Shown: piece by piece, positions 1 to 64,000 of the stretch
How the letters are laid out: each line of letters opens with the position of its first letter
Position numbering within the stretch: the first letter of the stretch is position 1
Position numbers and translations under genes: made by a program
The notes under the pieces: model-generated
What the model was told of the DNA's origin: nothing
Databases searched by the model: none
The model's input: the letters and a program-made list of their open reading frames with translations, nothing else
From: Azolla caroliniana
Lineage: Eukaryota > Plantae > Polypodiophyta
Length of the DNA stretch: 64,000 bases
Direction: 5' to 3'
Assembly (NCBI GenBank): GCA_043228905.1
Contig: JBHGNT010000002.1
Location: 19,344,001-19,408,000 of the forward strand

Positions 1-169
1 TATTATTATGGACACAATTATATACAAATATATATATACATACCAAACACAAAAGATATACATACATAAATAAATTACAACTTATATATGCACATACACA
101 TACACATAAATACGTACAATTACATATTATATGTATTACAAATCTACATACATACAATAAATAAGGTCC

Positions 170-204
<35 letters not shown>

Positions 205-1683
205 TAAATAAATTACATACTACATATCATATAATCCATACATATTACACAATAGACAAATTTACATACACATACATACATTACATATATATTACATATG
301 TACATACATATTCCACATATTGCCATATATATATATTATATATAGGTTATATGGGACCATACAACCTACAATACTTACATACATACATACATATATACAC
401 ACACATCGGATATATGAGTGCATATAACGTACATATTACAAATGTATATCCATATACGATCCATACACATACTAAAAATGAAAATATCCTAAAAATATAC
501 ATACATGAATACATTACATATATACACATACGTACATTCATACATATACATACATATATTCATTCATTCATAATTGCGACACATATATACGTACATATGC
601 CTACCATTTAAATATACAAATTTTACAAACATACATCCAAACACATACGTATTACATTATATATGTATATTACATACACATACATACATTACATATGTAC
701 ATACATATCACCACATATACAAACATAGACACACACATGGTCATACACACTATAATAATACATATATACATCGGCATACATACATATTATACACATATTA
801 TAAACACACATCCAGACACATTAAATCATGTACATTGACACGTGCATATATGCATACAGATACATACATACATATTCCACATATCACCATATATATATAT
901 ATATATATATTATACATACATATGTACATACATACATGCATGCCTGCACACTTACACATTAGATATATGTATACTTACACATACCTTGGATATATGCATG
1001 CATATTATGTGCATATTTCAAACATGCATCCACATATGAGCCATACACATACTAAACACGAAAATACCCCAAAAATATACATACATAAATACATTACATA
1101 TTACATATATACACATATGTGCATTCATACATGGACATACATATATTCATTCATACATTGCTACATGTATATACGTACACACGCCTACAATGATACATGA
1201 ATAAATGTTATCAATTTACATCCATACATGTACATACATACATGCATACATACATACTATACAATGTGTACATACATACACACATACATACATGTATATG
1301 TGTATGTGTATGTGTATATGTGTGTATATATGTATGTGGTGTGTGTCGTATGTGTGTGTGTATGTATTGTATTGTATGGATGAATACACACACACACATA
1401 ACACATATACACATACACACGTGCCAAACATAGAATATATACATATGCACATGTAAAGAACACACACACACACACACATGCCATACATACAACACATGCA
1501 ATACAATACATACATATGTACATCAATAGAAAATACACACACACACACACATACATAGAGGCATTATATATATACAATACATAATACATACATACATATG
1601 TAGAAATAAAGAACACACACACATGTATAGAACATACACACACATATAACACATACATGCGTACACACTTGTGATACACACAT
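1..1683. repeat. CATA/CA/TA-rich low-complexity repeat with a ~570-bp internal tandem duplication
   Basis: Almost only ACAT/CA/TA units. The block catacacatactaaa...cctac at ~462-604 recurs at ~1042-1188. The ORFs called here are His/Tyr/Ile/Thr low-complexity artefacts. Confidence 0.9.
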
Positions 1684-2102
1684 AGAGGATAATCTCCAAG
1701 ATATGATCTTAGCAAACCTAGTGGAAGCTTAAAATGCATTGGTTGGGCCACTAAAGAGGCACGATATATGCTGAAATGAATCCTAGCTTGCTAACATGGA
1801 ATATACAAGGAATTGGTGGCAGCCAATTCCACATGAGGAAGAATGTATTAGCTGCTGAAATTCAGCGATGCACTGAGGCAATAGTGCCTGATGTTATAAT
1901 GGTGCAAGAGCATCATCTAGATGGGGATAAGATCGAGAAAATTGGAAACATCTGCTCTGGGAGTTGGACCAATACATGTTCGGCAGCTACGGGGGACAGA
2001 CAGATTCATGGGGCAATACTCTAAGGAGTACTCATAGCAATGAAAGCTAAGTATAATGCGACATTCACAGGCAGAGGATATTTAGTAGAGGGTCGGGTTG
2101 TC
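1684..2102 (+). pseudogene. Internal fragment of an L1-type LINE (ORF1 end and ORF2 APE endonuclease N-terminus)
   Basis: ORF 1776-2024 reads LLTWNIQGIGG...PDVIMVQEHHL, paralogous to SWNVQGLGG...LIQEHHL of the L1 at 6936. Both sides are CATA repeat. Confidence 0.85.
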
Positions 2103-2508
2103 TAAATATATATGCACATATATAGAACACACACACACACACACATAAAACATACATACACACACATGCTATACATATAATACATACAATACATACTTAA
2201 GCACATGCATAGAACGTACACACCCATATAACACATATATACATACACAGATGCAATACAATACATATATATGCACATACGTAGAACATACACATAAGCA
2301 CATAACACGTACCCTACATACTAACATGCCATACACACAATACATACAATACAATATGTATACACACACACATGCCATACATGTAATATATACAATACAA
2401 TTATACAATATGTACATACATACATACATACATACATACATACATACATACATACATACACACAACATATACATATATACATATGCACATATATACAACA
2501 TACACATG
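2103..2508. repeat. CATA/CA microsatellite-like repeat
   Basis: Perfect (CATA)n run at ~2413-2460. Motifs are shared with 1400-1680 and 11145-11345. Confidence 0.9.
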
Positions 2509-2510
2509 TT

Positions 2511-2542
<32 letters not shown>

Positions 2543-2592
2543 ATAGAAGATATCCTGTCATTAGTATAAACAAATTACAAGATTTTAAACCT

Positions 2593-5500
2593 CTATGTAA
2601 TCGGCGGGGGAAACAACCATTTCGGTGGCTGAAAATGCCAATAAGGAGTAGTGTACCTGGATGTCACAAATGGAGTAGTTGTCCAGATAATAAGAAACTC
2701 ATGTCGTTGAGCAATTTTAGCATTAGAATCTCCCACTATACCATCCCATTGACCCTTCAAAGCATGAACTATCTCTAACCAAATATTTGAAATCACTTCA
2801 GCAGGTGGTGTTTTCAGATTATGGAAAACGAGAGAACACCGAGCTTTCCAAATGTGATAGACAGTGGTACTACTCAATATCTCCCATATTGGCTGAACTT
2901 CCTTCCTTACTCCTGAAAACTGTAATGACATCAGTGATAATGTACGAACACTTCCATTTTTAGTGTAAAACCCATGGTCCATAGATTCGATGCCATAATG
3001 GAACACATCACGGGCAAGTGATGTCCAAACGACCATGCCCCAAGTGAGAACCAACGGGGGAAAATAATTAGCGAAAATTCTAAGGATCCGTTGCCATATC
3101 TGTTGAGAATCAATGCATTCCCATAAACAATGTTTTTGAGTTTCCGTTTGTAAATGACATCGAGTACAACATGAAGACACTCCCATCCTATGCAACCATG
3201 TGCCAACCGGCAACGCCTTGTGTACAACTAACCACTGTACATGTAATATTTTGTGTTGCTGTTTTCTTGCCCATAAGATAGCCCAGAATTTTGCAAGGAA
3301 TTGGGGAGTAATACCTTGTTGATTCCAATATTGAGATGCAGCTGGTACCACATCACGTGTATCTGAAAGTACATGTCTTCCCAACTGTACAGAATATTGG
3401 AAAAAATTGAACTTGTTACCCGTGTAAGGATCTGTCCAATGATAGTCAATTGGGTCCCAATCTAATCTGAATACCGGTCTTTTAGCTAACACCCACAGCT
3501 TCCAATGTGTCCTTATTTCCTCTATCATTGGATCAATATACCATTTACGATCGGCATATCCAATTATCCTTATCTTGTGCTCAATGGCATAGGGGTAATC
3601 TATCACCATTTCCCCGGACTGAGACAATTGATTTGTTTCATCCACCTCAAACAACCGGTATGTCTTATCATTTGAATAACCCTTAACAGCCAAGAGTACT
3701 TCCAATCTTGAAAAAACCCCAATCCATCTATGGTTAGTGTTATTGGGTGGTATGGGTTGTCTACTCATAGCTTCTTGAATTTGTTGGTACATTATATGTC
3801 CGCCAGGCATATTACGTAAGATTTCTTTTTGTTCTTCCAACGATCGCGATAAAAATTCTTTCCAAGTCTGAACTGTTTTCGCGGGACCTTCTGTCATTTT
3901 TCCCCACGATAACCATTGTCTAGAACCCAACACAAAACCATCTGATGTTGTAAACAACGGGTTCCAAACTATCTTTTGTCTGAGATACTCAAGATAATGT
4001 TTGGGGTTCGGTTTATTGCGAAGCAAACCAGGTAGTACTTGTTTCCATGCTGCAAATAATGTCCTAATAAATTTGTCTTCCCATCTAGTGGCTGAAGGTA
4101 CTCGGAAATTTTCCCTAAATATCCAATTCACATCCTTCGACCAGGGAGCACCTAAGCGAGGAAAGCAATCTGAGCAACGGTCAAGCAATAATACTTTCCA
4201 TATCTCTTGCCCCGGCATAAATCCTCTAACGAGCAACTTACTTAACAATGCTCTTGATTGGTCCACTAGATCAATAATACCTAATCCTCCTTTAGAGCGA
4301 GGTAAGGTAATAACATCCCATTTCACTTTGGACCGAGCATTGCCTTCTGTTTTACCGGACCACAAGAAGTTACGAACCAATCTACGTATTTTCAGAATAC
4401 ATGACTTGGAGAATATCCAACATGACAAAACATACCATGTTGAAGCCAATAAAACCTGATTAGCCACTACAATCCGACCAGCAAAAGATAGCTTGGCTGA
4501 ACTCCATAACAACAACTTTTTCTGCAGTGACAATAGGAGGGGTGCCACTTGATTTTCCATTGAAAGATCAATACCTATCGTACACCCTAAGTATCAAACT
4601 GGACAACCTGATGGTATCCATCGAAATTGCGGGTGTGGACTCCATAGAGGAGGCTCTACATCCCCCACCCAAAATGCAAAGGACTTGTTCCAATTAACCA
4701 GTGCACCCGAAGCCTTACAAAATGTGGATATGGCCAATTCTGTTTTCTGCAGATTTTCCAAATCACCTTTTAAATATAGGGCAGTGTCATCTGCAAATTC
4801 AGCGTCCCTTACTTCTATATGTGAGAATGGGATGCGTATTCTGCGTATACCAATATCACCAGCATTCAAAAAGGAAATCATTGCCTCAGCAAAAAACAGA
4901 AACAAGAAAGGAGCTAAAGGACAACCCTGTCGAACTGATCGAGAAATAGTAAACAAAGGTCCATAATTCCCAACCAGTAAGACTCTGCTTTGTGCCGAAT
5001 TATATAATGAAGAAATACCTTTTATCCATTCTTTCGAGAAACCAAAACGAGCCAGTACACCTTGTAAAAATTCCCAGTCAACACGATCATAAGCTTTCTC
5101 AAAATCAAGCATAACAATGGCCAACTCTTGATTAGATTTGGCTGCCAAGGCAGCAAATTCCCAAAATGTATACACATTATCCAATATGCTCCTTTCCTGA
5201 ATAAATCTTGTTTGCGACGGATGTATAACTATAGGCATTATAGTACCAAGTCTTATACTAAGCGCTTTAGCTAGGATTTTATACACCGTATTCAGTAATG
5301 TAATTGGGCGCCATTTCTTGATGTCCAATGAAGGACCTTCTGATTTAGGGATAAGGTAAATTATTCCTTCTGTAAAATGTGAAGGCATAGTGCCCTCTCG
5401 AAGAATTTGTTGGAATGCTGTACATAAATCTGATTTAAACAAGTCCCAATATTTAATGAAAAATGATGGGGTTAATCCATCCATACCTGGACAACTATTC

Positions 5501-6936
5501 TTAGGCAAAGCTTGGAGTGCTTCACTCAATTCCTCATGAGTAAGAACGTCTTGAAGACCGGCATTCATACCCTGTGTTATTCTTGAACTCAGTTTATTCC
5601 ATACACAAGACCGACTTATTAAATCCTCATCGGAGAATGAAATAGCTGATAGTAGGCTGGAATAGTATCGTGTGGCTATTTCTCTCATCACTTTAGGGTC
5701 AGATGAGATGGTCCCATTCTCATCTTGTAGTTGTTTGATTGAAACCGCATTATGATTGGGTTTCATTGCATGAAAAAATTCAGTTGTACATTTATCACCC
5801 ATTTGGGTCCAACTAGATGCCCTATTATGGTATTGAAATTCTGCACGCTTTTCTAATAGTACAGCAAGTTCTTGTTTTGCTGACCCAATTTTCTCAGCAA
5901 TCCAAGTACAATGTGGATAACGTTCTTGTAATCGTTGTAGAGAAACAAGAGAAGTACGAGACCGTTTCTCCTTTTCTTGGATCATAGAGAACCTCTCCTT
6001 AGATTTACCCCTAAAAAATTATGAAATACATCGTAAGCCATTAGCTACCCGCACCGCCATTGATTCCTGTACAACATCCTTTTGTGACCATAATTGAGCC
6101 ACTTGTAAGGAAAAGCTATTGTCTAACAGCAGATTTTCAGGAATCTTCATATTGGAGAATTCTTTAAGGTTTTGGGTTGATATTGAAAGAATCATTGGAG
6201 CATGATCAGAGAAGGTAGTCCCTGGCATTATATGTATTGTACCAGTTGCTGAAATAAATTTGCCAGATACATAGAATCTATCCAATCGAGCTAAGTTAGT
6301 ACCATTTACACGTCTATCTGATCTTGAAAATAAAAGAGAGGTATTTGTATGAACCATCGAAGGAGCATGCGAAGCATCTAAAATTTGTAAGGAGAACACC
6401 AATTGTTCCCACATTGCTAATTCATGGCCATGTATCGTAGTTGAGCTACCTCCCATTCTATCAATGGGGTCCTCAAGCATATTGAAGTCACCAGCGATAC
6501 ACCAATGATCAAGGGGAGGCAGATGCTCTAATAATTCTTTCCAAAATTGTTGCCTAGCAGAAGCAGTATTAGGAGCATATATATTCAAGAGTCCCCATAT
6601 AATCTCCCCCTCTTGCATAATAACATATTGAGCCCTTCCAGGAATGATCACTTGTTTTTGTATAATGGATGGAATCCACCTCTGAGAAATAGCCATACAA
6701 ACCCCACCACGGACTTCCGTGTTGCCTATCGCGGGGGACCAAAACATGTCCCAATTTCCAGATAAAATAGAACCATACCGAGAAATTCTAAAAGTATTTA
6801 AATGATGTTCTTGTATTAAAAGAAAGTCGAGGGATCCACCCACTATGCATTTGTTAATTTCTTGACGGAGACGATACTTGTATCGTCTATATAAGGGGCC
6901 CCCTAACCCCTGAACATTCCATGACATCACTCGCAT
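2593..6936 (-). pseudogene. L1 ORF2 (APE endonuclease, reverse transcriptase, zf-RVT) with two in-frame stops
   Basis: Motifs SWNVQG, GDFN, RLDRFY, SDH; WRPITLLN, LDFEKAYD, RQGCPLAP, FADD; CTRC...ETQKHCLWEC. All three ORF pieces share one frame, with stops at 6019-6021 and 4594-4596. Confidence 0.95.
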
Positions 6937-8736
6937 TTAAGGGAACTTAGGTTGCTGTGATGCCATTTTCATGTTTTTCGCTAACGGCTCAAGATTGGCC
7001 TCACTACCATCTTGTTCACCACTTTTCGATTGTAAAGGTATCGTATCGCGTACCATTCTATAATGATGATGAGCTTTAGCCAATATTTGACCTTCCGATA
7101 GTCCATCTTCATGGATATAGGTATATCCACAATTTGGAAGGATCTCAGCATCTAAGGATACCACCACTTGCCTTCGCCCCATCACATCAGACACTGGCAA
7201 GAGTTGTATAGTTGCTGCCTCTAGTCCCCTTAATAATACTTCCCCAAAATTGTCACAATTAACATATTTTGCGAAGTGTAGTGTTTGTTGTCTAATAACC
7301 AATCTAACATCCGCTGCCACCCATGTTTGTTTAGCATATCCACAAAAAGGGAAAGAAAATCCTACAAAAGATTGCATAGTCTTGAAAAGAACATGAACAC
7401 GTATTGATGCACTGCCATTATCAACTATGTCTCCCAAAAATTTCAAAAACTCAAACCCATATGTGGCATTCCATCGATTGATTGCAAAATCACTAGTACT
7501 TTCTACTTGAGAATTTATCGGGATTGTGCGAATGAAGTTCGCATTTAACCCTCTCAAGCTAGACGAACGTTTTGTAGATCTGTGAAGGTTTCACGATACA
7601 TTACTCAAGTTCAAATGTTGTTTACTTGATTCCATTGTTTTGCTCTGAGTGGCCATAACAAGATTATTAACTGATTCAGTCCCTTCTCTATTAGGAGTAG
7701 ATTGTTCAAAAACATTACTAATTTGGCATATCTGAACATCATTTTGAGACAAAGAGTTATCTAGTTCCTGTATGGCATCATAACGGCCTATACTTACGTG
7801 AGCACCCTTAGATTCAATGCATTTATTGGGTATTGAGTGCCGTTTTTCAATTGGTTTCCATATCTCATCCTCGAATGTTTGGATATTTTTCCCTTTTTCA
7901 TCCTTGGATGGCTGAACATTTTTCCCCTTTCCTCTTCCTCCACCTAAATGAGATTGTTGCTGCTTATCCAGATTAACATGGTTAACGTCTGTATACACGT
8001 TATTTGTACCATTCTGGGGTCTAACCCCGTTCTTCTTTTTTGGGCAATCTTTCAAAACATGGCCTTGCTGTTTACAATAAAAGCATTGTCCAGGCATACC
8101 TATATACTCCAATTTTTGCATGAATGTCGAGTTCCCGGTAAGCGATGGTAAAAGTACCTGAGTAGGTAAATTTTCTATTGAGGAAACTAGTATTCGAATT
8201 GATGGGTATCCCGTTAATTTCATTCCTATTGTCTCCTCTCGAGGAGGAAGAATCGTGCCGATTCTTGCTGCAATTGATGGGAGTACAGCCATGTATTCCT
8301 TAGGGATTCTTGGGAAAACCACGGAAATCGGGGTCAAACGATGCCCCGAATTCAACATTTCGACGGGATCAAAGCCCGGTTTCCACGGCATAAAACAAGC
8401 TATTGCATTTCGAATGTTAATCGTATTTGCATTCAACATTACCACAACGGATTCAGCGGTATCCAATTCTAAATGATAGAAAGCATGTCCAAGAAATTGC
8501 ACATCGACGATTTTTCCGATCCTATGTTGGAAAGCCGCTTGTAGGAGATCTCTCAAATCTCCTCTATTTGGCCTTAAACCTATAATCCTACACACTATTG
8601 AGTAGGAATGTAGACGACTTACCTCTCTTTTCAATATCTCTTCTTCTTCCGGTGTGAAGACGACAATGAAGGCCGACCGTGGAGGAGTTGTCGGGGGCGC
8701 TGCGTGAGAGTTCCCCTGGTGTACCGTGTCAGCCAT
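6937..8736 (-). pseudogene. L1 ORF1 (DUF4283-like N-terminus, CCHC zinc knuckle, extra C-terminal domain) with one in-frame TGA at 7591-7593
   Basis: Knuckle CFYCKQQGHVLKDC. ORFs 7591-8736 and 6937-7557 are in the same frame and separated only by a single TGA. Confidence 0.85.
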
Positions 8737-9101
8737 CTCTTCCTCTTCGTCTACAGTGATCTGCGCAACATTCTCTTCATCCTTCGTTTTCCTCCGATGG
8801 CAGAAGAGTTAACAGTCCATTTCATATATTTGACGAGCATATTGCTAGTTAAATTGCAGGTTTTTTAACATACACATGTTTTTAAAATCGTTGCAATGTG
8901 TTTTAGCAAAAAGTGGGGGGGGGGGGAGGAAGGAAGGGAGAGAGAGAGAGAGAGAGGTTCTGCCAGCCATGGATGATACTCTATTTTGGGTGCAGAGTGA
9001 GCTCTAAGGCACCCCATAGCCTACCCATGCTCTTTGCCAATCTCTCTAGCAAACAGAGAGAGAGAGAGAGCTTCTCTTTGAATTGGATTCCCTTGAGCGG
9101 C

Positions 9102-9510
9102 ATGGGAGAAGATCTTGAGAAGAAAGTAGCCATGACCCACAGATCGCTCACGAGTCAGAAAGATGTATACCTTGTTCAAGACTCTGGTGTGCCCCTGCAT
9201 TTCCCGAAAGAGACGAAGGAGAAGATCTTGAGAAGAAAGTAGCCATGACCCACAGATCGCTCACGAGTCAGAAAGATGTATACCTTGTTCAAGACTCTGG
9301 TGTGCCCCTGCATTTCCCGGAAGAGACGAAGGAGAGGAGATATCCCTTCTCATTCCCCTCATTATCATCGTGAATGTGATCATATTTCTGCTCACCATGT
9401 ATATCAACAATTGCCCCAAGAACACCGTAGATGGCAAGTGTGTCACCAAGTTTCTTCATCATTTCTCATTCCAACCTCTCAACGAGAATCCTCTCTTTGG
9501 TCCTTCATCT
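9102..9510 (+). pseudogene. Rhomboid-like protease (RBL1/RBL2-type) N-terminal fragment
   Basis: LIPLIIIVNVIIFLLTMYINNCPKN...CVTKFLHHFSFQPLNENPLFGPSS matches the conserved plant RBL N-terminus. Contains a 113-bp tandem duplication (9105/9218). Confidence 0.85.
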
Positions 9511-9563
9511 CGTGCCAATTGGGTGCCCTTGATACAAACAAAGTCGTGCATAATCATCCTTAG

Positions 9564-10034
9564 GCTATGACATGGAAGGCACACATCCTTGATGTCGACT
9601 ACAATGCTTCGAACAATGAGCTTGTGCGGACGCAGACACTCGTCAAGTCTGCAATTGTCCAGATTGATGCTGCCCCCTTCAGACATTGGTATAGTCAGCA
9701 CTATGGTGTTGAAATTAGGAAGAAGAAGAAGGCTCCTAAGGAGGCTAGAGGAGCCAGCAAGAAGGAATCTGAGGAAGGAGAGACACCTGGTGAGGGAGAA
9801 AAGGGGAAGCAAAGCAACCATGTAGCCTACAAAATTTCTGAGAGTGTCAAGGATCGAAAACTAGATCCACATCTTGAGGATCAATTTGCGAGTGGCCGTT
9901 TGCTTGCTTGCATTTCTTCTCAGCCTGGACAATGTGGTAGAGCCGATGGCTATATTCTTGAGGGCAAAGAGTTGGAGTGCTACCAACAGAAGATTCAAAG
10001 GAAGAAAGGGAAGAAAATGGGTGTTGCTACATAA
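9564..10034 (+). pseudogene. RPS8: 40S ribosomal protein S8 (eS8) C-terminal fragment, intronless
   Basis: [32 protein letters not shown]...[28 protein letters not shown]. The N-terminal part of the protein is missing. Confidence 0.92.
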
Positions 10035-10159
10035 GTAGAAGGTCTTTTTTTATCTGTTTAGACCACTCTTTAAGTATTTGTGATTGCATTGAGAAGTGCC
10101 CAATTCAAACTGTGTATTTCTCAGCTATTTTTGAAATGAGTTGTTTGTGAGAATCTGCC

Positions 10160-10190
<31 letters not shown>

Positions 10191-10265
10191 CTTCTTTGTA
10201 GTTGCTTCTTTTCCTTTTTCTCACAGAAGGAACGAGATAGAGAGAGACAAGGTTTAGTTGTATCT

Positions 10266-10388
10266 ATGGTCGTCTTCACCTCCATCTGCAGAAGCGACAA
10301 TGACTCTTGGAGTGCCAAGCAACACCCTACTTTTGAGGATGGAGGTTGCCTCGAGGGATCTGCTAATTCTTCCTCCGATCTTCAGCGC
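10266..10388 (+). pseudogene. RPP3: 60S acidic ribosomal protein P3 N-terminal fragment, preceded by a GA-rich 5'UTR-like stretch
   Basis: MVVFTSICRSDNDSWSAKQH...LEGSANSSSDLQR resembles plant P3 (MGVFTFVCK...WTAKQ...LEASA...DLQR). Confidence 0.75.
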
Positions 10389-10408
10389 TTTGGTCTTGAG
10401 AAGCCTCA

Positions 10409-10492
10409 TGGGGAGCTCATGGCAGCGGTGCTTTATTTGGGAAGGACCCTACCAAGCTCGATTGGAGTAGATGTTACATTGTGAGGCAAGTG
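10409..10492 (+). pseudogene. SAMS: S-adenosylmethionine synthetase internal fragment
   Basis: A frame not in the ORF track reads [27 protein letters not shown], against the MAT signature [27 protein letters not shown]. Confidence 0.85.
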
Positions 10493-10804
10493 GGTGTCTA
10501 TTCATCAAATCACACCCACTTCACTCTTCAGTGATTGTGTTTGTAGATTTTTATCATCACATGAAATTGTGTTCATCTTTCTTGGTGCTACATCATACGA
10601 GAATACAAGGTCCTAAATTCTACTTATTGTAAAGGGAGGAGATTGATAAATAAATAATCGTGTGTGTTGTAATATAGAACTATTTCCATTGCTTTCCTCT
10701 CGTCTATTGAATTATTGTTTGTTTGAAACATTATTTGAACCTTAGGTGTTTCCTTATTATAACAAGTTGGTTTTGCATGTGTTTGTTTGTTGCGAACTAT
10801 ATAA

Positions 10805-10925
10805 TCTAAGGAAAAGGTGTACTAGAAAGAGATGTTGTATTGCCAATTGTGTGATTGATATGTATGTCAAATATGGCTTGACCCATGTACCACATATATT
10901 GCTTGATAAGCTTCACATATTGAAT
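10805..10925 (+). pseudogene. PLS-class PPR gene fragment
   Basis: GVLERDVV/IANCVIDMYVKYGL...LLDKL (one frameshift) resembles the PPR motif DV..GNALVDMYAKCG....VFDKL. Confidence 0.55.
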
Positions 10926-11144
10926 CAGTCATATATTAATCTCTTCCTCGTTAAATAATGTTGTGATATGAGAAATTATTGAGCATTTGAAGGAACTTCT
11001 TGTAGTGATGGAGTATTAATCATGATTGTTGATGAAATTTTATAGAGTTTAAATAGAGAATAGCTATCAAACCAAATAATGAACTCTTGAGTCTTTATTA
11101 GTAAAAGGATATTTATGATTTAGGTGCAAATAGACGCGAGCCAC

Positions 11145-11345
11145 CACACACATACACATAACAATATATACATACACACATGCCACACAACTAAGATATA
11201 CAACACATACAATATAATACATATATAAATAAACATGGAATACAATACAATACATACATACACACAACCCATACATCAAATATATAACATATGCTATACA
11301 ATATAATACATACATACACACATGTATAAAACATACATGTGTTCT
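11145..11345. repeat. CATA-rich repeat related to 1400-2500
   Basis: Shares motifs such as catgccacaca, aatacaatacatacat and cacatgtata. Confidence 0.8.
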
Positions 11346-11513
11346 ATTTAAGGGCATTTAAAATGAGTTGTTGTCAAAAGATATATTGGCACTAAGGGAT
11401 ATTTTTATTAGTTGTTTTTTTACAGAAGGGTATCTAAAATAGTAAAAAATATATGTATAAGGGGTTTATAAAAGATGTCGTGAACGCACGTGATACAACC
11501 TCTTTATATATAG

Positions 11514-12119
11514 TGGAGCCCCCAGGTTATTACTATCAGGTATTTTAGCTATTTTAATTATTAAAGCTATTACCCACTTTTAAAGGTAAATACCTATTAT
11601 CAACACACTTTGTTATTATCAGTATTAGCTAGTTTAGCTATTAAAGTTATTGCACACTTTCTAAGCTAAATACTTATTCAAAGAACATTTTTATCAAGTA
11701 TTTTAGCTATTAAAGCTATTATCCACTAATGTAGGTGCCTCTTATGCATGGGTGACACTTGGCACTCATGCATCCACCTTCCTAATACATGGGTAACACT
11801 TGCCACTCAAGCACCTACTTTTCTCATCCATGGGTGACACTTGGCACTCATGCATCCACTTTTCTCATGCATGGGTGACACTTGGCACTCATGCACCCAC
11901 ATTCCTCATGTATAAAAGGGGGGTGAGTAATCTTATTAGGGGGGGGATAAGAGTAGACGAGAAATACTATTGTACTCAAAAAGGCAAGAAATACTATGGT
12001 AATCATCTTGAATAACAATAGAGGTGAAATACTATTGTAATGACACAGACAAGCTATACTTTTGTAATCATCTTGATTTATCAATATAAGCTATTTTAGT
12101 TTCTCCTCTTTCTTTGACA
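11514..12119 (+). mobile_element. Probable LTR with a ~41-bp tandem repeat in U3
   Basis: Four copies of catgggtgacacttggcactcatgca (11745-11910), then TATAAAA, ending ...TTTGACA at 12119. The start is uncertain. Confidence 0.45.
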
Positions 12120-14628
12120 AGAAGCCTGGTGCTTACTTCCCGGATTTGCGATTTTCTTTTCCGTTTGCTCTTGTACGACAAGATTGACATCACATCGGCT
12201 AACCCTCAACGTCCGATCAACACATATGAACCCGAGCCGAGAGAAGAGTCAGTAGAGACATCCGAACCGGAGCTGACGACGAGTGAAAGGAGATACCCAC
12301 TCAAAGAAAGGAGAGCACCAACAACAAATGCCAGTCAATACGCCCTCTTGACTGATGAAGGTGAGCCTGAGTGCTATTATGAAGCCATTGGCGACGAGCA
12401 CAAAGAGAAATGGTTGAGCAGGAATGCAAGATGAGATGGGCCCCTTGCATGAGAATTACACCTACGACCTGGTTGAATTACCGAAAGGTAAGAGAGCACT
12501 TAGAAATAAATGGGTCTACAAGGTGAAGGTTGGAGAAGTCGACGACACACCCAAATATAAAGCCCGCATTGTGGTGAAGGGTTTTCAGCAGAAAAAGGGT
12601 GTCGACATTGATGAAATATTTGCACCAGTCGTGAAGATGACATCAATCCGAATTGTCTTGAGCATAGCTACTAGTATGGACTTGGAGATCAAACAGTTAG
12701 ATATCAAAATAACATTCTTGCACAGGGAGTTGGATGACGAAATCTACATGCACCAACCCAAAGGCTTTGAGGAGAAAGGAAAAGAGAACCTGGTGTTTGG
12801 ACTGAAGAAAAGCTTGTATGGTTTGAAACAAGCTCCACGCCAATGGTACAAGAAGTTCGAGAGAGTCCTTCATGGTGGAACATAGGTTCCTAAAAACACA
12901 AGCAGATCAGTATGTGTTCGTCAAAAGGTATGATGAAGGCGACTTCTTAATTCTCTTATTATATGTGGATGACATGTTGATAGTTGGACAAGACATGAAG
13001 GGGATCGTGATTTTGAAGAAAGCATTAGGCTAGTCATTTGCCATGAAAGATCTTGTACCGAGTAAGCAGATCTTAGGGATGCACACAGTTCAGGACAGAG
13101 CTAAGAAAGTGTTATGGTTGTCACAAGAGAAGTATGTGACAAAGATCTTAGAGAGATTCAACATGTCAAAAGCGAAGTCAGACAGCTCTGTGTTGCCGAC
13201 AAATTGCCAGATGAATACAAAGCAATGCTAGAGAGGGGAGAAAGAAAAGGCCAAGATGAGAAAAGTACCATATGCCTTGACTATTGGCAGTTTAATGTAT
13301 GTTATGGTCTGCACAAGACCAAACATAGCATTTATTGTGGGGGCAGTAAGCCGATATATGAGTAATCTTGGACGAGAACACTGGGCAGTCGTCAAATGGA
13401 TACTCAAGTACTTGAAAAACACCTTGAGGGTATGCCTAAGGTATGGTGTCAAAAAACCTATGCTCGAAGGGTTTACCGATTCGGACATGGGGGATGTTGA
13501 CTCAAGTCGATCCACTTCAGGGTACGTGATGACCTATGCAGGGGGAGCAGTGTCGTGGCAGTCACGACTATAGAAGTCTATGGTCTTGTCGACCACCAAG
13601 GCAAAGTATATGGCAGCGGTAGAGACCGGAAAAGAGCTTATGTGGATTAGAAGCTTTCTCAGTGAGTTGGGAATGAAGCAAAAGGAGGTCTTGCTTCATT
13701 GTGACAACCAAAGTGCCATACATCTAGCCAAGAATGTTGTGTACCACTCCCAAACCAAACATATACAGAGGAGATACCATTGGTTGCAGGGGAAAGTGTA
13801 GGAGGGAGAGTTTACTCTCGTGAAGATCCATACTAATGACAATGGATTTGACATGTTGACGAAGAACCTAGAAATGGACAGGCTTAGAATCTATCGACAG
13901 AGGATAGGGCTAACTGACTTCACCCATAGGAGTGAAGGGAGAGTTTGTTAGGAACAATTCCCTCCTATAGGAGGAGCGGACTGGTCGGACCGACAGCCTA
14001 CAGTCGAAGACATGGAGTAGTCGATTGGTTGGGCCAAGAGCCGACAGTCGAAGACAAGGAGTAATTGATTGGTCGGGCCAAGAGCCGACAATCGATGTCG
14101 TGGTGAGTCGACTCAGGGAGAGTCGACATGAAGAGTTGACTGCAAATGATCCAAGTCGAAGACATGACCGACTAGTCAGGCCGACTAGACAGTCGACACT
14201 AGCATCCACTAGTTGAATCGACCAATCGATCAATCGGCTAATTATCGATTGTTAGTGTTATTAACAAATAATAATAATACTAGACATATTTGTAAATAGC
14301 CTATATTGTGTATAAGGATAAATAGACTTAGGGCAAACATACGAGTTAGAGTAGAACAGAACAGAAAAGTTATAGAATAGAATGTTGTTGTGTGAGCCTC
14401 TGTAGTAGACCATGACAAAGAATTGAGAGTAGTGTGAACGAGAGAGCGGTCGCAAAGTTCAGTGAACTTGCTAAGAACCCCGAACGGGTTATCCTCTGAG
14501 ATCATCAGAGAAGATTTGTAATTGTTTTCTGTATTCTCTTGTATAGTGGATCTCTGTTCCCCGTGATTTTCCCAGTTTAGGGTTCTGGGTAAAACCGTGT
14601 GCATCATTGTCTACTTTGTTGTTTTGCA
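12120..14628 (+). mobile_element. Ty1/Copia 3' half (RT, RNase H), PPT and truncated 3' LTR
   Basis: [54 protein letters not shown], then LTR TGTTAGG from 13946. Confidence 0.9.
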
Positions 14629-15478
14629 TTTCGTTTGTACGTGGTCGTGGAAATCCACGAGTGCATGTTAGCTTTGGCGGGACCACGGGGGTCTTGGACT
14701 AGGGACTAAAAGAGGGGGGATGGGAGCTTAACCTTACGAGCTTCCGAGCACAAAATGAGAAGAACAATGTGCGAAGATTAACAAGATAAAGAGTTAGATT
14801 GAGACAAGGTTCATCAAGCTAATTCCATTATAGGGCACGAAAGCCACAATATGATTACAACCGCGGCCACGTAGGCCAGACTCAAGCACAACTAGAAACA
14901 AACCTAACTGGGTAGGGAGAAGAATAAGAAGACCTAAACCCTAATCAAGAGAAATGGAAACGATATGGAGGGGAACCTAAAACCAAAACCCTAAAACGAA
15001 AATAGGGATAAGACAAAGAAGAACTAAAGCCATAAGGGTCTACCTCAAACGACAAAATGGCGACCCCCTCACCCCCTTTTATAGTGGAAAAAGGTGAGGC
15101 TTATTACAAAAGGATAGGCCTAATGTTCCTCTCTTTTCGAAGAAGAATATTTGCCTTGATTTTAGGAGAAGAGATTGATGGGGCCTTAACTCCCTCTCCT
15201 CTCATTTTCACACACACACCACTATGCCCCCTACTTATTACACCCTTACTCCCATGCACTCCCCTTTGTCTAAATGTACATGTGCACCTAAGTGCACATC
15301 ACATTTGTACTTCACGAACTTTGTAGTGCACTTTTAGCACCTTACATTTTACCCTTTCCTTATACATTGTTTTTCTTATTCCCATTTACAAATTTATTAA
15401 GTACATGTGCAATGTTGCACATTCCCATTTTATTCTTCCCACTAGGGTTTCTCACTGTAGCTGAAAATCCTCATGACA
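14629..15478 (-). mobile_element. LTR related to the Ylt1-like Gypsy LTRs
   Basis: Shares GGCGGGACCACGGGGGTCTTGGACTA with 49188/57175 and ends TCATGACA at 15478. No TSD resolved. Confidence 0.65.
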
Positions 15479-15554
15479 ACGTTTTAGCATATCTTATTGT
15501 GGATCAATGGGTCCGATTTCCAATAGTGTCGACGAACATGTGGAACAGGCGCAT

Positions 15555-16150
15555 TGTCGTGCCTTTCGGCGCCGGATCGTTGCATGAGTCGGGTGGGAAC
15601 CACCGGGGTTTTGGACTAGGAGGAAGAATTTTAAGGCTAATAAGAATATAAATAGATTATAAGAAAGAAAGATAGAATTTCTTGAATCCCACAAATATAG
15701 TTTTTTAGTTTTATTAATATTTAACCCTAATTATACTTTGGAATAGATTGGAAAAAGAAAAATCAAAAACCTCGTGAATCCCACGAGTATTATATTAATC
15801 TCACCCCATAATTTATTTATTTATTCACCACCCTCCTTATTACATTGTGCTCCCCATCCTTATATAGTGATGAGAGAGTCTTAGCAATCTCTCTAACTAT
15901 GGACTCCATGCATTCTCTATCTATATAGACTATATGCTTTCTCTAACATATTTTTTTTTCTAAAAGTTATCATGTTTTTTCTAACCTTATGCGTTTTTTA
16001 TTGACTATAGTGTTCATGCACACTAGATGTGCATGTGTAACTTTTTTTTCTATCATGCATTTTTCTTCTAACTAAAGCTTTTTCCTAGAAAAAAATATGC
16101 GTGAAATAATCTTTCTATGTGAGATATCTACTTTTGTAACACTCATGATA
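15555..16150 (-). mobile_element. Second divergent LTR of the same group
   Basis: Starts TGTCGTG, carries the degenerate motif GGGAACCACCGGGGTTTTGGACTAG, ends CATGATA. Confidence 0.5.
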
Positions 16151-16189
16151 TGTTAGTGTAATGGTAAGGCTTTAACACAATCTTGGCTG

Positions 16190-17337
16190 AGCGCATTGGA
16201 ACTCAGTCAAGCATGTGTTCATATATCTAGTGGGCATAAAAGATTATGGCATCCTATTTGGCCTGAACAATACTTCAAGCATAGTCAACTATACTGACTT
16301 GGACTTTGCCAGTTTTGTGAACATGTGAAAGTCGACAAATGGATACTACTTTAAGTTCGGCAATGGAGCAATCTCTTGGAAGTCGAAACTCCAGGAGTGC
16401 ACGGCGACCTCAACCACTTAAGCCGAATACATAGCCACCTTCGACACAGCAAAGGAAGCTCTATGGCTCGGTTGGCTAGCATGCACATTTCAACAAGCCG
16501 ACTTTGATTCAGCTCCAGTTGTCTACAGTGATAATCAAGGTGCAATCGCTTTGTCACAAAATCCGGTCCATCACAACAACTCAAAGAATATAGACATGAG
16601 GTATCACTTCATTCGGTACTACATCATTTCATGGAAAATCGGCCTTGAGAAGATACCTACAGCCGATAATGTTGCAGGTGGGATGACCAAGTGTCTCCCA
16701 ACGGATCTATTCTGATCCCTTCAACACCAGATGGGCGTAACAAAGAATCAGTCTGATTGAGTTGGACAAACGGGATCATTTCGGGCAATCGGCAATCGGC
16801 ATAGCCGACTCGACTTCATACTCTCCAATTGGAATTCCCTTTTTGGACTAGTTGATTTGGTTTCAGCTCTTCCGACCTCGGTCGACCCGATCGTTTGTTC
16901 CTAGATGTTGACAGTTCGGACAAAACCCAACTTGTTTGAAAACCCTTTGTATAAATTTGTATTTTTGGTCTATTTTCTTGATTATAGATTTTTGTTGTAT
17001 ACGCCCATTAGGGGGGAGTGTCAAATCTAGAAAATATTGGACGTATTCACATTGTCCCATTTGAACATACTAGGTTTGAGGCTATTTTTGTAAATAGTGG
17101 AAAGGACAGTTGCCCTAACTCAGTTGGTATTTAAACTGACACTTGTAACCTAACATTAGAGGTTGATAGTGCCATTTCTTGTATTGTAACTTTTGGGAAT
17201 AAGATTGTTACATTGTGTGCCTCCTTGTCTCTCTTTCTCACACTGTCTCCTTGATCTTGCTTTAACTTGTTAACTTGGTGATCTTCTTAGCATAGATGTT
17301 GTTCTTGTTTCCATACTGACGGTCTCAAACTCCAACA
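16190..17337 (+). mobile_element. Copia RNase H remnant plus 3' LTR (17019-17337)
   Basis: Degenerate RNase H homologous to 18700-19200. PPT AGGGGGGAG, then LTR TGTCAAA...TCCAACA. Confidence 0.85.
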
Positions 17338-19792
17338 ATGACAACTTCAGCTACCAACTCTAGGACCTTGAAAACAGACAGATCGTCCGAAGTTCGGACG
17401 TAGTTTTCAACAAGCCGGTCATGCATAAGACAGACAAAAGGCAAATCGAAGTCTGAAGAGTTGTCTTTTCAGACGTGTCGGATCTTTTTGATGGACCAAC
17501 CCAAAACACGAGGTCGGCTTCACGATTAGCTAAATCCTCCAACACTAATTCAGATCATCCCGATTCGGCACAATCGAATGTTTCGACTTCGTTACCCGAT
17601 TTGGCTAGACCAATCATACCACGTAGATTTGAGAGACTGTCGCAGCCTCCGAAGAGATATTCTCCAGGAAATTTCTTCACGGACGCCAGCAAGCCAATGT
17701 CATATGAAGAAGCATCAACATGTGCCAATTCTACCACATAGCATCTGGCAATGGAATTAGAGATGAACCCCAACAGGCAAAATCAAAGTTGGGACCTAGT
17801 TGAATTGCCGAAAAATAGACATGTTCTTCTGTGTAAATGGGTCTATCGACTTAAAGAGACATTAGATTCGGCAAGTCCCAAGTACAAGGCCAAATTAGTC
17901 GGGAAGGGTTTCCGGCAAGAATATGGCGTTGACTTTGACGAAGTTATTTCACTAGTGGTGAAAATGATGACACTTTGCTTTTTGCTCGGTGTAGTGGCAG
18001 CTGACGACTTGGAGCTAATTCAGCTAGATGTAAAAACGACATTCCTCCATGGTGACTTAGAGGAGGAGATCTATATGGAATAACCAAAAGGCTTTGTTAT
18101 TATTAGCCAAGAACATCTAGTCTATTGACTCAAGAACAATCTCTATGGTCTAAAACTGGCCCCAAGACAATGGTATAAGAAGTTCGACGACTTCATACAA
18201 TCAGTCTGCTTCTTCAAGAGTGATGAGAACCAGTGCCTTTTCTCGAAAACGACTCGAGATGGGTCACCCATCTTCCTCATCCTCTATGTGGACAACATGC
18301 TTCTCTCCGGCCAGAATGTCGGAGTTCTTGTCGATCTCGTTCAGCAACTGCGATTGAAGTTTGCATTGAAGGACCTAGGTCTGGCAATACATATCTTGGG
18401 TATAAAGATAAGTTGGCTCCAGAATCGACGACAACTATTCTTGTCTCAAGCCGACTACATTCAACATTTCTTGGAACGCTTCAACATGCAATCAGCCAAA
18501 TCGGCTTGGACCCCGCTCCCCATTAGCCTTCGGCTATCTCAGCGAGACTGTTCAACATCTAATCCGAAGGGGGAAATTATAAAGTTGGTACCTTGCGCAC
18601 CGGTTGTCGGCTCCCTAATGTACGTGATGGTCATGACACGACTAGACATTGCTCATGTTGTAGGATCCATCAAAATATTTTTGCATAACCCTAGTTGATC
18701 GCATTAGAACGCAGTTAAGCATGTGATCAGGTATCTGGTGGGCACAAACGACTATGGCATCCTCTTCAGCCCGAAGAGCAACTTAGGCATTGTCGGCTAC
18801 ATTGACTCAAACTTTGTCGACTATCTAGACAGTCGAAAGTCAACAACCGGATATTGTTTCAAATTGGCAATAGAGCGATTTCATGGAAGTCGAAACTTCA
18901 GGAGTGTAGCCACATCCGATGTGGCCAACGAGGCTTTATGGCTCGATCGGCTAGCATGCACATTTCGACAAGCTAACTCCAAATCAACTTCAGTTGTCTA
19001 CAACGATAGTCAGAGTGTTGTCGCGTTGTCGAAATATCTGGTTCACAACAACGCCTCAAAGCATATTGGCATTCGTTATCACTTCATTCGGGACTGCGTC
19101 ACTTCAGGAAAGCTTGGCCTTGAGAAAATTCCTACAGGTGGCAATGTAGTAGATGGGGGGATCAAATGTCTTCCGGCTGACTGATTCCGGACACTTCAGC
19201 ACCAGATGGGTGTAAGAAGATACTAGTCTAATTGAGTTGGACACAAGGACGGTTTCAGACAATCGGCTCCGACACTCTCAAAATTTGGCCTTCGGCAATT
19301 GGCACAGCCGATCTGGCTTCTGCTTTCAACCATTGACGATTCGGCCACTAACCGATTTGTCAAAACATCCTTTTGTATAATCTGTATCATTTTGTTTCAT
19401 ATTACAGATTCTTTCGTTGTATATGCCCATTACAGGGGAGTGTCAAATACGCATGCATAATGGATGTATTCACATTGTCCTACCTAGACAAACTAGGTTT
19501 AGGACAATTCTATAAAAATATAATAAAGGGCAATTGCCCTAGTTCGGTTCATATATAAACTGAACTTATAACCTAGTTTGGGGGGTTGTTGTCATTCTTT
19601 GAATAATACAGTTATCTTTGTTGTGCCTATCTTTGTATCTCCTTCACTCAATCGTTGATCTTGTTTGTGTTCAAGTTGTCTTTGCATTAATCTTCTATTC
19701 ATCTTGTTAATCTTGTCTACATCATACTTGTTGCTCTTCAACACCTTCAATGTTGTTCACTTTCCGTATACTGACAGCCTCAGTTTTCAACA
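17338..19792 (+). mobile_element. Copia integrase C-terminus, RT and RNase H plus 3' LTR (19441-19792), same family as 16190-17337
   Basis: QLDVKTTFLHGDLEEEIYM, YVDN, HIGIRYHFIRD. PPT AGGGGAG, then LTR TGTCAAA...TTCAACA. Confidence 0.9.
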
Positions 19793-22291
19793 ATTCTGAC
19801 ACTACACCATTTTTATCACAATATATTGTGTAATAGTATGCACTATCTCGAAGTGGCAAGCATGCACATTAATAGCCAAGTGGAAAGCATTTATCAGAAT
19901 TATATTGTGACCATGCATATGACAAAGAGTACTATATATTGACCGAATTCAATCTTTTATTGAACTCGCGGAATATGGTTTCAACCTCTACCCAAAAAGT
20001 GGAGGAATCCTTGAGTGGTGTGTAAGTATCCATAAAACAAACTAACCTAGTGTATGCTATATATGGTCACTTCGTATGGTTGTGAGTTGTAGTTTTTGGA
20101 GCTAGAACCAATTGTTCTTTCAACTTGATTTGTTTAACACTAGGATAGGCAAGTGTTATATGATCACTTTGCTCCACATCAATTGTTCTTTCAACTTGAT
20201 TGATTTACCTATAGTAGGAAATGTAAGTGTTATATGATAACTTTGTTCAAATAAAAATGTAATATAGTTCAAGATTCTTTTGCTATAAAGAATCACATAT
20301 GGAAAAGGAATGTATAAGGCAAAACCTCATCCATTTGAGGATGCGTGGTGCATGGAACTCTTGCATGAGATTCCAAGTTGTAGTTTATAATACTATAGAA
20401 GACCATAAAAGGAGTTTCCAAGCATCATCAAGGAGACTATAACCTCCATTTATTTGATGAGTGAGTGAAATTACATTAGGTAATCAATGAGGAGCTTGTC
20501 ATTATAAGTAATACATGCAAAGAAGAGTACATTTTCAATGACAAGCGTGACAAGCATATTGAATACATTTCAACCAACCAACTAATACTCAATTTACTTC
20601 TATGTGGAAGCCCCATCATTAAAAGTCAAGCCCAGCAAGCCCTTCATAAATTGTTAGTTTTTGAGGATTTTTGCAAATTTTCAGGATATCTCTAAAAGCA
20701 CATAAAAAAAAACTCTCCAGTCATAATGTAATTGTATTTTTTGTAACAATAATCATTATTGCATTAGGGCTTATATTATAATTTTCATTCATCATAAATC
20801 AAAGCTTTGAATAGGCTCGCATCCTTGTTGACCATGTGGACATTATGGGTTTGGTAAATTGGCACCCAGAATCAAATACACGTTACAAATTTCATTATCA
20901 ATAGTTTTAAAATTAGTGAAGTGACAAAAACTTAAAATATCGTGATTTTAAATGTGACCCTATTTGAAAGCCTTAACTCGTATATAAGACTTGATAGGAG
21001 GAGAACATGAAAAAAAAATCCTATTTGAAAGTCTTAAAATCGTGTGTAAGACTTGATACGGAATTAGAACATTACGTAGAGAAGTGTGTAAACTCTCATA
21101 GGAGGAGCACATGGAAAAATAATCCAGCACTCGCAGTCATGTGTATATAACAAAGTTGATTTATGTTGAATAATTTTGAGTTGCTACCATCTCCCTTTCT
21201 TGAAAAGAGAGAAGGGTGGCTCAAATCATTTGTCTCTATCAACTAGTCTATCCTATTGATGAGTAAAAAAGGAAAATGATTTGTCATGAAAGCCACAAAA
21301 GCAAGGTAAGCCAAAGTTCACAAGTACACTAGTGTGTGTGTGTGGAAAAAGGGGGGGAGAAAGGGGCAAAACATCACATGGAATGCGGACAAGGCTATGC
21401 ATGTTGCCTTTAATTATTGATCGATTAAAATACCAAAAATGTCTAAGACCAACATGTTCTTTGCCACAACTCTAAGAAAGAAAGGAAGAAAGACATACAG
21501 AGGGACTTACTTTAATGGTATTGACAACGACACGGAACATAAAAATCTCTTCTTCTTCTTCTTCTTTTTCTTCTTTTTCTTCTTTTTACAAGTCATCAAG
21601 CTAACATCGAAATACGAGTCAATGTCGAGCTCTCGCTCCGAGCTCGATTCGTATGAACGATTACATCCGATGAAACTTTTCTCTTCAAGTTCAAGGAACT
21701 TTCTTTTCGAATCCGGAGACAAAACAGAAGGGGGGGAAGGGGGGGGGGAAGGGGGGGGTTCGGATTTGATGTATGAAATGATTGAATAATTATGTAAGCG
21801 CACATGGGGGGGGGGGGGGGTGCGGGTGCGGAAAGAGAATATTGATGTGGATTCTTTCCCTCCCTTCCAACAAAATGGAATGAAGATGTACACTAAATCG
21901 ATACTCATGATGTAAATTAGGGTTCTCACAATTAAGTTAAGGTAGGGAGAAAAAAAAAAAAACCCTAAGTGCTTGAAAGGTACACGCAACTTGAAAAGAT
22001 GGAAGAAGGAAAGGGGAAGACCAAGATCAAAAGAAACACTTCACCTCAATAATAATGTTTGTCACAAACAAACAATACTATCCATAGAAACACACACACA
22101 CACACATTAGTATGTATGTATGAATGTATGAATGTATGATCAATTTATGTATATATATATATATATGTAAATATATGTGTATGTTATATATCTATATGTA
22201 TATATGTATATATTAGGATGATTTTTTATATAGTATACAAGAAAGAGGGCCATTGACATACATCGATCTGTTATAGTGGTCATCAAATCAA

Positions 22292-25132
22292 TTAATATAA
22301 TCTCTTCACAGTGACAGGGAGCCTCTTTACCATCCTTGTTGTTGGAAAGAATATAATTTCATCCTCTTCAGCTGCTTGCCAGCTACAAAACAAACACACA
22401 CACACAGAGCATTTGTTAGCACATGATCATGACTTAAATAAATACCCAAGTTCTTCTTCTTCTTGTTGGTGTTTCTTCACCTGAATTGTGTTGTCAAGTA
22501 GTAAAGGAATATGGAGATTTCGACTCTTGCTAGCTCGTGCCCCGGACAGAATCGTGGCCCGCCCCCGAATGGCGTGAAGAATCTGTTGTTCAAGCTACTC
22601 GTGCTTGGATTATTCACATTGCACCCATTCTAGATCGAATAGTTCGCAATAAAATCAATCGACTGATTAGGATCACATTGGTTTTTGGGTGGATCGAAAT
22701 CAATACGTAAATGAGACACAATTCTTAAAAGTACATCAATAATAGGATCAAATCTTTACATAGCTTGTATAACATAAATTACCGATTACCGATTCGGCCG
22801 ATGATGATAACCACCTCCATGGATTGAATGTATTAGCATCCTTGTAGTTAGCCTCATCAAAATGGACCGCGCGGAACGATGTAAAGACCGTCCATCCTTT
22901 TGGGATTATGAAACCTGGAGCAGAATTTTATGAAAAAACCACACACTGATATCAAATCAATGATTAATACATCTCATTTAACATGTACTAGATTAGTTTG
23001 ACCAAACATGCACTCATTGAGATCGGTATATCTCGAACGAAATTATGCTTAATGCATATTAAGGTTATGGTAATTTAAGCAAATACACACTGATATCCGT
23101 ATATGAAATGCACAATGATTAATACATAATAGGATTAGGTTTGTTTAATTAAACCTGCATTCACTGTCACTAATATAGGTAATTTAAACAAATGAGCCAT
23201 TAATCCACATAAGATTATGTTAATTTGAACAAATGCACACTGATATTGGTACATCAAATGAAAGTTTGAATGATTGATCGGTATGCTCATCTGATATATC
23301 AGGACATCAAACAAATGATTAAATGCATATAAGATTATGTTCATTTGAAACAAAACAGTTTAAAATGCTATGAGTAAGTACCTTGCACCTCGACATCTTG
23401 CAGTGCTTTCCGAAAGACTCCGCCAACAACATTCCCCATTCGAAGTGTCTCGTTAATCACCTGCGAAATGCGGATTGATGGATGAGGCATTCATGAATTG
23501 AGAGACGCAACAAAGAAAGGCCGCTAATCTTAAGGTCACCTACACAATGAGTGAAAGTCATGCAGGATTTGTAGTCACTCCAGCTGATCATCATCTCCTC
23601 CTCGTCATTCTTGCGCCGCTTCATGGCCATATGCTCGGCCTGCGATTAGGGTTTGTCATTTTAGAATTAATATCACAAACAGTAACTTATGCCCCTCTGC
23701 TAATTAGGGTTTGGACATTCAATTGTGTTTTGCCATTCAAAAAAACAACCTGCCTAGTATGTGATGCTGGATAAACAACAGAATAGTTAACCATGTAATC
23801 TAATACCTGCAATTGCTCCAGAGCTTTAGGGCAATCTGCGAGAAACTTGACAGCCAGAGTGATGATGATAGATGTGGTCTCATACCCTGCTACAAGTAGC
23901 GAGATTACCATGTCCACAATCTGCTCATCGCTCATCTTCTTTTCCAGCAGGGCCCCCAGAAGATCATCCCTCGACTCAGTATAGTTCTTCTTCATCCCTG
24001 GCTCGTCATCATCATCATCATCATCATCATCACGAATGCGATTATGACGAGCCATCTCTTCTCGTCGCTTTATGACGAGCTGTTTGATGGACTTCATGAT
24101 TGCAGCACGAGCCTGCAGAGCCTTGTTATATGTGGTACCTGGTAGATTAATGGGGAGCGAGAAGAAGCCATCGATTAAGAGCAGATACTGCTGCCTCAAT
24201 CTCTCCGTCCACAGGCCAGGATCGGCACTCAACAACTGCCTCACACTCAAGTTGAAAGTAATCTGCAACCATCACCAGTCGTTGTTTGTAACCGATCATG
24301 GTCTTTTTATCAACAGGCAAGCAAGCAGGCAGGCAGGCATCCATCCAAGAACACACAGAAAGAGACAATAAAAAGTTTAGGGTTTGGCAGAGCAGAACGA
24401 ACCTTCTTGGCTTCGTCCTGTATGTGGATGACATGAGGATGCATGGGCCATGCCGCCAACACGGAGCGGACATGCGAGTGGATGTCGGACATGAGCCTGC
24501 AGTGCTTGTCTTTTAGGGCAGAGGAGTTGGTGAAGCTCCATGTGAGGCCATGGAGCTGCTTGTGGAGGGGGGCATCATCGGTGATGAGGAGGAGGGAGTT
24601 GGGGCCGAGGAGGCGGCGCAGAGAAGCCGGGTAGCTCGATGCGAACAGCCGGCCCTCGCCTTGCATCACAAACCTATTGAATTCGGGATCCGTGGAGAAC
24701 ACAGTGGGCCGCCCCAGCAGATGAGTCCGGAACACCGCCGATCCGTACCTAGCTTCCCAATGAAAAACAAATCCAAAAAATCCTCAAAAATGCAGGTAAA
24801 ATGCAGGGTTAGGGTTAGGGTTAGGGTTGGAGGTTTTTTTTTACATCCATTTACATACATATAGAAAGGAATTCAGGGCTGCTTGTGAAACTGGGGTGCA
24901 TATTATGATCATTGCAATTGCTCTGAATCAAAGATTTCAAACTTTCGATGCAGGTATCATTACATAATCATTACATACAGAAAGCCAATTCATTCAGGAA
25001 GGTAGGGTTAGGGTTGGAGTTTTTTTTTTACATCCAGTTACATACATATAGAAAGCAATTCAGGGCTGCTTGTGAAACTGGGGAGCATATTATGATCATT
25101 GCAATGCTCTAGAGGTTTTTTTCTTTACATCC

Positions 25133-25165
<33 letters not shown>

Positions 25166-25875
25166 CATAGATACATAGAGAAATTCAGGGCTGCTTGTGA
25201 AACTGGGGGCATATTATGATCATTGCAATTGCTCTGAGTCAGAGATTTCAAACTTTCAATGTAGGTATCATTACATACAGAAAGCCAATTCATTCAGGGC
25301 TGGTTGTGCAACTGGGGGGGGCATATTATGATCATTGCCCAGAATCACAAAAGATTTGTAAAGGAATCTTTTCTTTTCTTTTTTGCCTGGGTGAGGAGGG
25401 GGGTGTACCTTTGTCGCCTGGCGTCTGCGAATGGCTCGGGATCGGAGGTGCGGTGCGCAGCGATGAGCTCTAGCGTCTCGCCAATGAGGGGCCATCCCAT
25501 GCGTCCCGGCGGCACAACGGCCCGAGACACTCCGCTCCCTCGTGTTGTTGGTTGCCGCTCCACGATCGGCCGGCCCATCCGCCGCCCCAATCTCTTGCCA
25601 AGGATTGCCATGGCTGCATTAGGAAGAAGCAAGCCCATCACTACTCCTCCTCCTACCACCACCACTACTACTAATACTAACGCCGCTAGTAGAATGGAAG
25701 ACATGGTGAGAGTATGGGCAGGGTCATGGGATAAGATCAAACTACTATGCAAGGTGCATGAGGAGGAGGCACTACTGCAACTTCTACTACTACTACAACT
25801 ATTACTACTGAAGTGAGAATCCATGGGTAGGAAGCACGCCATGGCTGCATTAGCACCAATGATCTGCAGCTGCAT
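22292..25875 (-). CDS. CYP90A: Cytochrome P450 CYP90A-like (CPD-type brassinosteroid biosynthesis enzyme, CYP85 clan), 8 exons
   Basis: Phase-consistent GT-AG exons: 25875 (or 25704)-25409, 24748-24403, 24262-23807, 23639-23544, 23460-23382, 22914-22790, 22629-22481, 22382-22292. Motifs [76 protein letters not shown] and FFPTTR are CPD-like. 545 aa from ATG 25704, 602 aa from ATG 25875. Confidence 0.92.
24800..25360. repeat. Degenerate tandem repeat in CYP90A intron 1
   Basis: Four copies of aattcagggctgcttgtgaaactgggg..catattatgatcattgc. Confidence 0.85.
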
Positions 25876-28800
25876 ATTGTGTTTGTGAATGCTTGTAGAT
25901 TTTGATGAACACTCCCAAGAATATACAACATATACTGTGCATTAATATATATATATATTATTTTATATATATATAATATATGTATATGTGTGTGAGTATA
26001 TATGTATGTATGTATATGTGGGAGTGTGTGTGGATATGTGGGTGAGGGGGTGTGTTAACTAACATTGATGATGGAGGAGAAGTTAGTGAATTTGTAGTAG
26101 TAGTAAGGGGCAATAATAAATATAGAGGGGAGTACATAATGAAAGGGAAGGGGAAGGGGAAGGGGGAAGGGGGAAGGGGAAGGGAAGGGATGTGTGTGGA
26201 CCACAATTCAAGGAAAGCAAAGGGGCACACACACACATTGCATACTAGGCAATATGTACATGCATGGATGTGTGTTGTTCCGTTCCGTCCGTCCGTCCAT
26301 CTCTCGGTATTGTGCTTCACCTAGTTTCGCACTCACACCACCCTACTTCCCCCCGATCCAACTTACCACTACAATAATAATCGCTACTAGCTCTACATGT
26401 GCCTCCCTTGCCCCCCCGCTTGCCTTGCAGACTCCTCTCAACTCTCCCCGAGACTTCGTACGTACCATGTCATCTTCCCCCCACGTCTCTCCCCGTCAAT
26501 TGTCCCCGCCCCTTGCTGGGAGAGGAATTGAACCAACTTAGGGTCCATGTCCGATCGATCGGTCTAACTTTGCATATTGCTAATGTTTGACATTAATCAC
26601 CACTAGGAAGTCTTGGTGACGTAACTCGACGAGTAAAGTAGACGTAGCCTTAATGTGATTAATTATACTTTGAACTTATCGCATGTTTATTGACAACCAT
26701 AAGAGAGGAAAGAAGATTCAAGGTCTTACTTAATACTATAGTTTTATCATTTGAGAGAGTATCCTCTTGCGTGGGGATTTCAAATGTCTACTTGGACAAG
26801 TTTTTTTTGACAACCTGAACTCTTTGATCTCTCAAAGTATAAAGTACTAGACAAGTAGATTTGGTCAATATATTTATGCATATACATACGTGCTACACAA
26901 TTTCCCTATTTTAAATTATTGATGGTAAAATTATAATAGCTCAAGAGAAACGTTGAGACACCTCTTACTTGCTAGGCAGTTACTGAAACACCTTTCTTGT
27001 AACAGGAAATTTACTCCTCCTTGAGAGTAGATTATGACAACTCTAGAAAGCACACAATGACACATATTACTTGTTGGACATTTACCCGAATATCTCTCAT
27101 GTAGTACGAAATTTGCCGCTACCACAATTCGTGTATATGATGAGTCGTTTCCAAAAACCTTTGGGGTATTCTAACAGATATCCAAAAAACGAAGGGTACA
27201 TACTCCCGTCTCATGATGAGGTAGATATAGTTTGAATAGGGTTTTGTCTTTTCTCTTCTTCTTCTTCTGCTTCTTCAAGGTGGAGAAAACGATGTTTGAC
27301 TCTTTTACTTTTATCTTTTGCGCTCCATTCCATACATAATATTTATTGCATTCAAAGTCCATCGACTATCCCAATCAAGCAAAAAACTACTCGCATAAAT
27401 ACTGATAACCCTGTTCATCGCCGCACACTTGTATCCTCTAAAACATCTTGGAAAATTAATGTAAATATGTAACTCACCAAACAACCAACCCACTCATTTG
27501 GCGGTCTTGCTTACCACATCACTTTCTTTCATCCATGCCGTGATAATCTAGAGCTAATTGATGGACATTAGGGATAGTTTTAGAGTACTTACGATGAACA
27601 CTATTCATTGCTTGACACTACATCATGGGGGAACAAATGACAACTTTGACAATGAGGAGTAACAAACAAATTGGTTGGTTGCATTGAAAACATGCATGCA
27701 TACATGTATTGCAACATGACCGAACTTATTTTCAAAGTATCCTATTGAAAGGTCCCATTGGAACCACACGGTGAGGTTGTACCATTTCATAATAAATAGT
27801 ATATCAAGGAGGACCTACGTGGGAGTAGAGTTCAATAATATTATATATATATATATGCGTTGTACTAATGTAGTAGTAGAGTTCGACAATATACTATATA
27901 CTCGATATATAATATTGTATCGAAACTCATTCCAAGACATGATGAGATGGTTATATATACATATATAAGTTTGGCATAGGATCAATTTACACCCTAGTTC
28001 TCACCCTCACTTTGTGGTGGAATCAATTTATAATTATGTTCTAACCCTCAATGTGGGAACTCTTATAATTAGTGCTAACCTCTAACATGGACTTTGATCA
28101 TTTGGGCCAAAATACTATAGATGCTGCTAAATTTTGAACATAAAAGAGACAAACAAGATAATTGTAAGTTTGATCACATAATAAAACAAAAAAAGGATTC
28201 GACATTCTATGCCCTTTTTAAAAAGTTATTTTAACCCATTAACTTGTTTTATCCAGAAAACAAAAGATTACCTCAAGCGTGTCTTTTGCAGTTTGTCCTC
28301 TCAAAATGATTTCGGTGATCTTGCATCAAATGTGGAATGAAATTCTCTCACAAAAAGAATATCAATCGATCACCATTTACCTTAACTTATGTTAAGTAAG
28401 ACCCATTGTGATTTTTTCTTTTATTTTTCCCAACAATGGTTTATATAACGTCTAAAGTGAATTACATGATACACGGACACTTGCAAATATCTTAACAACT
28501 CAACACATATTTTTACCTTTTTCCAACTACTCTTAAGTTGCCATAGACATACAAATCTCCCAAAGCATTGCCAAGAACGGTTCCTTTCCCTTATACAGTA
28601 CTTGTACATGGCCACATGCCTCACGTCGTTGGAGGAAATACCTAGAGAGGTGGTTGATACCTCCAAAATTTACAATCATTAATCATGAAGAAGACATTCA
28701 TCTTTCTACAAAACCCATAAGACTAATCGTCTCCCAAACCACCCCATTCTGTATTGAATTAATAGACATCCCATTGTGAATTTTTTACGTTCACCTTTTG

Positions 28801-29988
28801 AAGTTTGAGATTGTGAGTTCATCAAGCCCCACTCAGTGCATTATGCATGCAAACAATTACAATATCTTCTATTTTGTTTGGGTAGTCTTGGAGTAATTTT
28901 TATGAAAATAATACACCATCATGCCATTAAGAAGAAGACTCAAGAAGAAGAACAAAGGAAATCCATCCTTGGGTAAACTAAATTTTACAAAAGTATCAGC
29001 CCCTATTTATTGAAAGATTTGAGTGAATTAAATGTTACCCTAACAACATAGAAGATGAATAGCTCGATTAACCTAACCAATACTTTGTGAGAAGGAAAAA
29101 GACAAGAAAATAATGTTTGATAAGTTTTGAATCATACACTACATATTGACCCATGGAGCTGATAAATAATACAAAAAGATTTAAAGCATTTGGTTGGCCC
29201 TCAAAATTTGAACCAATCATAGCTTGCCTAGAGGTCCAAGCTTTACCCAAATGAATTGTACAAATATTCGACAATGATATAAACACATTACTTGCTAATG
29301 CTTAGTCATAAAATCATTGCCTATATGCAATCTTATGTAAGAGAGTTCAATATTGTGGACAAATTCACGTTAAGCTTATTACATTTTTCTCAAGTTATAA
29401 AGCTAATGGTGATGTTTTGCTCATTACTAAAATCTTCAAAACATTTCACATTATGAGGATGTTTAGTTTGTTACCAAAACCATCAAATTTATTTTGTTTT
29501 ATGATCAAGCAATTTGCTAAATGGCTCTCCTAGAAATGGCTTTGCAACATTAAGATTATGTGTTGCTCATAAATTTATTACCACCCAACATCACCCAACA
29601 TCGACATTGAGATTGAAAATGATAGCATTGCTCTTTTCAATAAATTAAATGTAATATTTAATAGCCTTGCCTGATTCAAGGTACTGGTAATTGAAATATG
29701 ATAGCATTGCCATTGACAAAGGATAATCAATACCATAAAGCAATCACTAAGTAGGATCATTGAACAACCTCATAATTATTCTACAATCAGGACAATACGG
29801 ATAAAATGTAGTTAGATTAATTATGATGATATATGCATGAATTAATTAATGTATCTTCCTTGGCCAATGTGGCAATGATATACACTTCTCGTGAATCACC
29901 TTGCATGTTGAGCTTGCGAGAAGTAAGAACAAATTTTCAATTTTCTCTATTTCATTCCATGCACTAAGTGAGTAAGTGCCACCCCACA

Positions 29989-30485
29989 TAACAATCGGCA
30001 ACGGTTCGGTTTGAATCGAACTGAACTGTGAAACTGCAGTTTAATGGCTTAATGGTTTCAACGGTTCAGTTCAGGTTTGGGTTTTTTTTTTTTTAACGGT
30101 TTAGTTCGGTTTCATCAGTAAAAAACCGTGGTTTAAACGGTTTAACGGTTTTTTATTTTTTATTTATTATTATTTTTAAAAAAAATTGTAAAAATTGTTT
30201 TTAAACAATCTTTTTATTTTTAGACCTTATTTTCACATTTTAGGAACATCTTAAAAATTTTAAAAAATTAAAAAAATGAAATATTATAAATTTAAAAAAA
30301 TTTAAAAATAAAAATAAAAATAATTGACCTATGTTGAAAACCAAAACCGAATCACGAAACTGCGGTTTTTACAGTTTAATGGTTTAACGGTTTGAAAAAT
30401 GTTTAACGGTTTGGTTCAGGTTTCAAAAAATTTAAACGGTTCGGTTTGGACCCACTCAAACCGACCGAACCGTTGCCGATTGTTA
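29989..30485. mobile_element. Non-autonomous hAT-type MITE (497 bp)
   Basis: 22-bp TIR TAACAATCGGCAACGGTTCGGT. 8-bp TSD ACCCCACA at 29981-29988 and 30486-30493. Many subterminal AACCG/CGGTT motifs. Confidence 0.92.
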
Positions 30486-30599
30486 ACCCCACACTTAGAC
30501 TCCATACAAAGACCACCCTAAAATTGAATAACATCCATCTTACTGCCCATCTTGAACTAGCACTTTGATTGTAGTGATTCTCAAACATATAATAATTAT

Positions 30600-32400
30600 T
30601 CCAACTCATTTCACATCCAGACTAATAGCATACATTTCACCTAATTGTGGATGAGACATTAATACAAGATATTTGGAGTTGTGAACCATTTTATTGGTTC
30701 CCCCTTGTATGTAAAAGAGAGGTCATGTCTTGGTTGTATTGATTTTTTTAGCCATTTTGTTTTCTGTCCACATTAATTGTTAGCCCATTAGCTTGACATA
30801 ATGTTTCCAATACATTAAGTGTTGCATATCATCCTAAGTATACGAGAGTAACACAACACCATCAACGTGTAGGAGTTTAATTAAAGTAAGCTCTTGCATG
30901 AGTTTCGGGCCATCTAATCCTTCTTCTTTTGTTGTCTGGTTTAATATTTATCCTACAATGACATTTTGATCTCAATCACTCTTTTCTAAAGTTCATTCCT
31001 TAGTACAATGTTTTCGTTTGATGTCGGTGGTCTTAACAATAGTTATTCTTACTCTTAACCAAGTGATTGTCATTTGAATGTTTTGGTCTAAAGCATGCTT
31101 GATCAATGTGTTGATTCGTGATGATGTTCAAACCATGACCTAATATTATTCTCCGTAATAGTATTATATAACTTGGCCATAACAGAGATAACCATAATCT
31201 TTCGGTAGTTGGATACCAATTTTTTATCTCTTCCATTGTTGATCAGTTTAATAAAATTCACGAGCCAATCGTTTGGAGAACCGTGTTGATAGCTTGATCC
31301 ATGATAGTTTCTATTTATTGACAAGTTCATGGTCTTATTCACCTCGAGAACGAAATTCTTGTGATTAAAGTTCCAATTGGTGCTTTGCCAATTGGACGTA
31401 CTTTTCATCCCTTTATTGATGTCTTCAATATACACACTTGCATTGTATGGTGTTTCCATACTCAATGTCGTTGGCATTTGTCAATTATATCTTCTTTTTT
31501 CCCTTGAGTTATCTCCACCCAGACTTTGGTTGGAGTTAAAACATTTGTGTTTCTTAATTCTTGCATTTGATAATAATACATCTTCCCTTCTCTCACCATT
31601 TTTCGAGATTGATACAATGTTCAAACTTTTCATTTTTATCTTTTGTGAGCTTGAACATTTTGAGATGAGCCTTACAATTTTCATTGAACCAAGCATTACA
31701 TGGGAAACTAAGAATTTGATGGCATTGAAATATTGATATTCTACCTTGAAAATGACAACATTCAATTGTTACTAATTTGTTTTCACATCTTTGCTAAGGG
31801 CAAGGTTCATATGAGGATTCCCAAACTCATTTGCAATTAGATTAGGCTTTTGATAATAAGGTTACATAATGAACATATTCTCCTTTTGTCCTTTGAACCA
31901 TTGGTCAAAACATCTAACTTGTACGAGTGAGTTTGAAGAAGTGTTAACAACTCCAAGAGCAAAGGCTCATGGGAGTAGTATGATGCAAATGGAAATGTTA
32001 TTTCGTTTTTACCTTGCGTTGGGACCAACATTAAAGGTTAACATCGCCATTTTTGACATTTTGGCATCTTGCCACTACATCCTCAATGCCTCTAGTAATC
32101 TATCTCAATGATCACATATGCCATAACATCACATGAGAGCCCCAATAGATAATTTAGTCCCTATCCTTTTTTTTCATGAAAAAATATCCTCCTTCGATAT
32201 TAAAAGTAAAGTGGCCATAGGCAACATACAAAGTAGTCCAATATTACAATCAATGTTGTAAAGTTGTGCTGAAGGACCCTAGCCAATCTTTATAGGTAAA
32301 GTTAACGAAGAAAAAAAACCCTCGTAAAGTAGTGGATGAGTAAAGAAAGTATAATGAAGCCATACCATTCTCTAGATCAACAAGATGAAGAAGAAAGTAA
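30600..32400 (-). mobile_element. Degenerate non-LTR retrotransposon (RT remnant)
   Basis: SNYRKIMVISVMAKLY...QACFRPKHS (RT N-terminal motifs), a LHVDGVVLL YADD-like remnant and a KYL motif. Boundaries are approximate. Confidence 0.6.
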
Positions 32401-33736
32401 CATGAGTACTCCTACGACTTGTTTGTGAATCTTTGAGGAATTCCAAGCAATAGAAACACGATCATCCAACTGAATCTCCTCTTGATAAGCATTTTATGGA
32501 GTCAGCTTTTAGTGTAGTTTTAACCTTGTAACAAAAAGAAACATTCTTGGAATTTGTGTAATCAATGATAATATACATAAATATAGATGGTTGAACAATA
32601 GTTTGATTCCCAATGCAAGAAACAAAAGAATCCAACACATTAAACATCACTTTGTATGAATTGATCTCATCAAATAATTTAATCAAAAACCTTCCAATTC
32701 CTAGTAACATTGGATGATGCCAGGGGAGGAGGTGCTAAAAGGCTTATAAATTAGGCCATGAACCCTCCTTACTTCAATTTTCCTCTACACTTTAGCTTCT
32801 TCTTCAGCTTCTACACAATCCAACTATAGAAATCCTTGTTCAACAATTCAGATAGTACAACAAATTACTTCTCTACAACCTTTGCCCCACCATTTACAAC
32901 CTTCACCAAAGAGGTAACTTGTTCGATGAACTCCAATGACTGGAATTGGAAGATTTTTGCTGATGACAACAACATGTAGGACTTGTTACCAAGATGATAT
33001 GTAATTTTGTAGTTTATCTCCACTCACGTACAAAGAAGAATGGAAAAACCCCTCCCCAAATTTGAAATTTAAGCAACCACGTAATCAAGCCTCCTTGCCA
33101 CTCCCTAGATATGCTTCGTCCTCCATTAACATCATCATTTTTTACCACAAACTTGGATTGAAAAGAAAGTTATTATTCTTTCCATCTATAAGGATGACTT
33201 CCCACAGCAAACCCAAACCATACAACCTTATTGTCCTTATTCCCTCATCCTTCCCATAATCCATCATCTACACAATAAGAAGCATACAAAAAGTTATGTT
33301 GATTTGATTCCCCCAAGTAGAGCCATCCAATGCATCCTTAAAGTCCTTCCCCTCGTTGTTATCAACCTTGCTGAATAATGAAAGGAAGTTCATCCCCGTA
33401 GAGTGTATGAAAACAATAGAAGTCGAAGTAGATAACCCAATTGACCTGAAATATTATATAAAACAAAAAGAAGGAGATAAATTGATTATTAAAATAAGTT
33501 CCCCCAAGCATAACCAATGATAACCCTATTCTCCTTCCTTAATTGACCTCGACTCCTAACCAAAAGAAGAGGTTCTCACTCTATGTCACTCGAAATATGA
33601 GAAGAAAAATAAGGACACCAAGAGTAACATGCAACCATTATGATCCAACCTTCAATTTAAAAGAAGGAAGACGCTAGTCTTAAGCCTCCTAGCTATCCTT
33701 GTATATTCTTTCTACATAATATATCTTTTGTCATCA

Positions 33737-33787
<51 letters not shown>

Positions 33788-35599
33788 TTCTACACCCTCT
33801 TTTCCTCTTAGTACTAATCTTCATCTCTTAGTACTAATCTCCTCTCTGTCTCAATAATATTCCTGACAGTTTGAACCAATTTTTCTCCTTCCTCCTCTTC
33901 CTTTTATCTTCTTACTTCTCCCTCCCTTCATACTAATCTCTTATTCCTCTTTTCTCTCATACTATGGCCACTGTTAGTACTCAAGAATATTAATCTGTTT
34001 TCTCGGAGTTACAATGCTTGAAAGAGAAGTTTCTCGCACTCGAACAAGAAAATCAATGACTGTTGGGGGATCTTTAACAAATCTCCTTAGAAAAGCAGCA
34101 GACGCAATAACAACATGGGGAACTAGAGGTTACACGTGCAACAACTTGAAGCGACCATTGTAGCATTGCAACAACAAGAACCAAGTACGCAAGGGATTCA
34201 TAAAGAACCCAAGATTGGCTTTCCTATGAAATTCGATGGAACGCGATCATAGTTTAGAGGATTCCTTAATTAGGTATGATTAGTCATTCAAATGCATCCT
34301 TCCCGATATCCCACCGATGCATCATTCGTGGATCTAGTAAGCACGTTGTTAAGTGGCTCAACTTTTGGCATGGTTCGCTCCGTTGTTAGAAAAGGAATCT
34401 CTATTACCAAACAATTTTGAAGAGTTTATAAGTGAGTTTAAAGCCTGTTTTGGAGATACTGATTGCATTAGGACAACAATCAACAAAATTTGACAATTAC
34501 GTCAAGGTGACCGTCCAACCTCTGCATACACTGCAGATTTCTATCTACTCGCCTCCGATGTCCCCTGGGATGACCAAGCATTAAAGGAGGCAGATAAATC
34601 AATAACCGCTAGTACTAATAGTACTAAACTCGAGTCTATCTCTTTGGGTGTGTCCGATAGTCCTAGTAGCCCAAGCCTTTCAAACAAATTTGAAATCCTT
34701 AGTCAAATAGAAGAAGAGTTAAACGATTAAGTTTAGCCAAAATAGGAGCCATTTGGTTGGACAACCCTAGATCTGTGCAGCCCATTAATGGTTTCATTTC
34801 CTCTAAACAAGTTAGCAATGTGTTCTTAGCTCAAGTAATGGTTAGTACTAAAAGTACTCCTCCAGTACATGTCTTAGCACTCTTACATTCCGGAGCCAAC
34901 TCTTGCTTCATGGATAGGAATTTTGCCCAAGCTCATCAGATATCCCTAAGAAAACTTTCTTGCCCAACATCTATAGTTGTTATTGATGGTCGTCCAATTC
35001 TTTTTGAAAATATCGTAGAGGAGTCAGAACCGATTCAAGTTGTCCTAGATAACTTGGTGTGTGTAGTATCATTTAATATAATTAGTAGTCCAGATCATCC
35101 AATTGTCTTGGGGTTACCGTGGTTCGAATTACATAACCCAGACATAGATTAGAGAACAAGAGAAATCCGATATCAACAAATCTGAGGATCTACTCATAAG
35201 ATTGCAACCATTTCGCTACAACAATTGCGTGAGGAAGGACACAAGGAAGCAATGTTCGTCTTCGTTGTATCAGTAAAATCTTCCAACACTACTAAAGATG
35301 AATCCACAGTTCAACTTCCAAAGAAGTATCGTCAGTATGCCAATGTGTTCGATAAGGTACAAGCCAATACGTTTCCTCACCATTGACCATATGATTGTCC
35401 CATTGATTTACAACCGGGAAAAGAGCCGCCATGGGGACCGATCTACAATTTGTCACCAACCGAGCTAGATGTCCTTTGAGCCTATATATAGGAGAATTTG
35501 GCAAACGGTTTCATTCGATATTTGAAATCTCCAACTAGCACACCCATTTCCTTCGTCAAGAAAAAGGATGGATCACTTCGTCTTGTAGTAGACTACCGT

Positions 35600-36763
35600 T
35601 ATCGTAAAGATCCGTCACTACGTGCGGATCGTGAGGCGGAACTGCCGGGGTCCTGGACCGGAAGGATTCAAAGTTTGCACTAGCTTTCGCGAGAAAGAGT
35701 TTAAGATAGATCGAGAGAGAGAGATTGAGATTAAGATTCCAATTTTGAAACAGATTGAGAAAGATTGAAATGGAGAGAGAGATTAAGATTGAACTCTTGA
35801 TTTTAGATTTGAAGAACAAGATATATCATCAATTGGATAACAAATTTTTTATTTATTTTTAAATTCTTGATTCATACATCGCCCCCTTTTGATCTTTTTC
35901 ATCTATTCTTTTATAGATGGCCCCATGCATATGATGCATGTGAGGGTACAATACATGCATATAATGCATGGAATGCATGTGATGCATGTTTGCCATTTGG
36001 TGCTCATGCACTACATGTGATGCATGATAACCATGTCACTCAATCAAGCTATAATATGAGAATTTACATGTAAAACTATAATGGTAGGAAAAACATTCCC
36101 AAGGAAACGACATGGTTTAGTGGTAAGTTTATTGCCTCCTATGTTGGAGGTGTAGGGTTCAAGCCTTGCTTACATCCCCTTTGCATACAAATTATTACTA
36201 GGTTTTTTAGTTTAGATGATTTTGTTTGTTTCACACCGAAACCATCGCGATCAACCTATTCGATCGATCCGTCCATCTGGTCTACATCCGACCCGATGAT
36301 CCGGTCTATCCGGTCCCGTTCCGGTGCCGGTGTCGGTCCTGGTTCACCTGGTTCGGTCGTCGTCCCCGTCGTTCCGGTTCCGGTCCTCCAAAACTATTAC
36401 GAGTACTTAAGCCATAGTTTAGCCCAAGAACATTTTGTGCTCCACACATAGACAAAAAGTAATAAGTTATGGCTCTGCTTATATACTATGGGATCCTGAT
36501 TTGTCCTATCTATGTGGGATATCTCATAGTTTTGTTTTTCTCTTCTTCTTCCCAAACTTCACATTCATATAACTTGACATTTAGTTGTCCGTTCAAATGT
36601 AGTAAAGTACATTACGAAGCTCTTGAAGACCTCCATCTTCTCGTACCAAGATAATCTAAAATAGTATCTTTACTATTATTGTTTCATTTCTTGTGTGAAG
36701 AACCACACTTGATTTTGCACATTCCATGCAGTTTTCACACCGTTGCCGAAAATCTTCATGACA
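35600..36763 (-). mobile_element. Solo LTR (Ylt1-like LTR group) inserted in the chromovirus RT
   Basis: Termini TATCGTAAAGA...TCTTCATGACA. 4-bp TSD CCGT/CCGC. Removing it restores DYRSLNKVTVKNRY. Carries the degenerate U5 motif GGCGGAACTGCCGGGGTCCTGGAC. Confidence 0.75.
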
Positions 36764-38525
36764 CCGCAGCTTGAATAAGGTCACCGTCAAGAATAGGTAT
36801 GCACTTCCCCTTATCTCAAGTCTTTTAGAATGGACCAATGGTGCAAGGTTCTTCACAAAGATCGACTTACGAGGAGCATATAACCTCGCACGAATTCGAC
36901 CAAGAGATGAATGGAAGACCACGTTCCGCACCAGATATGGGCATTTCGAGTATACAGTCATGTCATTTGGTCTCATTAATGCATCGGTGGTCTTCCAGCA
37001 CATGGCAAATGATATATTCCGAGATCTCTTAGATGTTTGTTTGATCATCTATTTGGATGATCTATTGGTTTATTTGAAGACCAAAGAAGAGCATGATTCT
37101 CAAGTATTGTTAGTACTAAAACAGCTTCGAGAACATGGTCTTTATGCAAAACTAGAAAAATGTAGCTTCGAGTGCAACCAGGTGGAATTTCTGGGCTATG
37201 TCATCTCCTTGGAAGGCATTTCTATGGATCCAGGTAAGGTCAAAACTGTGGTAGAGTGGTAGATGCCATGTTCGTTACGAGATGTGCAATGCTTTTTAGG
37301 CTTTGGGAATTTCCACCGCAAGTTTATACAAGATTACTCAAAGCTTATTCTGCCTCTCACACAACTTACCAAGAAGGGGGAGTTGTTTGTTTGGTCGAAA
37401 GAAGCAGACATGGATTTTGAGAGTCTTAAGAAGGCATTTACATCAGCTCCTATTCTAGCTCATGTTGATCTGGCAAAACCATTCATCATTGAGGTAGACG
37501 CATCAGATTTTGTCTTGGGTAGCATTCTTTTACAACAAGGCGATGATAAAAAGCTACATCCTGTGGCTTTCCACTCACGCAAGTTTAACACCGCCGAAAT
37601 CAACTATGAAATTCATGATAAAGAGCTATTAGCAATAGTGGACTCTTTACGCAATGGAGGCATTTTCTAGAGGGATCTTCTCATCAAGTCACTGTATTCA
37701 ATGATCACAAAAATCTTGCCTTCTTTATATTAAATCGTCGTCAAGCTCAATGGGCCCAATTCATCACTCGTTTCGACTTCAAAATTACATATTGTCCTTG
37801 AAAACAGCAAGGGAAGGTAGATGCATTATCGCGGCACTCGTATATAGCACCGCGTCCCGGTGAGCCAACATTCGATAACCAAAAGCAAGTAATCGTGGGA
37901 CTGGCACGACTGCAAGGAACACGAGTTTTCGATATGCCATTGGATTTCCACATTATCGATACCATATGTGAGGACTTAAAGACAGATGCTTTCGCTCCAA
38001 CCATTTTAGCACAAATTGACCCCTCTCGGGCATCTTGTTCACAGTTGCAACAACCAGGTACGGATTATCAACAATTCGAATGTCAAGATGGATTACTATT
38101 CTTTAAGAGGCTCTTGTATGTTCCTAATGGTTCTTGTCACCTTCGAGTAGTCCAAAATTGTCATGACACATATACAACTGGGCATTTTGGTAGTACTAAA
38201 ACATTAGATTTAGTACAACGATAATTTTGGTGGTCCCATATGCGCCGATTTGTCGAAGATTATGTTTGGACATGTGATACATGTTGTAGAGCAAAGATGC
38301 GAAGACATCATCCATATGGTTTATTGGAACCATTACCAATTCTAAGCAAGCCGTGGCAATCCATTGCTCTAGATTTCATTACAGATCTTCCAGTTTCTAA
38401 GGTATTCGATGTGATCTTAACAGTAGTAGATTGATATACGAAGATGGCCCACTTCTTGCCATGTACTAAGGAAATCACTAGTAAAAAAAGCATCAAAATT
38501 GTCATGCGTGAAGTATGTCGGCATC

Positions 38526-38814
38526 TGTCCTGATATGGCAAGACTCAAACCCATGACCTTATGTTATATGGATTGAGCTCTTGACCATTAGACTATATAT
38601 TATAATATAAAAAATATTATTTTCATTTAAGTTTTACTATAGAAAATTGATGTATATTCCAAATTTCTCTGGACATTCTAGAACCTTCAGGAGTACTCGA
38701 ACCAAATCGGTTCAAGGCACAAGGCATTATTTCAAACCAAATCGGTTCAATGCCAGTCTTAAGCCTCATAGCCATCCTTGTATATTCTTTTCACATAATA
38801 TATCGTTGTCATCA

Positions 38815-38861
<47 letters not shown>

Positions 38862-39262
38862 ATTGAGTGTTCTACACCCTCTTTTCTGTTGGGATTACGG
38901 TCCCTCCAGATGGGATGGTCGGATGTCCGGGAATCGAGAATGAAGACCCGGTTCCGGAGCCGGATGATGAAGACCCGGCTTCCGGATCCGGATGACGAAG
39001 ACCCGGCTACGGAGCCGGATGATGAAGACCCCGGCTACGGAGCCGGATGACGAAGACCCGGCTACGGAGCCGGATGATGAATGTACCCGGAGAGAGATCC
39101 GGATGCGGGGAAATATTTGTGAATATGTTTGCCAAGGGCCCTTGAGGCTATATTTGTAAATAGCCCGAAAGTCATATGTGTATAAATATGACTTAGGGCA
39201 AACAGTTTAGTGTTGTTGCTTATTTTCTGTTTTTCCACCTAGAGGGAGCGAAGTGAGAACAG

Positions 39263-39297
<35 letters not shown>

Positions 39298-39603
39298 GAA
39301 GAGGTCGACGCCTCTGTGTATTACCGCCGCCTGTGGCGAAGACAGTGAGCTCAAGGTTGTCGCCTTGTAGCTTCACCATTGTACATCTCTGTTTGTAGTG
39401 ATAGTTGGAGTTTGAGAACTCCCGTGGTTTTTTCCCCATTTAGGGTTTTCCACGTAAAACATCCAGTGTACTCTTCTCTCTATAGAACGGTGCATTTTGT
39501 ATTTCCTGTTTTCTGTGAGTCAATCATATTACTCGGTTGTGGCCGAGCGCTGTGCTCAACACCTCTTAGTACTGATATTCATCTCTTAGTACTATTCCTA
39601 ACA
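38526..39603 (+). mobile_element. Solo LTR of the host chromovirus family, inserted in the host's integrase
   Basis: Homologous to 40524-41692. TSD GCATC/ACATC. Removing it restores REVCRHHGLPDSIISDRG. Confidence 0.88.
38887..39561 (+). mobile_element. Copia-type solo LTR with a ~26-bp minisatellite, nested in the previous solo LTR
   Basis: TGTTGGGA...CTCAACA. Related to 52185-52962 (GGTTTTCCACGTAAA, CTCGGTTGTGGCCGAGC). The TSD is not clean. Confidence 0.75.
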
Positions 39604-40817
39604 ACATCATGGTCTCCCCGATAGTATCATTAGCGATCGTGGACCTCAGTTCGTTTCGAAATTCTGGAAGCACCTCTTTAAAATGCTCAAGGTAACTTGT
39701 AACCTCTCCTCCGGTTACCACCCGCAAACAGACGGACAAGCAGAACTAACAAATCAAACGCTGGAAAAGTATCTTCGGTGTTTCCTAAGATATCATCAAG
39801 ATGATTGGATGGATATTCTCCACTTCGCCGAATTGGGGCTGAATTTGCGTATAATAACTCTATCCACTCATCGACTAAGGTTACACAATTTTATGCTTAT
39901 ACGGACTATCATCCCCGGTGGTGTGTATTAGAAACTCTGGAGTTACCCACGCAAGATACATGCGAATTTATCTACTCATTTACAACAAGGTCAACAAACA
40001 CACAAGGATTATGCGGATCGTCATCGGCTTCCATCCAATTTTAACATTGGAGATCGAGTATGGCTATTACGACGACACATCAAGACTACTCGCCCATGAG
40101 GTAAATTGGATTATTGGCGATTAGGTCCTTTTAGTATTATCGGAAAAATTAATGATGTCGCTTTTCGTCTTGATCTACCGCCGCAACTACGAATACATCC
40201 GATATTTCATAGTTCTATTCTAGAACCCTATCAGGACAACACTATCCCAGGTCATATCAAACCACCTCCATCCCCGATTGAACTTGAGGATGGACATGAG
40301 TACGAGGTTGCCGCCATCCTCGATTCCAAGATTGTTCGCAACAAGCTCTACTATTTGGTTGATTGGCTAGGATATAATCCCAGCGAGCCTACTTGGGAAC
40401 CAATAGAGAATGTGACCAATGCTCATGCTCTTCTTGAAGATTTCCATCATAAATATCCAGATAAACTGGGTCCCCAATCCAAAATGACTCGTAACACTTG
40501 TTAGTCGTTTTAAAGGGGGGATAATGTCATGCTATGGCAAGATTCAAACCCATGATCTTATGTTACATTGGTTGAGCCCTTACCATTAGACTATACATTG
40601 TAATACAAAAGATATTATTTTCCTTTATTATTTCACTATAGAAAATTGATGTATATTCCAGATTTCTCTAGAACATTCTAGAAACTTCAGAGTACTCCTG
40701 AAAACACTATATAAGGAGGCACAAGGCATTATTTTGAACCAAATCGGTTCAACACTAGTCTTAAGCCTCCTAGCTATCCTTGTATATTCTTTCTACATAA
40801 TATATCTTTTGTCATCA

Positions 40818-40848
<31 letters not shown>

Positions 40849-41595
40849 TTGGGTTGTTGAATACATGCTTAAGGTTCAAAAAAGCCCCTCACATTGACTT
40901 CCTAGAATTGCATGGGAAGCAAGCAAAAAGATCCAAAAGATGCATAAAAGCAAAATTTTGTGTTCCGGTTGGATGCAAGATTTAGAAAAATGGTTTGGTA
41001 GATGGGATGCAAGACACTTGCTTCATGATGTGTCACTAGATTCCTCTGTAAATGACGCCTTTTTGCAATGCCAATGTATCATGACATGGGACAAATGTGG
41101 TGGCTCACACTTCACACATTATACTACAAATGTTGTACCTAACTACAAAACCATATTCTTCGCGGAACGGGGAAGCCATACACATCGATACATGTTAGAG
41201 CCCATCCCGATATCTGCCATTCAAACCATTGCTTCCATGCGACTTAGCTCACACGCATTAAGATGTGAGATGGGGCGTTGGGGCACAAGTGATGAGAATG
41301 GCCGACTATGCACACTTTGCCCTAAACAAGTTCGAGAGTCTGAGTATCACACTTTGATACAATGCTCTGCCTTCGATCATATTCGACCATGCTTTCCACA
41401 TCTCTTCGATCGAGCCCAATCCTTGCACGAATTTCACTCACAACCATGATGTGCACTCTCGATTGCAACATTCATTGGTAAAGTTTTTGAACATCGAGAG
41501 TCGCTACTTACCTTCACACGTATCACGTGAAATGTAATATTTTTGGTCTCATAGGTCATATTTGACCTCCGAAGACGATAATATAATCTATCTAT
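40849..41595 (+). mobile_element. 5'-truncated non-LTR element (RTE-X-like 3' end) inserted in the (TC)n tract of the LTR
   Basis: RLSSHALRCEMGRW...RLCTLC...ESEYHTLIQC C-terminal motif. Short (ATCT)n tail merging into (TC)n. The LTR sequence resumes afterwards. Confidence 0.8.
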
Positions 41596-41692
41596 CTCTC
41601 TCTCTCTCGTGTTCTACACCCTCTTTTCCTCTTAGTACTAATCTTCATCTCTTAGTACTAATCTTCTCTCTGTCTCAGTATTATTCCTGACA

Positions 41693-42806
41693 CCATAGAG
41701 GTGTTGGCCAACATATTTTACAGATTTTCATCCTTTTCTTATGCACCTTTTCTGTTGTTCCTTTAATACTATCATACTCTCCCTTTACTGTGTGTACCAA
41801 GTTGTCCCAGAATATCTTAATCATATCTACCACATTATACTCGATACCTTCATATTTCTTAATGCAACAACACTTCCACCACACCCATAAACCATTAATC
41901 GAAATAACACTCCGAACAAAAGAAACATTATACTCTCCCTTTATTCCCTATCCTTTTTTCCTTCTTATGACTCTCAACTTGATAGCAAGGTCGCGCAATG
42001 CATGTTATAATAACAAGCCTGACAATACATACCTTTTGTACTCTAATTCATTGTCAATATGCGAGTTTGTAATTGCAATGTGCAAAATAAGGGCTTGTGA
42101 TTTGAGTCAAGTGACAATAGGGCTAATTCTAAATGTGATTGCCATGGATACATCACAATTGTTATCAGAGACACATAGTTACTATTCAAGATCTTGACAT
42201 TTATGCAATTAAGCATGTGAATAAATTCTAACTTTAGGGGTATTGTTGGCTTAGAGCTAAGCAACAAATAATTTGGATGGAAGGCATGAAACCTAAGTCT
42301 TGCCAATTTGTGGAACTCAAATGTGTATTCCTAATGCTCATTAATCAACACCCAAGGTAGAATTAGCTAGCTTAATAGGAGGGTCTCAAATGCCATCTTA
42401 CCTTGAAGAAGCCAAGACACGACCATGGTTGAGGGAATATAAAAGTGGTTGGGTTACGAAGTCTAAATCCTCTAAATGATAGCCTCCATGGTGATTGAAC
42501 ACCATGGGATTCCACTCGAGGGTTTGGCAACTTGTGGTACTCCCCACAAATGTTTGAGAACATTTGGATTAGACACTCTCTCATTTCTTTATGTACAATT
42601 GTGAGCAAAAGGATTGAAGTCTACTTTGTGTTTTGCATTGATGTGAGGATAGAACTCATAAAGCCACGTGAAGATGTAGGGGTGCCATAGGATCCATGTC
42701 GTGATGTGAGTGCATATGAGGAAATGGGTTAAGCTAAATTTATATTAAAAAGATTGAAGGGTAGGGAAGAAGTATAAAAAGAAAATCATGTCACAGATGA
42801 AATAAA
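41693..42806 (-). mobile_element. Degenerate L1 ORF2 3' region
   Basis: FWDNLVHTVKGEYDSIKG resembles IWLEIVHALKGQWDGIVG of the L1 at 2593. Confidence 0.55.
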
Positions 42807-42811
42807 AGACC

Positions 42812-45800
42812 TGTAAAGAATCAAGAGATGGATTCTTGTGAAGCGGAATAGGTGTGAACTGTGTGTGTGAGAGATAGATAGAGAGAGAGACACAGCGTAT
42901 ATGCAAGGTTAAAAGTATATTGACAAAGGAGAAAGACTCAACGTTATACAAGGTGGGAGGAAGGTGCTTTATGTAGTCACCCTCTCTCTTCATTAACAAA
43001 AAGCCTCATGGAGCATGGGGAATGTGAAAGCACATAAATTATGTGTCATAGAATATGATTCTATGACTCATACTAAATGCTAGAATACAAAGTGGTGACA
43101 TAATGGTGACTCTTGACCGTTTGAGTGTCTCTTCACTCTCAAGGTGAGTTCACACATTAGACCAAGTTGAGCTTGATTCTCAACACGCCCCCTCAAGCTC
43201 AAGTCGGGTCGGTTTCATACGGTATCCGAAATCCGCTTCAACTTGTGTTCCGGGGTCCGCGTCGACTCGCGTCGGCTCGTTTTATGAGGAGTTGCGGAAT
43301 CCGTGCTCCAACTTGTGTTGTGCGAAGTCTGTGCTTCGGCTTGCATCTTTCTTCGCGGCTTTGCGCGGTAGATCGGCTCTTCACTGCTACGTTGCGTGGT
43401 TGCGAAATCTACGCGTTATTGTGTAGTGTCTTCAGTACTCCCCCTCAAGCTTGGTAGGACAGGGATCGTAAATACGAGACCGGTCATGAATTACCATAGC
43501 TTGTCGGCTCCTAAGGCTTTAGTGAAGATGTCAGCCGTTTGAAGATTGGTGCTAATATGTTGTAGGTCGACATCGCCAGCTAGAACGCGCTCTCGGATGA
43601 AGTGATAGTGCACTTCGATGTGCTTTGTCCGCGCGCGGAACACCGGGTTCCGAGCCAGATAAATACTGCTCATGTTGTCGCAGTAAAGGGGAGTCGGATC
43701 CTTGATGGGAACGCCCAAATCCTTCAAAATCCTCTTAAGCCATACGGCTTCACATGCAGCTACGGCTGCGCCCCTATATTCTGCCTCGGTACTCGAAAGA
43801 GCGACGGTAGGCTGCTTCTTGCTACTCCCGGATATTGCTCCGCTGCCGAGGGAGAAAACAAATCCGGAGGTTGATCTTCTATCAGCTTTGTAGCCGGCCC
43901 AATCGGTGTCTGTGCACCCCTCGAGTCGTATTGGCATCGCGGTCTTGTAGAGGATGCCGCAATCCATTGTACCGCTCACGTACCGTAGGACTCGCTTAGC
44001 GCAATCCAAGTGACTATCACGCGGTGTTTGCATGAATTGGCTAAGGAGACCGACCGGATAACTGAGATCGGGCCGAGTGATAGTGAGGTAGATTAGACTC
44101 CCGATGAGTTGTCGATACTTAGTGGGCACACACGCTTTGGTGCCGGAGTTCGCATCTAGTTTGAGATTACGATCGAGCGGGGTTGCCACGGATTTGCACT
44201 CCGCCATCCCAAACTTGTATAACAAGTTGAGGATGTAGTGCCGTTGAGAGATCATGATTCCGGCCGGAGTCCGAATTACCTCGATGCCGAGGAAGTAGTG
44301 GAGCTCCTTCATGTCTGTCATCTCGAACTTGTCGGAAAGGAGGGATTTGACCTTAGTGATTTCGACGAGATGCTCACCTCCAATGACTAGGTCATCCACA
44401 TATAAGATGATGACGATCGGACTTGCGGAATCGCTTCGTATGTAGAGGGAGTTGTCCGATTTTGACATACGGAAGCCGATTTGATGAAGATATTGTGTTA
44501 TCTTCGAATGCCAAGCACACGGTGCTTGCTTGAGGCCATAAAGTGGCTTCTTGAGTCGGATACGGCTTTTGGATGAGTGCTCGAGTTAAAGCCGGGTGGT
44601 TGGATCATGTACACCTCTTCTAATTCGCCTTGTAGAAAGGCATTCTTGACATCCATTTGATGGAGGTGCCACCCTTTCGCCGCGGCAATCGCAATTACGG
44701 TCCGTACCGTCGTCATCTTTGCCACCGGGGCAAAGGTCTCTTCGTAGTCGACGCCATGCGTCTGAGCGTATCCTTTCGTTTACGGAGCCATCGGCGTTAT
44801 ACTTCACCTTGTAGATCCATCTGCATCCGATCGCCTTTTTGTGTGGTGAGGTGGGAACGAGATCCCACGTCTCGTTCTTCCATAGTGCCTGCATCTCCTC
44901 GTTCATTGCTTCGATCCATCGCGGGTCCTTCGCGGCTTCCGAAAAGGGTTCCGGCCCCCCTACTGTCGCTACCTTCATCATAAAGGCATAATGGTACGCC
45001 ATGTAATCGTTGTAGCCGAATCGGCTTACGGGGTTCTTTTCACGAGTGGATCGGCGGAACTTTTCATTTGCAGAGATGAGGGCTTTCTTGGCTCCGATTG
45101 GTACCTCGAAACCGCCGAACTCACTGACGAGTGAGTGAGTTGATTCATCATCGTCGAAGCGATTGTCTTCATATTCCGCCATTTTCGTCTTGCCTTTGTC
45201 CATCTTCGGGCTAGGCCGTGATGTGCTTTGATCGCTCAAAGGCTCTTGTGGTCCGCTCAGTCGGGTCGTGATCGGACTTTCTTCGAACATGCGCGTAAGA
45301 TGAACTTCATCCTCTATCTCTTGTTCGGTGGATTCCCGGGTCGAGTGGAGTCGGAGGCGAAGTTGTCTCTGGTGCGTACCAAGATGCGGACTCGTCAAAG
45401 ACGACATCTCGACTTACCCGAGATTTTCGAGTTGAGGGGTTGTAGCACTTGTAACCCTTTTGCTCCAGTGAGTATCCTATGAGGATACATTTCTCCGATT
45501 TCGGGTCGAGCTTTTGACGCTTCTCGTCGGGGATGTGCACGTACGCAATGGAGCCGAATATCTGAACATGTGATAGGTTCGGCTTCTTTCCGAAGAATCT
45601 TTCATGCGGAGTGACCTCGTGCACGCCGGATGTTGTGCACCGGTTCATTAGGTAGACGGCCGTATTTGCCGCTTCGGCCCAATATGACTTTTGCGCTACT
45701 TCGAGGATGTGCCGATTTTTGCGCTCGGCTACTCCGTTTTGTTGCGGAGTGTGTCGGCAAGTGAATTCTCGCCGAATTCCTTCCTTTCGGAGATACGCCG

Positions 45801-47900
45801 TGAAATCATCCGAGAAGTACTCCTTGCCGCCATCCGATCGAAGGCATCGTACATGTCGGCCCGTGGCTTTCTCGACTTCATTCTTGAACTTTTGGAAGTG
45901 TCCGAACACTTCGCTCTTTTGCCGCATCGGATAGATCCAAATGTGCCTAGAAAAGTCGTTGATGAAGAGCACGTAATATCGGCATCCGCCGAATGTCGCC
46001 GTTTGGGCCGGACCCCATACATCGGAATGAATTACGTCGAGTACGCCTTTGCTCACATTCCGCTCCTTTGGGAATGGGTGTCGGTGTTGCTTGCCGAATT
46101 GGCACGCTTGGCATACACCTTCAATCTCCTTCTCTTTGAATGTCGGGAGTCCGATAACGACTCCTTTCGATCTCATTGCTTTGAGTTTGTTGAGATTGAT
46201 GTGACCGATTCGCTTATGCCATAGCTCTATGTCGGAGTCGGCTTTCGTGCTTTTCGCGAACATGGCGGATTTCGTCCCGTGCGAATCGAGAATGAACATC
46301 CGGCCCCCTCTTCTTCTGCATGTGATGATTCAACCTTCTTTTTCGATGAAGCACCCTTCTTGGTCGAATCGTACTTGCATCCCTTGCTCAACCATTTGGC
46401 CGACCGAGACCAAATTCTTTGTGATGGTGGGAACATGCAAGACAGTTTTAATGTATGTTTGCTTACCTCTTTCGCCGAACGGAACATTGCCGATGTGCCG
46501 AATCGGGTGCGTAGTGTCATCTCCGGTTTCGACATAATCGGGTCGCTCCGGCTCTCGAAGTTCGAGAAACCATTCTTTGTGGGATGTCATATGGTGTGAG
46601 GCTCCGGAGTCAACAAACCATACGTCCTCCAGATTGAGGGCACTAGTTGAGGTAGAGGCCGACATAGAGTTTGCTCTATGTTTCATCATGAACATTCCGC
46701 CACGGTCGGAGTTGTATGCGTACATTCCGCCACGATCCTCATAGTCGGAGTTGTGCCCGTACATTCCGCTATACTCTTCGTAGTCAGAATTGTGCGCGTA
46801 ATTCGTGAGTTGTTGGCTTGTGGAAGCCGATTCACGCATCTTCTTTCGGCACTCTTCTTTGTGGTGGCCGAGCTTTCCGCAATATCCGCATTCGGTTGCG
46901 TTTTGACGGCTCGGGCTGGAGTGGAAGCTCCCCCTTCTTGCAAAGGTTCCTCTTTGGCCTCCGTTTTGCGGCCAAAATTGGGAGTTGTTGTCGTAGGTCG
47001 GACCCCGTCCGCCTTGTCCTTGGCCGAATCGGCCTCTCGCCCGTCCGCGTCCTCTTCCTCCATTAGAGTGCGTGTAGAGCATGTGGCCTTCCGACTCATT
47101 GCTCCTTGTTTGCACGTGGTTTTCTTCGACCAATAGCATTGATTGGAGCTCAAAGAAGGAGGGAGATTTCTCCCGTGCTAGAACGGCGGTTCGCATCGTG
47201 CCGAACCGTGGTGCGAGGCCGCCGAGGCATATTTGCACCATCTCATCATCATCTATACTTACGCTTATTGGGCCGAGCGAGTCTCAAAGCTCCTTGATCT
47301 TCAAGGTGTATGTCGTGATGGACATATCCCTTTGTTGAATGTTGTTCAACTCTTGGCGGAGTTGAAGCTTCCTCGTGGTCGTGTTGGCGGCGAAAATCTT
47401 TCGTAGATTTTCCCACGCTTCCTTCGGCGTCTTGGCTTCTCGAATGTAACCGAGCATGTGGTCGTGAACACATGTCGCCAAACAATACATCACGCGGCTT
47501 GCGGCTTGCTCCCATGTCGCGTATCCGGGAGCCGCTTCGGCGGGTCGGTCTTCATGCGCTCCTTTGATATAACTCCAATAGCCTTGTCCGACAAGGTATT
47601 GTGCATCTTGTACTCCCAAGATACGAAGTTGTTTCGATCCAACTTCTCGGTAGGGAGAGCGCTCCCCATTTGAGTATTCATTATGTCGATTCTTCTTCTT
47701 CTTCTTCTTCTTCTTCTTCTCTCTTTGAATGCGAGCTATGTTGCGAAGCTACGATAGCGATGAGCTGGTTCTTGGTCGTCGGCGTGGAGCACAACACACG
47801 ATCACGATGAGGCGAATGGGCTAGATCGAGCTACCAAATCGCTTTGATACCATGTAAAGAATCAAGAGATGGATTCTTGTGAAGCGGAATAGGTGTGAAC

Positions 47901-47960
<60 letters not shown>

Positions 47961-48248
47961 TATACGCAATTTTAAAAGTATATTGACAAAGGAGAAAGAC
48001 TCAACGTTATACAAGGTGGGAGGAGGGTGCTTTATGTAGTCACCCTCTCTCTTCATTAACTAAGAGCCTCATGGAGCATGGGGAATGTGAAAGCTCATAA
48101 GTTATGTGTCATAGAATATGATTCTATGACTCATACTAAATGCTAGAATACAAAGTGGTGACATAATGGTGACTCTTGACCGTTTGAGTGTCTCTTCACT
48201 CTCAAGGTGAGTTCACACACTAGACCAAGTTGAGCTTGATTCTCAACA
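42812..48248 (-). mobile_element. Full-length Ty1/Copia retrotransposon (short LTRs, tRNA-iMet PBS), frameshifted
   Basis: LTRs 47853-48248 and 42812-43185 are near-identical. TSD AGACC. PBS TGGTATCAAAGC at 47841-47852. Gag from 47681, zinc knuckle, protease WFVDSGAS, integrase (HSDVWGP), RT (YVDD), RNase H (YCDNMS). Confidence 0.97.
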
Positions 48249-51200
48249 AGACCATAAGAAGATGCACCTTAATCTACAAGAGCTTACAGTAAGCAGAAGG
48301 TGGTCGGGGGTTTGAGACTTGTTTGATCTATGAGAGGTCAAACAAATGTTAATGGGGTAAACGAGAAGAACTCAAATGGATGGATATAAATATTCACATT
48401 TTGCTCAAACCAATCACTTGAGGATAAGGAGTACATGCAAGAAGAAAAAGGCAAGGTGCATGCCGATTTTTATTTGCATGAATAGCCCTAGAGAATGTTA
48501 GTCTATTAATAATGTTGAGAATCAAACTCAACTTCTCTAAGGTGTGAATAGACTTTAAGAATATTAAAGTGTGTGAACACCCCACTACTATGTAACATAA
48601 CTAATGTGTCATAAAACTTAACTTCTATGATCATACATAGTTAGTAGGTAAGTAGTTAAGTCCCCACCTCTTTCTTGAGAGGTAGTAAGAGTGTAGGGAG
48701 AAGGTGACCATATAAGCACGTTCTCCCCTCCTTTGTAGTAGTTGGTTGTTATTTTCTTGTGAATATAGTTTACTTGTATTTTGTCTATTATGTGTTGACT
48801 ATTTCTTACACACACACACACACACACCCACCCACCCCTATATTCCGTTGCACAAAATCACACTTGATTCGCTACATGGTATTATAGCAATTTGGTAGCT
48901 TGATTTAAGCCCATTTCTGTGTGTTGTGCTTGCACCGACGTACAAAGAAGAACCTGTCGATTGCTATCGTAGGGACCCTATATAGTTTGTATCACAAAGA
49001 AGAAGAAAACCTATTCAAATCAGTCGCCCATCATGAATACCCAGATGGGCAGCTCCCTTCCTAGTGAAAAGTTGGATAGAAACAATTTTGCATCTTGGGA
49101 ATACAAGATGCACCAATACCTTGTTGGCCACGGTTATTGGAGCTACATTGAGGGAACACAAGAAACTCAAACCAACCCAACACACGCTGTCGCGTTGCTA
49201 CGCACGTGCGTGGAGAAGGGCGGGACCACGGGGGTCTTGGACTAAGGAGTAGAGGAGAAGGAGGAGAGCGGAAAGGCAACGGACCCTCTTACACACGCAC
49301 TGACACGAGAGCACATAAGAATCACAATCCAACAACACAACAAAACGAGACGACCAGAAGTCTGAGTATATAAACACGTATGTATATTAATATAAGTATA
49401 AATATCGAGACAGTTACAACTAACAGGATGGCAAGGCGAACACCGAAGCATGTTCACTCACGCAAACAGAAGAGCGAGATGGAGATTCTGCCGGAAGCAC
49501 ACGGGCGTTCCACGGGACAGAATCAGCCTCCCGAGAGCCTGCGCAAAGAAGGCTACGGAGAATGACAGAGAAGAAGAGCTTGGTCCCAGTCCGACAGCAC
49601 TTCGTTCCCTCTAGCGCGCGATCCCTTTTCTCTCCCCGTCTCCCTCTCTTTTATAGCTCAAGGAGGGAGGCCGTCTCACCCGTTTACATCACATTAACTC
49701 TCTGTCCTTTCAGGCAGAGATACTCCTCGATTTCCCTTACAGAATATTGCTACCTAGGATTTAACCTTTGTGCCTACCCATCCACCGTACAACAAGGGAC
49801 GTGCCCACGTGAAAGGGCCGGTTCACACACACTATACACGGTTTGCGCCTAGGGACGGTTCTCTTCACGACATCCGCCCCCACCTAACCGCGCATCCACT
49901 GGTATGCGCCAAAATTGGGTTCCTACGGGAGAAAACTGATCCTTGCTTTTATTCCTCGTTTACCGGTTCATCCTCCGCCTCGGGCTGCTTGTCGTCGTTG
50001 TTCATGTCCCCTTGCTCCGGCTCCCCGTCGTGCCGTTTCTTGAACGCTTTGATCCTTTTCCCCGCTACTGGTATCGCCATTCTCGTACCGTCGAGTTCTG
50101 CGAGATGGTACATCCCATTGCCGTTGGCACTTGTTACTACTTAAAGCCCGAACCACCTCCTCGCAAACTTCTGCGTGGCCCTGTGCTGATTGTTGAGGCT
50201 GCTGTCGTAGACTAGCACCTAGTCGCCTTCCTCGATCTTCCTTGGCCGGAGCCGGTGTGTTTGGTCGAACCGGGCTTTGCTCCTTGTCCTCGCTACCCGA
50301 AGTTTCTCCGCGGCCCGCTCTACGTCCTCCGGCCTCCGCTCGAGCTGTCGAATCCGCGCCGCCAACAGTTCCTCCCGGCTCATCTCATCCCTCCAGTCCA
50401 CCGTGGCCCACGAGGAGATCGTTCGCTCTGTTGGCATGATCGGCTTCTGTCCGAACATCAGCTCGGTCGGCATGAACCCGGTTACCGAACTGTGCGTAGT
50501 CCGGTCCGCCCACAAGGCATAAGGTAGCAGCCGTGGCTAGTCCCCGACTCGGCCTCCGCATGCCCGTACTAGCGCTTTGACAATTGGCCCGTGTCTGCGC
50601 TCCACCTTCCCGTTCGCCTCTGGATTGTATGCTGTGGTGAGCGAAAGTTTGACTCCTAGCCGGCCGAACAGCTCTTCGGCCTCTTCTGCATCCAACTCTC
50701 CACAGTCAGCCACGATCTTCCCTACGCACCCGTATTGGCATACTACGTCCTCAATCAAAAACCGGCACACGGCTGCCGTCGTCTTGTTCTGCAGGGCTCG
50801 GCCTTCAACCTGGTTCGTTAGATCCTCCCGAGCCAGCACTAGATACCGCATCTGTCCTACCCCCATTGGCATCGTCACCAAATCCACCATCCACTTGAAG
50901 TGGACGGTCGGAGGGTAGGTCGGGTGAAGCTCGTCCCGATGTCGGATCATGGAGTGCACCTGACAGCTTTCGCAAGTCGTCACGAACCGATGCACGTCCC
51001 GGTATAGTCCCGGCCACCAGTACTTCCCCTTTAGCTTTTCGAATGTGGCCCACGTTCCACGGTGTCCAGCCCACGGGCTATCGTGGTACGCCGCCAGCAA
51101 ATCCTCCTGTTCCTCCTTCTTCGCCACCACTCGGAGCGGGATGCCGTTCCTCTTCTTCGGGTGCTTCCAGATGTATCCGTCCCGAAGAAAGAATCGGTAG

Positions 51201-52184
51201 GCTTTCTTCCGAATCCGGTTGGCCTCGTCCGTTGTCCATGCCGCGTCCGGTGTCATTGTTTTCAGGAACCCGTCGATCTGCAGCCACTCCCCATCGTACT
51301 TGCTCTCGTCGAAGTCGTTAAGCGTTGGAGAGCATTCCCCGTTGGTTGTCACGTAAGCCGCCTCGAAGAAGTCCACGCCGACTTCCTCGTCCTCTGAAAC
51401 CATGCCGCCGTCGTTTTCGAACCTCGCCCTTGAAAGCATGTCGGCCATGGCGTTGTCTTTCCCGGAGATGTGTCGTATTTCCGAATTCAGGGACTTGATG
51501 TACGCTATCCACCTGAGCATTGCCAGGTCCGGCGTCACGCATCCGGAAACCATGCCAAGAATTGGCAGGCAGTCCGTCTCGATAATTACCTCTGCCCTGA
51601 TCAGGTAGTCTTTATCGGCCTTTACCGCCGAAACGATACCCTAGAGCTCGCGTTTAACCTGGGCGTATCCTCGCTGAGGACCTTCGCGCCGAACCGGATC
51701 GGGAAACGCATGCCGTCCTCGTCCTCCTGGTTGACGACCCATCCGATCCCGGTCGGACTGGTGTCTACCGTTACGTAAACTGGAGTGCTCTATCCGTAGA
51801 CAGCCTTTCGGAGCGCCGGAGCTGCGGCAAGTGCTCCCTTCATCTTCCGGACAGACTTCGTATGCTCGTCTCTCCACTCGAATTTTCGCCCCTTTTTCAG
51901 CAACCCGTATAACGACTCCGCGACGTGAGCGTAATGCGGGATCCATATATGGTAGAACGCGCACGCTCCCAAGAACCTCCGAACCTCCGTGACCGAGCTA
52001 CAGTCGTTCTTCATCGTGGAGATGGCTTCTACCTTAGCCTGAGACGGTTTCCGGCCGTACGGCCCGCATAGGTGTCCGACGACCATGATCTCTGATTGCC
52101 CGAAGGCCGATTTTCCCCCGGAGAAGGTGAGCCTCGGGCCCTCCAACCTCTGCAGCACCTTCTCGCAGTCATCGATGTGCGTCG

Positions 52185-52962
52185 TGACGGGAACTCAACG
52201 CTCCTTATGCACAAAGCTCGGCCACAACCGAGATTCTTTTCATACACAGAAAATAGGAAACGAAAACACGACACAAAGGAGAGGAAGATACACAGGAGGT
52301 TTACGTGGAAAACCCCAAAGAGGGAAAAACCACGGCAGCCCACAGGCTGCAAACTGTCACTATGTGAGAATGTACAACAGTGAGTTCACTGAGGCAACGA
52401 CCTCGTGCTCACAAATCTTCGCCACAGGCGGCGGTTACAACAGAGGCAATGACCTCTTTCTCTCTCTCTCTCTCTCTCTGTACACTATTACGTGCTCTCT
52501 CTTCTTCTTGCACCAACAAGGAAAAATGACAACAACAGTTACTAAAAGTTTGCCCTAAGTCATATTTATACTAATATGACTTTTCGGCTATTTACAAATG
52601 TAGCCTCGATGGGCTCTCAGAAACATATTTACGAATATGTCTCTTCATCTGGTTCTCACCGGGTCTGTACCATCCGGCTCTCCGTAGCCGGGTATTCCTC
52701 ATCCGGTCTTCACCGGGCCTGTATCATCCGGCTCTCCGTAGCCGGGTACTCCTCATACGGTTTCGGCCTCAGCCGATACTGTACCATCCGGCTCTCCATA
52801 GCCGGGTATTCCTCATCCGGTCTTCACCGGGCCTGTATCATCCGGCTCTCCGTAGCCGGGTACTCCTCATACGGTTTCGGCCTCGGCCTATCGGCCCCGG
52901 CCGAGTTTGTTCATCGGCACTGTTCTTCTCCCTTCCCATCCGGAGGGACTTGTCTCCCAACA
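52185..52962 (-). mobile_element. Copia-type solo LTR with minisatellite
   Basis: TGTTGGGAGAC...GTTCCCGTCA on the minus strand. TSD CGTCG at 52180-52184 and 52963-52967. Confidence 0.92.
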
Positions 52963-54149
52963 CGTCGCCATGAATTTCCGGCATCCGTCCGGTCCGATGG
53001 TCTCGTCCCTTTCCTCCACCGGGCATCCTTTGATCGGGACGTCGTCCAAAAACGGCATGGTGATGACCGGGATACAATCCCTCAGCACCTTGTTCATTGC
53101 GTTCACCATGTGAGCCACCGAGTTCGTCCCTCCTTGCGGTAGGGTACACATTCGTACTAGGCCGAGAGGAGTTCGCATTGTCGTGATGTCTCTGCTCTCT
53201 ACGGCAAGCTGGAACTGATCGTACCCTGAGTAGAGATCACCGACCGAGTAAATCGACCTTCCGGCGAAGGCCTCCGCGAACTCTTCTATTGTCGGTCCGA
53301 TTCCTGCGTTTCGAATGGTCACCTTGTTGACCGGCTGCAAGTCTTGGATAAAGCGCAGCGTGCCGTCCTTCTTCGACACGGTAAACCACCGATTCGAGTA
53401 TGGGGCACTCGACGGTTCGAGGATTCCCATCTCGATCTTCTGCTTTAACAGCTCCATCAGCTTCGGGATGTGAGCTCTGGGTACTGGAATCGGTTTGAGA
53501 CTCCACGGCACATGTGGTACCGTGAATATCACCATCGGTTCCACGACTGTCGGGTCTACGCACCCGATCTCCTCCGGTGAGAATGCGAAAGCCTTCCCGT
53601 GCCTTCCGAGCATTCTCCGAAACCGGTCCTCCTCCGCCGGCAGTAGGAAGCCGCCCCAACCGACCTTGAGCTCCCGTAGCGTTATATCGGTGAACGTGTG
53701 TCCTATTCGGGCCGGATTTCGTAAACTCGGGTCTGATGCAACCCCCTTTATTCGCAACTTGCTGCCCTCCGGCAAGGGAGCCGCGACTGGCCTCACCTTC
53801 CGGTCCACAGTCCTGTACCTCGTGTCCAGCCGGGCCGTCCGATCCGACTCGAGCCCTCTACTGAAGTCCGTGATGACTTCGTACATCTTTTCCGAACATA
53901 CCGGAATCGTCCGGTCCTTTTTAAGGACTCCTCCGACTACCTCCCGCAGCTCCCGCAAGGTATCATCGAAAGAGACTGCCTCCACGGCTCCGTTGATTTC
54001 CTCTCCAAGGCCGAGGATACCACATGCCCGAAGTCGCTCCTCTGCCCTCTTCTTCTTCCGTCCAACAACGTCGACTATCGTACACCCTCCATTGTCGGAG
54101 AACCAAAATTTCCTACTTATAGTACAGGCTTTCTCCGCTATCGTACATT

Positions 54150-54216
54150 TGTGGGGTTTTCCCGGGGTGTCCGGACTATCGCAGCCACACGCCTTGATAG
54201 CCCTCTCTAAAAATCC
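54150..54216 (-). promoter_or_regulatory. Putative -1 programmed ribosomal frameshift signal (G_GAU_UUU plus pseudoknot)
   Basis: GGATTTT then TAG ends gag-PR. The RT ORF is in the -1 frame and open from the slip site. Stem GGGCUAUC/GAUAGUCC starts 6 nt downstream, and loop UGUGG can pair with CCACA. Confidence 0.75.
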
Positions 54217-55250
54217 TCTCCGCTTTCACCCCCGAGGGTCTCGCGGTTCCGCTCATGGTTCGGCCTCACCGTCAGGAACTGGACCGAGTGGCTCCCATCC
54301 TGGCTCTTGACCCTCGCATAGGCCAAGCCGTTGTCCAGCACCTTGGTCTCCATTCGTGCTGCCGTGATGTATGGTTCTCCGAGTATAACCGGATGTGAGG
54401 ACGTCTCCTGCACGAAGAAGTGCTGGTCAATCTCGACATCGCCGATCTTTACTCGTACGTTCGGGCAGGCTTCATGCAGTTCCTCGGTGGCACGCGTTGC
54501 CGCCCGTATTTTCCACCCGTGCTTGGTGTTGATCGGCCATTTTCCCTTCTTAAAGAAGTCCATGGACATCAAATTGATTTCTGAACCGTGGTCCACCAAT
54601 GCCACCACTGGTTCATGAACATCTCCGATCTTCACGGGGGTCTCCGTAGTCGCTCTGGCCCAGTGCGGCCTCCAATAGTGGCTCTCCGCCAACTCGTCTT
54701 CCAACGCCATGTCCTCTATGTGCGTCGTCCGCACCTCCACCGGCTTCTCCGGTTCTGTCTCCGTCGACAGCCTCTTCCTCTTCACCAAGTCTACGATGGA
54801 GTCGTGGAACTCCTTCTTGGCGATCCCAAGCACTTCCCTCAGCGACAGTTCCACCTTGCTGTCGAGGATTCGTTCTTCCAGGACCTTTCGCAGGTCCGTG
54901 GATCTTTCGATTTCTGTGCCTAACCGGTACCCGCCCTTCTTGGGATTATCCTGGGCGCCGAGTACACCGGCCTCATTCTGCCTTTGCCCGAATCGAGTTT
55001 CATATCGCTGCGAGGGCCCGGCCCCTCCAGTTTTCCCTACCCGCTTGTCCTCTACCAGAGCCTCATAGTTTTGACAAGCGGCTTCGACGAAGCCCGTCTT
55101 TTCTTCCACCGGGTCACTCCACCCGGTTACCTCCCGGACCCGTTTTTCCGCGCGGTCCACCTCTTCTTTCCTCAGCCGCGCGCTGTCGAGGCCTTCCAGC
55201 ATCGTCGGCCTGAACCCGGCTCTGTTCGTCTTCGGGGCCTCGCCACCTAC

Positions 55251-56070
55251 TGACGGGAACTCAACACTCCTTATGCACAATGCTCGGCCACAACCGAGAT
55301 TCTTTTCATACACAGGAAACAGGAAACGAAAACACGCGACACAAAGGAGAGAAAAGGGTACATAGAATGTTTACGTGGAAAACCCAAAGAGCGAAAAACC
55401 ACGGCAGCCCACAGCCTGCAAACTATCACTAAGTTGGAATGTACAAAACAGTGAGTTCACGAAGGCAACGACCTCGTGCTCACGATCTTCGCCACAGGCG
55501 GCGGTTACAACAGAGGCATCGACCTCTTTCTCTCTCTCTCTCTGTACACTGTTACGTGCTCTCTCTTCTTCTTGCACCAACAAGAAAATGACACAACAAC
55601 TGTAAAAGTTTGCCCTAAGTCATATTTATACTAATATGACTTTTCGGCTATTTACAAATGTAGCCTCGATGGGCTCTCAGAAACATATTTACGAATATGT
55701 CTCTTCCTCCGGTTCGCACTGGGTCTGCGTCATCCGGCTCTCCGTAGCCGGGTGCTCCTCATCCGGTTCTCACCGGTTCTGCACCATCCGGCTCTCCGTA
55801 GCTGGGTACTCCTCATCCGGTTCACACCGGGCCTGCACCATCCGGCTCTCCGTAGCTGGGTACTCCTCATCCGGTTCACACCGGGCCTGCACCATCCGGC
55901 TCTCCGTAGCTGGTTACTCCTCATCCGGTTCACACCGGGCCTGCACCATCCGGCTCTCCGTAGCCGGGTACTCCTCATCCGGTTTCGGCCTTGGCCTATC
56001 GGCCTCGGCCGAGATTGTTCGTCGGCACTGTTCTTCTCCCTTCCCATCCGGAGGGACCTGTCTCCCAACA
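55251..56070 (-). mobile_element. Copia-type solo LTR of the same family, with a 54-bp minisatellite
   Basis: Same termini as 52185-52962. TSD CCTAC/CCTCC. Confidence 0.92.
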
Positions 56071-57152
56071 CCTCCGACCTGAATACCAGCTGACGTCGAG
56101 TAGTGGACGGTCTCCGCGTGACGAGCCGCCTCCTCCTCCATCAGCCTTTTCATACCCCCTCGCCCGACGTTCAGGTTCAGGGCCCTTCGGGTCTCGCTGG
56201 CGTGCACCCGTCCGTTCCACAGGTACACCATGTTGCTTCTCATCGCCTCGGCGAAGTCCCCGCAGTCCTTCTGGATGTGCCCAACCGCGTCACACCACAT
56301 GCACTTGTTTTCAGCCAGAGGTCGTCGGTCATGGGCCTGTTCGCCACCATCCTTTACCATCCGCGTCAGCTCCTCTAGAGCTGCTCCCCCGGACGAGCCC
56401 TTGACCATGCTGGTTGAAGCCGACCCGGTCTCGAGGCAATCTCGGGTCTCTTCCCTTCCCGTTGGTGGTGTTGGCTCGAGCTTCCTTGCTGCGATAGAGC
56501 CTGCCCCTGTCGATCCTTACTCAGCCCATTCCCGCCGTTTGTCGAAACGGCCACAGACCCTTTTCACTACGGCCCAGTTGGCCGTCAGCCCGTCATCAGT
56601 CTCCAATAGGAGGCCTACCTGCTCCCGATCCCGCTCGTCAACCGACTTAACAAACAATAGGACATGGCTTGTGTCCAGAACAGTCCGGTCAAGTACCGAG
56701 AGGCGCGCGAAGCGTTCCTCAAACTCCCGAAGGAGCACTGACGCGTTCCTTCCTTTGTCGGGGGCCTCCACCCACTTCATGAAGTCCCGCTTCAAAAGTC
56801 GAAGCGTATCTTCAAGCCCGTATCTTTCGAGGAGCCGACCTTCAAACTCCTCCCAGGTCCGGCTCTCGGCCTGTACCTCGAGCACCTCCGTATGGATACC
56901 CGGCATCGCCACTCGAGGGAATCCGGCTAGACACCTCTCTTCCGGAATGTCCCTCATTACCATCTTAGCCCGGTAGGACGCCAAGTAGCTCGTGGCATCC
57001 TTTCCACTAAACCGGGCCGATCGTACCGACAACCGCCTCGATAGCCCTATCAAGGGCGCCAGTGCCTTCGCGCGCACTCACTATCCGGTCTACAGCCGAA
57101 GCCATGGCTTCTGCGAGGTCCGACCCCCTCATCTTCTACTCCTCTGCCGCCT

Positions 57153-57170
57153 TTCACGTCGGGTTCACCA
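57153..57170 (-). promoter_or_regulatory. Primer-binding site complementary to tRNA-Trp
   Basis: TGGTGAACCCGACGTGAA, 4 nt downstream of the 5' LTR. It is the complement of the plant tRNA-Trp 3' end (...UUCACGUCGGGUUCA-CCA), recalled from memory. Confidence 0.85.
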
Positions 57171-58589
57171 AATATGTCGCGTTGCTACGTGCGTGCATGG
57201 AGAAGGGCGGGACCACGGGGGTCTTGGACTAAGGAGTAGAGGAGAAGGAGGAGAGCAGAAAGGCAACAGACCCTCTTACACACGCACTGACACGGGAGCA
57301 CATAAGAATCACAATCCAACAACACAGCAAAACGAGACGACCAGAAGTCCGAGTATATAAACACGTATGTATATTAATATAAGTATAAATATCGAGACGG
57401 CTACAACTAACAGGACGGCAAGGCGAACACACCGAAGCATGTTCACTCACGCAAAAAAAGAGCGAGATGGAGATTCTACCGGAAGCACACGGGCGTTCCA
57501 CGGGACAGAATCAGCCTCCCGAGAGCCTGCGCAAAGAAGGCTATGGAGAATGACAGAGAAGAAGAGCTTGGTCCCAGTCTGACAGCACTTCGTTCCCTCT
57601 AGCGCGCGATCCCTTTTCTCTCCCCGTCTCCTTCTCTTTTATAGCTCAAGGAGGGAGGCCGTCTCACCCGTTTACATCACATTAACTCTCTGTCCTTTCG
57701 GGCAGAGATACTCCTCGATTTCCCTTACAGAATATTGCTACCTAAGATTTAACCTTTGTGCCTACCCATCCACCGTACAACAAGGGACGTGCCCACGTGA
57801 AAGGGCCGGTTCACACACACTATACACGGTTTGCGCCTGGGGACGGTTCTCTTCACGACAACGCCGATTACCTAGCATGGGAGCAAGCGGCAAGCCGTTT
57901 GTTGTATTGCATGACATCATACGTTCATGATCACGTGCTTGGCTATATCTGAGAGGCTAAGATGTTGAAGGAAGCTTGGGGGAACCTCAAGAAGATTTTC
58001 GTGGCCAACACAACTGTATGTAAACTTCAACTTTGTCAAGGGTTAAATAACATCCAACAAAGGGACATGTCGATCGCAAGCTAAACCTTGAAGATCAAGG
58101 AGTTGTGTGACTCCCTCGGCATGATCAATATTAACATTGTCGATGATGAAATGGTGTAAATATGCCTCGGCGGCCTAGCACCCCCTTTCGGCATGATGAG
58201 ATCGGTTGTCCTCGCAAGGGAGAATCCTCCCTCCTTCTTCGATATCTAGTCGATATTACGGGTCGAAGAAAATCACGTCCGATCAAGGAGCACCGGCTCA
58301 GAAGCGCACATGATCTACTCGCATTCAGATGGAGGAAGAGGACATGATAATGCAAGAAGAGGTTGAATTGGCCAAGGACAATGAGGACGAAGTTTGATCC
58401 ATGAAAACAATTCCCACTACCGACAAAATGGTGGACATGCATGAGGAATGTTCGGCAGAAAGGGGAGCCACCATGCCGGACCAAGCCTACAAAACAACTC
58501 TATTGAATGTGGATATTGTGGGAAATTCGGCCATTATGAGGAAGAGCGCCAAAAGAAGAAGAGTGAGTCGACAATTCATACTTCTCGGG

Positions 58590-59235
58590 CGGCAACTTGC
58601 TCAACCATCACCCATCGAGTTGGAGTCTGGCAATGTGTATGAAGGTGAAGAAATCCTCGACTCCAAGTTTCTATGTCGAAAACTTTATTATTTGGTACAT
58701 TGGAAAGGATACCTGATATCTGAATCTACTTGGAAACCTCACCTCCATTTGAGGATTTCCATCTTCGTTATCCACACAAGCTTGCGCCGCCTGGAAGTCG
58801 GCGCTAAACAGGGGGGATAATGTCACGGACATGACAACGGTCGTGTCAAGATCTGAACTCGTGATCTCTTGAGTTATAATCGAGTGTTATGTGTTAACCA
58901 ACATGCCCAATATATAGTCATATGCACAATTGTTTCTTGTAGCTTTAAGATAGCATCCAAGCATAATTGCTCCATTGTATTATTCACATTTGGCACATGC
59001 ATGTGTACATACATGCTCTAGTGTATCAGATGCATGCAACAAGCATGGATGCCGCTTGGTATAAATATTTGAGTTCACCTTGAATGGATAGAAGGTGAAC
59101 AACACCAGTTAATGATACTAGCTCCTTAACTTGTCAATCGTGTCTTGCTTTTCAATAGTGTCTTTGTAGCGCTTTTAGGCTTGTCGATCGCATCCTTGTA
59201 GTATTCTTGTAGCTCAGATTCTTCTGTCCTTAACA
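58590..59235 (+). mobile_element. Chromovirus 3' end: chromodomain, PPT and LTR (58821-59235)
   Basis: YEGEEILDSK...YYLVHWKGY...STWKP. PPT AGGGGGGATAA, then TGTCAC...TTAACA. Confidence 0.85.
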
Positions 59236-60155
59236 GAGGGCTTCGCATTGGGCAGTGGCGGATGACATGGCCGGGGGTACCACAATAGAGGCAGAGGCCA
59301 TTGTCACGTCCATGTTGTTGTTGGGCATTAGTTAATGGTTGGAACCGAGCACGGTCGATCTCCATTGGGGCATGGGGATCGACCTCCATCTGGGTATGAG
59401 TATCATTGGAGGATGGCAACCGTGGCGTGGTTGGTGAAACTGGTACGTGTGACCTTGTGATGTGAGCGTTGTGGGAGGAAACTGAAATCCTTGAGTCTTG
59501 ACATCGTTTTGGAGGCCTCGACGAAAATGGTGGCGTAAGGCTAGGTCATCCCAGTTGACATCACACGCGATTTGACAAACTCTGAAGCATAGACGGAGGC
59601 TAGACGAGAGTCTTGTTATAGGGAATAGAGCTTCGTGAGTGCCATTCATCGCTGGTATGTCTCTCCAAATGTGGCTTCAAGCTTTGCAAGGAAGGCAAGA
59701 AAGTTTTCTAAGAGTGGGGATGAGGTTTTGATCAATGGCACAAACCATGCTTGTGCCGGTCCGGAGAGAAGTGTGCCAAAGAGGCCGACCCAAGAGAAAT
59801 CTCTAGCATAATGTTGGGGTTGTAAACCGATGATAAGACGAATTTGGTTGATGAAACCGTGAAGATGCGCCCTCAAGCTGTTGAATTTGTCGGCTAGGTT
59901 GATGCTAGGTTCGAGAACATATGGATGGGAAGAGGAAGGGGTTGGGCTATGTGCTAATGGAGGGTGAGGCTCAATGGGTGGGGGTTGTTAGATGTGCCAT
60001 TTTGAAGCTCTTGTAAAGATCCATGAAGGATTTCATTTTCTAGTTGAAGTTGTTCCAAGGCTGCCATTACTTGGTTTAAGTTGTTGATAGAGTCAAACAT
60101 GGTAGCAAGAAGAATGAAGGTGAACAAACTATCATGGATGAGTAGACGTGGTTAA

Positions 60156-60196
<41 letters not shown>

Positions 60197-60536
60197 AAGA
60201 AAGAGAGAGAGAATATAGACAAAAGAACAAGAACTGATATTATGCTTCCATAACTGGTGTTGTTCACCTTCATTGTAATCAAGTTGCACCCAAGTATTTA
60301 TACAAGAATGTGGAGGTATGCATGTAAGCTAGGAAACTTCTAGAGAGTGCATGACGATGCATTCTCTAGAAGTTTCTTGAAAGTTCTAGTGATTAATTTA
60401 TGTAATAAGTTGAATCTTATACAATACAATAATGTATAGATGGATGTAGCTCAATTGGTAAGGTTGCCCAATAAGACCAAGAGGTCATGGGTTCAACCCC
60501 CTACATATCATCGTGGCATCCTACCTAACTATGACA
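59236..60536 (-). mobile_element. Chromovirus 5' end: LTR (60130-60536) and gag remnant
   Basis: LTR TGTCAT...ATGATA. Gag GTLLSGPAQAWF, PMEID, CLYCGTPGHVIRHCP. Shares GAAGGTGAACAACACCAGTTA with the 58821 LTR. Confidence 0.85.
60440..60510 (+). other. tRNA-like (Pol III A/B box) cassette inside a chromovirus LTR, antisense to the element
   Basis: A box TAGCTCAATTGG (60447), variable-loop-like GAGGTC, B box GGTTCAACCC (60490). Spacing is tRNA-like but the stems are degenerate. Confidence 0.65.
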
Positions 60537-63335
60537 CTTATTAGCTCGAAGGCATTTCAGCTTTTGATCGGATTGGTTCTCTATCATGGCATGCCATTCC
60601 TGGAAGATCAAGAAGACTCGATCTTTGGTTCTTGTTGGATAAGCCCACACTTTCCTGCTCGAGTCATCAATGAATCTGATGAAGTAGGAGGCGCCACCAA
60701 GGAACTGATGTGGCATCGGGCCATAGATGTCCGAATGGACTAAATCAAGTGGACTTGATTCTCTTCGTGATGCCGTCAGGTGTGAGGCCTCTTCTCGGTC
60801 CTTGGTTCTTGCTGGATAAGCCCACACTTTCTTGGTTGAGTCATCAATGAATCTGATGAAGTAGGGGGCGCCACCAAGGAACTGATGTGGCATCGGGCCA
60901 TAGAAGTCCGAATGGACTAAATCAAGTGGACTTGATTCTCTTCGTGATGCCGTCAGGTGTGAGGTTGCGGCCTGCTTGCCATATTGGCAATGCTCGCAGA
61001 ACTAGTGATCCAAGAAGGAGAGTTTTGGGATATATCCGACTCTAGATAAATGTGTGATGCCGTCCTTGTTGAGGTATCCGAGTCGTCCATACCATAATAA
61101 CGACACAAGAATATCAACCAGGAACAACTCACCCTCTTTGAATGTGACATATAGTGGGTACAGAGAATGTACTTTTGGTCCTCGAGTAGGCAAGAGGTTC
61201 CCCCTGTGGAGTGTCCACCCTCCTGATGAGAAGCCAACACGGATGTCATCTTCATCCAATTGTCCGACTGAGATCAAAGTTCTTGAGAGCTCAAGTACAT
61301 GTCGGACATTGTGTAGTACTAATGTAGAACCATCAGGGAGATTTGAGTTCTACAGTGTTGATTCCGATGATTGTGCAATGTTGCGAGTTTCCAACTCGTA
61401 CTGAGCCGGAGTGTCAGGTTGAATATTACCGAAACTGGGATATGTAGGGGGTCACATGCTAGGATGCACCCGAATCCAAGAGCCATGTGCTCGATTCCTC
61501 AGTCGTGAGCAGAACTTCTGATTCGACTAGGTTTTCAATGGATAGTATGTTCAGGTCATTCGACAATATTTCGGTTGACGAGTCGACGTAATTGACTTCC
61601 TCATGTCGGCCACTCTTCTGATCAACTCATTGAGCATTATCGTTCTTATCTTGGAGTGCATGGCAATCGGCTTTTATGTGCCCGGGTTTCTTGCAATAGT
61701 TGCAGATTCGATTGTCCCGGGACTTGCTCTGACTTTGTTGATTGTTCGGTTGTCGGGAATAACTTCTTCCTCAATTGTTCAGTCAGTCAGTTGAACCTTG
61801 TACTACATAAACTTCATCTGTCGAATCTTTTGCAAATGATTTCCTCCAAGCTGCTTTAGTCAGTATTGCGCTCGTAACTTCAGAGTACTTCACAACGGTA
61901 GTAGAAACATCTGCACATAGTTGTGATGAAAGTTTCCCACAAAAGTGGGAGACTACCCATGAGCAACATTGTCATCCTTTGAGCCGAAATCCGGGAGCTT
62001 AAATTTTCGTACTCATTCAGGTGTGCCTGCACCGAGTCGGATTCTTTCATCCACAAGTTGTAGAGGTGCCGAATCAAATATATCTTTGTGGTGGCGACCT
62101 TCCTCTCGACAATGTTTTCCATAGTTGTAAAGCAGTAGAACATGATTGCACTATGAAGTACATTGACTCCGACAAGTGCATCCGAATTGTGGCACGAACA
62201 ATCCTGTCCAGCTTCTGTCATTTGTTCGGCTTGTATCCTTCTAGAACATTTTCAGTTTCGATGGGGTCGATTTTCCCCTTGACTATCAAATAGTCTTGCA
62301 TCTGCTCCTTCCAGAAGTTGAAGTTCAATCCATCGAACTTCCTTAGACTCATCTGTGATGAACTGGATGTTGATGCCATTTGTGTCGGCTTATTAGACTC
62401 TGTTTGGAGTTCACTACAAACGGTGGTGGGATGCAGCTGATTGGCTCACTCGATATCGGTCTAGTTGGATTCGAATGCAAGTCGAATCAACTTCGATTAT
62501 TGGCTGATTCTATCCGGAGTGGCTACAATCGGTCGAGTTAGCCGAGTTGAATATGAGTCTGTCGATTTGATTCCGACGCCAATTTCTAGATGTCGATCAC
62601 AAATTTTGTGTCGATTATCTAGGCCAATCCTGCTTTGAATGACTATGATCATGAGAGGGACGGAGCCGACTGGTCCCCCCAAATGTCATCTAGCCGAATG
62701 AGGCACGGACATGGGTAACTGTTCCCTGGAGCTGGATCTTTTTTTCGAGAGGTTACAACACATGAGTAGATAGTTTCTAACTTGGTAAAGCACGATCGAG
62801 GCCGATTTGATAGAGATTCCACTATGAGCAGCTGCAATCACAGAAGTAAGGTATTGCCGATTGGCCTACCTTAAGAGTGATCTAGCTCGGTGGAGTGCAA
62901 ATCTTTTGTTTTCTTTCTCTTCCCAAGATGAGATCTTGAACTCGAGTTCTTCAAGGGAGACGAAGCAAGAATGTTGTTGAAGACTGATGACGGTTGGCAG
63001 CGAGTTGAAGAACCTCAACTCTGATACCAAATGTTGGGAACTGAGACCATCAATGCGGAACATCAACAACACTTTGAGATGAAGATCACCAAGTGTACAA
63101 ATGAAAGCAAGATCAAAGAACAGAATGAGAGAGAGGGAGAGATCAAGAGACACACAATGTAACAGTTTTATTCAAAAATGGTTATGTAATACAATGGAGG
63201 CAACAATTCTCTAACAATAGCAACAACCCTATGAACTAGGTTACAAACCTTGTTATATAGTAACAGAGCTAGGGCAACTACCCCTTGACATATTTACATA
63301 AATGTCCTAAATCTAATTTTTTCAAGGGAACAATG
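60537..63335 (-). mobile_element. Copia 5' half (part of LTR from 63032, PBS-iMet, gag, protease, integrase N-terminus)
   Basis: PBS TGGTATCAGAG at 63019-63029. LDLVHSDIYGP. The LTR end resembles those at 17337 and 19792. 177-bp duplication in the integrase. Confidence 0.88.
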
Positions 63336-63595
63336 TGACGGGAACTCAACACTCCTTATGCACAATGCTCGGCCACAACCGAGCTTAGAATCATACACAA
63401 AAAACAGGAAATGAAAAAACACGCGGCACAAAGGAGAAGAAAAATGTACACAAGATGTTTACGTGGAAAAAACCACGGCAGCCCACAAGCTGCAAACTAT
63501 CACTATGTTAGAATGTACAACAGTGAGTTCACGGAGGCAACGACCTCGTGCTCACGATCTTCACCACAGGCAGCGGTTACAACAGAGGCAACGAC

Positions 63596-63627
<32 letters not shown>

Positions 63628-64000
63628 GTACACTGTTACGCGCTCTATCTTCTTCTTGCACCAACAAGAATAACAACAACAACAGTCACTATAAGTTTGC
63701 CCTAAGTCATATTTATACTAATATGACTTTTCGGATATTTACAAATATAGCCTCGATGGACTCTCAGAAACATATTTACGAATATCTCTCTTCATCCGGT
63801 GAGCATTCCTCACCGGGTCTGCACCATCCGGCTCTCCGTAGCGGGGCACTCCTCATCCGGTTCTCACCGGGTCTGCACCATCCGGCTCTCTGTAGCCGGG
63901 TACTCCTCATCCGGTTCTCACCGGGTCTGCACCATCCGGCTCTCCATAGCTGGGTACTCCTCATCCGGTTCTCACCGGGTCTGCACAATCCAGCTCTCCG
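63336..64000 (-). mobile_element. Copia-type LTR (same family as 52185/55251) inserted in another LTR; runs off the window
   Basis: Starts TGACGGGAACTCAACACTCC and carries the 54-bp minisatellite. Confidence 0.9.

Follow-up and report, generated by a model that had tools for sequence, protein, structure and literature searches.

Chromovirus LTRs in this genome begin with a tRNA-derived module, which contains an A box and a B box, is oriented antisense to the element, and is conserved between families in its boxes and in little else. Four such modules are found in the 64-kb window, by which we mean the whole stretch of DNA that was analyzed. The elements that carry them prime reverse transcription from their own RNA, and one of the families (B) shares its module with a repeat found outside of LTRs. 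Our tentative reading, with a probability of about 0.45, is that an outward-pointing A-box/B-box module has been captured and is kept as a putative DNA site for TFIIIC (and probably TFIIIB), which would serve the Pol II promoter of the element in active copies. The boxes themselves are very probably under selection, and we consider it fairly likely that this selection acts at the DNA level. We infer that it operates via TFIIIC binding and that the Pol II promoter benefits.

tRNA-derived modules at the start of chromovirus LTRs

We trained an HMM on 11 tRNA genes from the same genome, and it gave five matches of at least 5 bits in the 64-kb window and none in the reversed window. Four of the matches (15.9, 10.5, 10.2, and 9.3 bits) are the cassettes named in the initial annotation, which had proposed a tRNA origin for them; this origin is borne out, and their A-box and B-box strings were found at the positions given there. 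The four copies had been assigned to two families but represent three LTR families (A twice, B, and C; see Table 1). None of them is a working tRNA gene, a possibility which we rejected: ARAGORN reported no tRNA in the window or in any of 27 LTR loci, Rfam searches at E values up to 5-10 returned no tRNA match, and a cloverleaf fold is absent from every cassette copy tested, the stems being decayed and the anticodon arm lost.

The fifth match (36109-36172) lies inside a repeat unrelated to the named LTRs. This 1.16 kb TG...CA repeat (35597-36762) has terminal inverted repeats of ~15 nt and 4-bp TSDs, and its internal A-box/B-box unit is perfect in several copies. None of the 11 other copies seen has coding flanks of its own, and the repeat may be a solo LTR or a MITE. 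The window also holds a gypsy element that is not a chromovirus (DUF4100, RT, and integrase; 49188-49870 and 57175-57860, reverse strand), and its LTRs, an internal negative control, have no match to the tRNA HMM. Further residents of the reverse strand are a LINE (2593-8808), whose endonuclease, RT, and zf-RVT domains share a single frame interrupted by stops, and a cytochrome P450 exon (23687-24271).

Table 1. Positions in the window of the chromovirus LTRs, their tRNA-derived cassettes, and the elements of self-priming
Feature	Family	Position	Strand	Remarks
5' LTR of Tcn1-like chromovirus	B	60130..60536	-	TGTCA ... degenerate TGACA
Decayed gag region	B		-	follows the 5' LTR
tRNA-derived cassette	B	60438..60520	+	antisense to element
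A box TAGCTCAATTGG	B	60447..60458	+	12-nt form, 9/9 consensus positions
tRNA positions 44-47 (AGGT)	B	60482..60485	+	upstream of B box
B box GGTTCAACCC	B	60490..60499	+	
TATA-like box of LTR	B	60297..60303	-	putative Pol II promoter
Self-primer, 11 nt	B	60260..60270	-	complementary to PBS; predicted 5' end of genomic RNA
Self-primer inverted repeat	B	60260-60290		
PBS	B	60117..60129	-	complementary to R of the same element rather than to the 3' end of a tRNA
3' LTR	A	40525..40850	+	interrupted by another insertion near 40850
PPT	A	40515-40524		chromodomain just upstream of 3' LTR
tRNA-derived cassette	A	40533..40595	-	A box 40583-40593; B box 40541-40550 (C56 mutated)
tRNA-derived cassette in nested LTR copy	A	38536..38600	-	LTR start near 38526; A box 38585-38595; B box 38542-38551
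PBS	A	33869..33880	+	behind U3-less 5' LTR remnant; complementary to family-A self-primer
Self-primer	A	40741-40752		
Self-primer inverted repeat	A	40727-40752		
3' LTR	C	58821..59235	+	PPT 58811-58820; chromodomain upstream
Self-primer	C	59092-59102		
Self-primer inverted repeat	C	59068-59102		
tRNA-derived cassette	C	58844..58900	-	weaker A box, TGGTTAA 58894-58900; B box 58850-58859; longer spacing, G18-T54 = 42 nt

A PPT+TGTCA pattern matched 2,476 times, compared to 17 matches for a control pattern. Among 100 listed places on one contig, 70 LTRs were sampled in a non-random manner (the first 30, then 40 favoring rarer PPT variants), and about ten families can be distinguished among these PPT-anchored LTRs. 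On the antisense strand, a strict B box, GTTCRANNC, is present in 48/70 LTRs and is combined with TGG 35-44 nt upstream in 44/70; when at most one mismatch is allowed, B box and D-loop TGG are found in 58/70. Three control segments gave 0, 0, and 0 strict matches, and 4, 5, and 0 at one mismatch. For 21 representative copies, the antisense strand of the first 140 nt of the LTR was scored with the tRNA HMM, and it outscored all 100 dinucleotide shuffles in 19; of the other two, one was equaled by a single shuffle and one had no match. The sense strand of the same 140 nt scored in 1/21 and the next 140 nt, on either strand, in 0/21.

The module is antisense to the element in all scoring families, so that the fixed orientation claimed initially stands; the fixed position does not, T54 being located 14-71 nt inside the LTR edge. 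The distance G18-T54 is either 35-37 or 42-44 nt, and the shorter, tRNA-gene-like spacing applies to 14/18 modules. The D-loop GG lies ~120-215 bp from the Pol II TATA box in the families measured. The tRNA-derived sequence is carried in both LTRs, with conservation centered on the boxes, and the 5' LTR has a strict B box in 14/16 regions with two LTRs. A recent SINE insertion was rejected as an explanation, given that the module occurs in 58/70 LTRs and lacks a TSD of its own: the flanks of three copies of the family-B cassette show only 4-nt chance repeats. A SINE inserted with its own TSD into some copies only would have refuted the initial reading; the cassette is instead an LTR part in most copies of nearly all families sampled.

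Several LTRs deviate from this pattern. The B box is broken in the sub-lineage F2c, which has spread (4/70 copies), and carries T56 in F9. On contigs from a close relative, one C-like LTR (L151) has no module and three LTRs (L162, L180, L181) retain only the B half. By eye, the LTR of Selaginella SM-Tcn1 shows no module. Among distant relatives from metagenomes (25-44% identity, 16/37 loci), most of which lack a readable 3' LTR, no match to the tRNA HMM was found at an LTR start, and a single 4.3-bit fragment was located elsewhere. Broken and deleted boxes, LTRs without the module, and SM-Tcn1 indicate that the module is common and kept, but not indispensable.

Host elements and self-priming

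The host elements encode a chromodomain behind the integrase (Pfam Chromo above cut-off in 4/4 proteins from families A, B, and C) and a Ty3/gypsy RT (RVT_1, E=2.8e-27; best PDB match, Ty3 RT, E=8.6e-33). They look close to SM-Tcn1 when RT and chromodomain are set beside it by eye, and may be referred to as Tcn1-like chromoviruses. Judging by the taxonomic range in which Tcn1 elements occur (PMC6317226), the 523 Mb genome is likely that of a non-seed plant. A tree of the chromodomain region is divided into two clades (100/100 split, ~0.6 changes per site between them), with family B nested inside clade II; the module is present in both clades. The elements are 5.3-5.9 kb long and have gag-pol as well as their own TATA box and self-primer.

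Twenty regions around 3' LTRs were fetched, and a second LTR was seen in 16. Matching 5-bp TSDs are found in 8 of the 20, full LTR pairs with at least 98.8% identity in 8, and an uninterrupted pol frame of >1,100 aa in 6. The intact pol frames, together with near-identical LTR pairs and TSDs, indicate that the families are coding and have been active recently. As a side observation, tandem 354-bp duplications in L125-L127 join the B-box region of the module to the integrase tail, and these are likely products of template switching.

A stretch of 11-13 nt that is complementary to the PBS is located 31-33 nt past the TATA box in 12/16 two-LTR regions. This self-primer covaries in sequence with the PBS between families (assessed by eye for B and C), and in all families checked the PBS pairs with the R region and not with a tRNA 3' end. 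Two copies of family F1 (L349, L350) have a 5' LTR with the order U3, primer, 2 nt, and inverted U5, and these are likely fossil intermediates of self-priming (primer plus strong-stop). Based on the covariation and the fossil intermediates, we agree with the initial annotation that these protein-coding chromoviruses do without a tRNA primer. Self-priming makes the module dispensable as a primer, and a role as primer, primer partner, or PBS was rejected because the PBS pairs with the R region of the element itself.

Self-priming of Tcn1 has been predicted (PMC6317226). For plant Tcn1-like elements, the accessible literature offers predictions only, and the fossil copies would be direct evidence from a genome that priming proceeds without a tRNA. 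The accessible text on SM-Tcn1 reports no evidence for self-priming (PMC2864245), and in supplement S3 of that paper the PBS has, by eye, a 15-nt complement in the LTR at the position of the self-primer. The self-primer of families A, B, C, and F5 belongs to an inverted repeat, in which it makes up the 3' arm and the 5' arm is found just upstream of the predicted start. This repeat might hide the second copy of the primer, which resides in R of the 3' LTR.

Conservation between families and origin of the module

Families were compared over 12 lineages, 11 from this genome and one from a contig of the relative. At fourfold-degenerate RT sites, families A, F1, F2, and F3 are identical at 5/30 to 14/39 positions, which is chance level. 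The lineages are related and the following counts are thus not independent: G53, T54, T55, and R57 of the B box are kept in 12/12 lineages and C56, A58, and C61 in 11/12; outside of these, G46-T47 is kept in 12/12, Y60 in 12/12, and R59 in 10/12, compared to 4/12 for C62 and 1/12 for C63. The A box agrees with its consensus at 8-9 of 9 positions in 8/12 lineages and at 6-7 of 9 in the other four, and most clade-I families have lost its G10. Mean identity over 66 pairs is 0.87 at box positions, a value inflated by anchoring on the boxes, and 0.33 at non-box positions of the module. When the 12 lineages were aligned without reference to the tRNA, hardly anything stood out besides the B box, positions 46-47, the D-loop word, and the LTR terminus. 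A plain 5-mer census was not above its shuffle null.

What is retained is not an RNA fold, since the T stem is reduced to the pair 53:61 (Watson-Crick in 17/18), formed by two B-box bases, and since family F3 lacks the tRNA 3' end; pairs 50:64 and 49:65 are mismatched in 12/18. The contacts of yeast TFIIIC include +47, and binding or transcription changes when positions +44 to +47 are mutated; the B box drives TFIIIC binding and the A box positions TFIIIB, according to the accessible text of PMC11724288. Considering these contacts together with the conservation pattern, the kept bases are more in line with the footprint of TFIIIC than with the fold of a tRNA or with pairing to a single tRNA.

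The proposal that the A and B boxes are better conserved than the rest of U3 thus holds between families only. Within families no excess constraint was detected (internal/terminal changes 6/26 vs. 350/1042, p = 0.54), in a test that has low power because most changes arise after insertion. The B-box CpG is decayed in 43% of the 58 copies of family A (other CpGs, 30-54%) and in 41% of the 30 copies of family C (other CpGs, 32-54%). It decays like other CpGs, which indicates that most inserted, old copies are not shielded from methylation.

A B-like module outside any LTR led to a dispersed SINE-like repeat of ~200-230 bp, which resides in (GA)n tracts and consists of two convergent tRNA-derived units, often in tandem (L323-L344); one copy sits in L036, a family-A LTR, within its (CT)n tract. 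The family-B cassette and the head of this repeat have a mean identity of 80% (20 x 17 copies; best, 87%), which falls to background (43%) upstream of the cassette, and the other 17 representatives are only 46-61% like the repeat. Family B matches the host tRNA-Lys(CTT) at 31/35 box-flanking positions, compared to 16-23 for the 17 other representatives, and family B and the SINE-like repeat match this tRNA equally (29.6 vs. 29.4 of 35). On the simplest reading, the family-B cassette would be a fresh tRNA-Lys-derived re-capture at the same place and on the same strand as the older module. In the older modules, the non-box sequence is scrambled between families. A pattern of B box, GT, and TGG has 16,516 matches genome-wide (control, 544), which fall into LTRs, other repeats, and tRNA genes. 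We infer that the module stems from the large pool of tRNA-derived repeats in this genome, with at least one re-capture (family B). Long tRNA gene arrays, each of a single isotype, were also observed (G000 C5 17.9-18.0 Mb, C9 17.7-19.7 Mb, and C15 14.96-15.0 Mb), the isotypes being Lys-TTT, Gly-GCC, and Asn-GTT.

Possible roles and comparison with known systems

In our preferred reading, the outer edge of U3 would be occupied by TFIIIC, bound to the B box. With a good A box, TFIIIB would be placed on the inner side, as the module is antisense, and it would face the Pol II TATA box at a distance of ~60-180 bp to form a head-to-head promoter pair. A nucleosome-poor, barrier-like edge might thereby be held on copies that are still unmethylated, which would favor transcription of the master copies that found new bursts, and any Pol III read-out would be a by-product. 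As reverse transcription copies U3 into both LTRs, each new insertion obtains the site at its upstream border.

A more far-reaching version, which we consider doubtful, is that autonomous chromoviruses have turned an outward Pol III promoter, replenished by SINEs, into a portable insulator that binds TFIIIC. Each insertion would then come with a barrier against heterochromatin, in elements that their chromodomain would aim into silent chromatin. If this were true, thousands of sites would reshape the TFIIIC landscape of the host.

The module could alternatively be a working Pol III promoter, whose product, either a short RNA that runs outward from the 5' LTR or an RNA from the 3' LTR that is antisense to U3, PPT, and chromodomain, would tune copy number or small-RNA silencing. 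The A box, which is needed for TFIIIB placement and not for TFIIIC binding, is well kept in the 8/12 lineages mentioned above, as would be expected for a promoter. TTTT occurs inside only 2/18 modules, but AAAA is as rare (3/18), so that the scarcity of T-runs is no signal. The sequence between the boxes, which would be transcribed, is scrambled, and no TTTT position after the B box is conserved between or within families: the first TTTT past the B box is 8 to >300 nt away, or is missing from the stretch read. The defined antisense transcript suggested at the outset is thus unsupported so far, and we regard a Pol III product as unlikely.

We judge a role in the genomic RNA, whose U3 would anneal to the T and D arms of a host tRNA and so aid packaging, dimerization, or strand transfer, to be quite unlikely. 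Ty3 offers a precedent: according to the accessible texts, its U3 pairs with tRNAiMet over 12 + 11 nt, in the T and D arms, and does so in a place and orientation matching those of the module (PMC5371799, PMC11381356). A tRNA-Lys3-like U3-R sequence is likewise reported for HIV-1. The T-arm block could form helices of 9-20 nt with some host tRNA, which are thermodynamically possible, and the conservation of Y60 and R59 would agree with pairing. However, the bipartite PBS of Ty3 pairs with one tRNA, which is also its primer, whereas priming is tRNA-free here and no single tRNA fits; the best partners differ by family within a tRNA set that is incomplete (initiator and Ala tRNAs are missing). 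G53 never drifts to A, whereas G52 and G51 do (3/12 each), and C61 is retained with loss of C62-C63; a B box explains both better than a duplex does.

The module might instead be a neutral passenger, with heads of common SINEs being picked up, or an old one carried along, and conservation reflecting recent exchange or sites for Pol II factors. TAACCA resembles a MYB core. The abundance of box-like matches, many of them in non-LTR repeats, agrees with this, as do the cassette that family B has in common with the SINE-like repeat, the lack of excess constraint within families, and the existence of module-less and half-module LTRs. It is nevertheless improbable, as the same LTR end, orientation, and box-only conservation recur in both clades despite saturated neutral sites; random capture would not favor one place and strand, and 17/18 representatives have low similarity to the single repeat tested. 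Steering of integration, with the boxes tethering Pol III factors to cDNA ends or the LTR being a landing pad for Pol III-targeting elements, is very improbable: the F3 B box comes as near as 7 nt to the LTR end, but 0/21 LTR representatives match any of 108 tRNA-gene loci (299 kb, overlapping), and insertions at a constant spacing inside the A box were not seen in a non-systematic look at individual copies.

According to the accessible texts, SM-Tcn1, an example of the Tcn1 clade/Tf1-sushi chromoviruses (Novikova 2010, PMC2864245; Neumann 2019, PMC6317226), resembles the present elements in having a chromodomain plus SH3_Tf2-1 after the integrase, 5-bp TSDs, a length of ~5.7 kb, self-priming, and the same motif following the self-primer (PMC2864245). 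Its LTR has, by eye, tandem repeats in place of the module (PMC2864245), and tRNA-like or Pol III features are not mentioned in the accessible portions of either paper. Our literature search, which covered mainly open-access papers, turned up no account of LTRs of autonomous chromoviruses with an antisense A/B-box module, so that a prior mention is possible.

The TRIMp3 group, consisting of Cassandra (5S-derived), Helenus (tRNA-derived), and Ajax (Kojima 2024, PMC10886601; Maiwald et al. 10.1101/2023.07.14.548913), shares, as far as the accessible texts describe it, small-RNA-derived sequence in both LTRs, conservation centered on Pol III boxes, the lack of a functional tRNA, and SINE insertion into an LTR as proposed origin. 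In contrast to the self-priming coding elements of 5.3-5.9 kb described here, TRIMp3 elements are non-coding, mostly <1 kb, and have tRNA-complementary PBSs. Their Pol III promoter transcribes the element (shown for Cassandra, otherwise proposed), whereas our module points away from the genomic RNA. Identity with Helenus was thus rejected, as the present elements are coding, long, and self-priming, with an antisense module. Partial tRNA similarity in other Repbase LTRs is noted by Kojima 2024, who in the accessible text followed up TRIMs only (PMC10886601). Our results show that Pol III modules are captured not only by tiny TRIMs but also by coding elements, where the orientation is reversed, and they document that a promoter cassette has been exchanged between an LTR and a SINE-like repeat.

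Chromodomain retrotransposons raise the question of how they remain transcribed once they have inserted into repressive chromatin, to which a self-carried TFIIIC site would, if real, be a concrete answer. TFIIIC sites of tDNAs, ETC loci, and SINEs have barrier function. As far as described in the accessible text of PMC11724288, the module resembles these insulators in having a B box with an upstream extension, a looser A box, and a methylation-sensitive B-box CpG; it differs from them in being a putative TFIIIC site that is a fixed part of the LTR of an autonomous element.
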